This document shows, one piece after another, positions 1 through 64,000 of a stretch of 64,000 bases of DNA. The translations under genes were made by a program, and so were the position numbers. Below the pieces are notes generated by a model. It made no database searches. It was not told where the DNA came from and saw nothing but the letters and a program-made list of their open reading frames with translations. Location of the stretch: IMG/VR virus record IMGVR_UViG_3300009788_000088; one strand, written 5' to 3'. Source of the DNA: a virus. Within the stretch, counting starts at the first letter, position 1. Each line of letters starts with the position of its first letter.

Positions 1-405
1 TGTTGATCTTAATTTTATTGAAATATCCACTACTCGTGGGTTATCATCATCATTATATGTTGATGTATCTATCAAAACATCTTCCACCAATTCTTTCAAT
101 CTATTATCACCCCTGACAAACTGTTGAATTTCTGAGATAGACTTTTGTAATAAGGGGAATACTACACATTTTATTAGAGGACACCCGTAAAGATTTTTAT
201 GTAGAATACTATTAATATTACTATTTAACCAGCTTTCATCAAACTCATCAAATACGGGAAGTCTTTGGTATTCGGTTGAGATAGCATTGTAAGGGTCTGT
301 TATTGTCTCTTTACACATGGGACATTCAAAAGGAATACTGGAATGTATACAATCCCTTATATGATAAGAAGCTGAATAAGTCTTCTTACAATAAGGACAT
401 TCCAT
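1..405 (-). CDS. Partial hypothetical protein with two CxxC motifs, running off the window edge
   Basis: Manual translation from the ATG at 405 gives MECPYCKK...FECPMCKE; the frame stays open to position 1. Confidence 0.6.
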   Translation of the reverse strand, partial: MECPYCKKTYSASYHIRDCIHSSIPFECPMCKETITDPYNAISTEYQRLPVFDEFDESWLNSNINSILHKNLYGCPLIKCVVFPLLQKSISEIQQFVRGDNRLKELVEDVLIDTSTYNDDDNPRVVDISIKLRST

Positions 406-425
406 AATTGGGTGTTTGTTTGGTT

Positions 426-854
426 TCACAGCTTATTGACCTCTTTATAGATTTTCCTTATAACGTAATCCAAAAGAACGGCCTGTCCGGTGGTACAACG
501 TCCCCACCACGTACCGTAGTTATTATCAAGGACGGGTTCCCCGGCGGCCCGGAGCTTCCCAGCAAACCACTTGGTCACCCTCCACCACTCGTAAATTTCT
601 TTGGGCTCCGATTCGAAACAGTCTTCACAGACGTTCATGTCTTCATCCAAAGGAATCTCTTCCTCATCGCACTCAGAACAGGTGCCCTCTTCCCCCTCTT
701 CAAACTCCGTGTAGGCATTCTCGATCTCATCATAAGAGAATCCCTCAAGAGGTGTTTCCAAAGCCCTGATGTCCTCAACCAGACTGGAATCACAGCACAG
801 AAGTTCCCGATCCACGAATTCTCCTATAGCTCTATGAAGTTCAGATTCGGTCAT
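426..854 (-). CDS. Hypothetical acidic protein with CxxC pairs
   Basis: ORF with AGGAGG RBS, co-oriented with its neighbours. Confidence 0.7.
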   Translation of the reverse strand: MTESELHRAIGEFVDRELLCCDSSLVEDIRALETPLEGFSYDEIENAYTEFEEGEEGTCSECDEEEIPLDEDMNVCEDCFESEPKEIYEWWRVTKWFAGKLRAAGEPVLDNNYGTWWGRCTTGQAVLLDYVIRKIYKEVNKL

Positions 855-864
855 AATAAACCTC

Positions 865-1140
865 CTAACAATCGATTAAACGTTCGTGAATGGGAGTAAA
901 ACCCTCCAGCATACCGACACAATCAGTGCTAAAGAAAATCTCTTCCCCGATATGCCCACCATTTTCGTTATCCACCGTATGACCGGGGCCGATGACATTA
1001 CCGAAGCAAGCCTCCAGCGCCCGGACAGTAGAAGCGTTTTCACAGGGGATGGTGAGACCTTTGCCGTTGGATTCAACCAGCAAGTAACCAATTCCCGAAC
1101 CCCACGAGCCGCCAAAACTTTTGATAATTCCTCTCTCCAT
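865..1140 (-). CDS. Hypothetical protein
   Basis: GGAGG RBS, downstream of a sigma70-like promoter. Confidence 0.7.
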   Translation of the reverse strand: MERGIIKSFGGSWGSGIGYLLVESNGKGLTIPCENASTVRALEACFGNVIGPGHTVDNENGGHIGEEIFFSTDCVGMLEGFTPIHERLIDC

Positions 1141-1161
1141 GATAGCCTCCTTTTCAATTAC

Positions 1162-1190
1162 AATATAACTATTAATTATGTTCGTGTCAA
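1162..1190 (-). promoter_or_regulatory. Sigma70-type (early) promoter
   Basis: TTGACA-N17-TATATT. Confidence 0.7.
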
Positions 1191-1366
1191 GTGTTATTCC
1201 TTATAATTGGAATTTCCTCTATATCCTCCAGATCAGTCCCACACATCGGACAGACACGTGGGCCGGTGCAAGGGATAGTACCAGTATACGGAAATCCTAG
1301 AGTGTGTTCACACTCCAGTTCCCTCATTTCAGGAATCATGTGGTGTCTCATCAAAGCCATTTTATT

Positions 1367-1717
1367 TTACACCAATTTGCTGATATTGGAATAGGCATTG
1401 AAAACTACTGCATTGAGCATCTTCAAAGCCTCACTCTTCATGTCATCGAAATACCCACCGGGCTCACAGAAATCTTTTTCATCCTTATAGGAACAAGCTC
1501 CCAGATTGTCATGACCCTTAAACCCTTTCCATGAAGCGGTCACGATTATATCACACCATACCCACTTGTTCCCTGCAAGCAGTTCCTTGACGATAAACTC
1601 TGCCATTGCCTTGTCCGTCTCTTCATCGATAGCCGAACAGTTACCAATAATCGGAATATCAGAGACACCGGCATCAACCTTGAATAACACTTCATCTGCT
1701 TTCAGTTCCCTTATCAT
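1367..1717 (-). CDS. Hypothetical protein
   Basis: ORF in an overlapping minus-strand gene chain. Confidence 0.65.
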   Translation of the reverse strand: MIRELKADEVLFKVDAGVSDIPIIGNCSAIDEETDKAMAEFIVKELLAGNKWVWCDIIVTASWKGFKGHDNLGACSYKDEKDFCEPGGYFDDMKSEALKMLNAVVFNAYSNISKLV

Positions 1718-1896
1718 GATATATCCCCTTCCTTTAAGATGCCAACCTTCTTTAAATTCGAAACGGCGTGTGGACCCAATTTACCATCCTTCGCCAGCTT
1801 CCTTAAATGAGCCGCTTCAGCCGCATTCACCTTCCTATGGAGTATTCTCCCCGTTGCGGCCCATCCAGCTAAAACGGCCCACCTACCTTTTTTCAC
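1714..1896 (-). CDS. Small basic hypothetical protein
   Basis: 4-bp start/stop overlaps with both neighbours. Confidence 0.55.
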   Translation of the reverse strand: MKKGRWAVLAGWAATGRILHRKVNAAEAAHLRKLAKDGKLGPHAVSNLKKVGILKEGDIS

Positions 1897-2075
1897 TTGA
1901 TCTCCTTTACTTTATATCCATCATCAACGTACATATTAAGATGGTCTTCACACAACCACCCCCTACCTTCCAGACTTCCAGTATCAGGATCACGAACATC
2001 AGCTTTAACTAGTTTACCATCTTTAGCGGTGAACTCAATTTCTCCACGCTTACAACTAAAACATGATATGGCCAT
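1893..2075 (-). CDS. Small hypothetical protein with a CxxC motif
   Basis: Likely start MAISC overlaps the upstream stop codon; AGGAG RBS. Confidence 0.55.
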   Translation of the reverse strand: MAISCFSCKRGEIEFTAKDGKLVKADVRDPDTGSLEGRGWLCEDHLNMYVDDGYKVKEIK

Positions 2076-3442
2076 TACTTGATCTCCTTCACTGTACATC
2101 TATTAAGCAGGGTCTCTTTGGCATCCCTGTAGACATTGTGAGCCTTGACCGTACCGTCTATCACAACCGTCTCATCCTTGCTCAACCCGGTCTCACCGTC
2201 CGGCCTCTTGACATTACCTGTTGAGAACCAAGTGAAGAGGTTGTCATCGGTATCGGCAAACTTGTAAATATCGGTCCAACCAAACCCACCTTCAAAACCA
2301 TGCTTGCTCAAAACCGTAACTTCTAACCCTCTTAAACGTTCTTTAATTTCACCGACATACTCAGAGGTCTCGGAGTAGTTAACCCTTGTGGCCTCAAGCT
2401 CAGGAAGCGTGAACCGTCTCCAGTACCATGAAGCCAGTGAAGCGGCCAGACCCTTTGCCCTCTTATTAAGAGCATCGCCAGCGGTTACCGTTATCAGGTT
2501 CCACTCATAATCGTTGAGAGCCTCAGACTCTTCATCGGTCAGATTCTCCGCATACTCCCTGATAGCCTCTATCCACTCAGTAGCGGTCTCAACATCTTCC
2601 ACCGTGGGGAGCATTTCGGTTCTTTTCTCAACTGACCAATCTTTGGAAGCTTTAGAGTTGACATCTTCAATATCCCACGAAGCCTTATCAACAGTAGGGG
2701 TCTCAACTATGTCACCCCATTCATCCCGGCACTTACTGATGGACATAAACTTACCATCCAACCTGACGTTCTTGGCCACGTAGTTCATGAAAGCGGCCAA
2801 TGAGATGTAATTCTCACCCTTGTATTCACCGTCACCCCAAAACTCATTACCACAATCATTTTCGAAGGTCCACCAAAACGTTGCCCAGTTAGCAACAGAA
2901 GAAGCGGTCATGTTACCGATGAAATCTTTAAGGCATGTGCTACCAACCTTTTTGAAATTCCCGTCCTCATCGACAAGAACAAAGGTGTTTTTTCTGAAAC
3001 GCTTGTGGCCACAATGATCACAGGAATCATCCGCTGTCCTGTACTCAAGAGGAAGAGTGATATCACTGGATGATACTACTAAGTTCTTGCCGTCCTCAGT
3101 GGCGGTATGAAGAATAGAAGCAACAAAGGTCCAACCCTCAATGATAGGCTTGGGTCCGGCCACCGTGATAGCGAGAGCGCTAACCCATTCCCGCTTGATG
3201 TGATACGTTACAGGGCAGTAGTCAACTTCCACTTCGATACGGGTCTTGAAGTGAACAGTGAAAGTGGGTTCCTCAACACCAACCTTCTTGGCCTTCTTAA
3301 CCACCTTGGCAAACCGGGCGTTGAAAGCTGGAAGGTTTCGTTCAGGAACAAGAAAGACCCTCTTCCCATCAAGATGGGGGAGGCCGCTTTCCTCATCGTA
3401 GGTTATTTTACTTTTAAAATTCTCAACGAATTCCACAGTCAT
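2075..3442 (-). CDS. Phage protein with a Cys/His motif and a probable C-terminal OB-fold
   Basis: 455 aa; CDHC and GSTCLKDF motifs; C-terminal GTVKAH...KETLLNR pattern resembles an OB-fold. Confidence 0.7.
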   Translation of the reverse strand: MTVEFVENFKSKITYDEESGLPHLDGKRVFLVPERNLPAFNARFAKVVKKAKKVGVEEPTFTVHFKTRIEVEVDYCPVTYHIKREWVSALAITVAGPKPIIEGWTFVASILHTATEDGKNLVVSSSDITLPLEYRTADDSCDHCGHKRFRKNTFVLVDEDGNFKKVGSTCLKDFIGNMTASSVANWATFWWTFENDCGNEFWGDGEYKGENYISLAAFMNYVAKNVRLDGKFMSISKCRDEWGDIVETPTVDKASWDIEDVNSKASKDWSVEKRTEMLPTVEDVETATEWIEAIREYAENLTDEESEALNDYEWNLITVTAGDALNKRAKGLAASLASWYWRRFTLPELEATRVNYSETSEYVGEIKERLRGLEVTVLSKHGFEGGFGWTDIYKFADTDDNLFTWFSTGNVKRPDGETGLSKDETVVIDGTVKAHNVYRDAKETLLNRCTVKEIK

Positions 3443-3648
3443 CTCTCCTATTTTGAGTTACAAGTCACGCAATAAAAAGAATCACGGTAATTATCATAAT
3501 CACCATCTTCTCGTGGAATTAATGCATGACAAGGAAAGTATTTACCGCAGTAATCACACTTGGCAAGAGCCATACAATCCGTTTTAACATAATCAAGTTC
3601 GTGAATGTGTTTACGCATTTCAATCTCCTTTCATCTACCTCCATCTAT

Positions 3649-3677
3649 AATATAACCAATTTAAGCAGTGATGTCAA
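3649..3677 (-). promoter_or_regulatory. Sigma70-type promoter
   Basis: TTGACA-N17-TATATT. Confidence 0.7.
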
Positions 3678-3704
3678 GTAAAATACCTACATTTATTTTA
3701 GGTC

Positions 3705-3740
3705 AAAAAATGCCCCCGATAGGCCATTCCTATCGGGGGC
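3705..3740 (-). terminator. Intrinsic terminator
   Basis: 12-bp stem GCCCCCGATAGG/CCTATCGGGGGC followed by a T-run on the minus strand. Confidence 0.8.
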
Positions 3741-3800
3741 TAGGAGGTTCGGGACAGGGAGAAACGGTAAAGAAAAACCCCACCCCTTTCCTATGGCTAC

Positions 3801-4736
3801 TCAAATGATATTTTTACCCGGCATGAACGTTACCAAGTCAAAGAATTCCTCATGACTCAACTCAAATCCGGCGGCGTGAACATGGCCGCCGCCACCAAAG
3901 TATTCCGCAAGTTCCTTAGCCGTTACGTAACACCCTTCGGCTGACCTGACAGAAAACTTCACATGATTGGAAGTGAAGCTGTAACAGACTGCTACTCGGT
4001 CAATAAACGCCTTTTCAGCTATCAAAGCATCAGCGGCGTCGCTGTATAGGGTTGGGCTGTTGCATGTCCAAACAGGGTATTTCCCTATCCATGCATAACA
4101 GGCTGTGTTAGAGACGATCTCATTGACAATGGACATCCGGGTCTCAAGGATGATCTTCCCCTTCTCTACGACCCCTTGGAAATCGTTCTCCAGTTCCGCA
4201 GATAGAGCATCCCAACGTTCGAAGGTTTTTTTTGCGGTCATAATGTATGCGGATATCTCCCGGCTATAAGGAAGAGCCCAGTTGTACAAATCACGATCAC
4301 TTACATACTTGATAAGTGTGGGCATATCTGAATCCCAACCCTTGACCACCCCCAAGGTATTCGTAAAGAACTGCCACGCTATAACAGCGCCGGAGACATC
4401 AAATTTGATATGGGCGGTTAGATTATCCGGAAGTGATACCCCAGCTTCACGGTATTCTTCAAGAGCTTCTTCAGTCGTCTTATGATGATCCAACAAAAAA
4501 ACTTGTCCAGCTTCCATACACATATTATGAAGTACATCCACGGGATAACAGAAATCGATTAAGATGACTTCATCATACCCCACAACATCCGGAATTTTTT
4601 CTTCGCCGTAATGGGTGGGATAATACACCACCATCACGTCTTCTTCAGATTCCCTCAAAGCGTTGTGTGCTATCCATGCCCCGGTGAATCCATCTGAACA
4701 GTGCGGCCCGTGATAAATAATTATTCTACTTTTCAT
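3801..4736 (-). CDS. DHH/DHHA1 family phosphoesterase (NrnB-like)
   Basis: Motifs CSDG, IDF, LDHH and C-terminal SVRS...GGGGHVHAAGF. Confidence 0.9.
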   Translation of the reverse strand: MKSRIIIYHGPHCSDGFTGAWIAHNALRESEEDVMVVYYPTHYGEEKIPDVVGYDEVILIDFCYPVDVLHNMCMEAGQVFLLDHHKTTEEALEEYREAGVSLPDNLTAHIKFDVSGAVIAWQFFTNTLGVVKGWDSDMPTLIKYVSDRDLYNWALPYSREISAYIMTAKKTFERWDALSAELENDFQGVVEKGKIILETRMSIVNEIVSNTACYAWIGKYPVWTCNSPTLYSDAADALIAEKAFIDRVAVCYSFTSNHVKFSVRSAEGCYVTAKELAEYFGGGGHVHAAGFELSHEEFFDLVTFMPGKNII

Positions 4737-4846
4737 CGTTTATGTCCTCTACTTTGTCCGTTTAAATGTCCACACAATGTTTATACATTATAGATACTTG
4801 CGGTAATTCAGGCTCCTGAAATGTCCGCTTAAATGTCCTTTATACC

Positions 4847-5206
4847 CTATCGGGCATTTTTGATCTTGTCAATGTATAATTTTAGTCTGGTTTTGTCAGT
4901 TAAGGTCATAAAAAGAACCCGAATAAACCCGAACGGGTGTCGTTTCATTGCATACCAGTTTGCCCGGACCTCTGACCAGATGACAGCCATATGGTACTCA
5001 TCGGCCGTTTGATTGGTATGATACACTTCATGATCAAAGATAAACTCATAGGCGGCTGTGCCCTTTTTGAATCTATCGGAAATAAGGATGAGCGTGTAAT
5101 CTACGTACCACTCCGTTAAACCATAATAAGGATATAATTTCTTATCCGGCTCTATCATTAGATATTGCCGAAAGCCTACCTCTGTCCATAGGGCTGAATC
5201 ACTCAT
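4847..5206 (-). CDS. Hypothetical protein with an HExxH motif (possible metallopeptidase)
   Basis: HEVYH followed by a downstream E-x-x-A; GGAGG RBS. Confidence 0.55.
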   Translation of the reverse strand: MSDSALWTEVGFRQYLMIEPDKKLYPYYGLTEWYVDYTLILISDRFKKGTAAYEFIFDHEVYHTNQTADEYHMAVIWSEVRANWYAMKRHPFGFIRVLFMTLTDKTRLKLYIDKIKNAR

Positions 5207-5329
5207 ATTTTCCTCCCAGTCTTATTTCCATTGCCCCCTCTTTGAGAGTATGTCCCAACAAGAGTTTAATGATGTCCCGTAAAGTAAGCTCTATCTTATC
5301 AGAAAAATAGGCACTGTGTGTATATTTCA

Positions 5330-5641
5330 TTATTCTTCTCCAAATTCCTGAAATCGTCCCCAGACGTTAAAAGATTCCCACAAAAACCTCGCTGTCTCTG
5401 GTTTCAGTGATCCAAATTTATTACACCACCGACACCAACAATCCACGTTACCACCACCATATCCCCACTCGGTTGCTGAAATTTCATGTCCTTTTAGTCC
5501 ACAAAACCACTGGTAAAATTTTCTAATGTATCGGGGATACTTAGAAACCTTAGCCCACGTTTGATGATAGGGTTTGTCATTTGTGGGACCGTTCCATTTC
5601 CAATTAGATGCGTCTACTCCTATTGGACATCTCATTAACAT
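5330..5641 (-). CDS. Hypothetical protein
   Basis: ORF in the gene chain; CRWC motif. Confidence 0.55.
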   Translation of the reverse strand: MLMRCPIGVDASNWKWNGPTNDKPYHQTWAKVSKYPRYIRKFYQWFCGLKGHEISATEWGYGGGNVDCWCRWCNKFGSLKPETARFLWESFNVWGRFQEFGEE

Positions 5642-5943
5642 TCTCCGTGGGGACCGTACATCCAGTCTGTCTCATCCCAGTCATCATTAATTCCACACTC
5701 TTTGACCATATCCCAGATGAGCATGGTCCCCCTATCCATCATATCACCTGTTTTCAGGTAATGACAATACCCATTCATTTGAGGCGGAGCATCTGGAATG
5801 TTAGCCCAAAAAGGACAAACCTGACTTGTTAAGCGCATACCCCCTGAACTTTCTCTCCGCCCAGTATGCCAGTAACAATAACACCCGTGGGGGATAACTG
5901 CTTCCGGGTCTTCATGTGATGATGGTGGAAATTTTACTTTCAT
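5635..5943 (-). CDS. Cys-rich hypothetical protein
   Basis: Likely start MKVKFP with a GGAG RBS. Confidence 0.55.
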   Translation of the reverse strand: MKVKFPPSSHEDPEAVIPHGCYCYWHTGRRESSGGMRLTSQVCPFWANIPDAPPQMNGYCHYLKTGDMMDRGTMLIWDMVKECGINDDWDETDWMYGPHGEC

Positions 5944-6137
5944 ATTACTCCATTCAAATCCCTCATCCAGCCGGGACACCAAAAGGGTTTTTTTAAAATC
6001 CGTGGTACGTACCACGGAAGAAAGTGGACATCCCACTTGTTGCAATACCAAACATTGCTACCATCAATATGCTCCCCAAACAATACTTTTACATATTTAC
6101 AAGTGGAGCATTGTTTGACAGGCTTACCCCATTTCAT
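5940..6137 (-). CDS. Small Cys-rich hypothetical protein
   Basis: 4-bp overlap with the downstream gene. Confidence 0.5.
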   Translation of the reverse strand: MKWGKPVKQCSTCKYVKVLFGEHIDGSNVWYCNKWDVHFLPWYVPRILKKPFWCPGWMRDLNGVI

Positions 6138-6182
6138 TTTTCTGTACTTCCTTCGATTTTCTTTTTTAAAAATCAGACATGC

Positions 6183-6449
6183 TCAATGGGGAGCATCCGC
6201 ACATATACGACCCGTGGGCTTGTAATCCAACCCCATACAGTCACATCCAAATCGGCCGCAATTATTCATGCCTATCCTTGTGGACAGTTCATCAATAAGT
6301 TCACGGGTGGTGGCATTGTCCAGCCATGCCTGACTCCAGATACTTTTTAACATTTCTTCCAGAGATGCTACAAGTTCTGGAGACGGATTGATGACATTAC
6401 CCTTGGCTATAGCGGCGGCCACCATGTCTTTTATGCGATCAATATACAT
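6183..6449 (-). CDS. Hypothetical protein
   Basis: AGGAGG RBS. Confidence 0.6.
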   Translation of the reverse strand: MYIDRIKDMVAAAIAKGNVINPSPELVASLEEMLKSIWSQAWLDNATTRELIDELSTRIGMNNCGRFGCDCMGLDYKPTGRICADAPH

Positions 6450-6458
6450 AACTACCTC

Positions 6459-7154
6459 CTAAACGAATTCATCATCTTCCTTGACAACAATGTCCTCAAA
6501 GATAACGGGAATGATTTTCTTAAGTTGTTTCAAGAGCGGTTTCATAAGCTGACGCATCTGGGGGTGAGCCGTAGGAGCAGTCCTCTGATTAAACATGAGT
6601 CTCCACTGACGCATGTTGGCCGTCACCATGATTTCCGTCTTCAGACCGATAGGTAGAACGTTCCGGGCCTGTTCCGGTTTCCACCCCATTTCAACGAGAT
6701 TAAAGTAATGGCGTTCAGCGTCCATCATGGCCTGATTGAACTCATCATAAAGCTTTTCTCCCATGCCTTCCCCGTACCGCTCATCATCGTACCATGACGG
6801 TGGATTCTCGATAATTTGAATCTCTCCACCGTGGCGGTCATTGGTATAATTACAGTAACGAGTGGATTCTTGTGAGAAAGAACAAAGACGGTGACGAACC
6901 TCTTCATGAGATACGCCCCGGTTACAGATGAACCGAACTGTCAAACTGGCATGTTCTAAAACAGATTCATGACCACGAGCGATAATCATCCGAACAAACT
7001 TTTTGGTAGCTTCGGATGCAATAACATGCTCAGGGTTTATATTCATCTTATGCTCTGACTTGTAACAGGTCCGACCACACTTTTCAATGTGTTCAAGAAT
7101 ACGTTTCCCACTAACGGAACTTTCAATTACAAAACGGGGTTTAACTGGAATCAT
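6459..7154 (-). CDS. thyX: FAD-dependent thymidylate synthase
   Basis: GHESVLEH, the RHR-x4-SQESTRY ThyX signature, ARNVLP and AHPQMR. Confidence 0.95.
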   Translation of the reverse strand: MIPVKPRFVIESSVSGKRILEHIEKCGRTCYKSEHKMNINPEHVIASEATKKFVRMIIARGHESVLEHASLTVRFICNRGVSHEEVRHRLCSFSQESTRYCNYTNDRHGGEIQIIENPPSWYDDERYGEGMGEKLYDEFNQAMMDAERHYFNLVEMGWKPEQARNVLPIGLKTEIMVTANMRQWRLMFNQRTAPTAHPQMRQLMKPLLKQLKKIIPVIFEDIVVKEDDEFV

Positions 7155-7371
7155 TGTTATCTTCCCTTTTAATACAATGGTTGGTACTCACTGTCACGGT
7201 TACGGCCTCAATGGACGTTCTCTCCTTGATTCCTATAAACGTCTTGCGACCGTTGTTAGGAATCAAAACCAGAGCGATGAAATCCATGGAGCCCATAAAA
7301 TCAGAGCCCAGTGTCTGGGTCAGCACTCTCTTCACTTGTCCCTGTTGCTCTTCAGATAGCTGGGTATACAT
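7141..7371 (-). CDS. Hypothetical protein
   Basis: AGGAGG RBS, fills the gap in the operon. Confidence 0.55.
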   Translation of the reverse strand: MYTQLSEEQQGQVKRVLTQTLGSDFMGSMDFIALVLIPNNGRKTFIGIKERTSIEAVTVTVSTNHCIKREDNNDSS

Positions 7372-7374
7372 AGA

Positions 7375-7911
7375 TTACCTCCTTCTTCTCATTACGTCTT
7401 GGGGGTCAAAAGGCATATCCCTGACCCCCTTTAAATCATCACGTATTTCCATGATAATCTTGCCAAGGTTATTCGCACCGATTCCCCCGCTCATCCCCCA
7501 GAAGATGTCTCCCCAGTGATTCCCCTCAATGATGACAACATGCTCATGGGTCTGTATGAGGCTGGAACGGAAAGGCTCCTGTTCAAATTTCTGGTGAACA
7601 AGGTCTTTCATAATGGATACCCGAACCTGTTCCCAATCATCCCGGAGCTTCACGGCGTTACCAGCTTTCTTGGCGTTGCCGGGAGACATACAGGAGATAG
7701 CTCTTCGAAGTTCATGATTGAACGTCTTGGCCGCTTGGTATGCCGCCTCCACCGTGATGAAAGGCATCCCGTCCAAATAGATGGAGTCTTCCAGTGTGGC
7801 GAAGTTGCTCAGGTAGCGCTCATCCCCATCGAATGAAATTATATTACCTTGTCGATTTCTCATAAGCACTCCAATTTGTATCCCATCAGGGAGTCTCTTT
7901 GAATCCCACAT
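7375..7911 (-). CDS. NADAR (YbiA-like) N-glycosidase
   Basis: LSNF, TVEAAYQAAK, KF, EGNHWGDIFWG and GANNLGKIIMEIR motifs. Confidence 0.92.
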   Translation of the reverse strand: MWDSKRLPDGIQIGVLMRNRQGNIISFDGDERYLSNFATLEDSIYLDGMPFITVEAAYQAAKTFNHELRRAISCMSPGNAKKAGNAVKLRDDWEQVRVSIMKDLVHQKFEQEPFRSSLIQTHEHVVIIEGNHWGDIFWGMSGGIGANNLGKIIMEIRDDLKGVRDMPFDPQDVMRRRR

Positions 7912-8107
7912 AAGACAAGAGAGCCGCCAGCGCCCATACCACTGTGAAGATGCCGATGTACTTTACATAATTCATGGGAGCTTTGTAGAGGAAAAGAGCG
8001 GCCAGAATAATGATATGGAAAATCACAATGTATGACCGCACAAAGAATTGTTTCTTGTGTTCCTGTTTACCGCCTTTGTCCCCATACCAACAGTTTGCCA
8101 TAACCAA
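7886..8107 (-). CDS. Small membrane protein
   Basis: Two hydrophobic segments; GGAGG RBS. Confidence 0.5.
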   Translation of the reverse strand: MVMANCWYGDKGGKQEHKKQFFVRSYIVIFHIIILAALFLYKAPMNYVKYIGIFTVVWALAALLSYVGFKETP

Positions 8108-8123
8108 CCTCCATATTCGCTAT

Positions 8124-8516
8124 TCACGAATCAAGAATAACTGGTTCGATATTATCATTCCAGTATGTTAAGTTACCTCTGTTCATCGACTCCTTTATCA
8201 TATGGTGGGTGCCTGTGCTTACGCCATCCCAGACAGCTACCACTATATCAGCATCATCCGCCATTTCCGAATTACGAATGCGGCCAGCCCGGTAACGTCC
8301 GTACTTGGACCAGTTGGCTGGGTAAAGCTTGAAAGGGATACCACTCTCATCAGCAATCTGTTTGGCAATCGTATCAACTCCACGAGCACCTCCAGAAATA
8401 ATAAGGGTGATATCCCCCGGCTTCACACCAAGAGCATCCAGCCCGACCCGAACCGTTCTAGATACCAGAACTTTCTTCGTTATCGTTCTGCTCCCCACTA
8501 TCGCCAGCACCATCAC
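8124..8516 (-). CDS. SLOG family protein (YspA/DUF2493-like)
   Basis: AIVGSR, ISGGARGVD, AGRIRNSEM and WDGVSTGT motifs. Confidence 0.88.
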   Translation of the reverse strand: MMVLAIVGSRTITKKVLVSRTVRVGLDALGVKPGDITLIISGGARGVDTIAKQIADESGIPFKLYPANWSKYGRYRAGRIRNSEMADDADIVVAVWDGVSTGTHHMIKESMNRGNLTYWNDNIEPVILDS

Positions 8517-9108
8517 TCACCAGTTCTTTCAGAAGATCGAAAAGTGGTTTGATATCCTTGATGATTTTTGCTTTGAGTTCTGGATTGTCGGCCCCCATTT
8601 CCCGTAAATCTTTGACCATCTCACCGGCCGATGATAAGAGAGGAGAGTTGATCGACTCTTCTAGGCCGCCTTTGTTAAAAGCATATGCCCGAAGCACTTC
8701 CGCTTCCCGACAACTCAGAAACTGGTCAGCATCTTCTACCGGCATGGCGAAAGCCGTAACCAACCGGGGAATGCCCTGAATATTGGAGTAATGGCAACGA
8801 CAATAATTAACCTCCCTGAACGGGACGGTTGTTACTGCGGCGGCCACAGTATCAGGAGTGATTTCTTCATGGGTCCGATTCTTAATATCGTTCACCATTT
8901 TTTCAGGTAAACTGTCCCCATTAAAGATATCAACCATCTTCACGGCACGGCCTTGAGCAATCTTCCGACCCAACTTACGGTTGGGTTGATCGATTGGACT
9001 CCTGTAGGCACGGCCCACATAAATGATATTGATATTCTCATCCACAAGGATGTAAGAAGCTACATCAATATCCCCAGATTCTCGATTGTATACAGTAAAC
9101 TCTTTCAT
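8458..9108 (-). CDS. Hypothetical protein
   Basis: Likely start MKEF with an AAGGAG RBS. Confidence 0.6.
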   Translation of the reverse strand: MKEFTVYNRESGDIDVASYILVDENINIIYVGRAYRSPIDQPNRKLGRKIAQGRAVKMVDIFNGDSLPEKMVNDIKNRTHEEITPDTVAAAVTTVPFREVNYCRCHYSNIQGIPRLVTAFAMPVEDADQFLSCREAEVLRAYAFNKGGLEESINSPLLSSAGEMVKDLREMGADNPELKAKIIKDIKPLFDLLKELVSDGAGDSGEQNDNEESSGI

Positions 9109-9344
9109 GCCATACGCTCCTTTGTGAAACCTTCTAAACATGATCCTTTACGCTCTACATAAGTGCCGTGTAATCGACACCTTGACGGTTTGTTCCTGTG
9201 ATGATCACAGTTCTGACAAATGGGGCGATCTTCTGGTTTAACGTACCCCGTACCAGCAATGATTTTGGGTTTAGTGGCCTTCTTTGATTTTTCCGTGGCC
9301 GCCTGTTTGCGGTTCTTTTTTTGTATGCGCTTCTCTTGTTTCAT
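9105..9344 (-). CDS. Basic Cys-containing hypothetical protein
   Basis: AAGGAG RBS, downstream of a promoter. Confidence 0.55.
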   Translation of the reverse strand: MKQEKRIQKKNRKQAATEKSKKATKPKIIAGTGYVKPEDRPICQNCDHHRNKPSRCRLHGTYVERKGSCLEGFTKERMA

Positions 9345-9402
9345 TCCACGCTCCTTTTGTTATGACATGTCGATTAGATGTACACGTCTATCATTGCTAT
9401 CT

Positions 9403-9430
9403 AATATAACCTATTTTTTCGACATGTCAA
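9403..9430 (-). promoter_or_regulatory. Sigma70-type promoter
   Basis: TTGACA-N16-TATATT. Confidence 0.6.
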
Positions 9431-9438
9431 GCTTTTTA

Positions 9439-12054
9439 TTAACATTTCGAATGACCACAATCTACACAGTTGATACACCCTTCAGCCATCCTCAGTTTAC
9501 CACCACACTCCGGGCAAGCGCCAAGGAACTCCTGTAGATTCTCATCTTGTACAAACCGCATGAGGAACTTCTTGATATGATAAACGAAAGACCCCACACC
9601 AACGTTCACCGTATCCAGTGCCTTGATAGTTTCAATGATCGGAACATTATGACGACATAAGAGTCCAACCATCCGGCATATCTTGTCCACGTTTGATTGA
9701 ACGGCCGCTTTCTCTTGTGTCTCTACAATCCGTTCCTCTGGAATTCCATGGGACCGGGCCAGCGTTTCCATGACTTCCACAGCCTCTTCTGCCCACACAT
9801 TCTTCTCACGTGAATTGGTAGAAGCGAAGATTGCAAAAGGCGCTGTCATTTGCTTATCCTTAAAACAGATATGGAGATACCATTTCCGTCCTTCTGACTT
9901 GATGATAAAACCACGGGCCGGATATTCATCTGGTAAAGAAACCTCTTTGAAAACCTCTCCGTTCTCATGACCATCAAAATTCTTAAGAAATTCCCGTATC
10001 TGCTTCTTGGCAGACTTGGTACGCTCTTCAGATTGGGCTTTAGTCTCCAACACAGCCGCTGTGGTGCCCTCTCTATATGTGGTAATACCACGGACACCTT
10101 CAACCCACAAACGTTCCCACAGGCCCTTGTAATCATCCAGAGGGTAATCCCTGTGAAGGTTTACCGTCTTGGACACAGAATTGTCTACATACTGAGAGAA
10201 AATAATAAATGGTGAGAGGTGTTCAGACACATCCAGTTCATGGGCAGACACGAAAATACCCCTCTCCTTCAATTCTTCGAAGTTGGGTAAGTTCTTCTTG
10301 GCCCATGCATACCCGTAGTCTTCACAGTAGATTCTCTCCCTGAATCCGTGATTGGGGTCCAGCATGAAGTTCCCATCCTCAGTCATCAGAACTTCCTCAT
10401 CCCCAAGCTTGACCTTCTTGAAACTCTTGGTCGGGCTGTAATCTCCGTTCACGAAGTCTGGGAAATCCAGTTTATACTTTTTTGCATACCATTTCCAGCG
10501 GTGTGTCTCAATGACCCAACGATAATATTCTTGTTCGAAGACAGGCTCCATACCCCCGGAGACCAGCCCCATGAAAACGCCAGTATTCCCAGTAGGCGCA
10601 CAAGTGGAGAGTTGGGCATTCCTAAGTCCATTTTTGAATATACCTTGACGTTTCCATTCTTCTATAAAGACATCATTGGCAAGAGGTCCGTTGGCTAGAT
10701 AACCTTCTTTCCATATCTTAGCCATATCACAAAGCGGAAAAGCTCCTTTTTCTGTAGCCAAACCCGCCGAAATTTTATATTCATTGCGGCTTTTGTAAGT
10801 AAGAAGCATTGTGGTAAATGTGTTTGCGTCCTGTGAACCGTACCTGAGTCCTAACATGTAGAGCATAGAACCATAACCCAAAACCCCTACCCCGATTTTC
10901 CGGCGGAGTAAGGCGGCGTTCTTTAACCCCTCTAAAGGATACCCGGAGATATCAATAAGGTTATCCAAAGCCCGGACCAAAATGGAGTTGTCCTGTCTGA
11001 ATAACTCCATATCAAATTTAGGGTAACCGCTTTCTTCGTCTACCGAAACATACTGAGTCATGTTGTGGTGACCAAGATTGCAAATGTCACCAATATGATC
11101 CAGCCCTTTGGCATGTCCGGCGTCACCAATCATCCCTATCTCCCCACAGGGATTTGTAGTGCTGACCTTGCCGTGATACCAGAGGTTGTTATATCGGTTG
11201 GCGGCATCCTTGAACCAGATACCGGGTTCATTCCTCTTGTACATGGACTCCATGAGAATGTCCCAAAGGTCACGGGCCGGGATGGTCTCATAGACCTTAC
11301 GGGGGAAGTCATTACTCTCCCATAAATCAAAATCACCGTTCCAGTGCTTGTCATAATCTTTCCAATTAATATCCGGAAACCAAAGCTCCCAGTCAGCATT
11401 TTTGGACAGGGCCTTCATAAACTTATCTGTCACGATGACAGACATGTTGAATTTGGTCAGAACATTCGGAATGTTTTTGGCTTTAATAAACCGAAGTATC
11501 TCCGGATGAGAAATATGTAGCATCCCCATCATGGCACCCTTGCGTACCCGGCGCTTCGGGTTCACATCTGAAGGAACCTGTGTGTACTCTCCGCCGGGAT
11601 GACCTTGAGTCATTATCTCAGATGACTTATCATACAGTTCCATGAATTTGGTTACGCCGGGGGTGCCCACTCCAATACCTTTAATGAAAGTTCCTTGTGG
11701 CCGGAGATGAGAAAAATCGAACCCAATTCCACCCTCCGTCTTCAGGATGTGAGCGGCATTGGTCAAATCTTGGTAGATATTCGCAATAGAGTCCACAGGC
11801 TTAATAGCACGTTGGGCTCCGTAACAATTAAAGTTAGAGGTGTTTTTATAATGGGTTCCTACATTAGCCACGATACGACCGCCAAAGGATATGCGGCGGT
11901 TGATAAGTGCAAGATAGAGTTGATCTCTATACACCCCATCTTCCCCGGCCATAATGGTATTGGCCAGACGTGCCATTGTATCTTCAATCGTTTCATTGCC
12001 GTACTGGTAGTTTTCCCGCCAGATTTGTTCAGAGAACGGGTTGTCAAAAAACAT
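9439..12054 (-). CDS. nrdJ: Class II (adenosylcobalamin-dependent) ribonucleotide reductase
   Basis: FNC, TNPCGEI, ICNLG, APTG and SGGMEP motifs; C-terminal CPEC...EGC-x2-C-x2-CG-x-SKC zinc ribbon typical of NrdJ; no nrdB nearby. Confidence 0.9.
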   Translation of the reverse strand: MFFDNPFSEQIWRENYQYGNETIEDTMARLANTIMAGEDGVYRDQLYLALINRRISFGGRIVANVGTHYKNTSNFNCYGAQRAIKPVDSIANIYQDLTNAAHILKTEGGIGFDFSHLRPQGTFIKGIGVGTPGVTKFMELYDKSSEIMTQGHPGGEYTQVPSDVNPKRRVRKGAMMGMLHISHPEILRFIKAKNIPNVLTKFNMSVIVTDKFMKALSKNADWELWFPDINWKDYDKHWNGDFDLWESNDFPRKVYETIPARDLWDILMESMYKRNEPGIWFKDAANRYNNLWYHGKVSTTNPCGEIGMIGDAGHAKGLDHIGDICNLGHHNMTQYVSVDEESGYPKFDMELFRQDNSILVRALDNLIDISGYPLEGLKNAALLRRKIGVGVLGYGSMLYMLGLRYGSQDANTFTTMLLTYKSRNEYKISAGLATEKGAFPLCDMAKIWKEGYLANGPLANDVFIEEWKRQGIFKNGLRNAQLSTCAPTGNTGVFMGLVSGGMEPVFEQEYYRWVIETHRWKWYAKKYKLDFPDFVNGDYSPTKSFKKVKLGDEEVLMTEDGNFMLDPNHGFRERIYCEDYGYAWAKKNLPNFEELKERGIFVSAHELDVSEHLSPFIIFSQYVDNSVSKTVNLHRDYPLDDYKGLWERLWVEGVRGITTYREGTTAAVLETKAQSEERTKSAKKQIREFLKNFDGHENGEVFKEVSLPDEYPARGFIIKSEGRKWYLHICFKDKQMTAPFAIFASTNSREKNVWAEEAVEVMETLARSHGIPEERIVETQEKAAVQSNVDKICRMVGLLCRHNVPIIETIKALDTVNVGVGSFVYHIKKFLMRFVQDENLQEFLGACPECGGKLRMAEGCINCVDCGHSKC

Positions 12055-12135
12055 TATGAGACTCCTGTTGGGATAAGAGGCGGGGAGGGAAACCGGAGTC
12101 TCCCTCCCCTATGGGCGTGGCAGAGGGGCTATGGC

Positions 12136-13230
12136 TTATCCTTTAGAATCCTTCAATTTCTTGAAGAATTCCGCATCAGGATCATTTTCCTCCGAGGTTT
12201 CCGGAAGTGTTTCGGTGACACTGGCCTCTTGTTCAACCTTCATTTCTTCCCCGAAGGTTTGAATCTCTGCGGTCTGGACCGCAGGAGTTTCCGTCTCCGG
12301 TGGGGAATCGGGCGGTGTGTTTGACGGAGTTTCGGGAGGTGTATCCGGGGCCTTTCCCCCATCCTGTTCTTTGAGCCATGCGGCCAGACCGGAATTATCC
12401 CCAGCATCAACTTTACCGCCGTCTCCGGCTTCTTGTTCGGCACGGAGCATCTTGTCGAAGATGTCCGGCTCGTTGGCATCTCGCATAAACTTCTGGAGAC
12501 TTTCCAACAGAACCTCTCCGCTCTTGAACCGGGACTCTTCCCCAAATTCATCAAGATCATAGACCATACCCAGTACGGCCTGAATCTTCTTACCATCACC
12601 ACCAAGGAACGGAGCGGGGGTCATGAAGGAACAGTTGTCATAATTAGCACGTTTGTCCTTCGTAGCGACCTCAACAATAAAGTCAGCGCCTGTCAGGAGA
12701 TTAAAAGGATTGACACCTTCAATATTCAGTTCCGGGTCGTTCTCCAATTTGCTCATGAGTTTGTTAAAGACAGTGACACCGAACTTCCAGAGCTTCACCT
12801 TACCGGTGTTTTCCGGGTGAACAGAGTCCTTGATAACGAACACGTTGGCTACGTACTGCTTCTTGCGGTAGAACGTGTACGCAATCTGCTTTTCCGGAGA
12901 ACCATCCGGGGCTTTCCAATAAGGCTTGGTTGCGATACAAATATCACACTCCAGCCCGATAGTGGCGGGACATAGTTCCCAGAAAAAACGTCCGCCTCTT
13001 TCTATCCTATGATAGAAGTTGGGAACAAAAGGAACTTTTTTGTCCTCCAGAGGCATCTGGGGCAGGAACCGTACAAGGTGACGGCCCTTTCCATCAGACC
13101 CCCTGTCTGGATACCACGTCTTGTTATCATCAAACCCCGTGGGTGTGGCCTCATCCTTAGCATCCCGGACACTCTCATCCAATTTGCCCATCTGTTCAGC
13201 TAAATACTTATCAAAATCCGTTTCCATCAT
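12136..13230 (-). CDS. gp32: T4 gp32-like single-stranded DNA-binding protein
   Basis: VRFLP, CPATIG-x2-CDIC, ENTGKVKLWKFG, NPF, GADF and NYD motifs; acidic tail ending AEFFKKL; start moved to MMETDF (AAGGAG RBS). Confidence 0.93.
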   Translation of the reverse strand: MMETDFDKYLAEQMGKLDESVRDAKDEATPTGFDDNKTWYPDRGSDGKGRHLVRFLPQMPLEDKKVPFVPNFYHRIERGGRFFWELCPATIGLECDICIATKPYWKAPDGSPEKQIAYTFYRKKQYVANVFVIKDSVHPENTGKVKLWKFGVTVFNKLMSKLENDPELNIEGVNPFNLLTGADFIVEVATKDKRANYDNCSFMTPAPFLGGDGKKIQAVLGMVYDLDEFGEESRFKSGEVLLESLQKFMRDANEPDIFDKMLRAEQEAGDGGKVDAGDNSGLAAWLKEQDGGKAPDTPPETPSNTPPDSPPETETPAVQTAEIQTFGEEMKVEQEASVTETLPETSEENDPDAEFFKKLKDSKG

Positions 13231-13876
13231 TTTCTCCTTTTCCATTACCGTTACCATTACCGTTACTGTTACCATTACCGTCGCCGTCTAATTTTAAATA
13301 ATTATCTGGCTCTTCTTTGAATCGTGTTTTTAGTATATCCCAAACTTCATTTTTTGTTATAAATATTTTTCCTCCTGATACCATTGCAAAATCGTTGATA
13401 ATAAGCCAACGATAAGCCTTTTGAATCATACCATTACGATAAAAGTCCCGTGGATTAGCTTCAAGATTAAGCCAACCAACACAAAAACAAAATGTTAAAG
13501 GATTGATAAATCCATTAGCCAATGCATAAAATAATGGAAATTCATCTTCCTCCATACGACGAAGGTCTTTCTTGATGTGATACTCTGGGGCTTCCAAGAG
13601 CATTGCCACTTCTTGGATGTTGGTGATATTGGATGTAACGTCCGGGACAGCTTTGACATTCGGGAAGAGATAAGCGACTGACAACCAAAGCTTGAGTTCC
13701 TTTTTAGAGGAAACGTTGGCCGCCAGCCATCTATAATGTTTTTGAAGAGGGGAATTCAATAATGTGGACACGGTGATATTCTTCATCCCATGAGCAAACC
13801 GTTGATACTTCACCTTCTTATAATAAGAACGTATCAACACATCATATTGATACGCTACCAATGGGTCTACTTTCAC
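13211..13876 (-). CDS. Probable gp59-like helicase loader
   Basis: Size (221 aa) and position between gp33 and gp32 match T4 synteny; weak INPLTF motif. Confidence 0.5.
   Translation of the reverse strand: MKVDPLVAYQYDVLIRSYYKKVKYQRFAHGMKNITVSTLLNSPLQKHYRWLAANVSSKKELKLWLSVAYLFPNVKAVPDVTSNITNIQEVAMLLEAPEYHIKKDLRRMEEDEFPLFYALANGFINPLTFCFCVGWLNLEANPRDFYRNGMIQKAYRWLIINDFAMVSGGKIFITKNEVWDILKTRFKEEPDNYLKLDGDGNGNSNGNGNGNGKGENDGNGF
13243..13289 (-). repeat. Hexamer tandem repeat (GGTAAY)n encoding a GN tract
   Basis: Plus strand reads ccattaccgttaccattaccgttactgttaccattaccgtc. Confidence 0.8.
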
Positions 13877-14073
13877 CGCTTCCTCTTCAACCCCCCAGAC
13901 GCAATAAGTTCTTCCTTGAGCTTCTTTTTGAGTCGGGGTGTTATCACGTCATCAGCAAAATCCTCTGGGTCTACTCCATTACGAACGCAGTATTCCACAA
14001 TGAGGTCTTTGAGGGGGACATCATGTTTAGCCGCTTCATATTCTATTTTGGCACAAACTTCTGGATTCGCCAT
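13873..14073 (-). CDS. gp33: gp33-like late transcription coactivator
   Basis: DLIVEYC-x2-NGVDPE...ITPRLKKKLKEE pattern; synteny. Confidence 0.75.
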   Translation of the reverse strand: MANPEVCAKIEYEAAKHDVPLKDLIVEYCVRNGVDPEDFADDVITPRLKKKLKEELIASGGLKRKR

Positions 14074-14432
14074 TATTTTTTAATAATCAACTCAGAATCT
14101 TTAGCCTGAGATTTGTTGACAGCGGCGATTTCAGTAGACGTAGCAAGCTGAATTCCCATATAGGATTGACCTACAGCTTTCTTGTATTCATCAAGAAGAC
14201 GCTGTGGAGCGGGAACCCTGAACCGAATTTCGTCTTCGGACACGTTGCAGGAGTAATCCCTCAAATCATCCGTGAACCAAATGATTGCGGTGGGATAAGG
14301 GCCAACACTGATTTGAAAACCATCTGAAGTCATTCCAGTCTTCAGCATAACCGGGTGTAAAACTTTTTCTCCATCCATTTGACCAGCAATAATAGTCCCA
14401 TTTTTAAGCCCGATAATTGACACGTCTTTCAT
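14073..14432 (-). CDS. Hypothetical protein (possible Sm-like beta fold)
   Basis: Likely start MKDVSIIGLKNG with an AGGAGG RBS. Confidence 0.55.
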   Translation of the reverse strand: MKDVSIIGLKNGTIIAGQMDGEKVLHPVMLKTGMTSDGFQISVGPYPTAIIWFTDDLRDYSCNVSEDEIRFRVPAPQRLLDEYKKAVGQSYMGIQLATSTEIAAVNKSQAKDSELIIKK

Positions 14433-14583
14433 TCTGTAACCTCCTTTAGTTTCAATTGTTACACCAGTATATATCATTCGATCAGTTTTGTTATGATTTT
14501 TTTCCCAAAATTCTCCCTTACCATAAAAAGAACATCGGGGTTCGCAATTTACACAAGCTCGACATTGCCAAGGATGAAGGTCT

Positions 14584-14880
14584 CTACTCATCCTTCTTGG
14601 CTTCTTCATACTTCAGCCTAAAGTTTTTCAATTGATCATAAAAATAGGGCTTGAGTTGATAAGTCTCAAGATAAAATTGATCTGGACAAGCTTCACCTTC
14701 CGGAAGCAGAAACTCTGTAACTGATCCAAATCCCGAAGAAGCCGTAACAGAAACACATACCTTGTACACGGCTGTATCGAAATCAGACATGGCCGGAGCC
14801 TGAAGGTCCGGAAGTTCAGTCGGGGGAACGACCTGTGTCCCAACGAAAAAGGCTACTATAATGGCAAATAAAATGTTCAT
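14584..14880 (-). CDS. Secreted or membrane-anchored hypothetical protein
   Basis: N-terminal hydrophobic segment; AAGGAG RBS. Confidence 0.55.
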   Translation of the reverse strand: MNILFAIIVAFFVGTQVVPPTELPDLQAPAMSDFDTAVYKVCVSVTASSGFGSVTEFLLPEGEACPDQFYLETYQLKPYFYDQLKNFRLKYEEAKKDE

Positions 14881-14911
14881 ATCATTACTCCTTTGTTATT
14901 AAAATGACAAA

Positions 14912-15325
14912 TTAATTCTTAAGAGACTTGACCACTTCTGGGTCTGTTATGTGATAAGCCGGAACATGTTTCCAACCTTTATAATCAGCCATGGCTATTC
15001 TGTGCCAGCCATCAATGACCATACTTCCACCTAAATCTGGATCATCTACTAAAATGACCGGGGCGGAAAATTTTGTTTTTTCCGCTTTTTCGGGGTCCAC
15101 TCCTATACTCATCAAATTACCCATTTTATCCCCAGTCTTCTTCCAATCTTTAATCCGTATGGATAACCATTTCACCAAATCTTTCGTGGGTATGTTTGTT
15201 ATCTTAACCTTATCACGATTAGCACGAATCCAACGTTTGGCTTTATCAACATCATACCGAATCAACCCGAACTTAAAAGTTTCGTATTCAAGAAGAATTT
15301 CTCTGAATTCAGCAAATTTTACCAT
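14912..15325 (-). CDS. ParB/Srx-like domain protein with a capsid-targeting-like N-terminus
   Basis: PVILV...VIDGWHRI...A...G...VPA motif. Confidence 0.75.
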   Translation of the reverse strand: MVKFAEFREILLEYETFKFGLIRYDVDKAKRWIRANRDKVKITNIPTKDLVKWLSIRIKDWKKTGDKMGNLMSIGVDPEKAEKTKFSAPVILVDDPDLGGSMVIDGWHRIAMADYKGWKHVPAYHITDPEVVKSLKN

Positions 15326-15708
15326 TTGACTGTCAAAACTTTCCCGCCACCCTTAAAGTCTCGCTTCTTCATGATGGTCTTGACAATCATGTCCATGTCA
15401 CCTTCAAGAGCATCTTTCTTATAGGTAACCGGAAGATTCAATTTAGTCCGCACGTCCTTGATGACCGCTTCCCATTCCTTTTTGGTAAGCTTATCTTTAT
15501 ACCGGGCGATGAATCGCTTGAACACATCAAGGATTTCATCAGCCGTGACACCACCCTCACGTTGGCCTGTCAAAAGCCTGTCTTTAACAACATGCCGGGT
15601 GAACACAATATCAACCCCGAAGGGCTCAAACATCTTATCCAGCTTCTGTTCAAGACTCCGGACTTCCCCCATCGACATTTCATTTACGAAGGTGTTAAAA
15701 CGTTTCAT
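15319..15708 (-). CDS. Hypothetical virion-internal protein (possible BECR-type RNase)
   Basis: Start MKRFNTFVNE; FTRH-x3-DR motif. Confidence 0.55.
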   Translation of the reverse strand: MKRFNTFVNEMSMGEVRSLEQKLDKMFEPFGVDIVFTRHVVKDRLLTGQREGGVTADEILDVFKRFIARYKDKLTKKEWEAVIKDVRTKLNLPVTYKKDALEGDMDMIVKTIMKKRDFKGGGKVLTVKW

Positions 15709-16619
15709 GGGGCGATACTCCATCTCTTATATATTTTTTCAATAAAATCTTCAACGTTTGTGGTTTTTAAATGTCTCATCGCCTTAACCAGAGAATCAGA
15801 ACCGCCACGGGCTTTATAATTATGTATATCATTCTCCAACCCTCTTTTAATATCTATCCGATCTCTCTCATAATTATAACCACGTTGTAGGGTGTCCAAC
15901 AATTCACGCCCATCTTTACTTAACCTTGTCACATTAGCAACCGGACTATGTGCTAATTCTATCCACGGATCGAACGGGTTTCTTCTTTTCCTTCCGGCAT
16001 ATATATTAATACTTAATGGTTCTGTTGACCCAAACAGTCCACTCTTTAGTGGATTGAACGTTTTTCTAATATTACGGGTTCTCCAGTTCCTATCATTATC
16101 ATAAAAATATATAGGAATTTTTTTCTGTTTTGCGATGGTCAAAATATTTCGTATTGATTTCAAGTCTTGTTGATGTATATATTTTTGATCTTCCAAATCA
16201 AAAAACACATGAATGGCTTTAATGTACGATATTGCGTTTGGGATTGTTGAACTTGTACTAAACAAACGATCCTCTGCTTCAGATGCTTGTCTCCCAAATT
16301 CCGGACCCCAATAATCCACAGTCTTTCCTGAATACCTTTGTCCTAACTTTTTTCCATCCAACTCAAAATATAAACCAGTGTAGCCGATACTCTCAAAATA
16401 ACGTGCGTTTGGTGTTCTCGCTGTTGAGAAATAATATATCTTATTTTTGCTTTTCCTTGATGTATCGTCTGATGGTGTTCCCAAACTTAGTGTCAACATA
16501 AATTTGTTCGATTTTAATATACTTTCCGCACTACCAGTGTTAGTTATATGGAATAGAGTATCAGACAGTCCTTCATCAATTAGTGTCTTGTCGTTTATGA
16601 AAGTATTGAATCGTTTCAT
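15705..16619 (-). CDS. Putative ADP-ribosyltransferase-fold virion protein
   Basis: Start MKRFNTFIND; LFHIT...ILKSNKF, YFSTAR and EAED motifs in ART order. Confidence 0.55.
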   Translation of the reverse strand: MKRFNTFINDKTLIDEGLSDTLFHITNTGSAESILKSNKFMLTLSLGTPSDDTSRKSKNKIYYFSTARTPNARYFESIGYTGLYFELDGKKLGQRYSGKTVDYWGPEFGRQASEAEDRLFSTSSTIPNAISYIKAIHVFFDLEDQKYIHQQDLKSIRNILTIAKQKKIPIYFYDNDRNWRTRNIRKTFNPLKSGLFGSTEPLSINIYAGRKRRNPFDPWIELAHSPVANVTRLSKDGRELLDTLQRGYNYERDRIDIKRGLENDIHNYKARGGSDSLVKAMRHLKTTNVEDFIEKIYKRWSIAP

Positions 16620-16896
16620 TCCGTTTAGTCCACTCTTCCAATACGGAGAAAGGGAATACTTGTGATATCCCCTTCTCAATTAAGGTGACATTGTGTCCCA
16701 TTATTTTACCAAGTCTGATATAATCCCCAGTAGCCGGATTGTAACATCCAAGCGCATCCCCGTCTGGCTGGGTGTATCCTTTCCGGGCGGCCAACTTCGT
16801 GAAGACGGACCAAACCTGTTCCCACTTCAGGTATGTTACACTCACTCTGTGTTTCTCCGCCTTTTCGTAAAGGTATACTTGGGAATTAATGACCAC
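16576..16896 (-). CDS. Hypothetical protein
   Basis: Fills the gap between regA and the ART-like gene; start uncertain. Confidence 0.45.
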   Translation of the reverse strand: MVINSQVYLYEKAEKHRVSVTYLKWEQVWSVFTKLAARKGYTQPDGDALGCYNPATGDYIRLGKIMGHNVTLIEKGISQVFPFSVLEEWTKRNETIQYFHKRQDTN

Positions 16897-17246
16897 TCAT
16901 CCCTTTCCGCCGCTTTAAGAACGTAGACTTGTGTGGTCCGGTCCTCAATCCCGTCCTCGTTGGTTAGGATTTCGATGAGACCCCACTTCTCCAGAAGATA
17001 GGCCACGGCGTTCCGCCTCCACCTGTCACTATCTGAAAGGTTGGCGGTTTTTCCATCCAACAAAAACATCTCCTTAAAATGGACAATATAAAACTTGCCC
17101 CTCTTTTGGAGAATGTGGCAGGACTGATAAAGTTTTTTCTGTTTGGTATCCGCTATGCCAATTCTGGTGAGCGTTTCGGCAATAACAGAAAAATCGTTCA
17201 CAAGGGATACTTCAATGAACGACTCTAGGATTTGTTCGACATCCAT
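16842..17246 (-). CDS. regA: RegA translational repressor
   Basis: ETLTRIGIA, LYQSCHILQKRGKFYIVHFKEMFLLDG, RRN and KY motifs. Confidence 0.97.
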   Translation of the reverse strand: MDVEQILESFIEVSLVNDFSVIAETLTRIGIADTKQKKLYQSCHILQKRGKFYIVHFKEMFLLDGKTANLSDSDRWRRNAVAYLLEKWGLIEILTNEDGIEDRTTQVYVLKAAERDEWSLIPKYTFTKRRRNTE

Positions 17247-17289
17247 AGTAAACCCCCTTTCGCATAATAAATACTCATGGTATTTTAAG

Positions 17290-17297
17290 TATTTATC
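17290..17297 (-). promoter_or_regulatory. Near-consensus late promoter (GATAAATACTTAAAA)
   Basis: Shares ATAAATACTTAAAA with the sites at 28368 and 63040. Confidence 0.5.
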
Positions 17298-17324
17298 ATG
17301 GAAAGGGGGTATGGAGTGCTTTGA

Positions 17325-17576
17325 TCAGGCGGCGGCTTCCTTTTCCTTCGGCTGTGAGGCTTCTGGCGAAGCTTGTGGCTGTTGATCCACCGTGGCTTCG
17401 TTCAATTTGTGATCTCCACACCAATCGGTGTTGAAGAGAACAGGCCAGCCATTCATGGTCGGCGAACGGCGGCGACAGCGGCCCACAATACCCATTTTAC
17501 AAACCCAATACATGCACGTGGCACATCTCATGCCTTTTGGCCTGTCGGCCCAATTATCTTTCACTGGTGTTGACAT
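17325..17576 (-). CDS. Cys-rich hypothetical protein
   Basis: CATC, GRCRR and DWCG motifs; GGAGG RBS. Confidence 0.6.
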   Translation of the reverse strand: MSTPVKDNWADRPKGMRCATCMYWVCKMGIVGRCRRRSPTMNGWPVLFNTDWCGDHKLNEATVDQQPQASPEASQPKEKEAAA

Positions 17577-17577
17577 A

Positions 17578-18120
17578 TTAATCCTCCTTTATATCAATGT
17601 AATAAAACGGTCTTCTAACACCCGCCGAAAAATATTCAGCGGCTTCCAAAGCTTTTTTCATTCTTTCTTTCGGACTGCCTTCACTTTTAAAAAGCGACCC
17701 CTTTGCGTAAGGAGCACCACTACCATCAGCTTGGAAATCTAATCTATTTTGATATAACGAATAATCACTGTCAATAGTATAAATTTCACCATCAACCACG
17801 ACTAACAACCACGTTCCCACCATTTCTTCAACTTCATCTTTTTTCTTCTGAAATCCTGAATCGGTCATTACTTTTTTAAGCCACGGAATAAATTTTTGTA
17901 TCATATAATTATGTGTTACTTTTGTTTTTGGTTCGGGTGGATTATCGGCCCCTATTAATAATGATGATGAACGCAATCTTCCGGTTATACCTATTACATA
18001 CCTACCTTTTTTAAAAATTTTCTTTTGTTTAAGAACATCACATTCATATCCTATTGTCATCAACGAATCAGCCCCAACCAAAATTCCATTATCATGTTTA
18101 AGCGCAATAATACATGTCAT
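17578..18120 (-). CDS. HslV/proteasome beta-type Ntn peptidase
   Basis: N-terminal MTCIIA (Thr nucleophile), GADS, K33-like KKIF and GSGAPYAKG. Confidence 0.8.
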   Translation of the reverse strand: MTCIIALKHDNGILVGADSLMTIGYECDVLKQKKIFKKGRYVIGITGRLRSSSLLIGADNPPEPKTKVTHNYMIQKFIPWLKKVMTDSGFQKKKDEVEEMVGTWLLVVVDGEIYTIDSDYSLYQNRLDFQADGSGAPYAKGSLFKSEGSPKERMKKALEAAEYFSAGVRRPFYYIDIKED

Positions 18121-18127
18121 TAGTTAA

Positions 18128-18511
18128 TTAACCTTCTTTATAAAACTTCTTTTGTGATATTATAATTTGAATTTGTTCCACTGTCAGAAGCGCCGTATAA
18201 CTTTCACCTACAGCCTCATCCACCCCATAAATATACATAACAGCCTCTAGCGCCTTGTCTGCCCCCTTCTTATAATACTTAATGAACCGCTTCTTATGGG
18301 GTAAAAGATACCAATAAAAGAGGAAATGTATACGCTTTGGCACGTTGAGACCTGTGGCCACTGTTGCAAGTTGTGCCTCTTTCGATCCTCCAAGGGAGAT
18401 GATACGATTAACCATCCACGGAACATACTCCTTCTCATCGAAGGCGTTAATATCTAATTTTTCACTGAGGTTCTTGACATAATCATATGGAGACCGACCC
18501 TTTTTACTCAC
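18128..18511 (-). CDS. gp62: Clamp loader small subunit
   Basis: SPYDYV...YVPWMVNR...KKRF motifs; follows gp44. Confidence 0.85.
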   Translation of the reverse strand: MSKKGRSPYDYVKNLSEKLDINAFDEKEYVPWMVNRIISLGGSKEAQLATVATGLNVPKRIHFLFYWYLLPHKKRFIKYYKKGADKALEAVMYIYGVDEAVGESYTALLTVEQIQIIISQKKFYKEG

Positions 18512-19488
18512 TTGACACTCTCAATCATCCTCATGCACATGGCCGTAAAAGGAATCTCCTTATCAGCCGCAAGAGAATCTTGAAACTGGTAATTGGACAT
18601 CATGACAATAATATCAGGAATAGCTTTCTCTGGGACATACTGTTCCAGCATAGCGAATATCTGACCATACAGATAGGTTGCATTCTGACCAACCCGCTCA
18701 GCGATGAACTGACGGACGGGCTTCCAACGTCCTTCCAGAATCAAGGTAAACAGTTCAGCTACGAGAGTAGCATCTTCCATAGCAATGGTACTCATAATAT
18801 TATCCCGACAAGCACCTTGGATAATATTCAAACACTTCCGCATATCCGGGTAATACTTGTTAATGATTTTAGCAAGGACTTCCTCCGAGTAATCAGTGAT
18901 ACCCTCATTCCCGAAAATAGCCTTGACCCTCTTAAAGAATGCTACCTTAAGGGCTTCTTCGTTATGCTGAAAGTCCTCAGAGAAATCCACCACCACACAC
19001 CGGGACTGAATGGGGTTAATGACCTTATGGAGATAATTCGTGGTCAGTATAAACCGACAGGTCTTGGCGGCCTCTTCCATGACAGCCCTGAGCGCAGACT
19101 GGGCATCCTGAGCGCCCATACGTTCGAACTCATCAAGGATAACAATCTTAAGCCCGTTCCCGGTAAGCGTCATTGTATTGGCGAAGTCCATCACATCATT
19201 CCTGATGACATCAATGGAGCTTTCGCTGGAAGCATTGATATAGAGGGTGTTATCTCTCCCAGCAATGGAATGTGCGAGAATGTAGGCAAGGGTTGTCTTC
19301 CCCAGCCCAGACTCCGGCGCATAAAACAGGAGATGTGGAATATTTTGAGTAACGATGAAAGATTTGAATTGTTGTCTGAGAGCTTCGGACATGACAGTCT
19401 CAGCAAGATTCATGGGCCTGTACTTCTCAGCCCAAAGAAAATGTTTTGGATTCTGGGTAAGGTCTCCTAATTTTGCCGCTGTCATCAC
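18508..19488 (-). CDS. gp44: Clamp loader AAA+ subunit
   Basis: WAEKYRP, GLGKTT, INAS, ILDE, AQSALR, SRC and PDMR motifs. Confidence 0.96.
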   Translation of the reverse strand: MMTAAKLGDLTQNPKHFLWAEKYRPMNLAETVMSEALRQQFKSFIVTQNIPHLLFYAPESGLGKTTLAYILAHSIAGRDNTLYINASSESSIDVIRNDVMDFANTMTLTGNGLKIVILDEFERMGAQDAQSALRAVMEEAAKTCRFILTTNYLHKVINPIQSRCVVVDFSEDFQHNEEALKVAFFKRVKAIFGNEGITDYSEEVLAKIINKYYPDMRKCLNIIQGACRDNIMSTIAMEDATLVAELFTLILEGRWKPVRQFIAERVGQNATYLYGQIFAMLEQYVPEKAIPDIIVMMSNYQFQDSLAADKEIPFTAMCMRMIESVK

Positions 19489-19766
19489 ATCTCCAATCTT
19501 CTCGCATGAACCCCCATAACAGAATTCCCATCAGGTAAAGGGGGTAAATAATGTTGAAGGAATGGCCAAGTTTCCGCCTTATACAGACCCTCTGCATTTT
19601 CGGTAGTGAATATATCACCGGGGGTAAGTTCACTCATTCGAACCTGATTGAACTTTTGGCCATCCCAACGATGTATGATGGCCAGCCCGTTTCCTTTTGG
19701 TAAGACCCCCGCTGATATCATCCCGGCCAAAACAGCCGTAGCTTTCAGAAAGTCACGTCTATCCAT
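19485..19766 (-). CDS. Small protein with a twin-arginine (Tat)-like signal
   Basis: MDRRDFLKATAVLAG followed by a hydrophobic stretch. Confidence 0.55.
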   Translation of the reverse strand: MDRRDFLKATAVLAGMISAGVLPKGNGLAIIHRWDGQKFNQVRMSELTPGDIFTTENAEGLYKAETWPFLQHYLPPLPDGNSVMGVHARRLEM

Positions 19767-19915
19767 CAATCCCACCCCGTGAAACGAGCGATCCAGTCCA
19801 ACAGAAATTTGGCGAACCGAATCCCAATCTGAACGAAAACTAAAAAAATGACCAGCCCAGCACCCACGAATGTCCACAACATCCAACTCGGTATCATGAG
19901 GTCCATAATGCCTCC

Positions 19916-20584
19916 TTATTCGGCTTGGAACGCTACGATGTAAATAAGAGTGTCCAAATCTTTGGGTATCCAACGAGCGAATCCCTGATTAGTGAATTGA
20001 ACCCGATAAGCATTAGGAAGCATGGTGATATTCTCCACGCTCACAAAATGTTCTTGATCAAACTTCCCGGTATCTACCTCATAGGTCAGACTGAAATCGC
20101 TCTTAGTTTTGTTGTCCTTATCCAACGTGGACAGAATAACCTTACCATTCCTGATTTCAGCCTTGATATCCGGCGTGTTTAGGATAGTGGAAGCCCGAAG
20201 CAATTCCTTGATATCATTTTGTTCCATGGAGATAGTAACAACATCATCCGGCATTGTCAATTTTTCCGGGTCCGGTGCTTCCTTGATTCCATCAATCGGC
20301 ATGAACCGATAGGTAGACCGTTTACCATTCCTCTTCAAGACAGCGTGTGAATCCTTGATATTCACATCTACTTCTTGACCACCCATCACCTCTACAATGG
20401 AAAGGAATTGTTTTACATCATAAATTCCGAACATAAACTTTTCAGGCTTATTCCAGATGTAATAAGCTACCACAGAACTATTCCGTTTCATCACCCTTAT
20501 TACACTCTCTCTAAACACAATCGAAGGGTTAATAAGAGAAAGATTTTGAAGAATCTTCAGGTCATCAGCTTCAAATAATTTCAT
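19916..20584 (-). CDS. gp45: Sliding clamp
   Basis: LKILQNLSLINPSIVF and FGIYDVKQFLS; 222 aa; upstream of gp44. Confidence 0.92.
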   Translation of the reverse strand: MKLFEADDLKILQNLSLINPSIVFRESVIRVMKRNSSVVAYYIWNKPEKFMFGIYDVKQFLSIVEVMGGQEVDVNIKDSHAVLKRNGKRSTYRFMPIDGIKEAPDPEKLTMPDDVVTISMEQNDIKELLRASTILNTPDIKAEIRNGKVILSTLDKDNKTKSDFSLTYEVDTGKFDQEHFVSVENITMLPNAYRVQFTNQGFARWIPKDLDTLIYIVAFQAE

Positions 20585-20784
20585 TTTGAATCCTCTTTAA
20601 CCATTAATTGTAAGGCAGATATGGCAACACCCACATCACTGGGATGAACGTCCACAGACATTACCTCCGTTATATTTCCCCAACACTTCGGGCCGAATAT
20701 CCTATAACCGCCGCTATCCTCATAATACAGGTAGACAGCTTCCCCACCGTTAGACCCCCGACAAAAACTTATTCGTGGTTGCAT
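20581..20784 (-). CDS. Hypothetical protein
   Basis: Overlapping gene chain. Confidence 0.5.
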   Translation of the reverse strand: MQPRISFCRGSNGGEAVYLYYEDSGGYRIFGPKCWGNITEVMSVDVHPSDVGVAISALQLMVKEDSK

Positions 20785-21035
20785 ATTCGGTATCCGTCGT
20801 CACATAATACATCGTTAACGTTCTTGACAAAGATTCTTAACCCCTCAAGGAACGTGGTCAGGGGAAGCTCCATATCAATATCAGCAATAGAGGTGGGATT
20901 ATTAAACTCTTTACAGAATGTGATTTTACCATCAGACCAAAAGGTCATATATATGGCGTTATACCGAAGCTTTAGTTCTTCGCCTTCAGCTTCGGTGAAT
21001 TCAAGAAGTTGTACCAGAAGTGGTTTGGCTGACAT
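20769..21035 (-). CDS. Hypothetical protein
   Basis: Overlapping gene chain. Confidence 0.5.
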   Translation of the reverse strand: MSAKPLLVQLLEFTEAEGEELKLRYNAIYMTFWSDGKITFCKEFNNPTSIADIDMELPLTTFLEGLRIFVKNVNDVLCDDGYRICNHE

Positions 21036-21570
21036 TGGATTTTCCCTTCCAAATTACCACGGGTTCATAATCAATTGCTTCTACAGATACACACACTCTA
21101 TCACAATCCCACTTTTTTGTTATAGCTTTTATTTCACGTCCACAACGTTGGTGATATTGGTGGGTGTGACCATGAATGTTAATCTTGCCATGGGGAATTT
21201 TTTTGAGGGGGTAGTGGGTAAAAATGAATTGATTCCAATCCAGTCTGTCGGCCACGAAAGTAAACTTGGATAGATAAAAACTCTTTGACCAACCATCGTG
21301 GTTGCCAAGGATAAGTCCCTTGACGCCGTTCAATTCAGCTAGAAGATCATCAAACTTTTCTTTTCCAGCCTTGGACCAGAAGAAGTCTCCCACGATAATA
21401 ACACGATCCTCCGACTGGACTACGGCATTCCATTTCTTAATCATGTGAGCGTTCATCTCATCATAATCCTGAAATGGTCTATTGCAATGTTTGATGATTT
21501 CTTTGTGGTAGAAGTGGTTATCCGCTATCGCCAGCAGTCTCACCCGGCACCTCTTTCGAAAGAGCTTCAA
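21001..21570 (-). CDS. Calcineurin-like metallophosphoesterase
   Basis: ADNHFYH, VGDF, GNHD, THYP and NIHGHTH motifs. Confidence 0.92.
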   Translation of the reverse strand: MKLFRKRCRVRLLAIADNHFYHKEIIKHCNRPFQDYDEMNAHMIKKWNAVVQSEDRVIIVGDFFWSKAGKEKFDDLLAELNGVKGLILGNHDGWSKSFYLSKFTFVADRLDWNQFIFTHYPLKKIPHGKINIHGHTHQYHQRCGREIKAITKKWDCDRVCVSVEAIDYEPVVIWKGKSNVSQTTSGTTS

Positions 21571-21835
21571 TCAACATTTTTTGAAATTGGTTATTGATAG
21601 AATCGATATCATCTTGGGTTAGCCACCGGAAAAAGCCTTCTTCTTTTTCAAACTCAGGCCGAATCTCTGTTTCCGTTTCCGCAAGGAACGGGGCCGTCTC
21701 CAATATCAACCGCCCGTCTTCCGATCTCCTGTAATACCAATCTAAAAATTGAGGCATGTTGTGTGGATTAGGATTCCTCTCATTCGGGGAATGTGGTGAT
21801 TTTCGTACACCCCGTTTCCGTTGCATACTCTCCAT
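21518..21835 (-). CDS. Hypothetical protein
   Basis: Likely start MESMQR with an AGGAGG RBS. Confidence 0.5.
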   Translation of the reverse strand: MESMQRKRGVRKSPHSPNERNPNPHNMPQFLDWYYRRSEDGRLILETAPFLAETETEIRPEFEKEEGFFRWLTQDDIDSINNQFQKMLIEALSKEVPGETAGDSG

Positions 21836-22268
21836 TTTGCAACCTCCTGAAGACTTCTTGGGAATGCTTATACTTGTATCCCTTACCGAAACCATAACCC
21901 CAGTTATACCGGGTAGCATTCCAGTTGACAATCCTCGTGAGCCAATAACCAATTTCAGCCCTCCAGCCATATCCACCAAGCTGAACACCAAGGAACATGT
22001 AGACTCCGATAACTGGATATCCTTTCCGGGCCACCGCTTCCATCAGCTTGGCGTCCGCCCGGAGACGAGACATGCGATTGCCACCCAGCCAATAGGTCTT
22101 GTCATGCTCAACACAATCTTCATACCAAGGAAGACGTGAAGACCATTTACCGAAGTATCTAACGATAGTCGGAGATAAAGTATTCCTGATAGCGGCTATT
22201 CTGGACCATAACCACGACATATTTCCGGAGCATCCATCCGTACCAAAAGGCTTTAATTTGTAATTCAT
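21780..22268 (-). CDS. Phospholipase A2-like protein (HD-x2-Y)
   Basis: TDGCS...CVEHDKTYWLGG...RADAKL pattern. Confidence 0.55.
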   Translation of the reverse strand: MNYKLKPFGTDGCSGNMSWLWSRIAAIRNTLSPTIVRYFGKWSSRLPWYEDCVEHDKTYWLGGNRMSRLRADAKLMEAVARKGYPVIGVYMFLGVQLGGYGWRAEIGYWLTRIVNWNATRYNWGYGFGKGYKYKHSQEVFRRLQNGEYATETGCTKITTFPE

Positions 22269-22346
22269 TACTTCTTCCCTGCTTTGTGACGACTTCCTTT
22301 AAGCCGTTTACGATGCTTGTGTTTACTCATCATTTTACGACGTTTT

Positions 22347-22691
22347 TTAATTACGCTTCCCATAACTACCTCCCTTGCCATGCATGGTTAAACGCCTCAG
22401 CGCTTCCTTTCGGGTTATTTTTTCATAATTTTTATGAAATAACTGCAACGGGAGCCACCCTCCACGACACGTTGCCGTATTTACCAAAAACACAAAAGCA
22501 TCATTTACTGCCATTACTAAAACCACCGAAGCTAATCCTTTAGTGCTATAATGTTTGGTTCCCACTTTCCTCGCCACGCCTAACAGCTTACGTGGATTGG
22601 GCCAATCATACAAATGATTAACCACTATCGGAAACATTTCTTCGATGGTTTCCTTCTCCACACTTTTCTTTGTTAACGCTTCTGGATACAC
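22347..22691 (-). CDS. Hypothetical protein
   Basis: AAGGAG RBS, downstream of a promoter. Confidence 0.55.
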   Translation of the reverse strand: MYPEALTKKSVEKETIEEMFPIVVNHLYDWPNPRKLLGVARKVGTKHYSTKGLASVVLVMAVNDAFVFLVNTATCRGGWLPLQLFHKNYEKITRKEALRRLTMHGKGGSYGKRN

Positions 22692-22715
22692 TGATTCTCC
22701 TTTAGCTATTCTCCT

Positions 22716-22743
22716 ATTATACCCATTTTTTTGTAAATGTCAA
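22716..22743 (-). promoter_or_regulatory. Sigma70-type promoter
   Basis: TTGACA-N16-TATAAT. Confidence 0.7.
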
Positions 22744-22745
22744 GT

Positions 22746-22964
22746 TTAATTATCATCATCCAGAATCCTACGACGTTTCAATTTAATAAATTCACACCCC
22801 TCATCGAACTCTGGAATACAAGGAAGTGGTGAGCCAATTTTAGAATTCATTTGCTCACACTGAATGCGCTCATCGCAAACAGCACAACATTTATCTTGAA
22901 CACCCAAAACACAAACCGTTGGTCGGGTCTGAGCAAGACATAATTTATCTACCTGATATTTCAT
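22746..22964 (-). CDS. Cys-rich hypothetical protein
   Basis: Start overlaps the upstream stop codon. Confidence 0.5.
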   Translation of the reverse strand: MKYQVDKLCLAQTRPTVCVLGVQDKCCAVCDERIQCEQMNSKIGSPLPCIPEFDEGCEFIKLKRRRILDDDN

Positions 22965-23260
22965 TATCCGGTTTTTTCCATACCTTCAGCAATCCGGTCA
23001 TCGGTCCTTTTCGCCTGATCTGCGTGACGATCAACCTCTGACTGGAGAACATCATATCCATCCCGACCCTCCAAATCATTTTTCATGGGGTCTTGGTGAG
23101 CCCACCCAGAACCTTTCAAATGAAACGGTATTAACTGAATCTGAATTCGGGTATCTTTATCACACTTGGGACACCACTCTTCCCGATCAAATTCACTGAT
23201 CTTTTTATCCACTTCAAACACTCGACTGCAATGATTACATTTATATTGATATGTGGGCAT
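22964..23260 (-). CDS. FmdB-family zinc-ribbon protein
   Basis: MPTYQYKCNHC...FE...CPKC...FHLKGSGW. Confidence 0.88.
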   Translation of the reverse strand: MPTYQYKCNHCSRVFEVDKKISEFDREEWCPKCDKDTRIQIQLIPFHLKGSGWAHQDPMKNDLEGRDGYDVLQSEVDRHADQAKRTDDRIAEGMEKTG

Positions 23261-23628
23261 TAGAGAACCCTCCAGAGCCACTGTCCCCATTTGATAATAA
23301 GGATAAATAAACCAACCACGACGGCAATACCAATCGCTAACCCAATTACTTCAATAACAGTATCACGCCAGAATAATATCTGTCCTTTAATGGCCATAGG
23401 ATGGCGACGTTTCCGGGTGCCGGGAGCCGGGGGTTTGGGAATTTTCGGAGGTCTCGCCTCGTGTGGGGTGATAATAGAAGTTGACCGTGGCGTTCCCGGT
23501 TTCCTGACAGCCGTAGTCTTTTTAGGTTCATTCCCCAACATTTTAGAAAGGGTGCCAGAAAGCGTTTCTTTAGTAGCCTCCTCGACAACCTCTTTAATTT
23601 CTTTTTTGGTTTTTTTGTCCAGTTTCAC
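23260..23628 (-). CDS. Membrane-anchored basic protein
   Basis: C-terminal transmembrane helix. Confidence 0.55.
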   Translation of the reverse strand: MKLDKKTKKEIKEVVEEATKETLSGTLSKMLGNEPKKTTAVRKPGTPRSTSIITPHEARPPKIPKPPAPGTRKRRHPMAIKGQILFWRDTVIEVIGLAIGIAVVVGLFILIIKWGQWLWRVL

Positions 23629-24175
23629 CGATCAATCCTTTCATCAATTCTTGAATGGCCAATGTTATCATATACGTGTCTGAAGAAATATTTATCTTCA
23701 CTAATTCAATAAGTGTGTGAACAGCGGCCTCTTTATCGTTGATAATATAATTAGTACACCCCCACACCCACCCCGGAATATCCTGTTTGTCGTACCCGTT
23801 GGCCCAGACCACAACCGGGAGTCCTATGGCCCTATGAAGGGTAATCTCCCCATGGGTGCCAGCACCCCTACGGACTCCCTCACAATATCGGACGAAAGAA
23901 CCGTGGCCGACACAAGTCATTATTATGTCCTTGTTTACGATTTCATAAATAGCGTCTTTATACTGAACAGAAGTCTTGTCGCCACTAGCGGCACTACACC
24001 GTTCTTCCAGTTCCTCCTGTCCTTTGGTGGGGTCTAATGTCTTGAAACCTTCGGCTTCAAATAACCCCGTAATATCATCCCACCAATCATGACCATCTTC
24101 GTTATGCTCAATGGACCCAGACAGATAAACACTCTTCGGAAAAATTTCATTCAAAATATCATCTTGTTCACTCAT
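23594..24175 (-). CDS. Nucleoside 2-deoxyribosyltransferase-like protein
   Basis: VYLSGSI, LDP, KDI, GTHGE and G-x-PV motifs. Confidence 0.7.
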   Translation of the reverse strand: MSEQDDILNEIFPKSVYLSGSIEHNEDGHDWWDDITGLFEAEGFKTLDPTKGQEELEERCSAASGDKTSVQYKDAIYEIVNKDIIMTCVGHGSFVRYCEGVRRGAGTHGEITLHRAIGLPVVVWANGYDKQDIPGWVWGCTNYIINDKEAAVHTLIELVKINISSDTYMITLAIQELMKGLIGETGQKNQKRN

Positions 24176-24177
24176 AA

Positions 24178-25188
24178 CTACCTCCCTAGTTTAATTCTCA
24201 CCACTGCTTCAACGCCCTTATAAGACCTGTAAGATGTTTTAAAATCTATATTCAGCCCCATTTGAATAGCCATATTGACATCTTTCGCCGGACAATCTGG
24301 GGGCCACACAAAAACCTTATATCCTAATTCAGCAAACTTGATTGATTTCTTTCGGCCGGTTTCATCGTTGTCGAAAACAAAACAAAAATTCCATGACTTG
24401 AGTGCCTTCTGATATTCAGCAGAAAAATCAGAACCGCACAATGCTATGGAATTAGATAAGAACATAGCATCAATGACACCTTCTGTCACATACACAACCT
24501 CAGTACCATCATGATTAACATTGAACATGTTCCAGATTTTGGGATGACCATCCAACACTTTGGTCAGATACTTTGGATACCCATCACCGTCTAACCTCCG
24601 AGCTTGGAATCCATAAATACGCTTCTCCGTCTTCCAAACAAAAGGAAGGATCATTCGTTGTTGGTAATCCCCTCTCTCAGCCATACAGAAGGAAACACCA
24701 TGATCTTTACACATCTCCATGGTGATAAGTCTATCGGTCAAATATACACGGACAGGGTGATCTTCTGGTAATTCCCAGACAGGTACGGTGCCTTTAGGTA
24801 ACTCAATCTCAAACTTCTTGACTTTTTCTTCAAACTCAATCTGCTCTTCTGGAATATGAACTTCAGGCGGCAATTGGGGACCATTCTTCTCTCGGTCCTC
24901 CAGCCACGCCGCTCCAATCTCTTGTTTGTATTGATGAAGCAAAGTGGGTTGTACTATTTCCATAAATTTCTCAAATGATATGCCCCTCTGATCACAATTG
25001 AAACATGAAAAAACTCTCATGTCCGGTTCAAACCAACCACGCTTCTTGTTGATATTACGCTTGGAATCCCCGCAAAGTGGACAACGGAAATTCCATTTTC
25101 CGGAGTGATGCCGCTTCAGTCCCTTGAGATTCATGTATCCGAGATACTTTTCCTGAATCTGCTTTACATCATATTCATACAGGCTCAA
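24178..25188 (-). CDS. gp61: DNA primase
   Basis: NFRCPLCGDS...CFNC zinc finger; FQAR; TOPRIM TEGVID, FDND and KDVN. Confidence 0.95.
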   Translation of the reverse strand: MSLYEYDVKQIQEKYLGYMNLKGLKRHHSGKWNFRCPLCGDSKRNINKKRGWFEPDMRVFSCFNCDQRGISFEKFMEIVQPTLLHQYKQEIGAAWLEDREKNGPQLPPEVHIPEEQIEFEEKVKKFEIELPKGTVPVWELPEDHPVRVYLTDRLITMEMCKDHGVSFCMAERGDYQQRMILPFVWKTEKRIYGFQARRLDGDGYPKYLTKVLDGHPKIWNMFNVNHDGTEVVYVTEGVIDAMFLSNSIALCGSDFSAEYQKALKSWNFCFVFDNDETGRKKSIKFAELGYKVFVWPPDCPAKDVNMAIQMGLNIDFKTSYRSYKGVEAVVRIKLGR

Positions 25189-25386
25189 ACGAACCTCCTT
25201 GGGGATTATGTCTTAATAATCTCCCCTATCTTTCGTGCGACTTTAAGTAGCACCCCGGAGATAAACGCTACGAATGCTGTGGCCGCACAAAAAATCATTG
25301 CGATGACTGACATCATTGTGAGAAATTCTAACATAATACGCCTCCTTGTGATAGGCTGTGAGATATTTCACAGCCTCCTTTTAAAT

Positions 25387-25394
25387 TATTTATA
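25387..25394 (-). promoter_or_regulatory. T4-type late promoter
   Basis: TATAAATA in an intergenic region. Confidence 0.55.
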
Positions 25395-25433
25395 TCACAG
25401 GTTGGCATTTTTTGTTACAACTTTTACGACTCT

Positions 25434-26618
25434 TTAATTCCATTCCATTTCCGCCATTGCCCTTAAAGTAAGTGCGGCCGTGTCCATGTCATCAATGACA
25501 GCTAATTTCTTCTGATTAGGATACATTATTGCTACAGGAATTTCAATACCCGTGTGATAGTATCCCAAAGATTCAGCATATGGGTCTTTCTCTTTGAAGG
25601 TAGCACTATTGATAGAGATACGCTTTTCATCATGCCTATGGAAGCTCTCTATGCTCCCTTCATGGAAATGTTCAAGAATACCAATGTCATAAGGCTCTTG
25701 TCCAAAATCATACATCCGCTTCCCGGCATTGTGCCTATTCAGTTTAGACATCCCCCAGAACTTATGACGGTGGTGAACCTTGTATCGAATTCCGTTGATG
25801 TCCAGTTTGACGATACCCCCGTCCTTGTAATACGGAAGATTCTTCCATGTGGCGAACTTTGCCATTTGGTCCACGAATGCATAGCGCTCTGTCCATGCCT
25901 CATGGTTACCACGAATCATCCACAGCACACGCCCTGCCAACATATCCAAAATATAAGCAACAAACTTGTATTGCATTTCAACCTTGAACTCACGTTGCTC
26001 CGTGGCAATGTTCAATTTCTGAATGATGAAGTTGTCGATAAGGTCTCCGCCAATAGCCACGAAAAGGTTGGGTGTGTCATTAATAAGTTCGACAACTTCT
26101 TTCAGATATTCATAATTAACTCCAGAACTCCCTAGATGAAGATCAGAAATTGCACAAAGCCCCACTGGATGAGTAGTCGTAATTTTGATAGGGGGTTTAT
26201 CTATATCAAAAATCCCCTCCTTCTTCTGCTTCGCAATGATTTCATTCAAAAGCTCTTCTGGACATTTTCCGGGGTCGTGTCCCTCTAATTTAATAGTGGT
26301 ATCCACGTTTAGGGGTTTCTTTTTATCCTTCCAATCTTTATCCACACTTTTCTTAGACCGTTGCTTCTTGGTTGATTTGTGTTTAGGATCGGGGCTACCC
26401 CCAGAAGCTTCATAACAAACATATCTTACAGTATTTTTACTGATTCGATAACCTTCACTTCTTAACTGAATAGCAATTTTATCATAAGACAATCCCTCAG
26501 TTCTAAGTTTCAATATTCTTTTGTGGAGTTGCTCCTTGCTAACCCGCTGTCCTTGATAAGATGGGTTACCATTTGTAACATTTCGTTTGTGAGGCTCTGG
26601 CGTTACAGTCATGCACAC
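25434..26618 (-). CDS. N-terminal HTH fused to a metallophosphoesterase
   Basis: GLSYDKIA...ISKNTVR helix-turn-helix; SDLH, GGD, GNHE and HFH motifs. Confidence 0.8.
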   Translation of the reverse strand: MCMTVTPEPHKRNVTNGNPSYQGQRVSKEQLHKRILKLRTEGLSYDKIAIQLRSEGYRISKNTVRYVCYEASGGSPDPKHKSTKKQRSKKSVDKDWKDKKKPLNVDTTIKLEGHDPGKCPEELLNEIIAKQKKEGIFDIDKPPIKITTTHPVGLCAISDLHLGSSGVNYEYLKEVVELINDTPNLFVAIGGDLIDNFIIQKLNIATEQREFKVEMQYKFVAYILDMLAGRVLWMIRGNHEAWTERYAFVDQMAKFATWKNLPYYKDGGIVKLDINGIRYKVHHRHKFWGMSKLNRHNAGKRMYDFGQEPYDIGILEHFHEGSIESFHRHDEKRISINSATFKEKDPYAESLGYYHTGIEIPVAIMYPNQKKLAVIDDMDTAALTLRAMAEMEWN

Positions 26619-26772
26619 CTCCTGTGTTTCATAAGGGACAGCCCCCTAATTTAGAGGGCTATGATATATACTCTCTTAAGTATATATGATTCAACAGGAA
26701 ATGTTATTAAATAATTTTAAGCTGGGAGAGGGCCAAACAGAAGGCTAACCCTCTCCCTGTTAGAGGCCGAAT

Positions 26773-27267
26773 TTACTGAAGTGTTTCGATAAGCATGTTA
26801 ATTTCAACAAGCGCACATCTGGCTTGATATCGAATTGGTTCACGTTCTGTTGTTGGATTAAGCTTTACTATCCGCTTCAATACGGGGCGCATTACAGCAA
26901 GCGCATCCATAAGGTTGGTGTGGGTTGATACCGTGAGACCCGCTGGAACTTTGATAGTCTTGGTCGGGCGTCCACGCTTCCGGGGTGGTTTCCTGAATTC
27001 TTTCGCACCTTTTTTGGTTACCTCATACACCCGGCGCTCAACCCGACGAATGAATTTGTTGGTAAGGAAGTTTTGAAAGATAAGTGTACGAGCACGGCCA
27101 AGATCAATGCCAGCCCTCATAAGGTCTTCGACGGTCACACCATCCAATATCAAAAAAACCAACTTGGCTTTACCAATGGCCGTCTTTTCGTGTACCAGTT
27201 CTTTATCCAACATCACCCAAAGCTCATCTACGTACTTTTGATATTCGGTGTCAGTCATATTAAACAC
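26773..27267 (-). CDS. Putative DNA-binding protein (winged-helix-like, with an AT-hook-like motif)
   Basis: YEVTKKG wing motif and RKRGRP; has its own promoter. Confidence 0.55.
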   Translation of the reverse strand: MFNMTDTEYQKYVDELWVMLDKELVHEKTAIGKAKLVFLILDGVTVEDLMRAGIDLGRARTLIFQNFLTNKFIRRVERRVYEVTKKGAKEFRKPPRKRGRPTKTIKVPAGLTVSTHTNLMDALAVMRPVLKRIVKLNPTTEREPIRYQARCALVEINMLIETLQ

Positions 27268-27281
27268 CTCCTTTGTATAGA

Positions 27282-27309
27282 AATATACCTCTTATTCAGA
27301 GAATGTCAA
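27282..27309 (-). promoter_or_regulatory. Sigma70-type promoter
   Basis: TTGACA-N16-TATATT. Confidence 0.6.
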
Positions 27310-27321
27310 GTAAAAACATGC

Positions 27322-27355
27322 AAAAAGGGAGCCTGTATGTACAGGCTCCCTTTTT
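27322..27355. terminator. Bidirectional intrinsic terminator
   Basis: AAAAAGGGAGCCTGTA-tg-TACAGGCTCCCTTTTT. Confidence 0.85.
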
Positions 27356-27480
27356 GGTCTTTCATTTCTTTTTAGATTGTCTTATTTTTTTATATTAACA
27401 GGTTATTTTGTTTATCTCATATATAACCTCCTTTCACTTGACTCAAAATAAATTTGTTTCTCTCAACCACTTACAATTCA

Positions 27481-27508
27481 AGTATAATCATTTTTGAACT
27501 GTTGTCAA
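27481..27508 (-). promoter_or_regulatory. Sigma70-type promoter
   Basis: TTGACA-N16-TATACT. Confidence 0.6.
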
Positions 27509-27517
27509 GTGAAAATT

Positions 27518-27841
27518 TTACACGGACACATAAACGGTTTTTACACCTTTGACGGCCGGGATGTGGGTGAAGAGTTTTCCGGGCACCACAAACATCTCCT
27601 TGCCTTTGATTTTCTTTGTGGGGCCAAGCCCCTCATAATCATCAAAAGCCGCCCAGTCGATCTGGTTGCCCAGATTCCCCAGCTTCTTGCCATCAGCATC
27701 ATGAACAATGGCATTCTTATTACCCTTATCCTCTTCAATGGTTTCTCTGGCCTCTTCCAATCGATTCATGGTTTCCTTCTCGGCCAATTCCTCTGCTTCG
27801 AAGCTTTCCAGCATAACCTCTTTTGGAGTTTTATTGCTCAT
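27518..27841 (-). CDS. Hypothetical protein
   Basis: Likely start MSNKTP with an AAGGAG RBS. Confidence 0.6.
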   Translation of the reverse strand: MSNKTPKEVMLESFEAEELAEKETMNRLEEARETIEEDKGNKNAIVHDADGKKLGNLGNQIDWAAFDDYEGLGPTKKIKGKEMFVVPGKLFTHIPAVKGVKTVYVSV

Positions 27842-28361
27842 ATCGTATTTCTCCTTTATCCATCTTATTGATGTAATAATGTACAATCTTTTTAATTTTA
27901 TCAATAATGTCTTCAACATCCGTATTAAGTGCCAACGCCAGCCCCTGCACAACATCTAACGGATCAAGACCCCTTTTCATACTTCTCTGAAACACCTTCT
28001 CTAAAATTTTCTTTGTATAATTAATCAATGATGTCCGTTTTAAAGGAACGCCGTTGATAAATCCAACCACTGGATTATTATAATCCTTTTTACAAAATTG
28101 GGTTCCTTCTAGTGCTTTCCAAAAAGGTCTGGCAGTTTCAATATCGTAATAAGACATTAGATCATCTATCATATGATCAACTGTTTGCCACTCCCCTCCT
28201 GTAATCATTTCCACCATCATAATAGTCAACACGTTGGTTGGGGGTAGGTCAATTACCTCTCCCCCGTTTTCTATTTCCCGATAATCCCCTAATTCACACA
28301 GAAAATCTATACCCTGAACCAAGTGAACCATTTCTGATGATTGCATTCTCGCTCCCGCCAT
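27831..28361 (-). CDS. Hypothetical late protein
   Basis: Immediately downstream of a TATAAATA box. Confidence 0.6.
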   Translation of the reverse strand: MAGARMQSSEMVHLVQGIDFLCELGDYREIENGGEVIDLPPTNVLTIMMVEMITGGEWQTVDHMIDDLMSYYDIETARPFWKALEGTQFCKKDYNNPVVGFINGVPLKRTSLINYTKKILEKVFQRSMKRGLDPLDVVQGLALALNTDVEDIIDKIKKIVHYYINKMDKGEIRYEQ

Positions 28362-28367
28362 TTTAAG

Positions 28368-28375
28368 TATTTATA
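28368..28375 (-). promoter_or_regulatory. T4-type late promoter
   Basis: TATAAATACTT. Confidence 0.75.
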
Positions 28376-31207
28376 TCAATTATTTATCATATCCCAAATC
28401 GTGACAACTCTTTCCGTAGTCCATCCTATTGTATCAAGAATATCCTTTAATGGATTGATAAACGCTTTCTTCCACTGAAGACCATAATCCACTTGGATAA
28501 TATCCTTCCATTCATGTGGAAACTTCGTACTGATACCGATCACATTAGAACGTAAAACATTAGGCTCAATCATGTAGGCAAATTTAATTTTCTCTCCTTC
28601 AGCGATGAATGGATATTTATTTTCCAAACCATACTTCTTTACAGCTTGATTATAAACCATAGACGCTCGGACTTGAATAGGCAATCCTTTCAGTTCATCA
28701 TGCTCTTTGTCTGCCAACACTTTGACCATTTCTCCGTCCAGACCGGGAACGGTTATTATCTTAGTATCACGATATTTATCATACGTATTGACTCCTTTGG
28801 GGAATGCCACGGCCTCAAACGGTAACGTGAAAAACTCCTTCTTCTTTTCCCTGATAAAATCAATAAGTGTATCATTGTCTTCAAGGAATGCCATCCGCAG
28901 TGATTCCTTGAGCCAGTCCCGAATAACTTGTGGGCTATCTGACCGTACCACCTGAATTCCGGTCTGATCAATCTTGGGGTTCTTAGTGTAATCTTTACCC
29001 TCATCATCCAACACCATATAAGCATATTTCTTTTTAGCCAGCGCAATGACCCCACCACAAATTTTCTCTCGGCCCATAGACATGTAATTGACACTGGAGT
29101 TCAACTTTACAGCACAATCATGGAATGCCTTTTCAATGACAGGTAATAATACTTGTTCACTAAGTCTATTTAAGAATCGGACGATTTCTTCTTGTGAGCC
29201 CCCATCAGGGAACCGCTGAGTCACCACAGTCCCCAGACGGACGTACACGCTGTCTGTATCAATCATTTTGATATAAGGGTGTACCACGGGCACCCCCTCA
29301 GCAGTAAACGTCTCCAGAGGCCCAAATGCGAGTGTCAGGTACTCACTAATAGCCTTCTCCACTGATTTGATATAAAATTGGGATGTCAGTGTGATGGATG
29401 AAGCCAGCGCCACGTCATAATAGGGGAAGAACTTGTTAGCATAGGCTCCGTACAGGGAGTTCAGGAGAATCTTGAGAGCATACTGTATCTGGTCCTTAGC
29501 GGCTATTTCATCCTCCAAATAACGATATTCATCAATATGCCCCCCACCAGTCATCTCATCATCAAGTTGCTGTTCAAGTGTTCTCATCTCTTTTTGAGTG
29601 GTTTTTCTTTGTTCAAAGATATCCTTGACCACTTCGGGAATGAATCCAAGAGTTCCGCCGTCCCGGTAGTAAAATTGACCATACTCTCGGCCGCCAGCTT
29701 CTACAGTTTGATCCTCCTGCCACGCCACACATAGATTATAATCCGGGTACTCCTCAAGGATAGAGGTATCTACCAACCCGTTGACTAACCCATCCACGGT
29801 TACATTATCTGACAATGCCTGTAAAGCTTCCGGGAGTTCATTTTCGTTTATTTTCCGTTCCGGGGAAATGTTGTTGCTGATAAGACATGTTGGATATTCC
29901 GATGCCACGTCAAAGCTGATAACCCATTCATCCAACCCCTTGATAGGTTCCTTCACGAACGCTCCGGGGTAAGGAGTCCACCGCTTAGTCTCACGGGTTG
30001 GTGTGGCAATCTTCCGTTCGTTCAGAATATTATATAGATAAGCTTCCCAGATACGCAAGGTGCCCAACACCTGTTCAAAATCCCCCAGTCCGGCCATGTA
30101 AGAAATGGTGGCTCCCAGTTGGATAAGCTGAAGTTTGTCATCCAACATCTTAACAAGATCGGCGTCATAAATGTTGTACTCAACGAACAATTGAAAATTC
30201 TGACGGTAAAGGGTGGCAAGGTCACCATACTTATCCCGGTAGTCAACTTTCTCTTTACCCAATTCGTACTTGGAAATGTAATCTAATGTAAAACTCTCCC
30301 GGCCCCCCGGTTGGAACTTCCTATACAATTCAATATAATCAAGGTGAGCCACGCCAGTAATAGTGTAACCTTCAACATCTTGATGCCTCAATCCTGAATC
30401 AGCAATAACCCGTTTTTCTCGGATAGTTCTGAAGGGAGATAGTTTGTACATTATTTTCTCTTCAATTTGACCGTACTTCGCCAGATATTTGATACGATTG
30501 ATGAAGTATGGGATATCAAACCCGAATGAGAACCACCCTGTTAAGACATCCGGATAGTCCTTACCACCTTCCCCAGAAAACACGTCGATGAATGATTTAA
30601 TAAGGAACGCTTCGTTCAGTTTTCCATCCGGCCCAGAACAGTTGAAGTACCGCACGTTGGGCTCATGTGGAACATAATCCGACTGACCATCTGGAGGTGC
30701 TGAGAAAACATACTTTTTATCTCTAGCAACATCGTAATAGGTCAAGGCTACGATAGGTTGGAAGGGGTTGTCGGGTTTCGCAAATCCACCCATGGTATCA
30801 ACCTCAATATCTAATACCCCCACTCGGATAAAAGGACATGTGAATGAACGCTCACTCCTTGGGAACACCTCAGCAATAAGCTGGGTAGGGATAGCAATAT
30901 CGTGGAGGGGTGACAACTTGTTGGGATTATGGATATCCCCATAAGGAGCCGCTTCATAATATTCGTTAATGGAATTGAATTCCTGAAGGTATACGGGAGT
31001 GCCGTTCAAAGACTTCCACTCAGACTCTCCGTGGAAAGCCCACCCTAATCGGGGTTTGAAATCTTCGGGGATTTTGTATTCTTTGTAACGCCGTTCACCG
31101 TTCTTAGTGTAATAAGAAACGATGAGTGAGCTTCTGCGGTTTCCTCTAAAAGACGAAGAAATATAAGTTCCGTCGATCTTCTCTACCACAAACCTATCCT
31201 TTCTCAT
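28376..31207 (-). CDS. gp43: Family B DNA polymerase
   Basis: ExoI LDIEVD, ExoII FDIPY, ExoIII YNIYD, motif A DVASEYP, motif B KILLNSLYG, motif C DTDS, and KKKY. Confidence 0.98.
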   Translation of the reverse strand: MRKDRFVVEKIDGTYISSSFRGNRRSSLIVSYYTKNGERRYKEYKIPEDFKPRLGWAFHGESEWKSLNGTPVYLQEFNSINEYYEAAPYGDIHNPNKLSPLHDIAIPTQLIAEVFPRSERSFTCPFIRVGVLDIEVDTMGGFAKPDNPFQPIVALTYYDVARDKKYVFSAPPDGQSDYVPHEPNVRYFNCSGPDGKLNEAFLIKSFIDVFSGEGGKDYPDVLTGWFSFGFDIPYFINRIKYLAKYGQIEEKIMYKLSPFRTIREKRVIADSGLRHQDVEGYTITGVAHLDYIELYRKFQPGGRESFTLDYISKYELGKEKVDYRDKYGDLATLYRQNFQLFVEYNIYDADLVKMLDDKLQLIQLGATISYMAGLGDFEQVLGTLRIWEAYLYNILNERKIATPTRETKRWTPYPGAFVKEPIKGLDEWVISFDVASEYPTCLISNNISPERKINENELPEALQALSDNVTVDGLVNGLVDTSILEEYPDYNLCVAWQEDQTVEAGGREYGQFYYRDGGTLGFIPEVVKDIFEQRKTTQKEMRTLEQQLDDEMTGGGHIDEYRYLEDEIAAKDQIQYALKILLNSLYGAYANKFFPYYDVALASSITLTSQFYIKSVEKAISEYLTLAFGPLETFTAEGVPVVHPYIKMIDTDSVYVRLGTVVTQRFPDGGSQEEIVRFLNRLSEQVLLPVIEKAFHDCAVKLNSSVNYMSMGREKICGGVIALAKKKYAYMVLDDEGKDYTKNPKIDQTGIQVVRSDSPQVIRDWLKESLRMAFLEDNDTLIDFIREKKKEFFTLPFEAVAFPKGVNTYDKYRDTKIITVPGLDGEMVKVLADKEHDELKGLPIQVRASMVYNQAVKKYGLENKYPFIAEGEKIKFAYMIEPNVLRSNVIGISTKFPHEWKDIIQVDYGLQWKKAFINPLKDILDTIGWTTERVVTIWDMINN

Positions 31208-31224
31208 TTGAAGCGTATTTGAAT

Positions 31225-31253
31225 AATGTACCAGAACGTTGGAGTAATGTCAA
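31225..31253 (-). promoter_or_regulatory. Sigma70-type promoter upstream of the DNA polymerase gene
   Basis: TTGACA-N17-TACATT. Confidence 0.55.
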
Positions 31254-31633
31254 TCCCAGATCGCAAGTATCCAAAAGCCCAGCAATCTGAGGGCTTCATC
31301 AATCTGTTCATACTCTTCCACGTTCAGGCCATAACGGGGTTGGCCAAACTCATCTGGAGGAAGGGTTCCATCCCTGTCCGCCGCCAGCAATTCAATGGCC
31401 GCAATGAGTTTATCAACGTATGCTTCCCATTGATTAGAGGTAAGAGGCATTGGATGGCCCATTAAATTTTTACGATACGCCTTGAGCCGAGGAAGCATCC
31501 AGTACAAAGTGGAATACCCCAAGTCCCAAACCTCATCATCAGAATAACCCCGAAATTTTCTTTGGAGTCGTATCTTGATATTGAATTTAAAATCTCTAAT
31601 CCGTGACCGCATTCTTCGAAAAAAGCGTTTCAT
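31250..31633 (-). CDS. Phage hypothetical protein
   Basis: RGYSDDEVWDL...LPRLK...LAIWD pattern, which I recognise from large phages. Confidence 0.65.
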   Translation of the reverse strand: MKRFFRRMRSRIRDFKFNIKIRLQRKFRGYSDDEVWDLGYSTLYWMLPRLKAYRKNLMGHPMPLTSNQWEAYVDKLIAAIELLAADRDGTLPPDEFGQPRYGLNVEEYEQIDEALRLLGFWILAIWD

Positions 31634-31883
31634 GAAATGTGTCTCCCATTGTCATTAAAAGGTCTTGGTCAATTCGTTCACCAAATTCCGTTGTTAGAAT
31701 TTTTCTCAAATGAAATTCCATATCTATACTATCAATTCCGTAATGCCAATCACTGATAAAAACGAATGGTCCCGAATTTGGTTTCGGGAGCATAGCCAAC
31801 AATTTGGTAGGACTGACAGCCATTAACGCAAAACCAGCGCCCAAAGTCTTTAGAAAGCTACGTCTTTCTATTTTTAATGTCAC
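31596..31883 (-). CDS. Tat-signal-like small protein with a gp23-like segment
   Basis: ERRSFLKTLGAG; C-terminal LRKILTTEFGERIDQDLL. Confidence 0.5.
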   Translation of the reverse strand: MTLKIERRSFLKTLGAGFALMAVSPTKLLAMLPKPNSGPFVFISDWHYGIDSIDMEFHLRKILTTEFGERIDQDLLMTMGDTFHETLFSKNAVTD

Positions 31884-32072
31884 GGTAACACTCCTGTATA
31901 GTCATTGAAACGTGGCAACTTTTACAACCACATTCCCCAGCACAAGCGTAACTACAATCATCATTACAGGTACACTCAAAACAACAGCACATCGTTGTAT
32001 CCCGACCGAACCCCCAATAGCAACACCAATCCTTATGTTTCTTCACCCCTAATCTTTTATCAGTGTTAGTTG

Positions 32073-32579
32073 TCATCCCATTCCCCAATTCACCGTTTGT
32101 TTGGCCCAATGGGGTCGGCCAATTTCCATATACTTCCCAGCGTACCACCAGAAGAATCTCTCCCGTTTATAAGACTCATTCGGGTAGAGTCCGGAACCAA
32201 ACGGTTCGATAATGGCATAAACATAACTGTATTCAAAGATATCCATATGGTTCCCCAGAACACACTCAATAGCATCTGCTTCCGTATCAAAATATCCCGG
32301 AGTTCGCTGATCCATCAACAGTGTTCCAACACATTCTCCTTTGCGGGGACCATAAAGAATGTATACGGGTTTATAGCCGATGGTAGTGACGAACCACTTC
32401 ACGCCCTCATCATCGAATATGTATTTAGGATATTTCTTCAAGAGCCAGCTAAGGGATTTCTGGAGACGTGCCACCTTGTCTTTCAAATCTTTGGCGTCTG
32501 TGTTATACGCCCGGACCACATCCCCAGCCTCTGTCAGAACGAAGGTCAATTGTTTCTGGAGCCATGACGGAATTTTCAT
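32073..32579 (-). CDS. Hypothetical protein
   Basis: Start MKIPSW with a GAGGT RBS; the longer ORF-track version overlaps tRNA-Thr. Confidence 0.6.
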   Translation of the reverse strand: MKIPSWLQKQLTFVLTEAGDVVRAYNTDAKDLKDKVARLQKSLSWLLKKYPKYIFDDEGVKWFVTTIGYKPVYILYGPRKGECVGTLLMDQRTPGYFDTEADAIECVLGNHMDIFEYSYVYAIIEPFGSGLYPNESYKRERFFWWYAGKYMEIGRPHWAKQTVNWGMG

Positions 32580-32597
32580 AATCACCTCAAAATAAAA

Positions 32598-32674
32598 TGG
32601 AGCCGGAGACAGGACTTGAACCCGCAACATCCGCATTACAAGTGCGGCGCTCTACCAATTAAAGCTACTCCGGC
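32598..32674 (-). tRNA. tRNA-Thr(TGT)
   Basis: Cloverleaf; anticodon arm CCGCA-CTTGTAA-TGCGG; encoded CCA. Confidence 0.95.
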
Positions 32675-32862
32675 CTTTCGTTTCTAATATAATTTTCAGA
32701 ACCAACATCTTGAGCATCTCTGAAATGGTTGGCTAGATTTTCAGACCACTCTTCCCATTTCCGGCGTTCATCCATCTGTCCAGCTTGATTCCCGATGGAG
32801 TACCCAGAAGCCCAGCCAGCCAGCAATCCAGTGATAAGCGCCAACCATATCCAGAACGCCAT
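32665..32862 (-). CDS. Small membrane-anchored protein
   Basis: N-terminal transmembrane segment; GGAGG RBS; follows a late promoter. Confidence 0.55.
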   Translation of the reverse strand: MAFWIWLALITGLLAGWASGYSIGNQAGQMDERRKWEEWSENLANHFRDAQDVGSENYIRNERPE

Positions 32863-32880
32863 GATAAACCTCCAAGTAAA

Positions 32881-32888
32881 TATTTATA
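32881..32888 (-). promoter_or_regulatory. T4-type late promoter
   Basis: TATAAATA in an intergenic region. Confidence 0.6.
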
Positions 32889-33623
32889 TCAAATTAATAA
32901 TTGAATCAACATTGGAATTTCCTGTACTCCCCCTATTGGAGACGTTGGAATGTCAACTCCAAGCACTCCACCAAAAAATGCATCACCCTGATTGTAACAC
33001 ACGGGGTCCAAATTTGTTATAGTGTTATACCACTCTTGATACTTTTTATCATGTATCAAATCAAGGTGTCCCAACCAGACACAAAACTCTTGGAATGTCC
33101 TTTTGGTGATCCCCAGATAATCCTTGGAGATATCGTACTTGCCGTGTTCTCTTTCCCGGTGATAGGTAAGAGCCTTTTGGGTCCGGGCGCTCACCACTGA
33201 ACGAATCTCATCACCGTCTGGGTCAATCTCCCACGTGTCACACCATATATCTTCCCCGTCATCGACAATGCCGTGTTCCTTCAGCACGTCAGCTACTATA
33301 TCACGCCACGGGTTCCCACCGATACCTCCGAAGAACCGTCTATTGTATCCCCGGCCATACCGATAACTCCCCACTACGAAGATGGTATTCTGAGGGCCAC
33401 GTTTAGCATGAATTTCAAATCCACCGACAGTCAGATCACCCGCATTGATGTGGGCGATAGTCGGGTGTATATAATCCATGCCTTCAGTCCACATCTTCTT
33501 ATTGGACAGGTAGACCCAATTCTTGTAGATACGCAAAACTGTTCCACGAGGATTCTTAATCCAACCCACACCGGACTGTCCTTTATGATCAAAAGCTACT
33601 GTTGCCCAATTTGATAAAGCCAT
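32889..33623 (-). CDS. Hypothetical protein
   Basis: 244-aa ORF with an AAGGAG RBS. Confidence 0.7.
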   Translation of the reverse strand: MALSNWATVAFDHKGQSGVGWIKNPRGTVLRIYKNWVYLSNKKMWTEGMDYIHPTIAHINAGDLTVGGFEIHAKRGPQNTIFVVGSYRYGRGYNRRFFGGIGGNPWRDIVADVLKEHGIVDDGEDIWCDTWEIDPDGDEIRSVVSARTQKALTYHREREHGKYDISKDYLGITKRTFQEFCVWLGHLDLIHDKKYQEWYNTITNLDPVCYNQGDAFFGGVLGVDIPTSPIGGVQEIPMLIQLLI

Positions 33624-33624
33624 C

Positions 33625-34035
33625 TTACCACTCCTTTGGTATCAAGAATTCAATATGCCTCCTTAGACCCTCCTTACGGTGAGCGGACAGGGCACTCTTG
33701 TTGACCCTTTTCAGAATACTCTCCAGAGCTTCCTTATCCCGCACTAACTTCTCCACCTCGTCTGGATGTTTGGAACACTGAGTTTCAATTTCTTCTCGTT
33801 TGAAGTTTGGTACATATTTTATTTTGGCACCACACTTAAACTTGACATGTTCAAACTGTTCGCCAGAGCAATGGGTAGAAGATACATACAACCCCTGTAC
33901 CTCTGCGCCGCAGATTGGACAACGCTCATAATTAAGATGCTTCAACGGCCACATTTTCATAATTACTCCTTCCGTGGAAGCAACTTGTAAAAGCCCCAAA
34001 ATTCTATCAAGGTGGCCTCCGTCACCTCTTTCCAT
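33625..34035 (-). CDS. Zinc-ribbon hypothetical protein
   Basis: CPICG motif; the true start is probably internal (MKMWP). Confidence 0.55.
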   Translation of the reverse strand: MERGDGGHLDRILGLLQVASTEGVIMKMWPLKHLNYERCPICGAEVQGLYVSSTHCSGEQFEHVKFKCGAKIKYVPNFKREEIETQCSKHPDEVEKLVRDKEALESILKRVNKSALSAHRKEGLRRHIEFLIPKEW

Positions 34036-34343
34036 TTAATATGAGGACAATGAGTTTTTAGGATACGGCGAATAAGAGCATAATGATCATCATCCATCGT
34101 GGCCGCAATAGTCTGTCCAGTATACCACGTGTTGGAATCCTGACCATAATTTCTACCAGTCTTGCGAGACCATTTCTCTTCCCGGCCATCCTTTATGGTC
34201 ACAATCATGGCCTTCGTAAGACGGACCACTTTTGTAAGTCTGGTAGGGCCGTGGTAGTGATCGTGGATCGTCACCTTATCCCCAACCTCAAGGTCTTGGA
34301 TATTCTCTTCAGCTTCCCACATGGTTACTCCTTCTTTGAACAT
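33963..34343 (-). CDS. Hypothetical protein (SH3/KOW-like N-terminus)
   Basis: LEVGDKVTI motif. Confidence 0.55.
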   Translation of the reverse strand: MFKEGVTMWEAEENIQDLEVGDKVTIHDHYHGPTRLTKVVRLTKAMIVTIKDGREEKWSRKTGRNYGQDSNTWYTGQTIAATMDDDHYALIRRILKTHCPHIKWKEVTEATLIEFWGFYKLLPRKE

Positions 34344-34690
34344 GCTTTAACATGGCGATTAAAATTTGCCACTGGTCCCCGAAAATTGTATCGCTGACCG
34401 TTTCCCCAATATCCCACTATTCTCCCTATTCCTTTATTTTTATAAAATGCTGGAAACGTTTTTTTGCAGTGAGGACAGACATAACCAAATAACGGAATTT
34501 CTTTATCTTCCAGTATCACGATTTCCGCTTCGGGGTCAATATGATCCTCACAAATCATGTTTGAGTTTCCGTCATATGGATAATGGTCAGGACCACAAAG
34601 ATATATTTTATCAGCCGGAAAATCTTTTCGGCAAACATAACACGTGGCGTCCTCTTCCGCCGGAAAAATTATGAAAGGTAAGAGGTTCAT
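34325..34690 (-). CDS. Zinc-finger hypothetical protein
   Basis: CYVC and CPHC motifs. Confidence 0.55.
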   Translation of the reverse strand: MNLLPFIIFPAEEDATCYVCRKDFPADKIYLCGPDHYPYDGNSNMICEDHIDPEAEIVILEDKEIPLFGYVCPHCKKTFPAFYKNKGIGRIVGYWGNGQRYNFRGPVANFNRHVKACSKKE

Positions 34691-34878
34691 AAATTCATTC
34701 AGACGCCACCAACGACATCCAGTTCCTCTTCTACCGAAAGGTCTTCCCTTTCATCATGTGCCTCATCTTCTCGGCGTAAACATTCCATGCAATCCGGGTC
34801 AGCATAAGGGTCTGAATCATCGAACCCAAGGTCAGCCCCACAACAGCAACATGTTAATCTAGCCATGATAAACCTCCC

Positions 34879-35238
34879 TTATTTGTCTTTAAATTCCTCA
34901 ACCAGTTTCTCTACCTCTTCGTACCAACCGGGAACAGTATAAAATAATCTGATTGCAGATGTTTCTACTGGAAACGTTTTGAACAACCGCATAAGATTTC
35001 CACTATCTGCCCGATGGACGTTATCAAAAAAAGCCATCCAAAAACCACCAAACCGTCCTGTCTGCCATTTATAAGCGATCTCTTGTTCTGGTTCAAGGAA
35101 TGGATACTTCCTATCAGTTAAACAATAAGGCTCATAATGACCAGCTTCAGTTTCAGCCCTATGCCTGATATCTTCAGTCATATAAAACACCGCCAACGTA
35201 GCCTCGTCTTTGCTCATTATACTATCTCCTTTCAACAT
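34879..35238 (-). CDS. Hypothetical protein
   Basis: Downstream of a promoter; AAGGAG RBS before MSKDE. Confidence 0.6.
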   Translation of the reverse strand: MLKGDSIMSKDEATLAVFYMTEDIRHRAETEAGHYEPYCLTDRKYPFLEPEQEIAYKWQTGRFGGFWMAFFDNVHRADSGNLMRLFKTFPVETSAIRLFYTVPGWYEEVEKLVEEFKDK

Positions 35239-35242
35239 CTAT

Positions 35243-35270
35243 AATGTAACACATTAAGGGATAGTGTCAA
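35243..35270 (-). promoter_or_regulatory. Sigma70-type promoter
   Basis: TTGACA-N16-TACATT. Confidence 0.55.
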
Positions 35271-35315
35271 GGAGAAATATATATAAGAAACGTGAATAGA
35301 TTTTGAATAGAAAAG

Positions 35316-35391
35316 TGGTCGGAGTAGGAGGATTCGAACCTCCGTCCCATGGCCCCAAACCATGCGCTAAACCAGTCTCAGCTATACTCCG
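35316..35391 (-). tRNA. tRNA-Pro(TGG)
   Basis: CATGG-TTTGGGG-CCATG; TTCGAAT T-loop; CCA. Confidence 0.93.
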
Positions 35392-35424
35392 ACATATTTA
35401 CGAATAGAAATGTGAATAGATTGT

Positions 35425-35459
35425 GCATAGTAACTCCTAACCCACAGGAGTTACTATGC
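35425..35459. repeat. Perfect 14-bp inverted repeat (hairpin)
   Basis: GCATAGTAACTCCT-aacccac-AGGAGTTACTATGC. Confidence 0.85.
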
Positions 35460-35506
35460 TAGATTGGCCCCAGTAGTAAAGGATGCCTACGTTAAGGGTG
35501 TACGTC

Positions 35507-35731
35507 TTATGCTTTAAGCAACGACCCCAGCCCAAAACGCAGGACTTTCTTATGTGAGAAAGCGAATTCAAACTCAATTTGCTCTGGCTGTCTGAAAAAC
35601 AATTCAGCCATTTTTTCCACAGCGCACGGGCCACAAGGTTCTATAATGGGTTCATCCTGTCTTACCCGAAAAACCTCATAGGTCGTTTTGCATTCTGGAC
35701 ATTTCGCTTTCTGGTTCATTAAAAACGCCAT
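35507..35731 (-). CDS. Small zinc-ribbon protein
   Basis: CPEC and CGPC motifs; GGAG RBS. Confidence 0.5.
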   Translation of the reverse strand: MAFLMNQKAKCPECKTTYEVFRVRQDEPIIEPCGPCAVEKMAELFFRQPEQIEFEFAFSHKKVLRFGLGSLLKA

Positions 35732-35750
35732 CTACGTCTCCAAAAATAAT

Positions 35751-35823
35751 TGGTGGAGCGATAGGGAATTGAACCCTAGTTCCTCTGAGTGCAAATCAGC
35801 GATCCAGTCCCGCTGGCCGCCCC
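35751..35823 (-). tRNA. tRNA-Ala(TGC) with an atypical D-arm
   Basis: G3:U70 pair; CTGA-TTTGCAC-TCAG; ACCA end. Confidence 0.85.
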
Positions 35824-35840
35824 ATATATACCTTCTACAA

Positions 35841-36269
35841 CTATTTATCTTCGTAGGAGAGAAATACCTTTCTACTCATCGAGACAATCTCTCCAACAGT
35901 CTTTTCCATTTCCACCATAGTATCCCTTGATGGTTGCAATTTATGGTGGAAAATTTTCTTGACCAATTCGTGTATCATCTTCCGACCACTATAACAGGCC
36001 AGACAGTAACGAGTGATAGACGGCGCTTCTGTAATATCACTCGGATTCTGTGGGATATCTTCTTCTATCTGCATGGCCGCTGGGGTAAATCCACATAGAT
36101 CACATTGTGGAACAGGAATGGAATATGTGGTAATGTCTTTATCAGCCACCGCCGGGTCTATCACGATAATCTCTTCCCCCACACTTACAGGAGAAGCCGG
36201 ACAATCTCCCCAATGCCCCCCAAGTTTTTTACCTTTACATTTTTTAGACCCATCACAGTCCATTTTCAT
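35841..36269 (-). CDS. Cys-rich hypothetical protein
   Basis: 142-aa ORF with an RBS. Confidence 0.55.
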   Translation of the reverse strand: MKMDCDGSKKCKGKKLGGHWGDCPASPVSVGEEIIVIDPAVADKDITTYSIPVPQCDLCGFTPAAMQIEEDIPQNPSDITEAPSITRYCLACYSGRKMIHELVKKIFHHKLQPSRDTMVEMEKTVGEIVSMSRKVFLSYEDK

Positions 36270-36504
36270 TTATTTCCTTTTCATCAAGACGGGAAAGAAA
36301 AATTCCAATGCGATCCTCCAAACGCTCAGCATCGCTTTTATGAGCAAGCGTGTTATGAGGGGTTTGTGTTATATATTCATAAAAAATCTCATCCCACAAT
36401 TCTTTATAACATTTCATTCTTAATCCTCCTTTTCACCATCCGGTGAAAATCATGTTTTGGGTGAAATTTCATCAGAAGATGGTTTAATTTCAACCACCCC
36501 CTCA

Positions 36505-36792
36505 TTAGTTCAACATCGCTCCCTTTGGAACATTAAGACTTTCTAATAGTTCCGTATTTTGATCTTGCATGTCAACTATAGTGCCGGGAGATGGGTGTTT
36601 ATCCGGTCCATCCCATTTAAGAACAAGGATGTGAGTCCCGTTATTCCAGACAACAAACGGATATACACCCACCATCACAACAATTCCCCGTTGTATCGGA
36701 ACAAGATGAGAGACCGCCAAAATCATTGCCTGTTCGTGAATAGTCAAATCGTGGGTCACTTCTTTTATTTGAAGAGTCTTTTCTCCAGTCAT
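36505..36792 (-). CDS. Hypothetical protein
   Basis: 4-bp overlap chain. Confidence 0.55.
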   Translation of the reverse strand: MTGEKTLQIKEVTHDLTIHEQAMILAVSHLVPIQRGIVVMVGVYPFVVWNNGTHILVLKWDGPDKHPSPGTIVDMQDQNTELLESLNVPKGAMLN

Positions 36793-37031
36793 AAATCAAC
36801 CTCAAAACAGTATAACTTAATATGCGAATTTTCTGGTTCGCCGGGTTGGACGTAAAATTCTAGCCGCTCTACCTCATACTTCCGAATGATACCTTTGATG
36901 TTCACGAGAAGCCGTTCTCCCGATTTCGGTAAAACGGATAGATGAAAAGTGGATATGGGAGCATTCCCATCCATCAAAAAAACTTTTATCATACCGTTGA
37001 TCCTTCTTGAAAGTCTGGACTCTTTCTCCAC
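36789..37031 (-). CDS. Hypothetical protein
   Basis: Overlap chain. Confidence 0.5.
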   Translation of the reverse strand: MEKESRLSRRINGMIKVFLMDGNAPISTFHLSVLPKSGERLLVNIKGIIRKYEVERLEFYVQPGEPENSHIKLYCFEVDL

Positions 37032-37504
37032 CCCGATGGTTCATGTTTCAACCTATTCCCCGTTTGATCAATAAAAGATGCCTGATCCTCATCCCTCAGA
37101 GGTTCCATGGCTTTGTGCATCCTCATAATGATATCAAAAAGATCGGAGTTATCACCTTCCTTGGCCCGTGCAATACAAACCTCCAAAGGCACATCAAAGA
37201 CCGCCCAGATAATCCGAGGGTGCATCATACGCCACATGATCCGGCGCTTCTCTGTGGTGTTAGTAGCATCGATAATAACTCCCCGGTGTCCAGCTTCATA
37301 CAGGGCACGGGTCATAGTCTGGGCGATACCCCACACCATAGGTTCAGCATCCCCATAAAAAGCTTGACCGTGAAGGGCCAACCGGATAGCGTCCGGGTTG
37401 ACGATAGCGTATCCTTTTTCCTTGGCCATCTTTTTGGCCCATGTGGATTTACCGCTCCGGGGGAGACCAATGGTCACTATCATAAGGGTTGACGGGTCAA
37501 TCAT
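36989..37504 (-). CDS. Polynucleotide kinase-like P-loop protein (AAA_33), kinase domain only
   Basis: GLPRSGKSTWA, NPDAIR, IIDATN and CIAR motifs. Confidence 0.85.
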   Translation of the reverse strand: MIDPSTLMIVTIGLPRSGKSTWAKKMAKEKGYAIVNPDAIRLALHGQAFYGDAEPMVWGIAQTMTRALYEAGHRGVIIDATNTTEKRRIMWRMMHPRIIWAVFDVPLEVCIARAKEGDNSDLFDIIMRMHKAMEPLRDEDQASFIDQTGNRLKHEPSGWRKSPDFQEGSTV

Positions 37505-37938
37505 TCAAATATTCCCGGCGTAATGAATCGAATTTCTAACCACATATTAAGAAACCTCGTAGCTTCATGAGCCGCATAAACATAATGCAATTCTTCTAAG
37601 CTTTGAACGATAAGCACCAGAACAGGAGTTCTCCCAGTCATACCTGTATAATGAATTATCCGCCCAAACCCCTCTTTCCATTCGTAAGCCCATACTAATT
37701 CAATAACCTCTGATTCGGTTATAATGTCAATCTGACTTTGATCTATAAGAACGGCTCCCACCCCCACTTCTTGATCAGTATAATCCGTAATTAACCCGGC
37801 GTATGCATCCCGGTAATTATCTTTAGTATACTGAAGAGTTTCGACAGTCTCTCCCGATTCCGGGGTATTGGCTATGACCGGAACAGCGAAGACCAAAGAA
37901 AAGGCCAATACTAACAGGATAATACTCAACTTTTTCAT
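37501..37938 (-). CDS. Secreted hypothetical protein
   Basis: Start MKKLSIILLVLAF (signal peptide); AGGAGG RBS. Confidence 0.65.
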   Translation of the reverse strand: MKKLSIILLVLAFSLVFAVPVIANTPESGETVETLQYTKDNYRDAYAGLITDYTDQEVGVGAVLIDQSQIDIITESEVIELVWAYEWKEGFGRIIHYTGMTGRTPVLVLIVQSLEELHYVYAAHEATRFLNMWLEIRFITPGIFE

Positions 37939-37959
37939 AACAACCTCCTGTGAATTATA

Positions 37960-38034
37960 TGGTCCCGGTGATTGGATTCGAACCAATGTGCCCCGCCTTA
38001 TCGGGACGGTGCTAAGCCGCTTAGCTACACCGGG
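37960..38034 (-). tRNA. tRNA-Ile(GAT) with C33
   Basis: CCGTC-CCGATAA-GGCGG; TTCGAAT T-loop; ACCA. Confidence 0.88.
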
Positions 38035-38267
38035 CGACTGTTCTTCCAACATGAGTGGGGATAAAAACCCCAACACCCACATTCTTGGATACCGAATTTG
38101 TATTTCATTTCCTCACCATACTGTTCTTCAATCCAAACCTTTATCTGTTCACCTAGTTCATTCATCATTATAAAAAACAGTTCTTCCTTAATATCCATAT
38201 TATAGATGGTTTTCTGTGTCTTGTCAAAGACTTCAGTATTGAACTTAACCGTTCCAATGAATTCCAT
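38025..38267 (-). CDS. Hypothetical protein with a gp23-like segment
   Basis: IYNMDIKEELFFIMMNELGEQI; AAGGA RBS. Confidence 0.45.
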   Translation of the reverse strand: MEFIGTVKFNTEVFDKTQKTIYNMDIKEELFFIMMNELGEQIKVWIEEQYGEEMKYKFGIQECGCWGFYPHSCWKNSRPV

Positions 38268-38283
38268 GTGAATTCCTTATATT

Positions 38284-38358
38284 TGGTGAGTCTGGTAGGG
38301 CTTGAACCTACGGCATTCTGGGTGTAAACCAGATGCTCTCCCACTGAGCTACAGACTC
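38284..38358 (-). tRNA. tRNA-Val(TAC)
   Basis: TCTGG-TTTACAC-CCAGA; ACCA. Confidence 0.94.
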
Positions 38359-38361
38359 GTT

Positions 38362-38437
38362 TGGTGGGACTGGCTGGTATTGAACCAACTACGCCCTGAT
38401 CTTCAATCAGGCGCTCTACCGTTTGAGCTACAGTCCC
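38362..38437 (-). tRNA. tRNA-Phe(GAA)
   Basis: CCTGA-TTGAAGA-TCAGG; ACCA. Confidence 0.93.
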
Positions 38438-38735
38438 ATTATTGCACCAACATAAAATATGTTTGGTGTGTCAACCTTATTAACAAATATGAAAACCCGT
38501 TTCGACAATTCCTTTGAACCTCTCCAGTAAAGTTTGGGTGTGGTCCAACCAACAACGGTGGAAATCTGTGGTTTAATAAAGGGATTGTCATTTTTGGATA
38601 TAACATCATAATCTGTCCTTTTGGATCATATATTAACCATTATAGCAGTTAATGGTTAATATGTTACTCATTATCTTTTGACATCATTCGCAGTAAGTAC
38701 CAGTAAAACTAGGTCTTACAGCAATTATTGTCAAG

Positions 38736-38811
38736 TGGTAGGGGTGGCTGGATTCGAACCAGCAACTCTTGAGTTTTGAACCCAATGCCTCTGCCGTTGG
38801 GCCACACCCCC
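38736..38811 (-). tRNA. tRNA-Leu(CAA) with a short variable loop
   Basis: TTGGG-TTCAAAA-CTCAA; ACCA. Confidence 0.9.
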
Positions 38812-38814
38812 TTA

Positions 38815-38892
38815 TGGTACGCCTCCCCGGAGTCGAACCGGGAGTCAACAGATTTTAAGTCTGTTTGCGATTGCCAATTAGCATAGAGGCGC
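38815..38892 (-). tRNA. tRNA-Leu(TAA) with a short variable loop
   Basis: ACAGA-CTTAAAA-TCTGT; ACCA. Confidence 0.9.
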
Positions 38893-38963
38893 ATAATGAT
38901 ACTTTTATTGTGCATTAAGCAACTATTCTATAGCTTATGTCCTATAAAAGCGACATTATATTT

Positions 38964-39038
38964 TGGCGACTCAGAAGGGAATTGAACCCTCATACACTTG
39001 CTCGACAGGCAAGCGACCTACCAATGGTCCACTGAGCC
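38964..39038 (-). tRNA. tRNA-Asp(GTC)
   Basis: CTTGC-CTGTCGA-GCAAG; GCCA. Confidence 0.93.
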
Positions 39039-39041
39039 AAT

Positions 39042-39116
39042 TGGGGTAACCGTCCAGAGTTGAACTGGAATCATCCGGGTCACAGCCGGACACTCTACCA
39101 TTGAGTTACGGCCACC
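39042..39116 (-). tRNA. tRNA-His(GTG)
   Basis: TCCGG-CTGTGAC-CCGGA; G-1:C73 pair; CCA. Confidence 0.92.
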
Positions 39117-39152
39117 ATTAATGGGGTAATGAAATGTCTAAATAGGGTAATA

Positions 39153-39758
39153 TCACCCCTCCATTACCTCCTTTTCGAAAGTTCTGACGGCCAAGTCACT
39201 ATTCGTGATCAAATACTTGGACGCTTCATCATAATAATCCATCGTGGTGCAGACAACCTCCGATACCCCTGCGTTGATGATCTCAATCAAACAATCCTTA
39301 CAGGGAACCGGGCAATTTATATACATCGTGGTATCTAAAGTTGCGCTACCATTTTTAGCCGCTTGAATAAGTGAATTTCTTTCAGCATGTCCGGCTACAC
39401 AGTATTCAAGACCTTCCCCGGACTTGAAACCAAAGAAGTATCTGGGACATATTAGATCATCTGGATCAGGACCGTAGTCCATCTCACAGACCTTATTTTC
39501 AACCATGGGGTCAATATGATACCGTTCCGAACAAACTGGAACTCCGACTGGGGGACCATTATACCCAGTTGAAACAATGGACTTGTCACGGGTCAGCACT
39601 GCTCCAATTTTCCGGGAGAGACACTGGGAATTACTACCCACAGCATCGGCCACACGCAGGAAATACCCATCCCACCGTACTTGCTTCAGCCGTGCCCGTT
39701 CTGCCCGTTTAGCACCATAATCTCCATCTGGTCCCGGTCCATAAACTACTGTATGCAT
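39153..39758 (-). CDS. dCMP deaminase
   Basis: IGAV, STGYNG, HAE-x-N and PCKDC motifs. Confidence 0.95.
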   Translation of the reverse strand: MHTVVYGPGPDGDYGAKRAERARLKQVRWDGYFLRVADAVGSNSQCLSRKIGAVLTRDKSIVSTGYNGPPVGVPVCSERYHIDPMVENKVCEMDYGPDPDDLICPRYFFGFKSGEGLEYCVAGHAERNSLIQAAKNGSATLDTTMYINCPVPCKDCLIEIINAGVSEVVCTTMDYYDEASKYLITNSDLAVRTFEKEVMEG

Positions 39759-39921
39759 TATGATTTCTCCAATGGTTTGTTTTTCAATTGTATTTCCTCA
39801 GAATGACTTTTCCAATCTTCCCCTCTTAAATACTTAGCGGCTATCAACTGTCCCAACCATTGAGGACGATTAATAATCTCCCTAAGAACTTCCTCCATTT
39901 CTATTATTTTTTGTTTAGACA

Positions 39922-40503
39922 TTATCCCTTTCTCCTGAAACACCCTAACGCAAATTCACTGTTCGGTTTCCATCCCAGATAGAACTCCCAATACTTTCCC
40001 TTCTTGTTCCTTGCGGTTTGAAAACTGATGAATGGAAGAGCGATAGCCCACCGTTCTCCGGGTAGAGGCCACATGGTATCCTTCCCGTTCCAATCCTCTC
40101 CTGTCCAGCCCCGGTTATCTCCTCGTTCCCTTGTCCACCAATCCCGTTTGTCCCAGAACCCAAGGACGTACCTGTCAAGATTACAGGTTGGGTTCCTCCA
40201 TCCCCACGCAATTTTTCGAAACCACTGGGGCCACGTCGGATGGAACCAGTCATTTTTTACTGGCGTTCCATCGGCGGGAATGGCGTACACAGGGTCATCA
40301 TCGTTAAGCATCCACCACCACGGATTAATTTTCTGCTTCCATGTAACGGGTGCTTTTGATTTCCGGTAATAATCCTTGGGCCACTCAGACTTACCGTGAG
40401 CAAGATTCACCCCAAGGAAAAACAGAACCACTATGGCCAGAATGATGGGAACCTTCCAAACCATAACCCCTAAAACTCCGAACATTATTAGTCTACCTAT
40501 CAT
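39922..40503 (-). CDS. Membrane-anchored Trp-rich hypothetical protein
   Basis: Start MIGRL; N-terminal transmembrane segments; W-x-WRNP and YLGWK motifs. Confidence 0.6.
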   Translation of the reverse strand: MIGRLIMFGVLGVMVWKVPIILAIVVLFFLGVNLAHGKSEWPKDYYRKSKAPVTWKQKINPWWWMLNDDDPVYAIPADGTPVKNDWFHPTWPQWFRKIAWGWRNPTCNLDRYVLGFWDKRDWWTRERGDNRGWTGEDWNGKDTMWPLPGERWAIALPFISFQTARNKKGKYWEFYLGWKPNSEFALGCFRRKG

Positions 40504-40521
40504 AACATATCCTTTCAAAAA

Positions 40522-40598
40522 TGGAGCCCCCGGCAAGATTCGAACTTGCATTCCGTCTGGTTCGTAGCCAGATGCGTTCTCCATTACGCAACGGAGGC
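40522..40598 (-). tRNA. tRNA-Arg(ACG)
   Basis: TCTGG-CTACGAA-CCAGA; CCA. Confidence 0.93.
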
Positions 40599-40662
40599 TT
40601 GTATATTTTCATACAAGAACTTGTATACATCAATACAAATTCTTGTATGGCTGTATAAAAAA

Positions 40663-40738
40663 TGGAGCGGATAGAGAGATTCGAACTCTCGCATAAGAGG
40701 GTGGAAGCCTCTCGCCTTAGCCGCTTGGCCATACCCGC
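40663..40738 (-). tRNA. tRNA-Gly(TCC)
   Basis: AGAGG-CTTCCAC-CCTCT; TCCA. Confidence 0.94.
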
Positions 40739-40906
40739 TAAACTGTGTTTTTCGTAGCATGGGCAGTATTGATAACCATCGAAGCATCAAACCATCTCAA
40801 GTCTTGGCTCTTAGTTAATTCAACCCCAGAAGCCTCAATTTCATGAAGGATGTCGCTTAATGATTCTGCCGCCTCTAATAAGGTCATCAAAACCTCCGAT
40901 ATTATT

Positions 40907-40980
40907 TGGTAGGGGCACAGAGAATCGAACTCCAGTCAGAGGGTTAAAAGCCCACTGCTTTGCCACTAAGCTATACCCCC
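40907..40980 (-). tRNA. tRNA-Lys(TTT)
   Basis: GTGGG-CTTTTAA-CCCTC; ACCA. Confidence 0.9.
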
Positions 40981-41010
40981 ATATATATTATAACATATCC
41001 ACCGAATAAA

Positions 41011-41289
41011 TCATCTCTCATCAATTTTATGAATACACTCAAACCCAACCCCCTTCTTTGCCAAATTTTGATAATACTCCGGAGCAGGGGGGATTTTCAA
41101 AAAACGTTCTCTTCCCAATAACCTCATCTCAGCATCATATGTTTTCGAAAAATCTTCAAAGGCTTCTTCAGGAGTATCACCTTGTCCGACAATATCTCTC
41201 TGAAGACCCTGTGCCGCAAAAACCCCATCCTCTTCCAAAAGAATGAAAGTTACTTGAGTGTCTTCATCCATTTGTATAAAGTTAATCAT
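41011..41289 (-). CDS. HicB N-terminal-like hypothetical protein
   Basis: EEDGVFAA...VGQGDTPEEA resembles the HicB partial RNase H fold. Confidence 0.5.
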   Translation of the reverse strand: MINFIQMDEDTQVTFILLEEDGVFAAQGLQRDIVGQGDTPEEAFEDFSKTYDAEMRLLGRERFLKIPPAPEYYQNLAKKGVGFECIHKIDER

Positions 41290-41291
41290 TT

Positions 41292-41561
41292 CTACCGCCC
41301 ATGATATTTCACTTTAAAAAACTCATCTTTATCAACAATCACATGATCCCGTGGAATATTATAACTGTTTTCCATCATTGGGTGAGTATGAAGTTGATCG
41401 ATAGCCCACAATAAATCCTTATATGTTATAGGAGCAACACGAGTTATCATAAAACATCGATAACATAACCACACATTTAATTCCTGACGATACCAAAGCC
41501 CTAATACCTTTTCACAACATTCACATGATTTGTTCATATTATGTTCCCATCCCTTCACCAT
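41292..41561 (-). CDS. Hypothetical protein with CxxC motifs
   Basis: ORF in the gene chain. Confidence 0.5.
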   Translation of the reverse strand: MVKGWEHNMNKSCECCEKVLGLWYRQELNVWLCYRCFMITRVAPITYKDLLWAIDQLHTHPMMENSYNIPRDHVIVDKDEFFKVKYHGR

Positions 41562-41994
41562 CCAGCCACTTAAATTCTTCTACTGATAAATATTCTTGAC
41601 ACCCCACACAATAAGTGCCCCCATAAAATTTAGGGTCTCTTGCATGAGTTTCGGCAAGTTCTGAGGTCATTTTTGTTATAGTACCACATCCATTCATCTT
41701 ATCCAAGCCTTTTTGTGTCCAGAACCTTCCACAAATCGGGGATTCACTTTCAGGGTATTCTTCATATTTAACATACCCACATCCTTTGTGTCGTTCCAAT
41801 TCATCCTCATCAAGATCACGAAGAGAATATTTTGGTTGTTTTCCAGAATGAATATATGAATGACGCAAAGGGCGAATAAAACCCTTGGCTCTTTCTTTTT
41901 TGGATAAGACCAAATGAACTTCGTCTTGTCCACCTTCTTCAGAACCCACACCTTTTTTCAACCGTGGATCATTCGGGTCTGTTGTTAATGTCAT
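41539..41994 (-). CDS. Phage hypothetical protein
   Basis: FIRPLRHSYIH...AETHARDPKFYGGTYCVGC; AAGGAG RBS. Confidence 0.7.
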   Translation of the reverse strand: MTLTTDPNDPRLKKGVGSEEGGQDEVHLVLSKKERAKGFIRPLRHSYIHSGKQPKYSLRDLDEDELERHKGCGYVKYEEYPESESPICGRFWTQKGLDKMNGCGTITKMTSELAETHARDPKFYGGTYCVGCQEYLSVEEFKWLDGEGMGT

Positions 41995-42003
41995 GATAAC
42001 TCC

Positions 42004-42420
42004 TTATCCTCTGGTAGCCTGAAACATTGCCCACTTCCTTCTACAATTCTTACAGCCGCATTCCCCTTTACATTCCATGGGACAGTCTTCTTTACAACCA
42101 CATGATTTGCTTCCTTCTGGCCGCCAACACCCCTCCATATCATCCCACTCCATCCCGGAATGTACATCCTTGAATCCCTCTTCACAGTCATCACATACCA
42201 GATAACAAATATCAGACTCGTTATCTTCTACGTAAACCCTCCTGTGATCATCACAGTAATACTTCTCACACGAATAGATGTCCTCTCCGTGCATATCTCC
42301 GCAGACGTAGGCTAGACCCCTATCTATCACCTTTTCACAGTCAGGGTGGTCACAGATAGCTGTAAAGCTGTAACCAATCATCCTGCCCTGTGAATCGATC
42401 CCACAATTACCCCATCCCAT
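42004..42420 (-). CDS. Cys-rich metal-binding hypothetical protein
   Basis: Many Cys residues and a metallothionein-like C-terminus. Confidence 0.6.
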   Translation of the reverse strand: MGWGNCGIDSQGRMIGYSFTAICDHPDCEKVIDRGLAYVCGDMHGEDIYSCEKYYCDDHRRVYVEDNESDICYLVCDDCEEGFKDVHSGMEWDDMEGCWRPEGSKSCGCKEDCPMECKGECGCKNCRRKWAMFQATRG

Positions 42421-42784
42421 CAGTTTTTCTCCTGACTCCTTGAAACCCAGTTATTTTCGGTGGAGAATCAATCGCATGGAATTCACAGGATCGTTGAATA
42501 TATTTCCCCGGCGGCCACTCCTGTCCAGTAGAAGAACATTCAAAACCTTCTGGCCAATGTTTCATAGCCTTGACCTCTGTCCATCCCTTCATCTCTCCAT
42601 CATGAACGATATAACACTTATCCCCCGGCCGCATTTTCTTCGGGAAATTCGCAACACGGAAGTTGGCAACATCCCCGTTGGCATGAGCGTCTTCCAGTTC
42701 CTGAATATACTCATCCCAATTTACCTTCTTTGGAATGGTTATCATCCAGTCATTGAACTCTTGGACAGCCTCATTGAATCTCAT
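42407..42784 (-). CDS. PUA/ASCH/EVE-like protein with a CTS-like N-terminus
   Basis: MRFNEAV start; MRPGDKCYIV...G motif. Confidence 0.55.
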   Translation of the reverse strand: MRFNEAVQEFNDWMITIPKKVNWDEYIQELEDAHANGDVANFRVANFPKKMRPGDKCYIVHDGEMKGWTEVKAMKHWPEGFECSSTGQEWPPGKYIQRSCEFHAIDSPPKITGFQGVRRKTDGMG

Positions 42785-43221
42785 TTTTCACTCTCTGTTA
42801 TCTCATACCCATCTAAAGTTATAAATGTGTGCCAGCCACACCCATGAGGACAGATTATACTGGGCGTAACTTTACCCTTATTATCAATCAAATGAGTATC
42901 ACCAATAGATATTAACTTTAAACAAATAGGACACCCAAGAAATAATGTTTTGTTTTTAAACCACTCCCCATGTTTTGGTGGGAATGATTCAGCTTTAATC
43001 ATTCTCATATTGTTTATTACTTGTAACTGTATTTGTAACTTATGCCCCTTTGTACAAACAGCGGTTAACACAGGCACTCTGAGTTTTGTAAACCCAAGAA
43101 ATGTCCCATCTTTAATTATTATTTTAGCTCCACAATACTGACAACCCAATATCTCACTCCTGTTCCTGTTCCTGTTCCCGGCACCTATCCATATAATCCT
43201 GATAATATCCATCTGTTCCAT
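42781..43221 (-). CDS. Zinc-ribbon hypothetical protein
   Basis: CQYC, CPIC and CPHGCGWH motifs. Confidence 0.5.
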   Translation of the reverse strand: MEQMDIIRIIWIGAGNRNRNRSEILGCQYCGAKIIIKDGTFLGFTKLRVPVLTAVCTKGHKLQIQLQVINNMRMIKAESFPPKHGEWFKNKTLFLGCPICLKLISIGDTHLIDNKGKVTPSIICPHGCGWHTFITLDGYEITESEK

Positions 43222-43506
43222 GCGCTACATCTCCGTAACACATGGAACAGGAACTACCCTGACCCTCTGGAATCGGTTGACCACATGAAGTACAGTTAGG
43301 CATTGCGTGTCTCCTTTATAACTCTTTTAATCAACGGTCCTTTATCGCAATAATCACAAAATTCAAAGGTACTATCTGAAGGCATATATTTAACCCCAGT
43401 GTCTCTACAACGTTTACAATCACAATTACAAATACTGATCTTAGGTCTGCCATAATAAATATTGTAAAGAAGCCCACCGAACTTTTTCATTCTGCCTCCT
43501 TATATC

Positions 43507-43578
43507 TGGCGGGAAGTGAAGGAATCGAACCCTCTCCTACGGCTTTGGAGGCCGTTTGGTCACCATGACCTACAACCC
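43507..43578 (-). tRNA. tRNA-Trp(CCA) with an imperfect acceptor stem
   Basis: ACGGC-CTCCAAA-GCCGT; TTCGATT T-loop; GCCA. Confidence 0.8.
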
Positions 43579-43581
43579 TTA

Positions 43582-43691
43582 TGGTGCGGCATCCCGGAGG
43601 AATCGAACCTCTCGACTTCACCACCCTTCCGTTTAATGGTCACCCTCAGTTACATCCGGAATGCTGAAGGCGAAGGGAACGGTACTCCGCA
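43582..43691 (-). ncRNA. tRNA-like RNA of unknown type (110 nt)
   Basis: Terminal TGCGG/CCGCA stem plus CCA; T-arm GAGG-TTCGATT-CCTC; no canonical D or anticodon arm. Confidence 0.7.
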
Positions 43692-43698
43692 TAATTTT

Positions 43699-43774
43699 TG
43701 GTTGGCCCGGTAGGACTTGAACCTACTCCCTTCCCGTTATGAGCGGGACGCTCCCCCGGTTGAGCTACGGGCCA
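43699..43774 (-). tRNA. tRNA-CAT (elongator Met or Ile2)
   Basis: TCCCG-CTCATAA-CGGGA; 1:72 paired; ACCA. Confidence 0.9.
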
Positions 43775-43775
43775 A

Positions 43776-43851
43776 TGGAGCGCCTACAGGGATTCGAACC
43801 CCGATTTAGAAGGGTAGAAACCTCCCGCCTTTTCCATTAGGCTATAGGCGC
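43776..43851 (-). tRNA. tRNA-Arg(TCT)
   Basis: GGAGG-TTTCTAC-CCTTC; CCA. Confidence 0.92.
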
Positions 43852-43856
43852 AAAAC

Positions 43857-43944
43857 TGGAGGAAGGAGTGGGATTCGGACCCACGGAGGTGTTACCCTCT
43901 CTAAGTTAGCAACCTAGTGCTTTAGACCACTCAGCCACCCTTCC
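43857..43944 (-). tRNA. tRNA-Ser(GCT)
   Basis: CTAGG-TTGCTAA-CTTAG; long variable arm; CCA. Confidence 0.9.
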
Positions 43945-44355
43945 TCAATAAGCACAATCTTGAAGAACCAATTTATCCATACACACCAATTGACCATCAG
44001 TGAATCTGGCGGCGTATTCATACCATTTAACATCATGATTGGTATAAAATCGAATAATACCATGATATTCAGTGTCATGCCACTTAAATCCAATTGAACA
44101 TGCTATCTTTTCCATGAGTCGTCCGGACTTGGTTATCCGATGTAAAGTCAGGAGATTATCCAAACTTTTCGTCTGGAAAGTTCGTTGTGCATCTTTCGGA
44201 AACTCTGGAAGAGGTACACCCTCTTCTACCAGTATGTTGTCATACATCCCCATCGGGGGCCTCCGTTTTCTGTTGGAACAAACCGGTTCCTTTTTCGTAC
44301 CGTTTAACAATGCCCACTGAACGTTCAATGGCTTGATTCCAAGCCTCATCCGCAT
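43945..44355 (-). CDS. Phage hypothetical protein
   Basis: MGMYDNI...FQTKSLD...EYAARFTDG; the true start is probably MGMYD. Confidence 0.6.
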   Translation of the reverse strand: MRMRLGIKPLNVQWALLNGTKKEPVCSNRKRRPPMGMYDNILVEEGVPLPEFPKDAQRTFQTKSLDNLLTLHRITKSGRLMEKIACSIGFKWHDTEYHGIIRFYTNHDVKWYEYAARFTDGQLVCMDKLVLQDCAY

Positions 44356-44431
44356 ATGTGCGTGGTCTCAACACCTTCCCGGCATTCATCTCTGCTATCA
44401 TTCCCTCATATTCCATTTTATCATCCATCAT
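44240..44431 (-). CDS. Hypothetical protein
   Basis: GAGGT RBS. Confidence 0.5.
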   Translation of the reverse strand: MMDDKMEYEGMIAEMNAGKVLRPRTYADEAWNQAIERSVGIVKRYEKGTGLFQQKTEAPDGDV

Positions 44432-44773
44432 GATTCACCTCATCGGGTTCAACTGAACGATAGTAATTCCTCCACATGCAGGACATTCCCATCCTTCGCC
44501 ACCCCGAAGTGAAATTACTGGTTCGGGGGTGACTACCTCTTTCTCACAATGTACACAGGTGTATATCAGATGTTTCAACTCAACACCACCCCCGTCTCTC
44601 TTACCTCCAACCATGTTAAAAAATCTGGTATCCGAAGCAGACACCATTTGTGGATGCAAGACTCAGAGCAAAATACTGGAAGAGGATCACGCTCTTCAAC
44701 AAGATAGCGCTCAATAATACTATACCAATGCCTTTCGTTCCCTATTGGTCCCCTGCATTGTGTACAAATATTA

Positions 44774-45064
44774 TTACCCAGTAAAGTTACCATGCTCATC
44801 ATCCAATAGACCAATAAAGCCGTTTTCCGTGCCTTTCTGGTCTTCATACGGAGCGGCCACCATCCGATAAAGTTCCAACATGGCCATAACCACATCTCCG
44901 ATAATGTTCCGGAGATGTGTATATCTGACAGAACCGTCCTTGAGAAGTCTATGCCAGAGCCGGGTCATAGCATAATTCAGAAGACCGGGACCGTTGATAA
45001 GACGGGCAAGCTCATCTATCGTTTCATCAATCTTGATCCGAAGTTGAGGCTCAATGTACGGCAT
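44774..45064 (-). CDS. DUF6899-like phage protein
   Basis: MPYI...GLLNY...ELYRMVAAPYEDQK-x2-ENG. Confidence 0.7.
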   Translation of the reverse strand: MPYIEPQLRIKIDETIDELARLINGPGLLNYAMTRLWHRLLKDGSVRYTHLRNIIGDVVMAMLELYRMVAAPYEDQKGTENGFIGLLDDEHGNFTG

Positions 45065-45133
45065 TTTCCTTTCCTTTCTTTTTGCGCCGGAATACCGGTA
45101 AACCCCCCGCTCCGACTACATACCCGAACCAGC

Positions 45134-45589
45134 CTATCGAACCACACCCGTTAGAGACGCCGGGTTTGACGGGGGAACCATCGTAGGAGGGATGGCGACA
45201 AAAAGTTCTGGAGAATATATGGATTGGTTTCCATAAGTATCAATAGCCGTCACCGCAACATAATAATACGTTTCCACTTCAGATTCTGGAACGGTCAATG
45301 TATACGTGGCTCCGGTCCCCACTGGCGCAACAAAGTTATCATATTGCCAGACAGTATATCCAGAATAATCACACCCTCCAGTTTCACCTGTTGGCATTTG
45401 CACTGGTGATGACATTGGTGGCCGGGGTGATACTCCCCACCACACAATATAACCAGCCAAATCACCGATAAGGGTTTCGTTACAATTTGTTGTAACTTCT
45501 GCCCAGTTCAAATCGATTTCTCCAGCAATCGCTGGACTTGTAAACATCACCATAACCAATAATAATACCCACACCATCAATTTCTTCAT
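45134..45589 (-). CDS. Secreted fibronectin type III-like protein
   Basis: Signal peptide; LNW, DLAGYIVWWG and YYVAVTAIDTYGNQS. Confidence 0.8.
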   Translation of the reverse strand: MKKLMVWVLLLVMVMFTSPAIAGEIDLNWAEVTTNCNETLIGDLAGYIVWWGVSPRPPMSSPVQMPTGETGGCDYSGYTVWQYDNFVAPVGTGATYTLTVPESEVETYYYVAVTAIDTYGNQSIYSPELFVAIPPTMVPPSNPASLTGVVR

Positions 45590-45612
45590 TTCAAACTACC
45601 TCCAGTTAAAGG

Positions 45613-45696
45613 TGGAAGAAGGTAAAGGAATCGAACCTTCGGGTGTAACCCCGGCAAGGCTTTCAAGGCCCATTATCCCCATGGATGCTACCTTCT
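45613..45696 (-). tRNA. tRNA-Ser(TGA), atypical
   Basis: GGGC-CTTGAAA-GCCT; long variable arm; AGAAGGT/ACCTTCT acceptor stem; CCA. Confidence 0.8.
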
Positions 45697-46037
45697 ACAA
45701 CATCTTCCGCAAATTTTTTCGCAAGGGTCACGCAATACCTCTTGCTGTATCTCTTACTCCGAAATGACCGGGAATACATCCGGCCTTTCCAGATAAAGTC
45801 CAATCGGGTCACTGAGAAATTTGGGTAAGTATAGGCCATGACCTCTACGTATCCGTGTGGAGTAATCACCGTCCCATCCAGATAAGTGTCCATCAGGTCA
45901 TCCCTGTTACCATTCCTATATGTCCGGGTCTCAATACATCCACGAACACGGCCAACATCCCAATTATCATTCCAAATTTCTATACCCATTACTTCAACCT
46001 TGCCAGTCCCGCCCGGAATACCCGGATGGTATTCCAC
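45663..46037 (-). CDS. Hypothetical protein
   Basis: Likely start MGIEIW; the 3' end overlaps tRNA-Ser. Confidence 0.5.
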   Translation of the reverse strand: MEYHPGIPGGTGKVEVMGIEIWNDNWDVGRVRGCIETRTYRNGNRDDLMDTYLDGTVITPHGYVEVMAYTYPNFSVTRLDFIWKGRMYSRSFRSKRYSKRYCVTLAKKFAEDVVEGSIHGDNGP

Positions 46038-46609
46038 GCATCTTCAATGGCGTCATGGATTGTCCCAGCTTTAATCTCCGCTCTCTTCATACAATCTAAC
46101 AGAGACGGCGGTACTTCATCCGTGGGCTCTATCCAGAGAGTCGTGGGGTCCATGACACGTCTATGCCACGTGCTCCGGGAAACGTTACACTGATTGACCA
46201 AAAACGGAACATCAAATGTTCCCACATTCTTTCCTATAATCGGAATGGGGTTAGGGTTCGTCACTGGCAAGGGAAGTCGTAGATTTATAGCCAACCACTG
46301 CTTCAGGTTTTCCCCAGCTTGTTTAGGACTTTTCACGAACTGTTCAAAATCCTCAAGGTAATCATCCAGTCTACCTTCGTTATGCCATCTGGACAGTCTC
46401 TCAATACGCTTGATGAGATCGGCGTTCATAGCCAATGCCGTTGGGCTTCCTGTGATTTCCTCATAATGTATAAGGATGTGTATTCGGGGAAGGTCTTCCA
46501 CTGGAATCTCTGGCTTTTGAAGGTCATCGATTACGGCCCCGATGGAAAGAACTGAATGCAACTTCGTGTCAAGCCCGGTAGTCTCAATATCCAACGATAC
46601 GTACTTCAC
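45989..46609 (-). CDS. DEDDh 3'-5' exonuclease
   Basis: SLDIETTGL, GKNVGTFD and HDAIEDA motifs. Confidence 0.9.
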   Translation of the reverse strand: MKYVSLDIETTGLDTKLHSVLSIGAVIDDLQKPEIPVEDLPRIHILIHYEEITGSPTALAMNADLIKRIERLSRWHNEGRLDDYLEDFEQFVKSPKQAGENLKQWLAINLRLPLPVTNPNPIPIIGKNVGTFDVPFLVNQCNVSRSTWHRRVMDPTTLWIEPTDEVPPSLLDCMKRAEIKAGTIHDAIEDAWNTIRVFRAGLARLK

Positions 46610-46628
46610 ATGAACCTCCTTTTTAAAA

Positions 46629-46704
46629 TGGTACGGGTGGTAGGAGTCGAACCTACAAAATCTGGTTCCTAAGACCAGCGCCTATGCCGTTCGGCCACAC
46701 CCGC
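46629..46704 (-). tRNA. tRNA-Leu(TAG) with a short variable loop
   Basis: CTGGT-CTTAGGA-ACCAG; ACCA. Confidence 0.92.
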
Positions 46705-46812
46705 TTAATTATGCCAACCACAGTCATTACATTCGTGGCGTTCGTAATCACTATTATACCATACTGCATGATAACCACAAGCCGGACATTTCATGACTGC
46801 TCCTTTTAAAGT

Positions 46813-46888
46813 TGGTGACCGCACGGGGAATCGAACCCACGATTGTCAGGGTGAAAACCTGATAGCCTAACCGTTAGCTGATGCGGCC
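46813..46888 (-). tRNA. tRNA-Glu(TTC)
   Basis: TCAGG-TTTTCAC-CCTGA; ACCA. Confidence 0.9.
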
Positions 46889-46889
46889 A

Positions 46890-47093
46890 TTATCTCATAA
46901 ATTCAAAGTGTCCTTGCGCCTCAAAAAAGGCGGCTGTTTCCGGGGGAACGATATCCCCCCTTTTTTGATGCATCCTGATGTGCTGAACTGCTTCCGCAGT
47001 AGACTGAAAATCCAACACACAGGTTAAACAATGAATAACCAATTCTGATGTAGTGGGGTTATCCCCCTGAATTATGTTAACCTCTTCTTGCAT
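46890..47093 (-). CDS. Small C2H2-like protein
   Basis: CLTC...HIRMH; start MQEEV with an AGGAG RBS. Confidence 0.5.
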   Translation of the reverse strand: MQEEVNIIQGDNPTTSELVIHCLTCVLDFQSTAEAVQHIRMHQKRGDIVPPETAAFFEAQGHFEFMR

Positions 47094-47143
47094 GAACCGT
47101 TCTCCTAAAGTACCACTTTTCGTTACAGTACGTAAATGAATGG

Positions 47144-47234
47144 TGGTGGAGAGGGGAGGATTTGAACCTCCGTGTTTACCCAGTGGGACCAGATTTACAG
47201 TCTGGCGCAATCAACCAAACTCTGCCACCTCTCC
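47144..47234 (-). tRNA. tRNA-Tyr(GTA)
   Basis: CCAGA-CTGTAAA-TCTGG; long variable arm; ACCA. Confidence 0.94.
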
Positions 47235-47243
47235 ATAAAAGTT

Positions 47244-47457
47244 CGTGATAGTGTGCCGGATTCTCACCGGGGAGCATCGCCTATTTAAGTAATTGCCGTC
47301 TACCGTATGGTCACCGACAGCACTTCGGCTCTGGGCCGGGATAGCTCTCCAATTTATTTAATTTTGGTGGAACACTGAGCGCTCTTAATATGTGCGATGA
47401 AAGCAGAGCAAGCACCGCAAGCCATTTTTATTCGCTCCATGGCTCCACACTATCACG
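47244..47457 (-). ncRNA. Structured ncRNA candidate E1 (about 214 nt)
   Basis: 12-bp terminal stem CGTGATAGTGTG/CACACTATCACG, with a T-loop-like hairpin CCGG-TGAGAAT-CCGG next to the 3' strand. Confidence 0.7.
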
Positions 47458-47479
47458 GGACATCCAAAGACGCCCCATT

Positions 47480-47707
47480 TTACAGAGTGACACCTTGCTT
47501 CACAAGATAATCACCCAACGGCTTACCTTTCTTATCCAACCAGTCAACGACTCGTTGGCGAATCCTTTCCTTGCGGGTGGCGGCCATACGGCGGCCACCG
47601 TTCAAGTCAGCAAGAAGTTCTTCACTGAAGCCCTCTTCGATATGCTTGAACTTGGTAAGGATATAGGCATTGGCAAGCTGTTTGTCTGTTGCACCTTTTT
47701 CAGACAT
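47480..47707 (-). CDS. Hypothetical protein
   Basis: AGGAGG RBS. Confidence 0.6.
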   Translation of the reverse strand: MSEKGATDKQLANAYILTKFKHIEEGFSEELLADLNGGRRMAATRKERIRQRVVDWLDKKGKPLGDYLVKQGVTL

Positions 47708-47733
47708 GATACTACCTCCTAATGAAAGGGGGT

Positions 47734-48138
47734 TTAGTTTCCCCCCATTGGTAAGGAAGGGTCGCTCTCCTTATCATCAGGATTGGAGTTCTGGTTTCCA
47801 CCCTCCTCATTACCCTCTCCGGGAAGATTTTCACTCCCAGTCGGTTCCGTGGATTCTTCTTCCTCTGGGGGTGAAAGCACTTCATCTTCCCGTGCTTTCT
47901 CATACGTTTTCATGAAAAAATTCACCTGACCCAAAGGCCGTTCAATTGCCTTGCGGACGTGATGGGGCAAAACCTCACCAAATCCTGTGACAGCCTCAAC
48001 TGTCTCTGCAAGAGCTTCCGTAATGTTTGCAAGAGCTACCACCTTTAATTCAGTGTTCTCTTCCAGAACATCATCCACCAACTGCTTCACTTGCTCCATG
48101 ATATTTTCCTCCTTGTTAAGAGCATAATAATGTTTCAT
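47734..48138 (-). CDS. Hypothetical protein with an acidic tail
   Basis: RBS present; directly downstream of the tmRNA. Confidence 0.6.
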   Translation of the reverse strand: MKHYYALNKEENIMEQVKQLVDDVLEENTELKVVALANITEALAETVEAVTGFGEVLPHHVRKAIERPLGQVNFFMKTYEKAREDEVLSPPEEEESTEPTGSENLPGEGNEEGGNQNSNPDDKESDPSLPMGGN

Positions 48139-48159
48139 GACTAAACTTCACCTCCTATT

Positions 48160-48470
48160 GGATAATAAGGAAGGAGGCCCAACCCCGTAGCCACCTAAGC
48201 GGCCATTTCTACAGGTGCGTTGGCACTTGTAAGAGTGGGCTTGATTAACGTGGGCCAGCCCACCCACGGGTCTTCCAGCATACCTCATCCGCCATGTCGA
48301 AACCATTTCACCCCCACCCCTCCATATCCCGGAAGTCTTATTGAGTCTCCGCTAATGAGGCGTCAGCGTCTCACTAGGATACAGAGGGGTGGAGGTGCTG
48401 AGAATCGAACTCAGGTCCACAACGTTTCAGTATACCTTCTGTGGCCGAAGCCACGGCGACCAACATTGAT
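48160..48470 (-). ncRNA. ssrA: Circularly permuted (two-piece) tmRNA, tag (A)ANAPVEMAA*
   Basis: Acceptor piece ...GGACCTGAGTTCGATTCTCAGCACCTCCACC (ends about 48388) lies upstream of the coding piece GGGGGTGAAATGGTTTCGAC (starts 48315); G3:U70 pair; tag frame 48224-48195; outer ends approximate. Confidence 0.88.
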
Positions 48471-48507
48471 TGAATGTCTACTGCATAGACATTCATGAGG
48501 TAAATCC

Positions 48508-48666
48508 GAATCCATGTAGGCTTCTCCAGCGAAACTGAAGGAAGCAAAAGTTAGCATCTTTTTTAACAGGCCCAGCTTCCAACCCCCTGCTATTGTTTAG
48601 GACGGCCTACAACAAAGCGCCTTATTGTAGGATAGTATTGCTCCGCTGGAGAGCCTACATGGATTC
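48508..48666 (-). ncRNA. Structured ncRNA candidate E2 (159 nt)
   Basis: 23-bp terminal stem with one bulge (GAATCCATGTAGGCTCTCCAGCG) enclosing two hairpins. Confidence 0.7.
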
Positions 48667-48671
48667 AAAAA

Positions 48672-48802
48672 CGGTGGGAGGTGGGGTTCGAACCCACATT
48701 AGCAAAATGGCCAACCCTTACTTCCTATTCCAGAGACACTCCTTTCATGACAGTAATTTGCTGTCCCTACTCTCAGTATCCCACTTTTTGGATGACTCCC
48801 AC
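48672..48802 (-). ncRNA. Expanded tRNA-like RNA E3 (about 130 nt)
   Basis: Acceptor GTGGGAG/CTCCCAC, T-arm GTGGG-TTCGAAC-CCCAC, D-like ATCC/GGAT; branched region in place of the anticodon arm; no encoded CCA. Confidence 0.75.
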
Positions 48803-48812
48803 ATAAATTAAA

Positions 48813-48934
48813 TTCAAAGTTGGTTACCAGCACTGGCCTTCTGTCTCTTTAGGCTAGAAGGTGCACTCAGATAAGGTGGGAAGCTATCCCACTAACCGGC
48901 TTAACCCTGCCCTCAGTTAGAAACCAACTCTGAA
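48813..48934 (-). ncRNA. Structured ncRNA candidate E4 (122 nt)
   Basis: 13-bp terminal stem TTCAGAGTTGGTT/AACCAACTTTGAA (G:U on the minus strand) with internal hairpins. Confidence 0.65.
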
Positions 48935-48937
48935 ACT

Positions 48938-49023
48938 TGGTGGCGGGAGTCGGATTTGAACCGACGTTACCTTTCGGTGCTGGGATATGAACCCAGTGAG
49001 TTTGACCACTACTCTATCCCGCT
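48938..49023 (-). tRNA. Initiator tRNA-fMet(CAT) with a long variable arm
   Basis: A1xC72 mismatch; GGG/CCC in the anticodon stem (CTGGG-TTCATAT-CCCAG); extra arm ACC-GAAA-GGT; ACCA. Confidence 0.85.
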
Positions 49024-49032
49024 ATAAAACGG

Positions 49033-49145
49033 TGTTCCTGTATGACTCTAAGGTAGCTTGTCATCAGCCATGCATAGCCTTTGATAGCAGACCCCTAAGT
49101 GCCTTACGGTTCCGGTGGACCCGATATATCCTTAGTACAGGAACA
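49033..49145 (-). ncRNA. Structured ncRNA candidate E5 (113 nt)
   Basis: 10-bp terminal stem TGTTCCTGTA/TACAGGAACA. Confidence 0.6.
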
Positions 49146-49149
49146 TAAT

Positions 49150-49270
49150 TGGCTGGGCCGACAGTGGGTGGCATATAGCTCCGCTCTCCAGCATTCCGTT
49201 GTGGTGGCCTTACCACTCGGTTTTCTACTTTCGACAATCAGCTTCAAACTGATTGCTCTGTCCAGCCCCA
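49150..49270 (-). ncRNA. Structured ncRNA candidate E6 (about 120 nt, ends in GCCA)
   Basis: Terminal GGGCTGGACAG/CTGTCGGCCC pairing; internal hairpin CAATCAG-tttgaag-CTGATTG. Confidence 0.6.
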
Positions 49271-49280
49271 TAACTTTTAT

Positions 49281-49663
49281 GGAAACCAAGAACTGGTCGG
49301 AGGAACATTCTGGGATTGTTCCCATGCTCTTCTTAGATTTGTGTTTTCCGCCACGATTCAAGGTCTTGTTCCGGGATGGCCATCCCATACTAAAGCACCC
49401 CTACTGGCAAGATCGAAACTTGCACCCCCCGGCACACCCAGTGATATATCATATCGACTGTTTACGAAGGGACCAGACTACTAAGTCTCCAGCCTTGAGA
49501 TGAACTTGAGAGACCGTTCGTTGTGCGTTACACTCTTCAGAGATTCGCTTGCGGCCGGATAACCCAAGGCGGCGCAGTCCCCGCAGTTCCCTACAAAGAC
49601 CCTACCAGCCCACATTACACCCTGTGCGGGATGCATTCTGTCACCGACCAGTTCTTGGCTTCC
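49281..49663 (-). ncRNA. Large structured ncRNA candidate E7 (383 nt)
   Basis: 20-bp terminal stem GGAAGCCAAGAACTGGTCGG/CCGACCAGTTCTTGGTTTCC; many internal hairpins, including the T-loop-like GCAAG-TTTCGAT-CTTGC. Confidence 0.75.
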
Positions 49664-49679
49664 TAACATTCTTTCCATT

Positions 49680-49799
49680 CCTACCATGTAAAGACCCGAC
49701 CTCCCGTGGGAATCCAGCGGGTTGCTACAGCCCTTCAAACGCCGTCTCGTTATGCGTACTGCCCACGATAGCAAAGAAGTGGGGTCTTTACATGGTAGG
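49680..49799 (-). ncRNA. Structured ncRNA candidate E8 (120 nt)
   Basis: Perfect 18-bp terminal stem CCTACCATGTAAAGACCC; nested CGTGGG/CCCACG; starts 1 nt after the tRNA-Cys CCA. Confidence 0.7.
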
Positions 49800-49800
49800 G

Positions 49801-49874
49801 TGGACACGGCGGGGAGAATTGAACTCCCTTATCTGGATTTGCAATCCAGCGCCTAACCGATTGGCTACACCGTG
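49801..49874 (-). tRNA. tRNA-Cys(GCA)
   Basis: CTGGA-TTGCAAA-TCCAG; U73; CCA. Confidence 0.92.
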
Positions 49875-49943
49875 TTGCCAGAACTCCATACTACTCTTTA
49901 GTTTTCAAAGATCAATGCTACAATACAAATATAACTATTTTTC

Positions 49944-50243
49944 TTAAGATGTCAAGTCTAAAAGTTCTATTAATTTTTCGTTCGCTTCCTTGATGATTTC
50001 AGCCATTTCATCGTCTATATCTTCTGTGTAAGCAGACACTCTAAAATCCTTCGGCCAGAATTTTCCGCCGAATCCCAACCATCCTTGGAACCTCCACTCG
50101 TTGGTTGGTTCGAATCTTCCCATCTCATGAACGAATGCGGAACGTTCGCTGGACCTTGCTCCACAGACTTCAACCAAAATGGTATAAATCTGATTGGCAA
50201 ACGTTTCGTTCAATCCCATATCAAGATGTTTCGGTATTTTCAT
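49944..50243 (-). CDS. Phage hypothetical protein
   Basis: Start MKIPKH with an AAGGAG RBS; EWRFQGWLGFGGKFW motif. Confidence 0.65.
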   Translation of the reverse strand: MKIPKHLDMGLNETFANQIYTILVEVCGARSSERSAFVHEMGRFEPTNEWRFQGWLGFGGKFWPKDFRVSAYTEDIDDEMAEIIKEANEKLIELLDLTS

Positions 50244-50250
50244 CACATCT

Positions 50251-50380
50251 CCTTGGCGACTGGGAAGCGGCCATGCCGCCGTCAAAATAAATGGGTCATA
50301 TTGTGATCCAAATATCGGTCTTAATTGGGTCACCGACCTAAACTCACGTGGGGCCGTTGGCCGCTTCCCTTAGTCTCAGG
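50251..50380 (-). ncRNA. Structured ncRNA candidate E9 (about 130 nt)
   Basis: Terminal stem GACT-aa-GGGAAGCGGCCA/TGGCCGCTTCCC-AGTC; followed by GCCA. Confidence 0.6.
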
Positions 50381-50461
50381 CTTCATTTATACCACAAAAC
50401 GGCCACTTTGTTATAACTTATTTCAATTTAACTCCACTTTCACGTCAGAGTGGAGTTAAAT

Positions 50462-50535
50462 TGGAAGACCCATCTGGGGTCGAACCAGAACTAGAAGGTC
50501 CAAAACCTTCCGTGCTACCCTTACACCATAGGTCT
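50462..50535 (-). tRNA. tRNA-Gln(TTG)
   Basis: GAAGG-TTTTGGA-CCTTC; CCA. Confidence 0.9.
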
Positions 50536-50613
50536 ATATGCCGCAGTGTCTCATCCCCAGAGCCTTCCCGCTCTTCCCTAACACCACATGACCCGAAGGC
50601 TTCCACCCAAAAT

Positions 50614-50688
50614 TGGCTCCGGGAGTAGGATTTGAACCTACAACGACCCGCTTAACAGGCGGGGGCTCTACCGTTGAGCTATCCCGGA
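50614..50688 (-). tRNA. tRNA-Asn(GTT)
   Basis: CCCGC-CTGTTAA-GCGGG; GCCA. Confidence 0.95.
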
Positions 50689-50844
50689 ATACTTTTTAAG
50701 TTTAACTATTTGTCTGTCAAAGTCAAGTAAAATGTTTTCAGTTCTAGCGGCCCATTTATCCATTCCAACTTGTCTCATACATTTGATAGCCGCTTTCAGA
50801 TGGTCACGGGCTTCGAATACTGGATTCTTATTTTTCTTGAACAT
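50668..50844 (-). CDS. Small hypothetical protein
   Basis: Start MFKKNK with a GGAGGT RBS; the 3' end overlaps tRNA-Asn. Confidence 0.45.
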   Translation of the reverse strand: MFKKNKNPVFEARDHLKAAIKCMRQVGMDKWAARTENILLDFDRQIVKLKKYSGIAQR

Positions 50845-50857
50845 GACACTACCTCCA

Positions 50858-50895
50858 TAAAAAAGGGCCACCGTACTCATGGTAGGGTGGCCCTT
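50858..50895 (-). terminator. Intrinsic terminator-like hairpin
   Basis: AAGGGCCACC...GGTGGCCCTT followed by a T-run. Confidence 0.65.
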
Positions 50896-51001
50896 AGCAT
50901 ACAAAGATAGGCGCAAAATTATCCGCTAAGGACGCCCCTTTCGTTGCCCTGTTGAATATTGAGAAAATACCAATGTCGAAAACTTTTATCACTCATGTAA
51001 G

Positions 51002-51009
51002 TATTTATA
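51002..51009 (-). promoter_or_regulatory. T4-type late promoter at the head of the tRNA/ncRNA region
   Basis: TATAAATACTT. Confidence 0.7.
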
Positions 51010-51015
51010 AGACTT

Positions 51016-51318
51016 TTAGTCTTTTCCCATCAGAACATTGAAAATTTCTCCGAAGCTCTGGGCCTCAGCCGTGTATTTGGCCGTATCTTTCACGTACTTG
51101 TAGTAAGACGTGATAGCTTTGCGGATAGCGGATTTACTGAACCCTGTAGTTAATTCAGCTTCTTCGATAAAGCGTTTGATTTCAGAATCGATGTCTTTCT
51201 TCTCATCCATGAGAGCCATAACGGAACGTGCCGCATGGTTCAAATTTTTCTGACGAGAATTGATATCAACATCTATACTCAGAACATTATCCTGTCCGGC
51301 GGTTGCGGTTGATTTCAC
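51016..51318 (-). CDS. T4 DsbA/GapR-like dsDNA-binding protein
   Basis: LMDEKKDIDSEIKRFIEEA...GFSKSAIRKAI helical pattern. Confidence 0.6.
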   Translation of the reverse strand: MKSTATAGQDNVLSIDVDINSRQKNLNHAARSVMALMDEKKDIDSEIKRFIEEAELTTGFSKSAIRKAITSYYKYVKDTAKYTAEAQSFGEIFNVLMGKD

Positions 51319-51349
51319 GATACCCTCCTATTGAATAAATGGAGCGGTT

Positions 51350-51709
51350 TTACTTTCCGGGGTCTGGCTTAGGAGTTTCGTTTTTCCCGGCGGGGCTGGG
51401 AACTGGCGCTGGCGCTGGCGGAACTGGCGCTGGCGCTGGCGGAACTGATCGACGAACTTCTTGTTGAGCCTTTTGTGCCGCCTGAATCTGTCCTATAAGA
51501 CCATTATATTGCCCCGTGGCTCTGGTGGCCTCCTGTGTCCTTAAGATGGCAATGTTCCGGGTGGATTGAAGTTCCACCTTCATAACTCCAATGGTGTTCT
51601 TCTGAAGCTTAACTTGCCCCCACAACCCCACGTTCATGAACACCGAGAGACACAGTATGGCGATTACCACCACCAAAAAAATGTATACACCTGATTCATA
51701 GTCTTCCAT
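51350..51709 (-). CDS. Membrane-anchored coiled-coil protein with a Pro-rich tail (possible i-spanin-like protein)
   Basis: N-terminal transmembrane helix, coiled coil, and PPAPAPV repeats from a 21-nt tandem repeat. Confidence 0.5.
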   Translation of the reverse strand: MEDYESGVYIFLVVVIAILCLSVFMNVGLWGQVKLQKNTIGVMKVELQSTRNIAILRTQEATRATGQYNGLIGQIQAAQKAQQEVRRSVPPAPAPVPPAPAPVPSPAGKNETPKPDPGK

Positions 51710-51739
51710 TCCATACCTCCATATCGATTAATTCATTTA

Positions 51740-52297
51740 TTATAACACAAACCCCTTTGGTTTGTTACGAATAAAATATACCCCCATAAGATAAGCATCC
51801 GCAAGATCATAAACTATTTGTGGTGGCTTCTTCATAGCGGCGTACATATTAAACTCTTGTTGAATCCATGTAGGGAGAATCCTGAACGCCTCCTTCTTCA
51901 AAGGGTCCGTCTCATCCGTAGCTTTCAATTCCCGTGTCCGTGCGGCGGAAACAAACTCCTTACGCCATTGACTGGCCGGATACACGAAATTGGGTGTCCC
52001 AAAAGTGAAGCTCAAAGACGCCCGAATGAACCAATGATTCCCCACCAACAGGTCAGCGTTCTTCCCCTTGAACTTGGAAAAGGCTAACCCCTCAATGATA
52101 AAGGCTACAACGTTGCCCGGAAGAGTGCTGATGAAATCCAACATATTCCTGAAGTTCGCTATCAGGAGTTCTTCCCCTTCACCTTCATTATCGATGGTTC
52201 GAAAGTCAATTAAATTGGCCCACTCATCATCCACAGGAGCGAGAGCTACAATTCCGCTTGACCTCAGTGATAAATCACATGATACAACAATGTTCAT
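51740..52297 (-). CDS. RuvC-like Holliday junction resolvase
   Basis: DLSLRSSG, IIEG, W(R)K and DLADA motifs. Confidence 0.8.
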   Translation of the reverse strand: MNIVVSCDLSLRSSGIVALAPVDDEWANLIDFRTIDNEGEGEELLIANFRNMLDFISTLPGNVVAFIIEGLAFSKFKGKNADLLVGNHWFIRASLSFTFGTPNFVYPASQWRKEFVSAARTRELKATDETDPLKKEAFRILPTWIQQEFNMYAAMKKPPQIVYDLADAYLMGVYFIRNKPKGFVL

Positions 52298-52308
52298 AAC
52301 CTAACCAT

Positions 52309-52956
52309 TTATAAAAGAACATGGCCCGGATGACCGTATCGAAGCTCATTAATAATCGAGTGAGTCACTTCCTTTGTTTCATCAATAGAGGTCTGCATAG
52401 CATGACCATAATCCAAAACATAGTCCCAGTTACGGTACTCCCACATGTCTACCTCAGAAGCGTGTGCGTTCTCCACTGGAACAACACGAGGACGTGGGTC
52501 CGTAAAAATCAATATTCCACCCAACTCGTTTTTAATAGCAACGAATTCATCATTGAACCGAACATCTGGACAGAATATAATTCTGTTCTCTCCCAACCGC
52601 TTGTTTTCCTCTATGAGATTGGAACATGTCAGATAAAACTTATCAACCCATATACGGATTTTGAACTCGGTATGCAGAACACCGTCCCGGAACATTTCAG
52701 TTCCTACTTTCTGGAGAGCCACACGTGGGGAGATTCCCCAGTATGGGTCCACAGTCTCCTTATACTCATAATCAGAATCCATACGTTCCCGGTCCCAACC
52801 AAACAGGTTGGCCACTAAGTCCTTGAGAGGATCAGCAAAGCGGATAGTTGTGGTCCTTATCCCAGCCTCATGGAATATCTTCTCCATGATACCTTTAGCC
52901 ATATCCTTTCCCCCCAACTTGGCGGATGAAAGTCCAATAACAATTTGTTTATTCAT
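52309..52956 (-). CDS. Deoxynucleoside monophosphate kinase (gp1-like)
   Basis: GGKD, FADPLK, PRVALQKVGTE, DVRFNDE and HASE motifs. Confidence 0.92.
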   Translation of the reverse strand: MNKQIVIGLSSAKLGGKDMAKGIMEKIFHEAGIRTTTIRFADPLKDLVANLFGWDRERMDSDYEYKETVDPYWGISPRVALQKVGTEMFRDGVLHTEFKIRIWVDKFYLTCSNLIEENKRLGENRIIFCPDVRFNDEFVAIKNELGGILIFTDPRPRVVPVENAHASEVDMWEYRNWDYVLDYGHAMQTSIDETKEVTHSIINELRYGHPGHVLL

Positions 52957-52972
52957 TTTTTAGTAACCTTTC

Positions 52973-53257
52973 TCAACCTTTCACTTCTGCCAGCATCTCC
53001 AGACGATCAAGGATCATCCATGAGAAGTTTCCAATATCGAATACCAGTTTTCGGGCAAGAACCAGATCGTTATTTTCCATAGCGTTCTCAAAAAAGAGCA
53101 TCTTCTCCCGGAGTTGCTCATAAAGATAGAATGGAGATTCGCCCGTCCATGGGCGTTTCTCGTTGTGTTTCTCTATGAGACGTTCCAACATTCCAGCACT
53201 ATATTGATCCAAAAACTTACCGTAAAATGCCGTTTTTTGTTTAATGGTCATAGTCAC
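52973..53257 (-). CDS. Hypothetical protein (possible MazG-like helical fold)
   Basis: DIGNFSWMILD motif. Confidence 0.5.
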   Translation of the reverse strand: MTMTIKQKTAFYGKFLDQYSAGMLERLIEKHNEKRPWTGESPFYLYEQLREKMLFFENAMENNDLVLARKLVFDIGNFSWMILDRLEMLAEVKG

Positions 53258-53258
53258 T

Positions 53259-55481
53259 TTAATTCACCTCCCTAAGCTGTGTAAAGTTGTCTTCAATTTG
53301 AGCTAAATACTCCCTGTCAAATCCCTCAACCAACCCCGACTTATGAGAGATAATATTAATTGCTTTGGACTCATCGTTAGCCTTCCGCCTCAACACCCGG
53401 AGTATATCATCACACCCTTGGTCATCAAGATGGCTGTCCAGAAGCTCATCAAGGAACATAAGATTCGTAATGATGGTAGACTTGGCGGCCGCAAGGTCTA
53501 CGAACGCCAGCATAATGGCGATGTTGATACGAGACTTCTGGCCAGATGAAAACGATTCATACTTGAACTTATCACGGAACCGAGACTTGATTTCCACATC
53601 AAACGTGGATGTGAAATGGAAGTCATAGTAAGCATCCAATTCCACGAGGAAATGGTTGATACGTTCGTTCAGAAATGGAATGTAAATATCAACAATATGC
53701 GCCTTGATACCATCATCTGACAGCACCTTTTTGATAAGCCCGTAATACTCCAGTGTGTGTGAGTATTCATCTACCTCAGTCTTCAAGTCTTCCAAGACCT
53801 TCACGGTGTCTTTTACGATATCCTCTTCGCCCTCAATATCTATCAACGCTTCATCACCCAAATTCCGTAACTTCTCTTCATTACTTTCGATGTAACGTTC
53901 AAACTGACGCATATTGATTTCGGCCAACTCCAATGTCTTGGTGGCATCCTCTAAAGACTTAATCATCTCCCGGACCTTATCCAACCTAACCACAAACTTG
54001 TCACGGCTTTCCACTGTATCCGCCATTTCATCCCTCAGACGCTTGATATCACCTTCAATCTCTTTAGGGGATGCCAACACAGCCGCCATATCATTAAAGT
54101 CCTTCTGAGCGGTCTCAGCGGCGCTCAATAAAGATTTTTTATCAACAAACACTTCTACTCTTCGGTCAAAGTTCAACTGGATTTGAATAGTGGAGGATTT
54201 ATCTTCCTGCTTTCGTTCTCGCTCTTCCCGAAGCTCTTTAATCTTGGCTTCAAAGGCGTCAAGTTCCTCCTGACACCTTCTCTCATCCGCAAAGACGAAA
54301 TCATCAGCACAGGCTTCTCGTTGACAAGTAGGACATTTACCCCCAGCTATCAGTTCTTCGAAGCGCTTGGCTTCCGCCATTTGCGTTTCCCAGTATACAA
54401 TATTTTGACGGCGAATAGATTCTACCTCAACATCGATTTGTTCAATCTGTTCCGTAAGCGCAGAGTTATCCACCCGACCGCCCAATTCCTTTCTCAATCG
54501 GTCCACACTAACTTTAACAGATTCCAATTCCTCTGTAGCTGTCTCCACTGCTTCTTTTAAAGATCGCTCCCGTTCCAACATATGGGCGGCGTCTCTCTTG
54601 ACCTCAGCAAACCGGACCTCCTTGGTCATCAACTCTTCATTGCACCCATCAATGATTTTGTTCTTCTTCTGGAGTTCATCGTTAGTATCCCCCTCAGCGG
54701 CTATCAAAACATCAGCCGTGGGTAGGTCTTCAATGATGGTCTTGTAACCAATAACCATTTTTTCACCATCTATCTGTCTAGCCTTGGTGAAGTCCAACTC
54801 ATCTCTCAATTCCTTCTCACGAGAAGCTCTATGATCCTTCTCAGCGGCGGCCAACACTTTTATCTTATTAAGATTCTCTTTGGCCCCAACAACTACCAAC
54901 TCCTGTGCAGATGATTTCACCCCCGTGTCTTTAAGATCACTTTTAATGACAGTAGTCCACACCTTGAGAATATCAGACATCACAGAGAACTGACGGATGT
55001 TTAGAAGCTCTTCTACAATCTCCCGGCGTTCGGCTGGAGTCATCTCCATAAAGAACTTAGAGTCCGCCTCAGACATGACTACCGTGTTCCGGAAGGTGTT
55101 AGCGTTCATCTCCAGAATCTCTTCCACGATACGCTGATCATCCCGGACATTAGCGGCCTTCTCTTGTTCTTCTCCATCAATATACAATCGGAGATAATTC
55201 GGCTTCACCCCACGTTCAATGACATACTTCGTGTCACCTTTATAGAATGTGACAAAAACCTCCAGTGCCTTATTGTTGATAGAATTAATAAGTTCATCCT
55301 TGTTCACCCCTGTCATCGATTTATTGTAGAGACAGAAAAACAGGGCCTCCATAATGGTGGACTTCCCCATTCCGTTGGCTCCCCGGATACGGGCAAGTTC
55401 TTTTTCATGGAACGTAAAAGTGGTAGGACTGTTCCCAAAGGACTTGTAATTTCGTAAGGTCACACTTTTAAAGCGTATCAT
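53259..55481 (-). CDS. gp46: Rad50/SbcC-like recombination ATPase
   Basis: GANGMGKS, CPTC zinc hook, coiled coil, FSSGQ signature, FLDE and IISH. Confidence 0.96.
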   Translation of the reverse strand: MIRFKSVTLRNYKSFGNSPTTFTFHEKELARIRGANGMGKSTIMEALFFCLYNKSMTGVNKDELINSINNKALEVFVTFYKGDTKYVIERGVKPNYLRLYIDGEEQEKAANVRDDQRIVEEILEMNANTFRNTVVMSEADSKFFMEMTPAERREIVEELLNIRQFSVMSDILKVWTTVIKSDLKDTGVKSSAQELVVVGAKENLNKIKVLAAAEKDHRASREKELRDELDFTKARQIDGEKMVIGYKTIIEDLPTADVLIAAEGDTNDELQKKNKIIDGCNEELMTKEVRFAEVKRDAAHMLERERSLKEAVETATEELESVKVSVDRLRKELGGRVDNSALTEQIEQIDVEVESIRRQNIVYWETQMAEAKRFEELIAGGKCPTCQREACADDFVFADERRCQEELDAFEAKIKELREERERKQEDKSSTIQIQLNFDRRVEVFVDKKSLLSAAETAQKDFNDMAAVLASPKEIEGDIKRLRDEMADTVESRDKFVVRLDKVREMIKSLEDATKTLELAEINMRQFERYIESNEEKLRNLGDEALIDIEGEEDIVKDTVKVLEDLKTEVDEYSHTLEYYGLIKKVLSDDGIKAHIVDIYIPFLNERINHFLVELDAYYDFHFTSTFDVEIKSRFRDKFKYESFSSGQKSRINIAIMLAFVDLAAAKSTIITNLMFLDELLDSHLDDQGCDDILRVLRRKANDESKAINIISHKSGLVEGFDREYLAQIEDNFTQLREVN

Positions 55482-56527
55482 GATTTCATTTGCTCCAATG
55501 CCTCATTATATAACTGACCCATATATTTTGTTATTGATTTTTTCTTAAGGCCAGCAGGAAGCTCAAGATCATCAACATATTCCTTCATGATGGTGAGTGT
55601 ATCCTTAACCCTCAATTCCTCCACATTCACCCCAACCCCACCATAAGCATACTGGAAGTTGTCAATAACTTCGAAGGAAAGGAGTTGTGGATTGTCAACC
55701 ACGAACCGATCAATATCCCGCCGTACAATCTTGGGGTCTTCCTCTCCTTCAACAAAAAGCTTCACCCAATCCTCTCCCAATTGTGGAGACTCCCACTGGT
55801 CGGCCGATTCGTACCGGACTTTCACGTGACGACCGGAGACCGTGTTATCCACGCTCTTCATAATGCCGTCTTTGAAATGATAAAAGCGTTTTGGGACGCC
55901 GCTATCATGCCATGTCAATTCATAAGGCGCTCCCACATAGTTGATGTTCCCGGTGAACTGTTCTGTATGATAATGGCCTGACAAAACTGTCTTCCATCGT
56001 TTGAAAAGTCCGGGGTCCATGCCAAAGGTGGCGTTGTACCCCGGCTGTGCTTGGAACCCATAAAGTTCCAGATGGGCCATAAGAATATCTGCATCTGGTA
56101 TCGACTCGATGGTGGTCGGGTCAATTATCCATGGGGCTAGTGCAATGGCCATGTTGCCAACGTGGACTAATTGATTTTCTATAATCGGATACACGTTCTT
56201 GAGCCCATCGACAATAGGCTCAATGGAGTTGGGTATAAGGCTGGTTTTATAGTACGTGTCATGGTTACCCAACACCATCCAGATACGGGCACCCGAAACG
56301 TCCAGCTTTCCAAGGAGAGCCTTGGCCCGATTCTGAATAAACACATCAATGGATGTACGATTGTCGAAGAAATCTCCCAAGATGAAGATATCTGTTGGGC
56401 GCTCTTCCGCCACGTAGGGGATAAAAACGTCATACCAGAATCGTTCTTGGGATGTTAGGACGGCACGGAGATTTTGCTTCGCACCAAAATGGGGGTCACC
56501 TACTACAACGAAATTAGTCTCACTCAT
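55478..56527 (-). CDS. gp47: Mre11/SbcD-like recombination nuclease
   Basis: GDPHFG, GDFFD, GNHD and SGHYH motifs. Confidence 0.96.
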   Translation of the reverse strand: MSETNFVVVGDPHFGAKQNLRAVLTSQERFWYDVFIPYVAEERPTDIFILGDFFDNRTSIDVFIQNRAKALLGKLDVSGARIWMVLGNHDTYYKTSLIPNSIEPIVDGLKNVYPIIENQLVHVGNMAIALAPWIIDPTTIESIPDADILMAHLELYGFQAQPGYNATFGMDPGLFKRWKTVLSGHYHTEQFTGNINYVGAPYELTWHDSGVPKRFYHFKDGIMKSVDNTVSGRHVKVRYESADQWESPQLGEDWVKLFVEGEEDPKIVRRDIDRFVVDNPQLLSFEVIDNFQYAYGGVGVNVEELRVKDTLTIMKEYVDDLELPAGLKKKSITKYMGQLYNEALEQMKS

Positions 56528-56945
56528 AATCCTCTTCCCTGTAATTTTGTTGACTCAGTGGAACTGTTTTTATGTCACCTTGAGATTCCATTATATCAGC
56601 AAGACGTCTTTTTGTTATAGAATTTTTTAACTCCTTATTAATCCAATAAATGAAAGCATTCTTGGCAATTTGACTAAAGTATGCAAACGGATTGTTAGAC
56701 CGTTCTGGGTTGAACTTCAAAATATACCGGGTCATCATATGTAAAGCATGGCTCATCATCTCATCAAGAAAACTGTAATTAACAAAATTGCCTCGTGTTC
56801 CCATTCGTTGAACAATTTTCATAAACTTCAACCCTATCTCTTCAGGAATTTGTGTCTCTGGGTCTCTTTCAACAGCCGCATGATATTCTACTAACTGTTG
56901 ATAAAATTCTTTGTTGTTGATGTAATGACGGCTTTTGTTACCCAT
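56520..56945 (-). CDS. gp55: Late-transcription sigma factor
   Basis: HYINNKEF, NFVNYSFLDEM and FNPERSNNPFAYFSQIAKNAF. Confidence 0.96.
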   Translation of the reverse strand: MGNKSRHYINNKEFYQQLVEYHAAVERDPETQIPEEIGLKFMKIVQRMGTRGNFVNYSFLDEMMSHALHMMTRYILKFNPERSNNPFAYFSQIAKNAFIYWINKELKNSITKRRLADIMESQGDIKTVPLSQQNYREEDYE

Positions 56946-57058
56946 AAAAATCTCCTTAAAACATAGATATGTAAACATACTATCACATCTATCAAATTTT
57001 GTTACTAATTATTTTACAAATATAGAATATTGTGATAAGGTGATGAGGTAATCAAAAT

Positions 57059-57091
57059 GAAGCCCCTGAATAATGACAAATCAGGGGCTTC
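57059..57091. terminator. Hairpin, probable terminator
   Basis: GAAGCCCCTGA...TCAGGGGCTTC. Confidence 0.55.
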
Positions 57092-57137
57092 TGTGGGCTT
57101 TTAGACCCGTGAAAGGAGGTAGCCGTATAGCTATAAG

Positions 57138-57145
57138 TATTTATA
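57138..57145 (-). promoter_or_regulatory. T4-type late promoter upstream of gp55
   Basis: TATAAATACTT. Confidence 0.65.
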
Positions 57146-58015
57146 TTATTTCTTCTCTCCCCAAGATACTTTAAGCCATTCCTGTTCTAATTTTCTCATA
57201 GTGACTTTATCGGGGAAAGCATCCTGATAATATTTTCCTTTGGTAAGTTTGAGTGTTTTTATGATATCCTTACCGATAGGATTCCTTAAAGGAGCGGTGA
57301 TAAATGAAGCCCCCACCTTCCGGAGTTGTTTCAATTCAACCTCTACCTGTGGGTTAGTTGGATCACCCAGATCAATCATGGCATCAACCTCTTTAAAATG
57401 CTTACCGAAAAGTTTATCATATTTTCCAGTCAAAGCCATTTTGTTGATTTGTTCCCACGTATCCCGAAGCATTTTTTTATCAACTGTCCGGTAACGTTCT
57501 TCATTCCTCTTTAACGAAGTTTCAAGGTCCACGTTAATGAACACCCCAGATACGTCATATCCAATCTTTTCTAAAAACTCTTTTTGTTTATTGAGGCGGC
57601 CGGGGTTTTTCCCGGTTCCATCAATGATGATAGGAAACATTCCATTAACCCAGAAAGCAAATCGCTTGGACGTGAGAGGTTTCACCCTTTGCTCTCTATA
57701 ATCCCGAATTTCTGGGCGATTCATATAATCCGCCGTAAAAACCTTCCCCAACTTCCCAGCCTTCACATCCCGCATAAGCTGAAGTACCTGACGGGTATCA
57801 GCCAAGTGATTAGGATTTCCGGTGATATAGTTGTTGAACAAAACCATTTCAAAAATATCATCAGAGTTAAGCGTTACCGCTCCCATACCCCCAAACATCT
57901 TACTAGAGAAAAAAGATTTTCCAGACCCCGGAGCACCTACCATAAAAACGGCCTTGAACAGATTCTTATCATTGATGGACTCTGTATAAAATTGTGAAAA
58001 AGTTACCAGTTCCAT
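57146..58015 (-). CDS. Zeta-toxin-like P-loop kinase with a CTS-like N-terminus
   Basis: GAPGSGKS, NSDD, IIDGTG, GYDV and SLKRNEER motifs. Confidence 0.8.
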   Translation of the reverse strand: MELVTFSQFYTESINDKNLFKAVFMVGAPGSGKSFFSSKMFGGMGAVTLNSDDIFEMVLFNNYITGNPNHLADTRQVLQLMRDVKAGKLGKVFTADYMNRPEIRDYREQRVKPLTSKRFAFWVNGMFPIIIDGTGKNPGRLNKQKEFLEKIGYDVSGVFINVDLETSLKRNEERYRTVDKKMLRDTWEQINKMALTGKYDKLFGKHFKEVDAMIDLGDPTNPQVEVELKQLRKVGASFITAPLRNPIGKDIIKTLKLTKGKYYQDAFPDKVTMRKLEQEWLKVSWGEKK

Positions 58016-58016
58016 G

Positions 58017-58535
58017 TTACACTCCTTCGGGGGTTGGGGTGTTAAACTCTTCCCAAATTCTTCTAGCCAACTTTAGTGCCTTATCATACCCGGTCTGTTT
58101 CTTCAGACCTGTGAAATGGTTAGAACGGGGTATCGTTTCCCAATTTCCATAATGCTTCTTCCGGTTGACCATCATCTTTACCTGTGCTGGGTCATACCTG
58201 AGAGTTTTCTTCTCATCAACACCCATTAAAACATAATATGCTAATTTGTTGAGTGATTTCTGATATTGTTCCGGGATGGTCAAATCTACAATCTTAGCGT
58301 TCCAACCTTTCCCTATCTCAACCCACCCGTGGTTAATTCTCATACCACTGGGACCAAGCATGGTCACCTGTCCGTTAACAAGAGTCATTTTCTTATGGTC
58401 ATCGAAATGCGATATCATATACATGACGGCGCACTCAAAACACTGACCAAGCCACCTCTTCTTAGACTTCAATTCTCTTTTTATATCATCCTTGTAAAAG
58501 GATGGTACGGCTGAGAAGGCTTCCCTTAATTTCAT
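58017..58535 (-). CDS. Transglutaminase/papain-fold protein (C-H-D triad)
   Basis: GQCFECA...HGWVE...IVDLT. Confidence 0.6.
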   Translation of the reverse strand: MKLREAFSAVPSFYKDDIKRELKSKKRWLGQCFECAVMYMISHFDDHKKMTLVNGQVTMLGPSGMRINHGWVEIGKGWNAKIVDLTIPEQYQKSLNKLAYYVLMGVDEKKTLRYDPAQVKMMVNRKKHYGNWETIPRSNHFTGLKKQTGYDKALKLARRIWEEFNTPTPEGV

Positions 58536-58801
58536 GCGGCTTGTCTCTTCCAACCCACCCCACCCATTTTAGTCCTGATGTCAGCCGCAATATTTTTTTC
58601 TTCAGGAGTTTGGGGATCACGCCTACCAAGCAAAAACTCCATGGCAAAATCAACATACTGCTTAGGAAGTTCTTGAATATACTGTTTCATTACATCTGAA
58701 AGTTTAAACGGGGTCGTCCAACTCTTCCCAGACCCCTTTCCACGAGATTGGTTTTTAGGCTTCTTGCCACGAGCTTCTTTGATAAATTCAGAGAATCGCA
58801 T
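58532..58801 (-). CDS. Basic internal-head-protein-like polypeptide
   Basis: MRFSEFIKEA resembles the T4 capsid-targeting sequence. Confidence 0.6.
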   Translation of the reverse strand: MRFSEFIKEARGKKPKNQSRGKGSGKSWTTPFKLSDVMKQYIQELPKQYVDFAMEFLLGRRDPQTPEEKNIAADIRTKMGGVGWKRQAA

Positions 58802-59050
58802 TTAATCCTCCTTAACAATGTTTACAAAAAGGTCCATCTTCAGAAGGACATCAAGTTCCTTCATCTTGATAGAGAATTCCTTTTCCTTTTCTTCGTCTGT
58901 TAGGACATACTGTTCATCTACCGTTGTCACGATATACTTACCGGGTTCAATCCTATCCCCCGTATCAGATGAATAAAAGGATTTAAAATTTATAATAGTC
59001 CCGTCTGAAATCGCTTCTTCGTTCAGTTCTACCGCATTGTAAAATTTCAT
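58802..59050 (-). CDS. Hypothetical protein with a CTS-like start
   Basis: MKFYNAVELNEEA. Confidence 0.55.
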   Translation of the reverse strand: MKFYNAVELNEEAISDGTIINFKSFYSSDTGDRIEPGKYIVTTVDEQYVLTDEEKEKEFSIKMKELDVLLKMDLFVNIVKED

Positions 59051-59748
59051 TACAGATTCCTTTTATTACCAATAGCAAAACCAAATGACATTGCCATATC
59101 AATGAGTTTTCGAATTGGTAAATCAATCATAAGAACATGAGTCATGATATCCGGATCGATAAGCATAGCCGACAGATACCTATGATGTCCATCAATGAGA
59201 TGACCACTCTTACTGACCACGGACACAGACCTGTTTTCAATATTACTTTTGCGGGTTGCTATACCTTCATCCTTGGCTACCCTCATGGCTATATCTAAAT
59301 ATATCTGGGACTGGATAGGAGTTATATCCTTGACCTTCATCTTCGTCCGTATTACCTTTATCTGATCATCTTTAATAGAACCATCTTTTAAACCACGCAT
59401 CAAGAACTTCCCGGCCGATGCCGCCGTGAACATATCCGGGAACAAATTTTTCTGATCAGTGCCCGGAGCAAACGGTTTCTTATGGTCTATACGTCCAGCT
59501 TCAATATCCTTCTTAAACCGTGGGGTATCCACTGTGTTAACAACTGGCATATCTTTACGCTTGGTCCAACCCTTCTTAACCTTACGGTTAGCCAGTTGCC
59601 AATTCTGTTTGAAATTGATAATCTCTTTCTCAATATCCATACCAACAGAATTTAGGTAAGTTACCACTTCCTGATAACTCATTTTCCCAAAGTCATATTT
59701 CCCGGCGGTATGACTCGCTCCGACCTTGACAGCCTCGTTGAATTTCAT
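59050..59748 (-). CDS. ParB/Srx-like domain protein
   Basis: ITPIQSQIY...VVSKSGHLIDGHHRY. Confidence 0.75.
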   Translation of the reverse strand: MKFNEAVKVGASHTAGKYDFGKMSYQEVVTYLNSVGMDIEKEIINFKQNWQLANRKVKKGWTKRKDMPVVNTVDTPRFKKDIEAGRIDHKKPFAPGTDQKNLFPDMFTAASAGKFLMRGLKDGSIKDDQIKVIRTKMKVKDITPIQSQIYLDIAMRVAKDEGIATRKSNIENRSVSVVSKSGHLIDGHHRYLSAMLIDPDIMTHVLMIDLPIRKLIDMAMSFGFAIGNKRNL

Positions 59749-59785
59749 TTAAACAAACCTCCGGTAAAGGTGTTAGTATTACAAG

Positions 59786-59793
59786 TATTTATA
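59786..59793 (-). promoter_or_regulatory. T4-type late promoter
   Basis: TATAAATACTT upstream of the five-gene CTS cluster. Confidence 0.75.
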
Positions 59794-59802
59794 ATGTTGG
59801 GG

Positions 59803-61386
59803 TTAAATTGTGCCTTTGAAGGAATACTTGAATCCCTGCTTGTTATAAATCGCAAGTCTGTCCTCAAAATGTCTAGTCCCAAAGGAGGTGATTCCAAGAT
59901 TATCCCAAATGTCAATCAAAATGGCCCGATCCTTGTTATCATACAATCGGATACCCCGGCCAATAGACTGAACTACTCGGATACTGGACTTGGAGGGAGT
60001 GGCAAACATGACATGGTGGAGATTAGGAATGTTGATCCCGGTGCTAAACGTTTCATAAGATGCTACCAAGATATTGTTGGTGGTCTTTTTCATCAGATCA
60101 ATGATCTTCTGGCGGACCTCTTGATCAATCTTCCCACATACAAATAAAACGTTACGATCCGGGAACTTCATGTTTAAATATTCATGAAGGTTTTTACCGT
60201 GTTTGTTGCCGCTGAACAGGACAAGAGTGTTCGTATCTTGAGTAACATAATTACTCAAAACCTGATAAATTTTTGGGAACCTGTAAGGGGGTAACTCTTC
60301 TCGGAGAAATTTATATTCTTGTCGATAATTCTTGACAAGTTTCCGACGATACGCTACTATAGTATTCCTGTACTCAAATTCATAAGCATCAATTTCCAAC
60401 GGAACCACATGGCCTTCATCCATCATCTCTTTCATAGTAGTTCCGGTAAACTCCGGTCCAATGAATCCGATAATGTTCTGGCGGGTTAATTCATCCTCTG
60501 GAAATGTCCCAGTCAAACCATAACGAAAACTGGCATTCGACATAAGTTTAAGCATATCAGTGATAGCGGATGATTCTTTAGACCCAATATGAACTTCATC
60601 TACCATCACACAATCAACCTGACGGAAGAACTCTGGGTTGCCCTTGTTAATAATCCACTTCCCGGTTTTCTTCTCCCGGCGCTCAGTTGGTATAAATGAC
60701 TGTAAACTCTGCCACGTGGATACAACGATATTACTCATATGTTCCTTGGGATTCCCAAAGAATATCTTATGAAGTTCCCTATCATACCCATAGTCATAAA
60801 AATCCCCAGCCATCTGATTAACAAGATTGATTGTGGGCACTATGATAAGAGTTTGACGTTTCGTTATCTCCATGTAATTAGCCACAGCGTACATGACAGC
60901 CGATTTACCAGAGGATGTGGGAAGGGATATCGCACGGCGCTTGTTCCGGAGCATCTGATAGATAGCCTCATACTGATAATGTCGAACATCAGCATCACCC
61001 GGAAGATGAATCCCTAGACCATCCACATAGGCCAGAATGTCTCTCCGGTCTATGGGCATATGGTCCGCCGCTGGAAGCTCTATAGAGAACTTACCCAATC
61101 TGGCGAACTCTATCAGACGATCACGCTGACCAATAGGAAACAAACTTTGTTTAAAACTATACAAAGAAACGAAGCCATCCCAGATTTTGGCCTTGTACCG
61201 GGGCATATGCTTGTAATCAGGCGGACGCCAACTCATCCACTCACGAAGTGATTCCCGGATACCACGCTCAGCGTTTACCCGATAATAGACTTCGTTGTAT
61301 TTAATAACCTTTATATCAGGGGGCAATTTCGTCTGGGAGATCAATCCCAACCTTGCGTAGAATGTCCCTTGCCTGTTGCCCACCAT
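59803..61386 (-). CDS. uvsW: UvsW SF2 DNA helicase
   Basis: WDGFVSL, YQ, LPTSSGKS, STWQS, DEVH, GLTGT, STGINIP and QSIGRGIR; start uncertain. Confidence 0.95.
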   Translation of the reverse strand: MVGNRQGTFYARLGLISQTKLPPDIKVIKYNEVYYRVNAERGIRESLREWMSWRPPDYKHMPRYKAKIWDGFVSLYSFKQSLFPIGQRDRLIEFARLGKFSIELPAADHMPIDRRDILAYVDGLGIHLPGDADVRHYQYEAIYQMLRNKRRAISLPTSSGKSAVMYAVANYMEITKRQTLIIVPTINLVNQMAGDFYDYGYDRELHKIFFGNPKEHMSNIVVSTWQSLQSFIPTERREKKTGKWIINKGNPEFFRQVDCVMVDEVHIGSKESSAITDMLKLMSNASFRYGLTGTFPEDELTRQNIIGFIGPEFTGTTMKEMMDEGHVVPLEIDAYEFEYRNTIVAYRRKLVKNYRQEYKFLREELPPYRFPKIYQVLSNYVTQDTNTLVLFSGNKHGKNLHEYLNMKFPDRNVLFVCGKIDQEVRQKIIDLMKKTTNNILVASYETFSTGINIPNLHHVMFATPSKSSIRVVQSIGRGIRLYDNKDRAILIDIWDNLGITSFGTRHFEDRLAIYNKQGFKYSFKGTI

Positions 61387-61525
61387 CTACCATCAATGGA
61401 GGCGTTTGATAGACTTGACCGGGAATGACTTTGGCCGGAGTGAAATGGGGTTGCCAGTTGTTCCGATCCCCATAAAATTTTAAAATTTCAACCAATAGAT
61501 TTGTTGTCGCCGTATCAATATCCAT
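61316..61525 (-). CDS. Small hypothetical protein
   Basis: AAGGAG RBS. Confidence 0.5.
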   Translation of the reverse strand: MDIDTATTNLLVEILKFYGDRNNWQPHFTPAKVIPGQVYQTPPLMVDGGQQARDILRKVGIDLPDEIAP

Positions 61526-61536
61526 AACAATCTCCT

Positions 61537-61962
61537 TTAAATAATTCCTCCGCCAGCTTCAAATTTCTTCACACCTATCTCTGCTTTAATAAACCATATC
61601 CATCCGTCTAAAGTTTCAGTCTGGTTCTCTACGAATGTCATTTCTGTTTCTAAGAGATTGGTAGCATATTGTTGTTCTCTAACTGGTTCACTTCCTGCTA
61701 CAAATAATTTAAACTCATCTTGTGCCCCAAGTCTAAGAGGAGAGTTGGTTTTAAAATGTTTATGTGTTTCCATCTTCATCCTATCCAACTGTTTCTTTGA
61801 TTCGAAGAACTTTCCTTTCTTCAGAACGAATAGGGAAACTAGCTCATATCTTAACTTCAACAATCTTTCATATTCATCAATCAGGATTGTTCTATCAACA
61901 TTAAGCTTATCTTTCAAATATGGTTGAAGTTCGTTCATGGTTGTTGGAATTGATATTTTCAT
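61537..61962 (-). CDS. Probable UvsY recombination mediator
   Basis: 141 aa, helical, C-terminal KKFEAG; lies between gp3 and uvsW as in T4-like phages. Confidence 0.6.
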   Translation of the reverse strand: MKISIPTTMNELQPYLKDKLNVDRTILIDEYERLLKLRYELVSLFVLKKGKFFESKKQLDRMKMETHKHFKTNSPLRLGAQDEFKLFVAGSEPVREQQYATNLLETEMTFVENQTETLDGWIWFIKAEIGVKKFEAGGGII

Positions 61963-62075
61963 TTAACCTAATCCTTTTTTTTTTTCAAAAGTCCCGTACC
62001 AGAATATAAGTAGGACAATCTTTAATTCTAAACCTGTTATGGAGCATTATACACAAAACCCAAAAAAATGTTATC

Positions 62076-62118
62076 AAAAAAATGCCCCCAAGAATAGAAA
62101 GGTTCCGGGGGCATTTTC
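62076..62118 (-). terminator. Intrinsic terminator
   Basis: AAAATGCCCCC...GGGGGCATTTT with a T-run on the minus strand. Confidence 0.7.
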
Positions 62119-62141
62119 TTATCAATTCGGGTGATATAGGA

Positions 62142-62513
62142 TTATTTTTCCTCTTCCTCTTCCTCTTCCTCTTCCTCATCCTCACCGTTTTTAGCATCTT
62201 TACCATTTTCCTTCTTCTTTTCCCCGATGTCCGGCTTGTCCTTGTCGGCATCTTCGCCGTCATCATCCTTCTCATCCTTTTCTTTCGCCTTGAATTGTTC
62301 GATGAGTCTGTTGATGTCGGAGATGTCTCGGCCTTCTTTAAGACCCAGCTTTGATTTGACAATTTTCGTGACGGTTCCATAGAACTTTTCGGATTCTTTG
62401 GATTCGTCATACGTTTTAGCGGCGGCTGTCTTAGCCTGTTCGTAATATTGCTCCGCTTTCTCCAGTGGTACTCCCGCCTTCTTCGCTAGGGCGGCTAGGG
62501 CTGGTGCTGGCAT
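62142..62513 (-). CDS. Late protein with a very acidic tail
   Basis: GGAGG RBS; poly-Glu C-terminus. Confidence 0.65.
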   Translation of the reverse strand: MPAPALAALAKKAGVPLEKAEQYYEQAKTAAAKTYDESKESEKFYGTVTKIVKSKLGLKEGRDISDINRLIEQFKAKEKDEKDDDGEDADKDKPDIGEKKKENGKDAKNGEDEEEEEEEEEEK

Positions 62514-62525
62514 GATTATACCTCC

Positions 62526-63002
62526 TTATAATGGTTCCTGTGCGATTTCGAAATAAGAATATGAGAACGTGACAGTTCCAACGAAGACCGCCGTGTCCCG
62601 GTTATCCAACTGAAGGTCTGATAGTTGGGTGGGGTGAAGGTCAAAGAATCTGATTATGGTTAGAATGTTATTTTTATTACTATTGATAAACAGGTTTGCT
62701 GTGGTAGTTTTCGTCAAATCTCCATCCAAGTCGGCTGGGTTAACTGTACCATGCATCCATTTAAAAATTTCCAGATATGTTCCAATTCCTTCATCTACAT
62801 TATATTCCAAGGTTAGAGGACTGAAAGTCATTCTATCACCCGGAGCGGAGAACGTTCCCATTCTACCCGGCACCTTGACTTCAGGAAGGTCCACGCCGGG
62901 TAAGTTGACACTAACAATCCATATATTGAGCTTATCAAATTCGTTTGCTATGAATCGGTAATTTTGTCGGCTCTGACGGTCTAATTGATTTATTATGGAC
63001 AA
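62526..63002 (-). CDS. gp3: Tail completion / tube terminator (gp3-like, gp19 superfamily)
   Basis: SVNLPGV, PGD-x2-TFSPL, VDE...YLEIFKWM and VTFSYSYF; synteny. Confidence 0.8.
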   Translation of the reverse strand: MSIINQLDRQSRQNYRFIANEFDKLNIWIVSVNLPGVDLPEVKVPGRMGTFSAPGDRMTFSPLTLEYNVDEGIGTYLEIFKWMHGTVNPADLDGDLTKTTTANLFINSNKNNILTIIRFFDLHPTQLSDLQLDNRDTAVFVGTVTFSYSYFEIAQEPL

Positions 63003-63020
63003 GGTGATTCTCCTTTGAAG

Positions 63021-63047
63021 TATTTATAACATCAGAGAATATAAATA
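63021..63047. promoter_or_regulatory. Divergent pair of late promoters
   Basis: TATAAATA on the minus strand (63021-63028) and on the plus strand (63040-63047). Confidence 0.8.
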
Positions 63048-63072
63048 CTTAAAACTGTTATGATAAGGAGGA

Positions 63073-63810
63073 TTGATGCCCCCAAGACCAACGCCGAAGC
63101 CCCGCAGGAAATATGAGGCCCGGTATGTACAAGACCTGTCCAAATTGGGCAAATTTTTGGATCAGTCTATTGAATTCGTCGATAAGGCAAATCAATGGTA
63201 CACAAACATAGTTCTGGGCAATCGTAAACAGGTCAAGCCTTCACGGGTTACCCTGAGCAATATGTATTATTTTAAATACTTTGCAAAATATTATCATGAC
63301 GTGCGGAATGCTGATGGCACCCCACGGCTTCCATATTACGATCAGAACCCGCTCAGCATTATTATTGACTTCGATCCGAAGCATCAATTGTTCCTTGGAA
63401 TGAACGTTCATTACATTGCTCCAAGGAGGCGGTATGATTTTATTTATGATGCACTCCGGGTGAACGGGGCCAATATTTACACTCAGAAGCCTATCAATAT
63501 TCCATATGTGTGGGTCAAGCAGAGACATGCTGACCTTTTGGTAATGACTCATAAGTACATTCCCCAGAGGATGTCTCAGATAACCCGTATTCCACTTCTG
63601 GAATGGGAGAACGCCATTTATCTGGATAGTCCGAAGTGGATTGGAGCCACACAGAGCGAAGTTCTTATGCAAGCAAGACGCCAGCGGGAGAAGGTTGGGG
63701 TCAGAAGAAAGAGGAAGTTGGAGAAGCCGCCGGGAAGACCAACAGAACCAAAACGCCGTCCGACCGGAGCCCGTGGTACGAAGCGCCGTACTGTTAAAGG
63801 TACACGTTAA
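63073..63810 (+). CDS. gp2: DNA end protector protein
   Basis: MYYFKYFAK...LPYYD-x2-PL...FLGMNVHY...R motif. Confidence 0.85.
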   Translation: MMPPRPTPKPRRKYEARYVQDLSKLGKFLDQSIEFVDKANQWYTNIVLGNRKQVKPSRVTLSNMYYFKYFAKYYHDVRNADGTPRLPYYDQNPLSIIIDFDPKHQLFLGMNVHYIAPRRRYDFIYDALRVNGANIYTQKPINIPYVWVKQRHADLLVMTHKYIPQRMSQITRIPLLEWENAIYLDSPKWIGATQSEVLMQARRQREKVGVRRKRKLEKPPGRPTEPKRRPTGARGTKRRTVKGTR

Positions 63811-64000
63811 TGAAATTAGATAATCCATATCCATTCGATAGAAGTAGTCAGGGTAACTCCAAGAATTGGGGGAGGCGTAGAGTCGCCGCCAAGTACAGTG
63901 GAGATATGACTTTTGAAATCTTCTTCAAGGCTGGTCCTATTGATTTGGTTGGTACGGTCGCTATGGAATTTCTGTTTGGACTCAAGCTAGGTCACATCTA
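63810..64000 (+). CDS. Partial late gene running off the window edge
   Basis: ATG overlaps the gp2 stop codon; frame open to the end (MKLDNPYPF...). Confidence 0.55.
   Translation, partial: MKLDNPYPFDRSSQGNSKNWGRRRVAAKYSGDMTFEIFFKAGPIDLVGTVAMEFLFGLKLGHI

Follow-up and report, generated by a model that had tools for sequence, protein, structure and literature searches.

Genes and structured units at the locus

The locus lies within a window of 64 kb (the whole stretch of DNA analysed) from an uncultured T4-like phage with a genome of about 157 kb. Its minus strand carries, between 47,244 and 50,369, nine discrete units (E1–E9) of 108–383 nt each (Table 1). Each unit ends in its own closing helix of 10–24 bp, except for E3, which is closed by a tRNA-type acceptor stem instead. 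The tiled units have tRNA-Cys, tRNA-Met, a two-piece tmRNA and tRNA-Tyr as neighbours, with gaps of 1–16 nt; in the order E2–E3–E4–tRNA-Met–E5–E6–E7–E8–tRNA-Cys, the spacers measure 5, 10, 3, 9, 4, 10, 16 and 1 nt. Such a tiling had been described in a first-pass annotation of the letters and open reading frames, and we recovered the same coordinates and spacers for E1–E9, together with the inverted repeats (and the 7-bp acceptor-type stem of E3) that were said to bound them. The units are also as dissimilar as had been claimed, being copies neither of one another nor of any other sequence in the window. Taken together, the phage is predicted to encode at least nine small RNAs, unrelated to each other and each with its own fold, that lie amid tRNA and tmRNA genes and belong to no known family.

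The tRNA-Cys, tRNA-Met(CAT), tRNA-Tyr and permuted tmRNA genes were confirmed with ARAGORN and Rfam; the tmRNA tag reads ANAPVAMAA in a related contig, L002. The two orphan ORFs between the tmRNA and E1 have ribosome-binding sites and are conserved in L002, L013 and L014, and a family search with both returned no match. An A/U-rich flank, like the flanks before the E units, precedes 24 of the 24 tRNAs. CCA is encoded by all 24 of these tRNAs and by no E unit. The tenth unit shares three identical blocks of 16–24 nt with L002 and shows two compensatory changes. Elsewhere in the window, Pnk-like repair kinases are found at 36,989–37,504 and 57,146–58,015.

Table 1. Features of the E-unit locus (positions in the 64-kb window)
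Feature	Position	Strand	Remarks
E1, 214-nt RNA, between the 75-aa ORF and tRNA-Tyr	47244..47457	-	12-bp closing helix
Two small orphan ORFs of 134 and 75 aa, flanked by tmRNA and E1	47480..48138	-	
tmRNA, permuted (two-piece)	48104..48479	-	tag ANAPVEMAA
E2, 159-nt RNA	48508..48666	-	closing helix 15 bp perfect, ~27 bp in the fold; conserved 55-nt internal hairpin
E3, tRNA-like scaffold	48672..48802	-	7-bp acceptor stem and T arm, no CCA
E4, 122-nt unit	48813..48934	-	13-bp closing helix, one G·U
tRNA-Met (CAT), 86 nt	48938..49023	-	long extra arm; CCA encoded; kept in L002
E5, 113-nt RNA	49033..49145	-	10-bp closing helix
E6, ~120-nt RNA	49150..49270	-	bipartite closing helix, GGGCUG/CGGCCC and ACAG/CUGU
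E7, 383-nt multi-helix RNA	49281..49663	-	20-bp closing helix, one G·U
E8, 120-nt RNA, 1 nt after tRNA-Cys	49680..49799	-	18-bp perfect closing helix
tRNA-Cys (GCA)	49801..49874	-	CCA encoded
Sigma-70-type promoter, just upstream of tRNA-Cys	49928..49955	-	TTGACA-16-TATATT, 11/12 matches
E9, 108-nt element	50262..50369	-	12-bp closing helix
Tenth unit (78 nt), structured and conserved, in the spacer from tRNA-Asn to tRNA-Gln	50536..50613	-	

Promoter and transcription units

The site upstream of tRNA-Cys is the best promoter-like sequence in 46.5–51 kb, and it is conserved in three genomes: TTGACA and the spacing are kept in L002 (where the second box is TATAAT) and in L004. Between this promoter and the tmRNA, no terminator-like site was found on the minus strand. 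The conserved promoter lies just upstream of tRNA-Cys, and tRNA-Cys to tmRNA therefore likely form one operon that starts here. The proposal of a single polycistronic array thus stands in part: the units are co-oriented with the tRNAs and tmRNA behind a conserved promoter, but the array is spread over about three transcription units. Likewise, E9 had been counted as a flanking unit of the array; it is indeed a structured unit, but its transcription unit is a separate one, in which it directly precedes the ribosome-binding site of an ORF of 99 aa (ATG at 50,243). A conserved TGgTATAAA box lies ~15 nt upstream of E9 and an AAGGAG ribosome-binding site downstream, two compensatory changes relative to L002 fall in its closing helix, and such a leader is missing from the homologue of the 99-aa ORF in L003. 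E9 is probably the 5′ leader of this mRNA, for which a cis-acting role is a better fit than a free RNA.

Structure and its conservation as RNA

Perfect inverted repeats of at least 12 bp (loop 40–420 nt) are concentrated at the locus, with five of the seven in the 64-kb window falling inside these 3.1 kb (binomial estimate ~5e-6). Folding z-scores are strongest for E2 (-7.2), E8 (-5.9), E7 (-4.9), E9 (-4.7) and E1 (-3.5), followed by E5 (-2.7) and E6 (-2.6), and weak for E4 (-1.9, not significant) and E3 (-1.4). E7 folds better on the minus strand than on the plus strand (-152 versus -124 kcal/mol), as do E2, E5 and E3.

The only relatives of the stretch are three metagenomic contigs with 78–94% nucleotide identity, and the only sequencing run that contains this DNA is that of the source metagenome. 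Comparative support comes from one to two relatives per unit, too few for covariation statistics of the R-scape type. In consensus folds of seven units with L002, a method biased towards covariation, 41 pairs show two-sided compensatory changes, 30 show one-sided compatible changes and six are broken. When the window sequence alone was used to predict the folds, 23 two-sided changes relative to L002 were counted, against 2–10 in controls with slid partners; 50 of the 115 changed pairs are broken in these single-sequence folds, so the predicted internal structures are only partly right. At 71–89% nucleotide identity, the units are on par with the tRNAs and tmRNA, while the neighbouring dNMP kinase is 64% identical in protein.

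Two-sided compensatory changes, together with G·U pairs that exist on the minus strand, thus point to selection acting on the RNA. This had been suggested from the G·U pairs in the stems of E4 and E7, which are on the minus strand as claimed, and the relatives now add the compensatory changes. Conservation and compensatory change of the stems in homologues, one of the checks named in the first-pass annotation, were thus seen for most units. E4 is without comparative support, as the one relative that covers its position lacks it.

The individual units differ in what the comparison reveals. E7 has, in its consensus fold with L002, 13 of 116 pairs changed on both sides and none broken, and its minus-strand fold has 21 G·U pairs; its core is highly conserved and includes identical unpaired blocks of 22–39 nt, the 39-nt block being the longest in any unit. 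Relative to L002, E2 shows 6–7 compensatory changes, with its outer 10 bp invariant and its inner stem wholly rewritten; E6 shows 4–7 such changes and E8 shows 2–7, the E8 helix being part of 24-nt arms that are 92% complementary. In E3, the T arm (GUGGG-UUCGAAC-CCCAC) is joined to ~90 nt of hairpins in place of the D/anticodon region, and 2–3 compensatory changes relative to L002 were found, one of them in the acceptor stem (G-C to A-U). Changes are one-sided only in E5 (89% identical in L002, all compatible) and in E1, which is 94% identical to L013 over an alignment including its flanks and tRNA-Tyr, and in which all three stem substitutions yield a minus-strand G·U. Directly against the 3′ strand of the E1 closing helix lies a T-arm-like hairpin of 4 bp, whose loop of 7 nt reads UGAGAAU. 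E4 shows no covariation and is the weakest unit.

Turnover of units between close relatives

Comparison with these contigs indicates that unit content changes between close relatives by absence of a unit, reordering, extra units and replacement of interiors. L002 lacks exactly E4, with only UUUAU separating tRNA-Met from E3 in that contig. The order of E5 and E6 is swapped there, with E6 placed after E5 and not before. L002 additionally has a surplus of 640 nt, containing one closed-stem unit, two tRNA-like units (X2 and X3) and a fourth structured stretch that has no closing helix. In L004, E8 retains its outer stem (with one compensatory change and one A·C), while its interior is unrelated sequence and the unit is 192 nt long.

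Relation to known RNAs

In agreement with the first-pass expectation that the units would prove novel, no E unit matched an Rfam family at E<=10 in a search of 47,000–50,700. This includes the GOLLD and ROOL models (RF01998 and RF03087), which also gave no match at E<=10 with E7 alone; E7 searched alone likewise matched nothing else in Rfam, group I and II models included, at that threshold. The YrlA model (RF02553) matched no unit at E<=10, its sole match being weak and on true tRNAs. RNase P RNA (P4 core, CR-I, CR-V) was rejected as an identity for the units: RNase P models had no match at E<=10 in 47–50.7 kb or at E<=1 in 32–47.3 kb, and RNase P-type strands GGAAAGUCC or GGCUUA were not seen in the unit sequence.

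Phage T4 offers the closest parallel. Its species 1 and species 2 RNAs (rnaC and rnaD) accumulate late in infection and have no assigned function (PMC9697503). In the T4 genome, rnaD and rnaC follow tRNA-Arg at 1 and 6 nt, and rnaC lacks CCA and has a 7-bp covarying acceptor stem, a T arm and two hairpins as replacements. Like the E units, both are non-tRNA RNAs of a tRNA cluster, on the tRNA strand and a few nucleotides from a neighbouring gene, and E3 (as well as X2 and X3 of L002) has exactly the rnaC architecture of acceptor stem, T arm, hairpins and no CCA. The T4 parallel drawn earlier is thus borne out by both the setting beside tRNA-Arg and the tRNA-like scaffold. The precursors of the T4 species 1 and 2 RNAs are cleaved by RNase P and RNase III. 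E3 itself lies in the tRNA-Cys-to-tmRNA operon, 10 and 5 nt from its neighbours. As a detectable homologue of rnaC, however, E3 was rejected: a covariance model built on five Tevenvirinae rnaC sequences (model R1), which scores T4 rnaC at 167 bits, found only a true tRNA in the window (14 bits), nothing at E3 and nothing in L002, and no sequence similarity to rnaC was seen either. The systems differ further in the number of RNAs (two in T4, at least nine here) and in kind, as most units here are not tRNA-like, have closing helices of 10–24 bp and include one of 383 nt. Moreover, rnaC and rnaD are stable across ~790 T-even genomes, whereas the units turn over between close relatives. By this comparison, the E-unit operon appears as a much larger, faster-changing version of the two stable RNAs of T4.

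Other known RNAs resemble the units in part. ROOL is ~580 nt long and GOLLD more than 800 nt, so that E7, with its 383 nt, is smaller than both, and it is accompanied by many small unrelated RNAs. What E7 shares with them is its ‘ornate’ character and its setting beside tRNAs: GOLLD and ROOL, from phages and prophages, are large structured RNAs with no assigned function that are encoded next to phage tRNA islands and in some cases have tRNAs embedded in them (PMC12286853). The Y RNAs of bacteria (YrlA/YrlB, with Ro60/Rsr) have paired ends that form a long stem with a tRNA-like module, and E1 and E3 have tRNA-like corners as well; unlike YrlA/Ro60, the units have no YrlA match and the 64-kb window has no Ro60 gene. 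Finally, functional small RNAs can be by-products of tRNA precursor processing, as is proposed below for the units; 3′ETS-leuZ, reported by Lalaouna and colleagues in 2015, is said to be an sRNA sponge derived from a spacer of a tRNA operon. RNAs of this type are short, largely unstructured antisense sponges, whereas the E units are large, closed and highly structured, and no antisense targets of the units were found in the window.

Proposed operation of the units

We consider it probable that the stretch is a stable-RNA operon from which the units are released as small RNAs. We infer their processing, stability and function as follows. Transcription from the promoter at 49,955–49,928 would give one precursor with tRNA-Cys, E8, E7, E6, E5, tRNA-Met, E4, E3, E2 and the two-piece tmRNA, with E1 further downstream in the same direction, ahead of tRNA-Tyr, and E9 heading the neighbouring mRNA. 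Each unit would be an independent folding domain with its 5′ and 3′ ends paired in a long helix (or in the acceptor stem of E3). Host tRNA-processing endonucleases may then cut the short, single-stranded A/U-rich spacers (of the UUAU type, as upstream of the tRNAs of this phage), candidates being an RNase E-type enzyme and, at tRNA-like ends, RNase P. Trimming by exonucleases up to the closing helices would leave nuclease-resistant small RNAs, comparable to T4 species 1 and 2. As accessory cassettes, the units would be acquired and lost, change their order and receive new interiors from one close relative to the next. They would work in trans, binding proteins as mimics or decoys in a conflict over translation and the tRNA apparatus. 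This role as decoy or mimic is our best guess from context, because several units are tRNA-like (E3, E1, and X2 and X3 of L002) and because the phage has a full tRNA set, a tmRNA and Pnk-like repair kinases. No link between the units and a defence system or protein partner was found.

More speculatively, the units may form a rapidly diversifying ‘RNA arsenal’, in which the tRNA-processing machinery of the host frees unrelated RNAs that each neutralise or hijack a different host RNA-binding factor; we regard this extension as doubtful. If true, possible targets include tRNA-targeting or dsRNA-sensing defence nucleases, the degradosome and ribosome-associated factors. Cassettes would then be traded between phages like genes for anti-defence proteins, and a single operon would supply RNAs as different as mimics of tRNAs, RNAs with long stems and the ornate RNA of 383 nt.

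Alternative explanations

The units might instead be purely cis-acting insulators, processing punctuation, exonuclease blocks that secure maturation of the flanking tRNAs and tmRNA, or UTR stabilisers for the small ORFs (as for E9 and E1), and be functionless once released. The tight tiling with tRNAs and the A/U-rich spacers would fit such a role, as would the position of E9, which fits exactly into the interval from a -10-like box to a ribosome-binding site, that of E1 between an ORF and tRNA-Tyr, and the invariant outer stems of E2 and E8 around variable interiors. We nevertheless find it unlikely: most tRNAs here and in T4 are spaced 1–5 nt apart without such units, which are therefore not required for processing, and the 383-nt architecture of E7 with its identical unpaired blocks, along with the conserved cores of E2, E3 and E6, reflects a constraint far above what a spacer needs. 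It is a shade less probable still that one or more of the large units, above all E7, are catalytic RNAs or self-assembling RNA-only complexes, a new class comparable to ROOL and GOLLD, with the small units as unrelated passengers. E7 is large and rich in helices, its core contains long invariant blocks and its peripheral helices show compensatory changes, all of which would suit this, and so would a setting beside phage tRNAs as for ROOL and GOLLD (PMC12286853), but the GOLLD, ROOL, RNase P, group I/II and other Rfam models give no match (E<=10), no ribozyme signature was recognised, only two sequences are known, and an exact-word search of IMG/VR, JGI metagenomes and GTDB genomes returned no relatives. 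The chance is slim that a Ro60/Rsr-type protein, encoded in another part of the genome, has the units as its Y-RNA-like partners. The YrlA plan of a closing stem with a tRNA-like module recalls the T-arm-like hairpin stacked on the closing helix of E1, and E3 contains ACAGCAA; against this, RF02553 finds no unit, no TROVE/vWA domain occurs in ~50 ORFs of the window, a Ro60, RtcB or RNA-binding partner gene was not found there, and the units all differ from one another.

Two further readings place the signal outside RNA altogether. Miniature inverted-repeat mobile elements, or recombination cassettes beside tRNA genes, both DNA-level elements, would account for the terminal inverted repeats and for the differences between close relatives, in which units are present or absent, change order or have their interior replaced and the breakpoints coincide with unit borders. 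However, the units are all single-copy in the window, L002, L004 and L013, and no transposase lies nearby; the many G·U pairs of their stems would be A·C on the other strand, substitutions keep pairing on the transcribed strand only, and internal helices covary too, all of which leaves this reading very improbable. Hardly any weight falls on the last option, that the stretch conceals small protein-coding genes. Mechanical ORFs of 94–134 aa do overlap E5–E8 on both strands, but they have neither Pfam matches nor ribosome-binding sites. The stretch of E units reads as non-coding, and the earlier statement that no ORF here is protein-like agrees with the comparison to L002, in which indels, those of E7 included, are 1 nt long and the ORFs, running across unit borders that are rearranged there, are not kept across the E5/E6 swap.

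RNA-level conservation of the units

The region was compared with related loci on other contigs, of which look-ups among ~15 billion proteins, together with three contig collections, yielded only four true relatives: L002 (13 kb, ~78% nucleotide identity, spanning tRNA-Asn to ORF75), L004 (~89% identity across the aligned part, spanning E9 to E8), L013 (~94% identity, spanning ORF134 to tRNA-Tyr) and L014, which comes from the same sample as L004. The nine minus-strand structured units, E1–E9, are internally as well conserved as the tmRNA and the tRNAs, and stretches of up to 39 nt are identical. When seven units were folded jointly with their L002 counterparts, the consensus structures contained 41 two-sided changes that keep pairing and 30 one-sided compatible changes, against 6 broken pairs. 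Because consensus folding favours covariation, the count was repeated on folds computed for the window sequence by itself, giving 23 two-sided changes versus 2–10 in controls in which the 3′ partner was slid by 1–3 columns. These folds also leave 50 broken pairs, indicating that the internal folds are only partly correct.

Judging from the alignments, the closing helices are the best-supported parts of the structures. Relative to L002, the E7 helix carries three two-sided and two one-sided changes, and the E2 helix has a fixed outer part (10 bp) and an inner part (~15 bp) that is completely rewritten with pairing kept. Two A-U/G-C exchanges are found in the E9 helix, and the acceptor stem of E3 has one pair changed from G-C to A-U. 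In the E1 stem, all three substitutions present in L013 give G·U on the minus strand, where the plus strand would have A·C; E7 contains 21 G·U pairs, and its minus-strand fold is better than the plus-strand fold by 28 kcal/mol.

Mechanical ORFs can be drawn across the units, and would offer translation as an alternative. They have no family matches and they span unit borders that are rearranged in L002; together with indels between the window and L002 that are mostly 1 nt, this establishes the stretch as non-coding. The pairing-preserving changes in it mean that selection works on transcripts in the tRNA orientation. Both RNA-level selection and the lack of protein-like ORFs had been proposed in the first-pass annotation, and both are borne out here, so that the reading of the units as RNA genes is well supported by comparative sequence evidence.

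Organization and proposed processing of the array

On rechecking the minus strand, the unit borders and spacers of the first-pass annotation proved exact, and its view that the units are not copies of each other holds: no sequence is common to the units, or to the units and the rest of the window. The window has seven perfect inverted repeats of ≥12 bp (loops of 40–420 nt), and five of them fall within these 3.1 kb; folding z-scores against dinucleotide shuffles range from −7.2 (E2) to −2.6 (E6), with E4 and E3 weak. The two long inverted repeats outside the RNA region are listed in the table. A CCAUGUA/UACAUGG word common to the E2 and E8 stems (CCUGUA in E5) shows no enrichment across the window (9 occurrences vs 8.1 expected), and its sharing is treated as unproven since it occurs at chance frequency.

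Features of the array, of related contigs and of other regions discussed in the text
Feature	Position	Strand	Length	Remarks
Promoter	49955-49928	-		precedes tRNA-Cys
tRNA-Cys		-		1 nt before E8
E8	49680-49799	-	120 nt	16 nt before E7
E7	49281-49663	-	383 nt	10 nt before E6
E6	49150-49270	-	121 nt	4 nt before E5
E5	49033-49145	-	113 nt	9 nt before tRNA-Met
tRNA-Met (CAT anticodon)	48938-49023	-	86 nt	3 nt before E4
E4	48813-48934	-	122 nt	10 nt before E3
E3	48672-48802	-	131 nt	5 nt before E2
E2	48508-48666	-	159 nt	28 nt before tmRNA
tmRNA	48104-48479	-		followed by ORF134, ORF75, E1
E1	47244-47457	-	214 nt	9 nt before tRNA-Tyr
E9	50262-50369	-	108 nt	upstream of the array, before 99-aa ORF
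Tenth unit	50536-50613	-	78 nt	tRNA-Asn/tRNA-Gln spacer
tRNA-Sec-model match	45617-45696	-		overlaps start of 124-aa ORF
tRNA-flanked gap	35392-35750	-		
tRNA-flanked gap	38438-38735	-		
Inverted repeat	21582-21957		376 nt	15 bp, perfect, TGAAATTGGTTATTG
Inverted repeat	57617-57979			
Pnk-like P-loop kinase	36989-37504	-		PHROG 505
Pnk-like P-loop kinase	57146-58015	-		PHROG 505
ProQ-like protein	33963-34343	-	126 aa	tRNA zone
tmRNA of L002	L002:11587-11970			
Extra segment of L002	L002:11930-12573		640 nt	between tmRNA and ORF134 homologue; holds X1–X4
X1	L002 extra segment		178 nt	closing helix ~25 bp
X2, X3	L002 extra segment			acceptor-plus-T-arm scaffolds, T arms GGUUCGAAUCC and GGUUCAAAUCC; uncalled by ARAGORN and Rfam
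X4	L002 extra segment			another structured stretch
Homologue of 99-aa ORF	L003:10001-10297			51% identical

The best promoter-like site of the region, TTGACA-16-TATATT, lies 53 nt upstream of tRNA-Cys and is conserved in L002 and L004; from there to the tmRNA, the minus strand has no terminator-like site. This arrangement supports a single polycistronic precursor, which we infer would run from tRNA-Cys to the tmRNA. The spacers are A/U-rich, often with UUAU immediately 5′ of a unit, and the 5′ flanks of the phage tRNAs are alike; such sites in tRNA operons are of the kind cleaved by RNase E-type enzymes. By analogy with T4, processing into stable RNAs is plausible. CCA is encoded by 24 of the 24 tRNAs in the window and by none of the E units, for which reason the tRNA-like units are probably not charged.

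E9 stands apart. It is preceded, at a distance of ~15 nt, by a conserved TGgTATAAA box and followed after 10 nt by an AAGGAG ribosome-binding site, an arrangement that suggests a structured 5′ leader on the mRNA for the 99-aa ORF. A distant homologue of this ORF, on the unrelated, integrase-bearing, prophage-like contig L003 (which has no tRNAs), leaves no room for a leader of the E9 type. None of the three orphan ORFs (99, 134 and 75 aa) has a family match or an informative Atlas neighbour.

Several other elements were seen in and around the array. The spacer between tRNA-Asn and tRNA-Gln is a tenth unit beyond the span first annotated: its conservation relative to L002 exceeds that of the tRNAs themselves, and its fold is a small closed structure in which two changes are compensatory. 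The tRNA with a CAT anticodon that lies within the array is conserved in L002 and has a long extra arm, which Met and initiator tRNAs do not usually have. A weak match to the tRNA-Sec model (31 bits, E 0.007), uncalled by ARAGORN, may be a further tRNA-like element. Two tRNA-flanked gaps fold significantly better than shuffles (z ~−4) and contain 13–15-bp perfect hairpins; they were rejected as closed units, as they resemble hairpin/terminator/promoter regions or small ORFs.

Cassette turnover between relatives

The order of E5 and E6 is reversed in L002, E4 is precisely missing from it together with its spacer, and an extra segment holds the additional units X1–X4. In L004, E8 retains its outer 18-bp helix, in which one change is compensatory and another gives A·C, and its interior is unrelated sequence that adds new complementary bases to the helix, giving a unit of 192 nt; the next unit is unlike E7. 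Order swap, loss, gain and interior replacement together indicate that the units behave as independent exchangeable modules.

Relation to known RNAs

Rfam searches of the region, of E7 alone and of L002, at the gathering threshold and at E ≤ 10, returned nothing beyond tRNAs and tmRNA, so that no unit matches any Rfam family. Rfam likewise has no family for rnaC or rnaD, the species 1 and species 2 stable RNAs of the phage T4 tRNA cluster, and an Rfam blank alone is therefore no proof of novelty. These two RNAs build up late in infection and, some fifty years after they became known, still lack an assigned function (PMC9697503). In T4, rnaD and rnaC lie 1 and 6 nt behind tRNA-Arg, and rnaC folds into an acceptor stem, a T arm and two hairpins, with an acceptor stem that covaries across Tevenvirinae genera. 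E3, X2 and X3 share this plan, but unlike true rnaC they are missed by an rnaC covariance model, which makes them either analogues or homologues beyond recognition. GOLLD and ROOL also occur in phage tRNA islands (PMC12286853); the array has this setting in common with them, but its units match neither. No RNase P-like, YrlA-like or second tmRNA-like RNA was found, and no Ro60-type protein within the 64-kb window.

In kind, the array is an expanded and diversified form of what T4 shows with its species 1 and species 2 RNAs, and not a categorically new system. A niche for stable RNAs has here grown to at least nine unrelated, structure-conserved RNAs that are swapped like accessory genes, which suggests that phages use it generally as a platform to express non-coding RNAs. 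New candidate RNA classes become available for biochemistry, among them several natural RNAs built on a tRNA scaffold and a 383-nt RNA whose core is strongly conserved.

Possible roles

Antisense targets of the conserved blocks were sought inside the window, where the best matches (12 nt) are at chance level. The role that we favour, tentatively and at well under even chances, is that the units might act in trans as protein-binding mimics or decoys in conflicts over tRNA and translation; it is preferred because of their tRNA-like features, their genomic company and their accessory-gene-like turnover. Cassette turnover is the pattern expected for arms-race functions and, if that reading is true, RNA effectors would enter a field in which most anti-defence factors are proteins. 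A weakness of the case is that the lineage is rare, with three short relatives.

Genome setting

The window belongs to an uncultured T4-like myovirus, of which it covers the arm for replication and nucleotide metabolism. Genes are present for gp32, a gp44/45-like clamp loader and clamp, UvsW and a gp46/47-like nuclease, besides ribonucleotide reductase, ThyX, dCMP deaminase and a dNMP kinase, with every gene on the minus strand. Its family-B polymerase is 34% identical to cyanomyovirus gp43, so that the phage has no close isolate. The same phage was recovered as 100% identical copies in three other assemblies (contigs of up to 147 kb), its cluster record has a longest contig of 157 kb, and the sole sequencing run containing the window sequence is a subsurface metagenome. 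Cultured phages (INPHARED, blastn) gave no matches beyond tRNAs, and an IMG/VR protein search for relatives gave one distant locus without tRNAs. Exact words from the conserved E7, E2 and E3 blocks, the promoter block and the tmRNA were absent from viral, metagenome and genome contig collections.

The phage encodes a permuted two-piece tmRNA that is nearest to the betaproteobacterial model and has an unusually short tag (ANAPVEMAA in the window, ANAPVAMAA in L002); an exact-word search of GTDB genomes found no matching host tmRNA. Two polynucleotide-kinase-like proteins, one of them within the tRNA zone, suggest a capacity for tRNA repair resembling that of T4 Pnk. The 126-aa protein has a sub-threshold match to a phage ProQ C-terminal-like domain (PF24203, E 7e-5) and is a possible RNA-binding protein.

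Follow-up and report, generated by a model that had tools for sequence, protein, structure and literature searches.

The region between the tRNA-Cys and tRNA-fMet genes of an uncultured, deep-branching T4-like phage carries a previously uncatalogued large structured RNA of 383 nt, here called E7, on the same strand as the tRNAs and the tmRNA. E7 is very probably a real structured non-coding RNA, and it is probably a genuine non-coding RNA gene whose stable product is cut from a tRNA precursor and acts in trans. It is a new family within a known kind, with two sequences so far.

The 383-nt RNA lies in a predicted tRNA/tmRNA operon

The stretch of DNA that was analysed, hereafter the window, is 64 kb long (64,000 nucleotides) and carries genes for a family-B DNA polymerase, gp46/gp47-type Rad50/Mre11 proteins, a UvsW-like helicase, a ribonucleotide reductase and a dNMP kinase, and a T4 portal gene is found further along the same contig. 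The best cultured relatives of the family-B polymerase are cyanomyoviruses, with merely 34% identity. Nearly all large ORFs of the window are on the minus strand, together with all 24 of its 24 tRNA genes and a permuted two-piece tmRNA. The features that surround E7 are as follows.

49928-49955, minus strand: sigma-70-type promoter (TTGACA, 16 nt, TATATT; 11/12 to consensus)
49801-49874, minus strand: tRNA-Cys(GCA), first gene of the predicted transcript (ARAGORN and Rfam RF00005, 59.7 bits)
49680-49799, minus strand: E8, a 120-nt stem-closed unit with a 24-nt inverted repeat, starting directly after the CCA of tRNA-Cys
49281-49663, minus strand: E7, whole unit of the 383-nt structured RNA (closing helix, folding, conservation in the relative L001)
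49027-49273, minus strand: E6 and E5, the next stem-closed units before tRNA-fMet
48938-49023, minus strand: tRNA-Met(CAT), the tRNA-fMet of the operon, downstream tRNA
48104-48479, minus strand: permuted two-piece tmRNA, probable last gene of the transcript (ARAGORN and RF04321, 83.9 bits)

The promoter at 49955-49928 is situated about 50 nt upstream of tRNA-Cys and 265 nt upstream of E7, and a sister copy is present at 50726-50699, ahead of tRNA-Asn. A terminator-like hairpin is found at 48186-48174, within the 3' part of the tmRNA gene, and between this promoter and this hairpin we found zero other promoter-like or terminator-like sites on the minus strand. The transcript would thus comprise, in order, tRNA-Cys, E8, E7, E6, E5, tRNA-fMet, E4, E3, E2 and the tmRNA.

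Homologues of E7 and of its neighbourhood

A full E7 homologue was found at about 11104-11478 of L001, a 13.6-kb Logan contig that carries the same operon and whose gp46 is 64% identical to that of the window. The tmRNA of L001 points to a betaproteobacterial candidate host. All other gp46 matches stay below 41% identity over about a quarter of the protein, and the contigs of two of them (L010-L014) have neither a tRNA array nor similarity. A third lineage, L008, was reached via the neighbouring ORF99, to which no protein family was assigned. This 1-kb contig stops 33 nt into the unit that follows E8, and those 33 nt differ from the start of E7. The ORF99 search also returned an unrelated temperate-type contig (L007), which was discarded. 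The -35 and -10 hexamers of the promoter at 49955-49928 are kept in L001 and L008, that is, in three lineages including the window.

Further searches were made at the nucleotide level. With blastn in distant mode, 48900-49900 and 47200-48940 gave no match among 50,697 GenBank phages, and scans of GTDB genomes with 20-21-mers gave no match either. IMG/VR was probed with gp46 peptides, the 20-mer of the E7 closing helix, two core blocks, the E8 stem pair, the tmRNA block and the E3 block, and no real match was obtained, the sole match (L005) being an 18-nt chance match. Likewise, the one match from a JGI metagenome scan with a 22-mer (L006) was a 22-nt match within unrelated AT-rich DNA, and a cluster look-up returned no further lineage. 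The sub-domain covariance models R1 and R2 of E7 match only the two known copies, those of the window and L001.

E7 is closed by a 20-bp helix and folds on the minus strand

A structured unit of 383 nt had been proposed in a first-pass annotation of the same DNA, and its coordinates, 49281-49663, proved exact, with the RNA on the minus strand. The 20-bp closing helix proposed there, P1, is likewise present, and its 20 pairs comprise 19 Watson-Crick pairs and one G.U. This G.U forms on the minus strand only, as the plus strand would have an A.C mismatch at that place.

49644-49663, minus strand: 5' strand of the closing helix P1 (columns 1-20)
49281-49300, minus strand: 3' strand of the closing helix P1 (columns 364-383)

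Across the 64-kb window, inverted repeats of at least 19/20 within 560 nt occur at E7 and E8 only, and 0 were seen in ten shuffles. The folding energy of E7 is -150.5 kcal/mol on the minus strand (z -4.9 when compared to shuffled sequences) and -123 kcal/mol on the plus strand (z -3.7), while the L001 copy folds with a z of -3.4. From the rarity of such inverted repeats and from the folding energies, we therefore conclude that the unit at 49281-49663 is real and not a product of chance.

The consensus fold consists of a 5' domain and a central domain

A consensus fold was obtained with RNAalifold from two sequences, those of the window and L001, over 383 columns. In this model, P1 encloses two parts, namely a 5' domain of three hairpins and a central multi-branch domain closed by helix D. 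The elements are listed from the 5' end of the RNA.

49555-49640, minus strand: 5' domain with hairpins A (columns 24-53), B (54-96) and C (97-109), predicted separately in both sequences
49525-49548, minus strand: helix D, 5' strand (columns 116-139), in the RNAalifold consensus and in the minimum free energy (MFE) fold of L001 alone
49474-49523, minus strand: hairpin E, variable periphery (columns 141-190)
49425-49471, minus strand: hairpin F (columns 193-239), 97% identical and predicted in both sequences
49407-49423, minus strand: hairpin G (columns 241-257), stem invariant, loop UUUCGAU in the window and UUUCGGU in L001
49362-49400, minus strand: hairpin H, variable periphery (columns 264-302)
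49326-49351, minus strand: helix D, 3' strand (columns 313-338)
49301-49323, minus strand: hairpin I (columns 341-363), with 2 compensatory and 1 one-sided changes

The 5' domain is 96% identical between the window and L001 and displays 1 compensatory change, in hairpin A; hairpin B has a GGAA tetraloop and six G.U pairs. Helix D is long-range, is interrupted by purine-rich internal loops and encloses hairpins E, F, G and H. Its paired positions are invariant across the two phages, hence no covariation signal is possible there. Hairpin F contains a fully invariant 22-nt sub-hairpin (P>=0.7). In hairpin H, the inner helix (277-282/287-292) carries 3 compensatory changes and the outer helix 1, while in hairpin I the stem covaries and the 11-nt loop AAUCCCAGAA is kept in L001. 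Compared with L001, P1 has 2 pairs that changed in a compensatory way, 1 that changed on one side only and 1 that is broken; the L001 helix comprises 19-20 pairs and one U.U mismatch.

Of the internal hairpins named in the first pass, GGGAU/AUCCC and GGAACA/UGUUCC are borne out by 3 and 2 compensatory changes in L001, respectively. CCCGCA/UGUGGG is compatible with L001, but a rival pairing with one compensatory change competes with it. AGACU/AGUCU had to be given up, as its 5' arm belongs instead to the inner helix of hairpin E (149-155/174-180), which has 3 compensatory and 2 one-sided changes.

When L001 is folded by itself, its MFE structure recovers P1, A, B, C, D, F and I. The MFE fold of the window alone pairs columns 55-66/250-261 and 83-100/232-249; it was rejected in favour of the local hairpins B, F and G because three differences in L001 (the deletion at column 90, G236A and U228A) break it yet fit the consensus. 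The helices predicted as B, C, D, F and G agree with the data, yet they barely vary between the two phages. About 21 of the 113 consensus pairs are G.U, which makes the fold specific to the transcribed (minus) strand.

Compensatory changes maintain the fold

The first-pass annotation had staked its proposal on a conserved structure among homologues, and such a structure was found. Between the window and L001 copies there are 62 differing positions and 12 gap columns of 383, and all of the consensus pairs (113/113) are formed in both sequences. Twelve pairs are changed on both sides (P1 2, A 1, E 3, H 4, I 2), a count that is biased, as RNAalifold, the source of the consensus, rewards covariation. 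When the partners were slid by 1-3 columns as a control, 0-2 double changes and about 40% pairing were obtained. With a structure predicted from the window sequence alone, 5 double changes were counted, compared to 0-1 in the slid controls. Several helices of this window-alone structure break in L001 and the consensus model was therefore preferred. Covariation here means pairwise differences between two full-length sequences, both of one phage clade.

These changes bear on two further readings of the region. E7 could be a protein-coding stretch, via overlapping ORFs of 94-134 codons on either strand, and indeed 49481-49807 and 49104-49388 on the minus strand and 49099-49503 and 49549-49947 on the plus strand are open in the window, one ORF being called as a 68-aa gene in a public assembly. 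We give this hardly any probability: among the indels between the two E7 copies (five single-base, one 3-base), the single-base ones at columns 34, 90, 102, 188 and 303 break every frame in L001, a search of 5.8 billion proteins with the 68-aa ORF returned nothing but this ORF itself, and the substitutions track base pairs rather than codons. Alternatively, the element could act at the DNA level, as a miniature inverted-repeat transposable element or a replication or packaging signal, in which the 20-bp repeats would be terminal repeats or protein-binding sites. The 20-bp terminal inverted repeats themselves and the changed order of neighbouring units between relatives would fit such an element. 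It is nevertheless exceedingly improbable, as nhmmer and two covariance models find a single copy in the window, a target-site duplication is absent and no transposase is nearby, while the fold is strand-specific, with its roughly 21 G.U pairs and the G.U of P1, and the compensatory changes keep pairing and not sequence.

The core is more conserved than a processing signal needs

Conservation is unevenly distributed over E7. Identity between the window and L001 amounts to 92.8% in the core (A, B, C, D, F and G; 223 columns), compared to 60.8% in the peripheral hairpins E, H and I and 72.5% in P1. At the four-fold degenerate sites of four genes nearby, the same two phages agree at 53-60% of positions. 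As judged from this pair of copies, the core is under strong purifying selection, and the peripheral hairpins and P1 evolve by compensation. Functional structured RNAs usually show this pattern in alignments, with a sequence-constrained core and near-neutral stems that stay paired by compensation.

Compensatory changes are not restricted to E7, since double changes were also counted against L001 in the sister units E8 (7), E6 (7), E3 (3) and E2 (8), which by the same comparison are conserved structured RNAs too. The order of E5 and E6 is swapped in L001, with rearrangement breakpoints at unit ends, one of them just outside P1 of E7. E4 has no counterpart in L001, and in L008 the E8 stem is kept around a different, longer insert. 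In these alignments the stem-closed units behave as cassettes.

This arrangement leads to the question of whether E7 might be a mere processing or insulating spacer, with P1 serving as the RNase III entry for maturing the flanking tRNAs and tmRNA and the excised RNA being a functionless by-product. Stem-closed units tile the region from tRNA-Cys to the tmRNA, E8 begins right behind the CCA of tRNA-Cys, and among relatives units have been gained, lost, swapped or given other inserts, all of which a spacer would accommodate. For such a purpose, however, the helix alone would suffice and a cleavage signal needs far less than 383 nt, yet the 223-column interior core is conserved well above the neutral sites, P1 is less conserved than this core, and compensatory changes maintain three internal hairpins. 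We thus consider a spacer quite unlikely.

E7 does not match known RNA families

The first-pass annotation had recognised no known family in the RNA, and this view held when the Rfam search was run. None of the 4227 models of Rfam 15 matched E7 at gathering thresholds or at E<=10, in a search at E<=10 that covered the 1.6-kb context, the 406-nt stretch alone with lax filters, and the L001 copy. For RNase P RNA (RF00010/RF00011/RF00373), neither E7 nor the L001 copy gave a match even at E<=10. In agreement with the earlier remark that the RNase P core motifs are absent, the best matches to the universally conserved CR-I (GAGGAAAGUCC) and CR-IV (ACAGAA...GGCUUA), which together form P4, have 3-5 mismatches in both phages. 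The group I intron model RF00028 gave no match at E<=10; moreover, E7 interrupts no gene, the flanking tRNA genes being intact, and its own ends pair together, so that it is not an intron. No covariance-model match at E<=10 was obtained for ROOL (RF03087), GOLLD (RF01998), OLE, raiA or HEARO. E7 lies in a tRNA island, as ROOL and GOLLD do, which is a shared niche and not proof of membership. A role as a CsrA sponge was also considered and dropped, the 8-9 GGA motifs being about the number expected from base composition.

It could still be argued that E7 belongs to a known large family (RNase P RNA, group I intron, GOLLD, ROOL, OLE, raiA, HEARO, 6S or Y RNA) and has diverged so strongly that the covariance models missed it. 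Its size overlaps that of RNase P RNA and group I introns, and the phage tRNA-island niche is common to ROOL and GOLLD (bioRxiv 10.1101/2024.12.08.627333). On the other hand, 0/4227 models respond to the window copy, even with lax filters on the 406-nt stretch, or to that of L001, the signature motifs are absent, and the ends pair mutually with no exons interrupted, unlike in an intron. We regard a missed membership as highly improbable.

The first pass had also pointed to a T-loop-like hairpin, GCAAG-UUUCGAU-CUUGC, and from it to a role of the RNA in tRNA binding or processing. The hairpin (G) is present at 49407-49423 with an invariant stem, while its T-loop character is not supported. In a T-loop, the pentamer U-U-C/N-R-A stacks directly on its stem and holds a conserved U1.A5 pair. 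In UUUCGAU the pentamer UUCGA is off-register, one base from the stem, and the A that would make the U.A reverse-Hoogsteen pair is G in L001. Two interdigitated T-loops form the platform employed by T-boxes, RNase P and the L1 stalk; the window copy of E7 has a single UUCRA pentamer and that of L001 none, so that no two-T-loop platform is available. Binding of tRNA elbows by E7, with a role in tRNA binding or processing like that of RNase P RNA or a T-box, is suggested by its location in a tRNA operon, by a size in the RNase P RNA range and by the form of hairpin G in the window copy (a 5-bp stem and a 7-nt loop with UUCGA). It is very unlikely given the off-register loop, the A to G change in L001, the absence of a second T-loop, and the absence of RNase P, T-box and tRNA-like Rfam matches at E<=10 and of CR-I and CR-IV.

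Proposed maturation and role of E7

According to the explanation that we favour, a gene for a stable RNA acting in trans, E7 would be made within a polycistronic tRNA/tmRNA precursor, as the promoter and terminator signals suggest, and endonuclease cuts in or next to P1 would free it. Duplexes of 20 bp are typically cut by RNase III, for instance in the processing stalks of rRNA and in T4/T7 transcripts, and RNase III is the nuclease that we infer, although we hold its involvement to be about an even call. The remaining P1 would hide both ends and so yield a stable RNA, whose near-invariant core would work in trans, either binding in a sequence-specific manner or serving as a scaffold. We propose a role in trans because the conservation of the core goes far beyond what a processing signal requires. 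The putative partner would be a protein or an RNA, most plausibly of the tRNA/translation machinery that the phage duplicates almost completely; any particular function in trans that one might name is doubtful at best.

A bolder reading takes E7 for a ribozyme or a ROOL/GOLLD-like RNA-only assembly, founding a new class of large functional phage RNA that acts on or with the tRNA/tmRNA set of the phage. The first-pass annotation had gone in this direction by proposing a candidate new large class of non-coding RNA. That E7 is large, structured, non-coding and outside the catalogued families agrees with this proposal, but 'new class' is an overstatement for two sequences of one clade, and we judge the bolder reading unlikely. 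Were it true, E7 might for example process or package the tRNAs and tmRNA or shield them from host tRNA-directed nucleases, and its contact or active surfaces would be the near-invariant core, the purine-rich loops that interrupt helix D and those hairpin loops that are conserved.

Comparison with known systems

Structured RNAs of more than 300 nt outside rRNA, RNase P, introns and riboswitch arrays are rare, and those found so far are ribozymes, ribonucleoprotein scaffolds and, recently, RNA nanocages. Phage tRNA islands keep yielding large RNAs (T4 rnaC and rnaD, T5 RNAX, ROOL, GOLLD), none of which has, to our knowledge, an assigned function. For two sequences, the comparative evidence that E7 is functional is strong; the clade is tiny and the general phenomenon is already known. 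E7 is tractable, being compact, with clear module boundaries, a conserved promoter and a sharp core beside covarying peripheral stems. Concomitantly, the operon of sister modules, the near-complete tRNA set and the tmRNA suggest that this lineage brings much of its own translation RNA machinery.

ROOL is about 580 nt long. ROOL and GOLLD, both large, ornate and of unknown function, are encoded by phages and prophages, often close to tRNA islands, and assemble into multimeric nanocages; many GOLLD RNAs exceed 800 nt (bioRxiv 10.1101/2024.12.08.627333). Both are longer than E7. Bacterial RNase P RNA (RF00010, RF00011) resembles E7 in size range, in its paired 5' and 3' ends and in its association with tRNA genes; it differs in that the helix order of E7 does not fit the P1-P4 scheme, in addition to the missing model match and the missing CR-I and CR-IV.

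The closest parallels in kind are found in T4 and T5. The T4 record NC_000866 annotates rnaC and rnaD (species 1 and 2 small stable RNAs) in the tRNA cluster, and the T5 record NC_005859 annotates seven small stable RNAs and the 719-nt RNAX in its tRNA clusters, in both cases with the function marked unknown. Like these stable RNAs (T4 rnaC and rnaD, T5 RNAI-IV and RNAX), which make up a kind rather than a homologous family, E7 is encoded on the tRNA strand inside the tRNA cluster of a large lytic phage without being a tRNA itself, its own stability being predicted. In both T4 and the phage of the window, moreover, the tRNA cluster is downstream of the dNMP kinase gene. In contrast, blastn, nhmmer and the models R1 and R2 find no E7 sequence or sub-domain similarity in the tRNA regions of T4 and T5. 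T4 rnaC and rnaD are 139 and 119 nt long, and when folded rnaC gives a tRNA-like scaffold that includes a T-arm, whereas E7 has 383 nt, a 20-bp terminal helix and no tRNA-like part. The design of rnaC is shared by the sister unit E3, with its acceptor stem and T-arm.

Finally, P1 resembles the processing stalks of rRNA operons and phage RNase III sites, in which the sequences on either side of a functional RNA pair into a long duplex while still part of a polycistronic precursor. The 20 pairs of P1 in the window are uninterrupted and correspond to about two helical turns, as in such stalks. The rRNA stalk is removed, whereas part of P1 may stay on the mature E7 after the putative cleavage.

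Reshuffling of the structured RNA units

The structured RNAs of the tRNA array are reshuffled in a cassette-like manner, as seen by comparing the window with L001, a 13.6-kb contig of a related phage that carries the same operon. The units concerned are:
49027-49273, minus strand: stem-closed units E6 and E5 (L001 11490-11747)
49680-49799, minus strand: stem-closed unit E8 (L001 10983-11099; L008, a 1-kb contig of a third lineage, about 770-960)

The order of E6 and E5 is reversed in L001 relative to the window, with breakpoints that coincide exactly with the unit ends, and L001 lacks a counterpart of units E4 (48813-48934) and E1 (47244-47457). E8 is 120 nt long, begins directly 3' of the tRNA-Cys CCA and is closed by an 18-24-bp stem; seven of its pairs are compensatory, changed on both sides between the window and L001. 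In L008 the stem is kept while the insert inside differs and is longer, and thus the E8 stem serves as a reusable frame.

Promoters, tmRNA and neighbouring genes

49928-49955, minus strand: promoter heading the tRNA-Cys sub-operon
50699-50726, minus strand: promoter heading the tRNA-Asn sub-operon
49944-50243, minus strand: ORF99 (relative at L007 10001-10297)
48104-48479, minus strand: permuted two-piece tmRNA (L001 12120-12471)
36989-37504 and 57146-58015, minus strand: two AAA_33 P-loop kinases
52309-52956, minus strand: dNMP kinase gene

Both promoters share one design (ACTTGAC...AAATAGTTA), and the tRNA-Cys copy is kept across three lineages. Directly upstream of this copy lies ORF99, which is 88% identical to its L001 relative, as compared to 64% for the Rad50-type protein gp46; no family membership was found for ORF99, and a relative at 51% is present in L007, an unrelated contig from a temperate-type phage that carries an integrase. 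The tmRNA tag reads ANAPVEMAA in the window and ANAPVAMAA in L001. Against RF01850, the tmRNA model for betaproteobacteria, the L001 tmRNA reaches 69 bits, under the model threshold; this score hints at a betaproteobacterial host. One of the two AAA_33 kinases is situated within the tRNA array; this family includes the polynucleotide kinase domain, and both may be RNA-repair enzymes.

Parallels in T4 and T5

48672-48802, minus strand: E3, tRNA-like scaffold
L009 (T4 tRNA region) 1909-2047: T4 rnaC, compared with E3 by folding
NC_005859 40848-41566 (L015, T5 region, 20849-21567): T5 RNAX, annotated in the T5 record

The dNMP kinase gene lies immediately upstream of the tRNA array, matching the placement of gene 1 upstream of the T4 tRNA cluster, and the cluster position appears syntenic among very distant T4-like phages. 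E3 combines a 7-bp acceptor-type stem, a canonical T-arm and a long branched insert; the predicted fold of T4 rnaC has the same layout, its T-arm adjoining the 3' end. In T5, a 719-nt RNA labelled 'RNAX, stable RNA with unknown functions', for which our Rfam searches found no family, lies downstream of a promoter and directly upstream of tRNA-Arg, a little-noticed precedent for large RNAs within phage tRNA regions.
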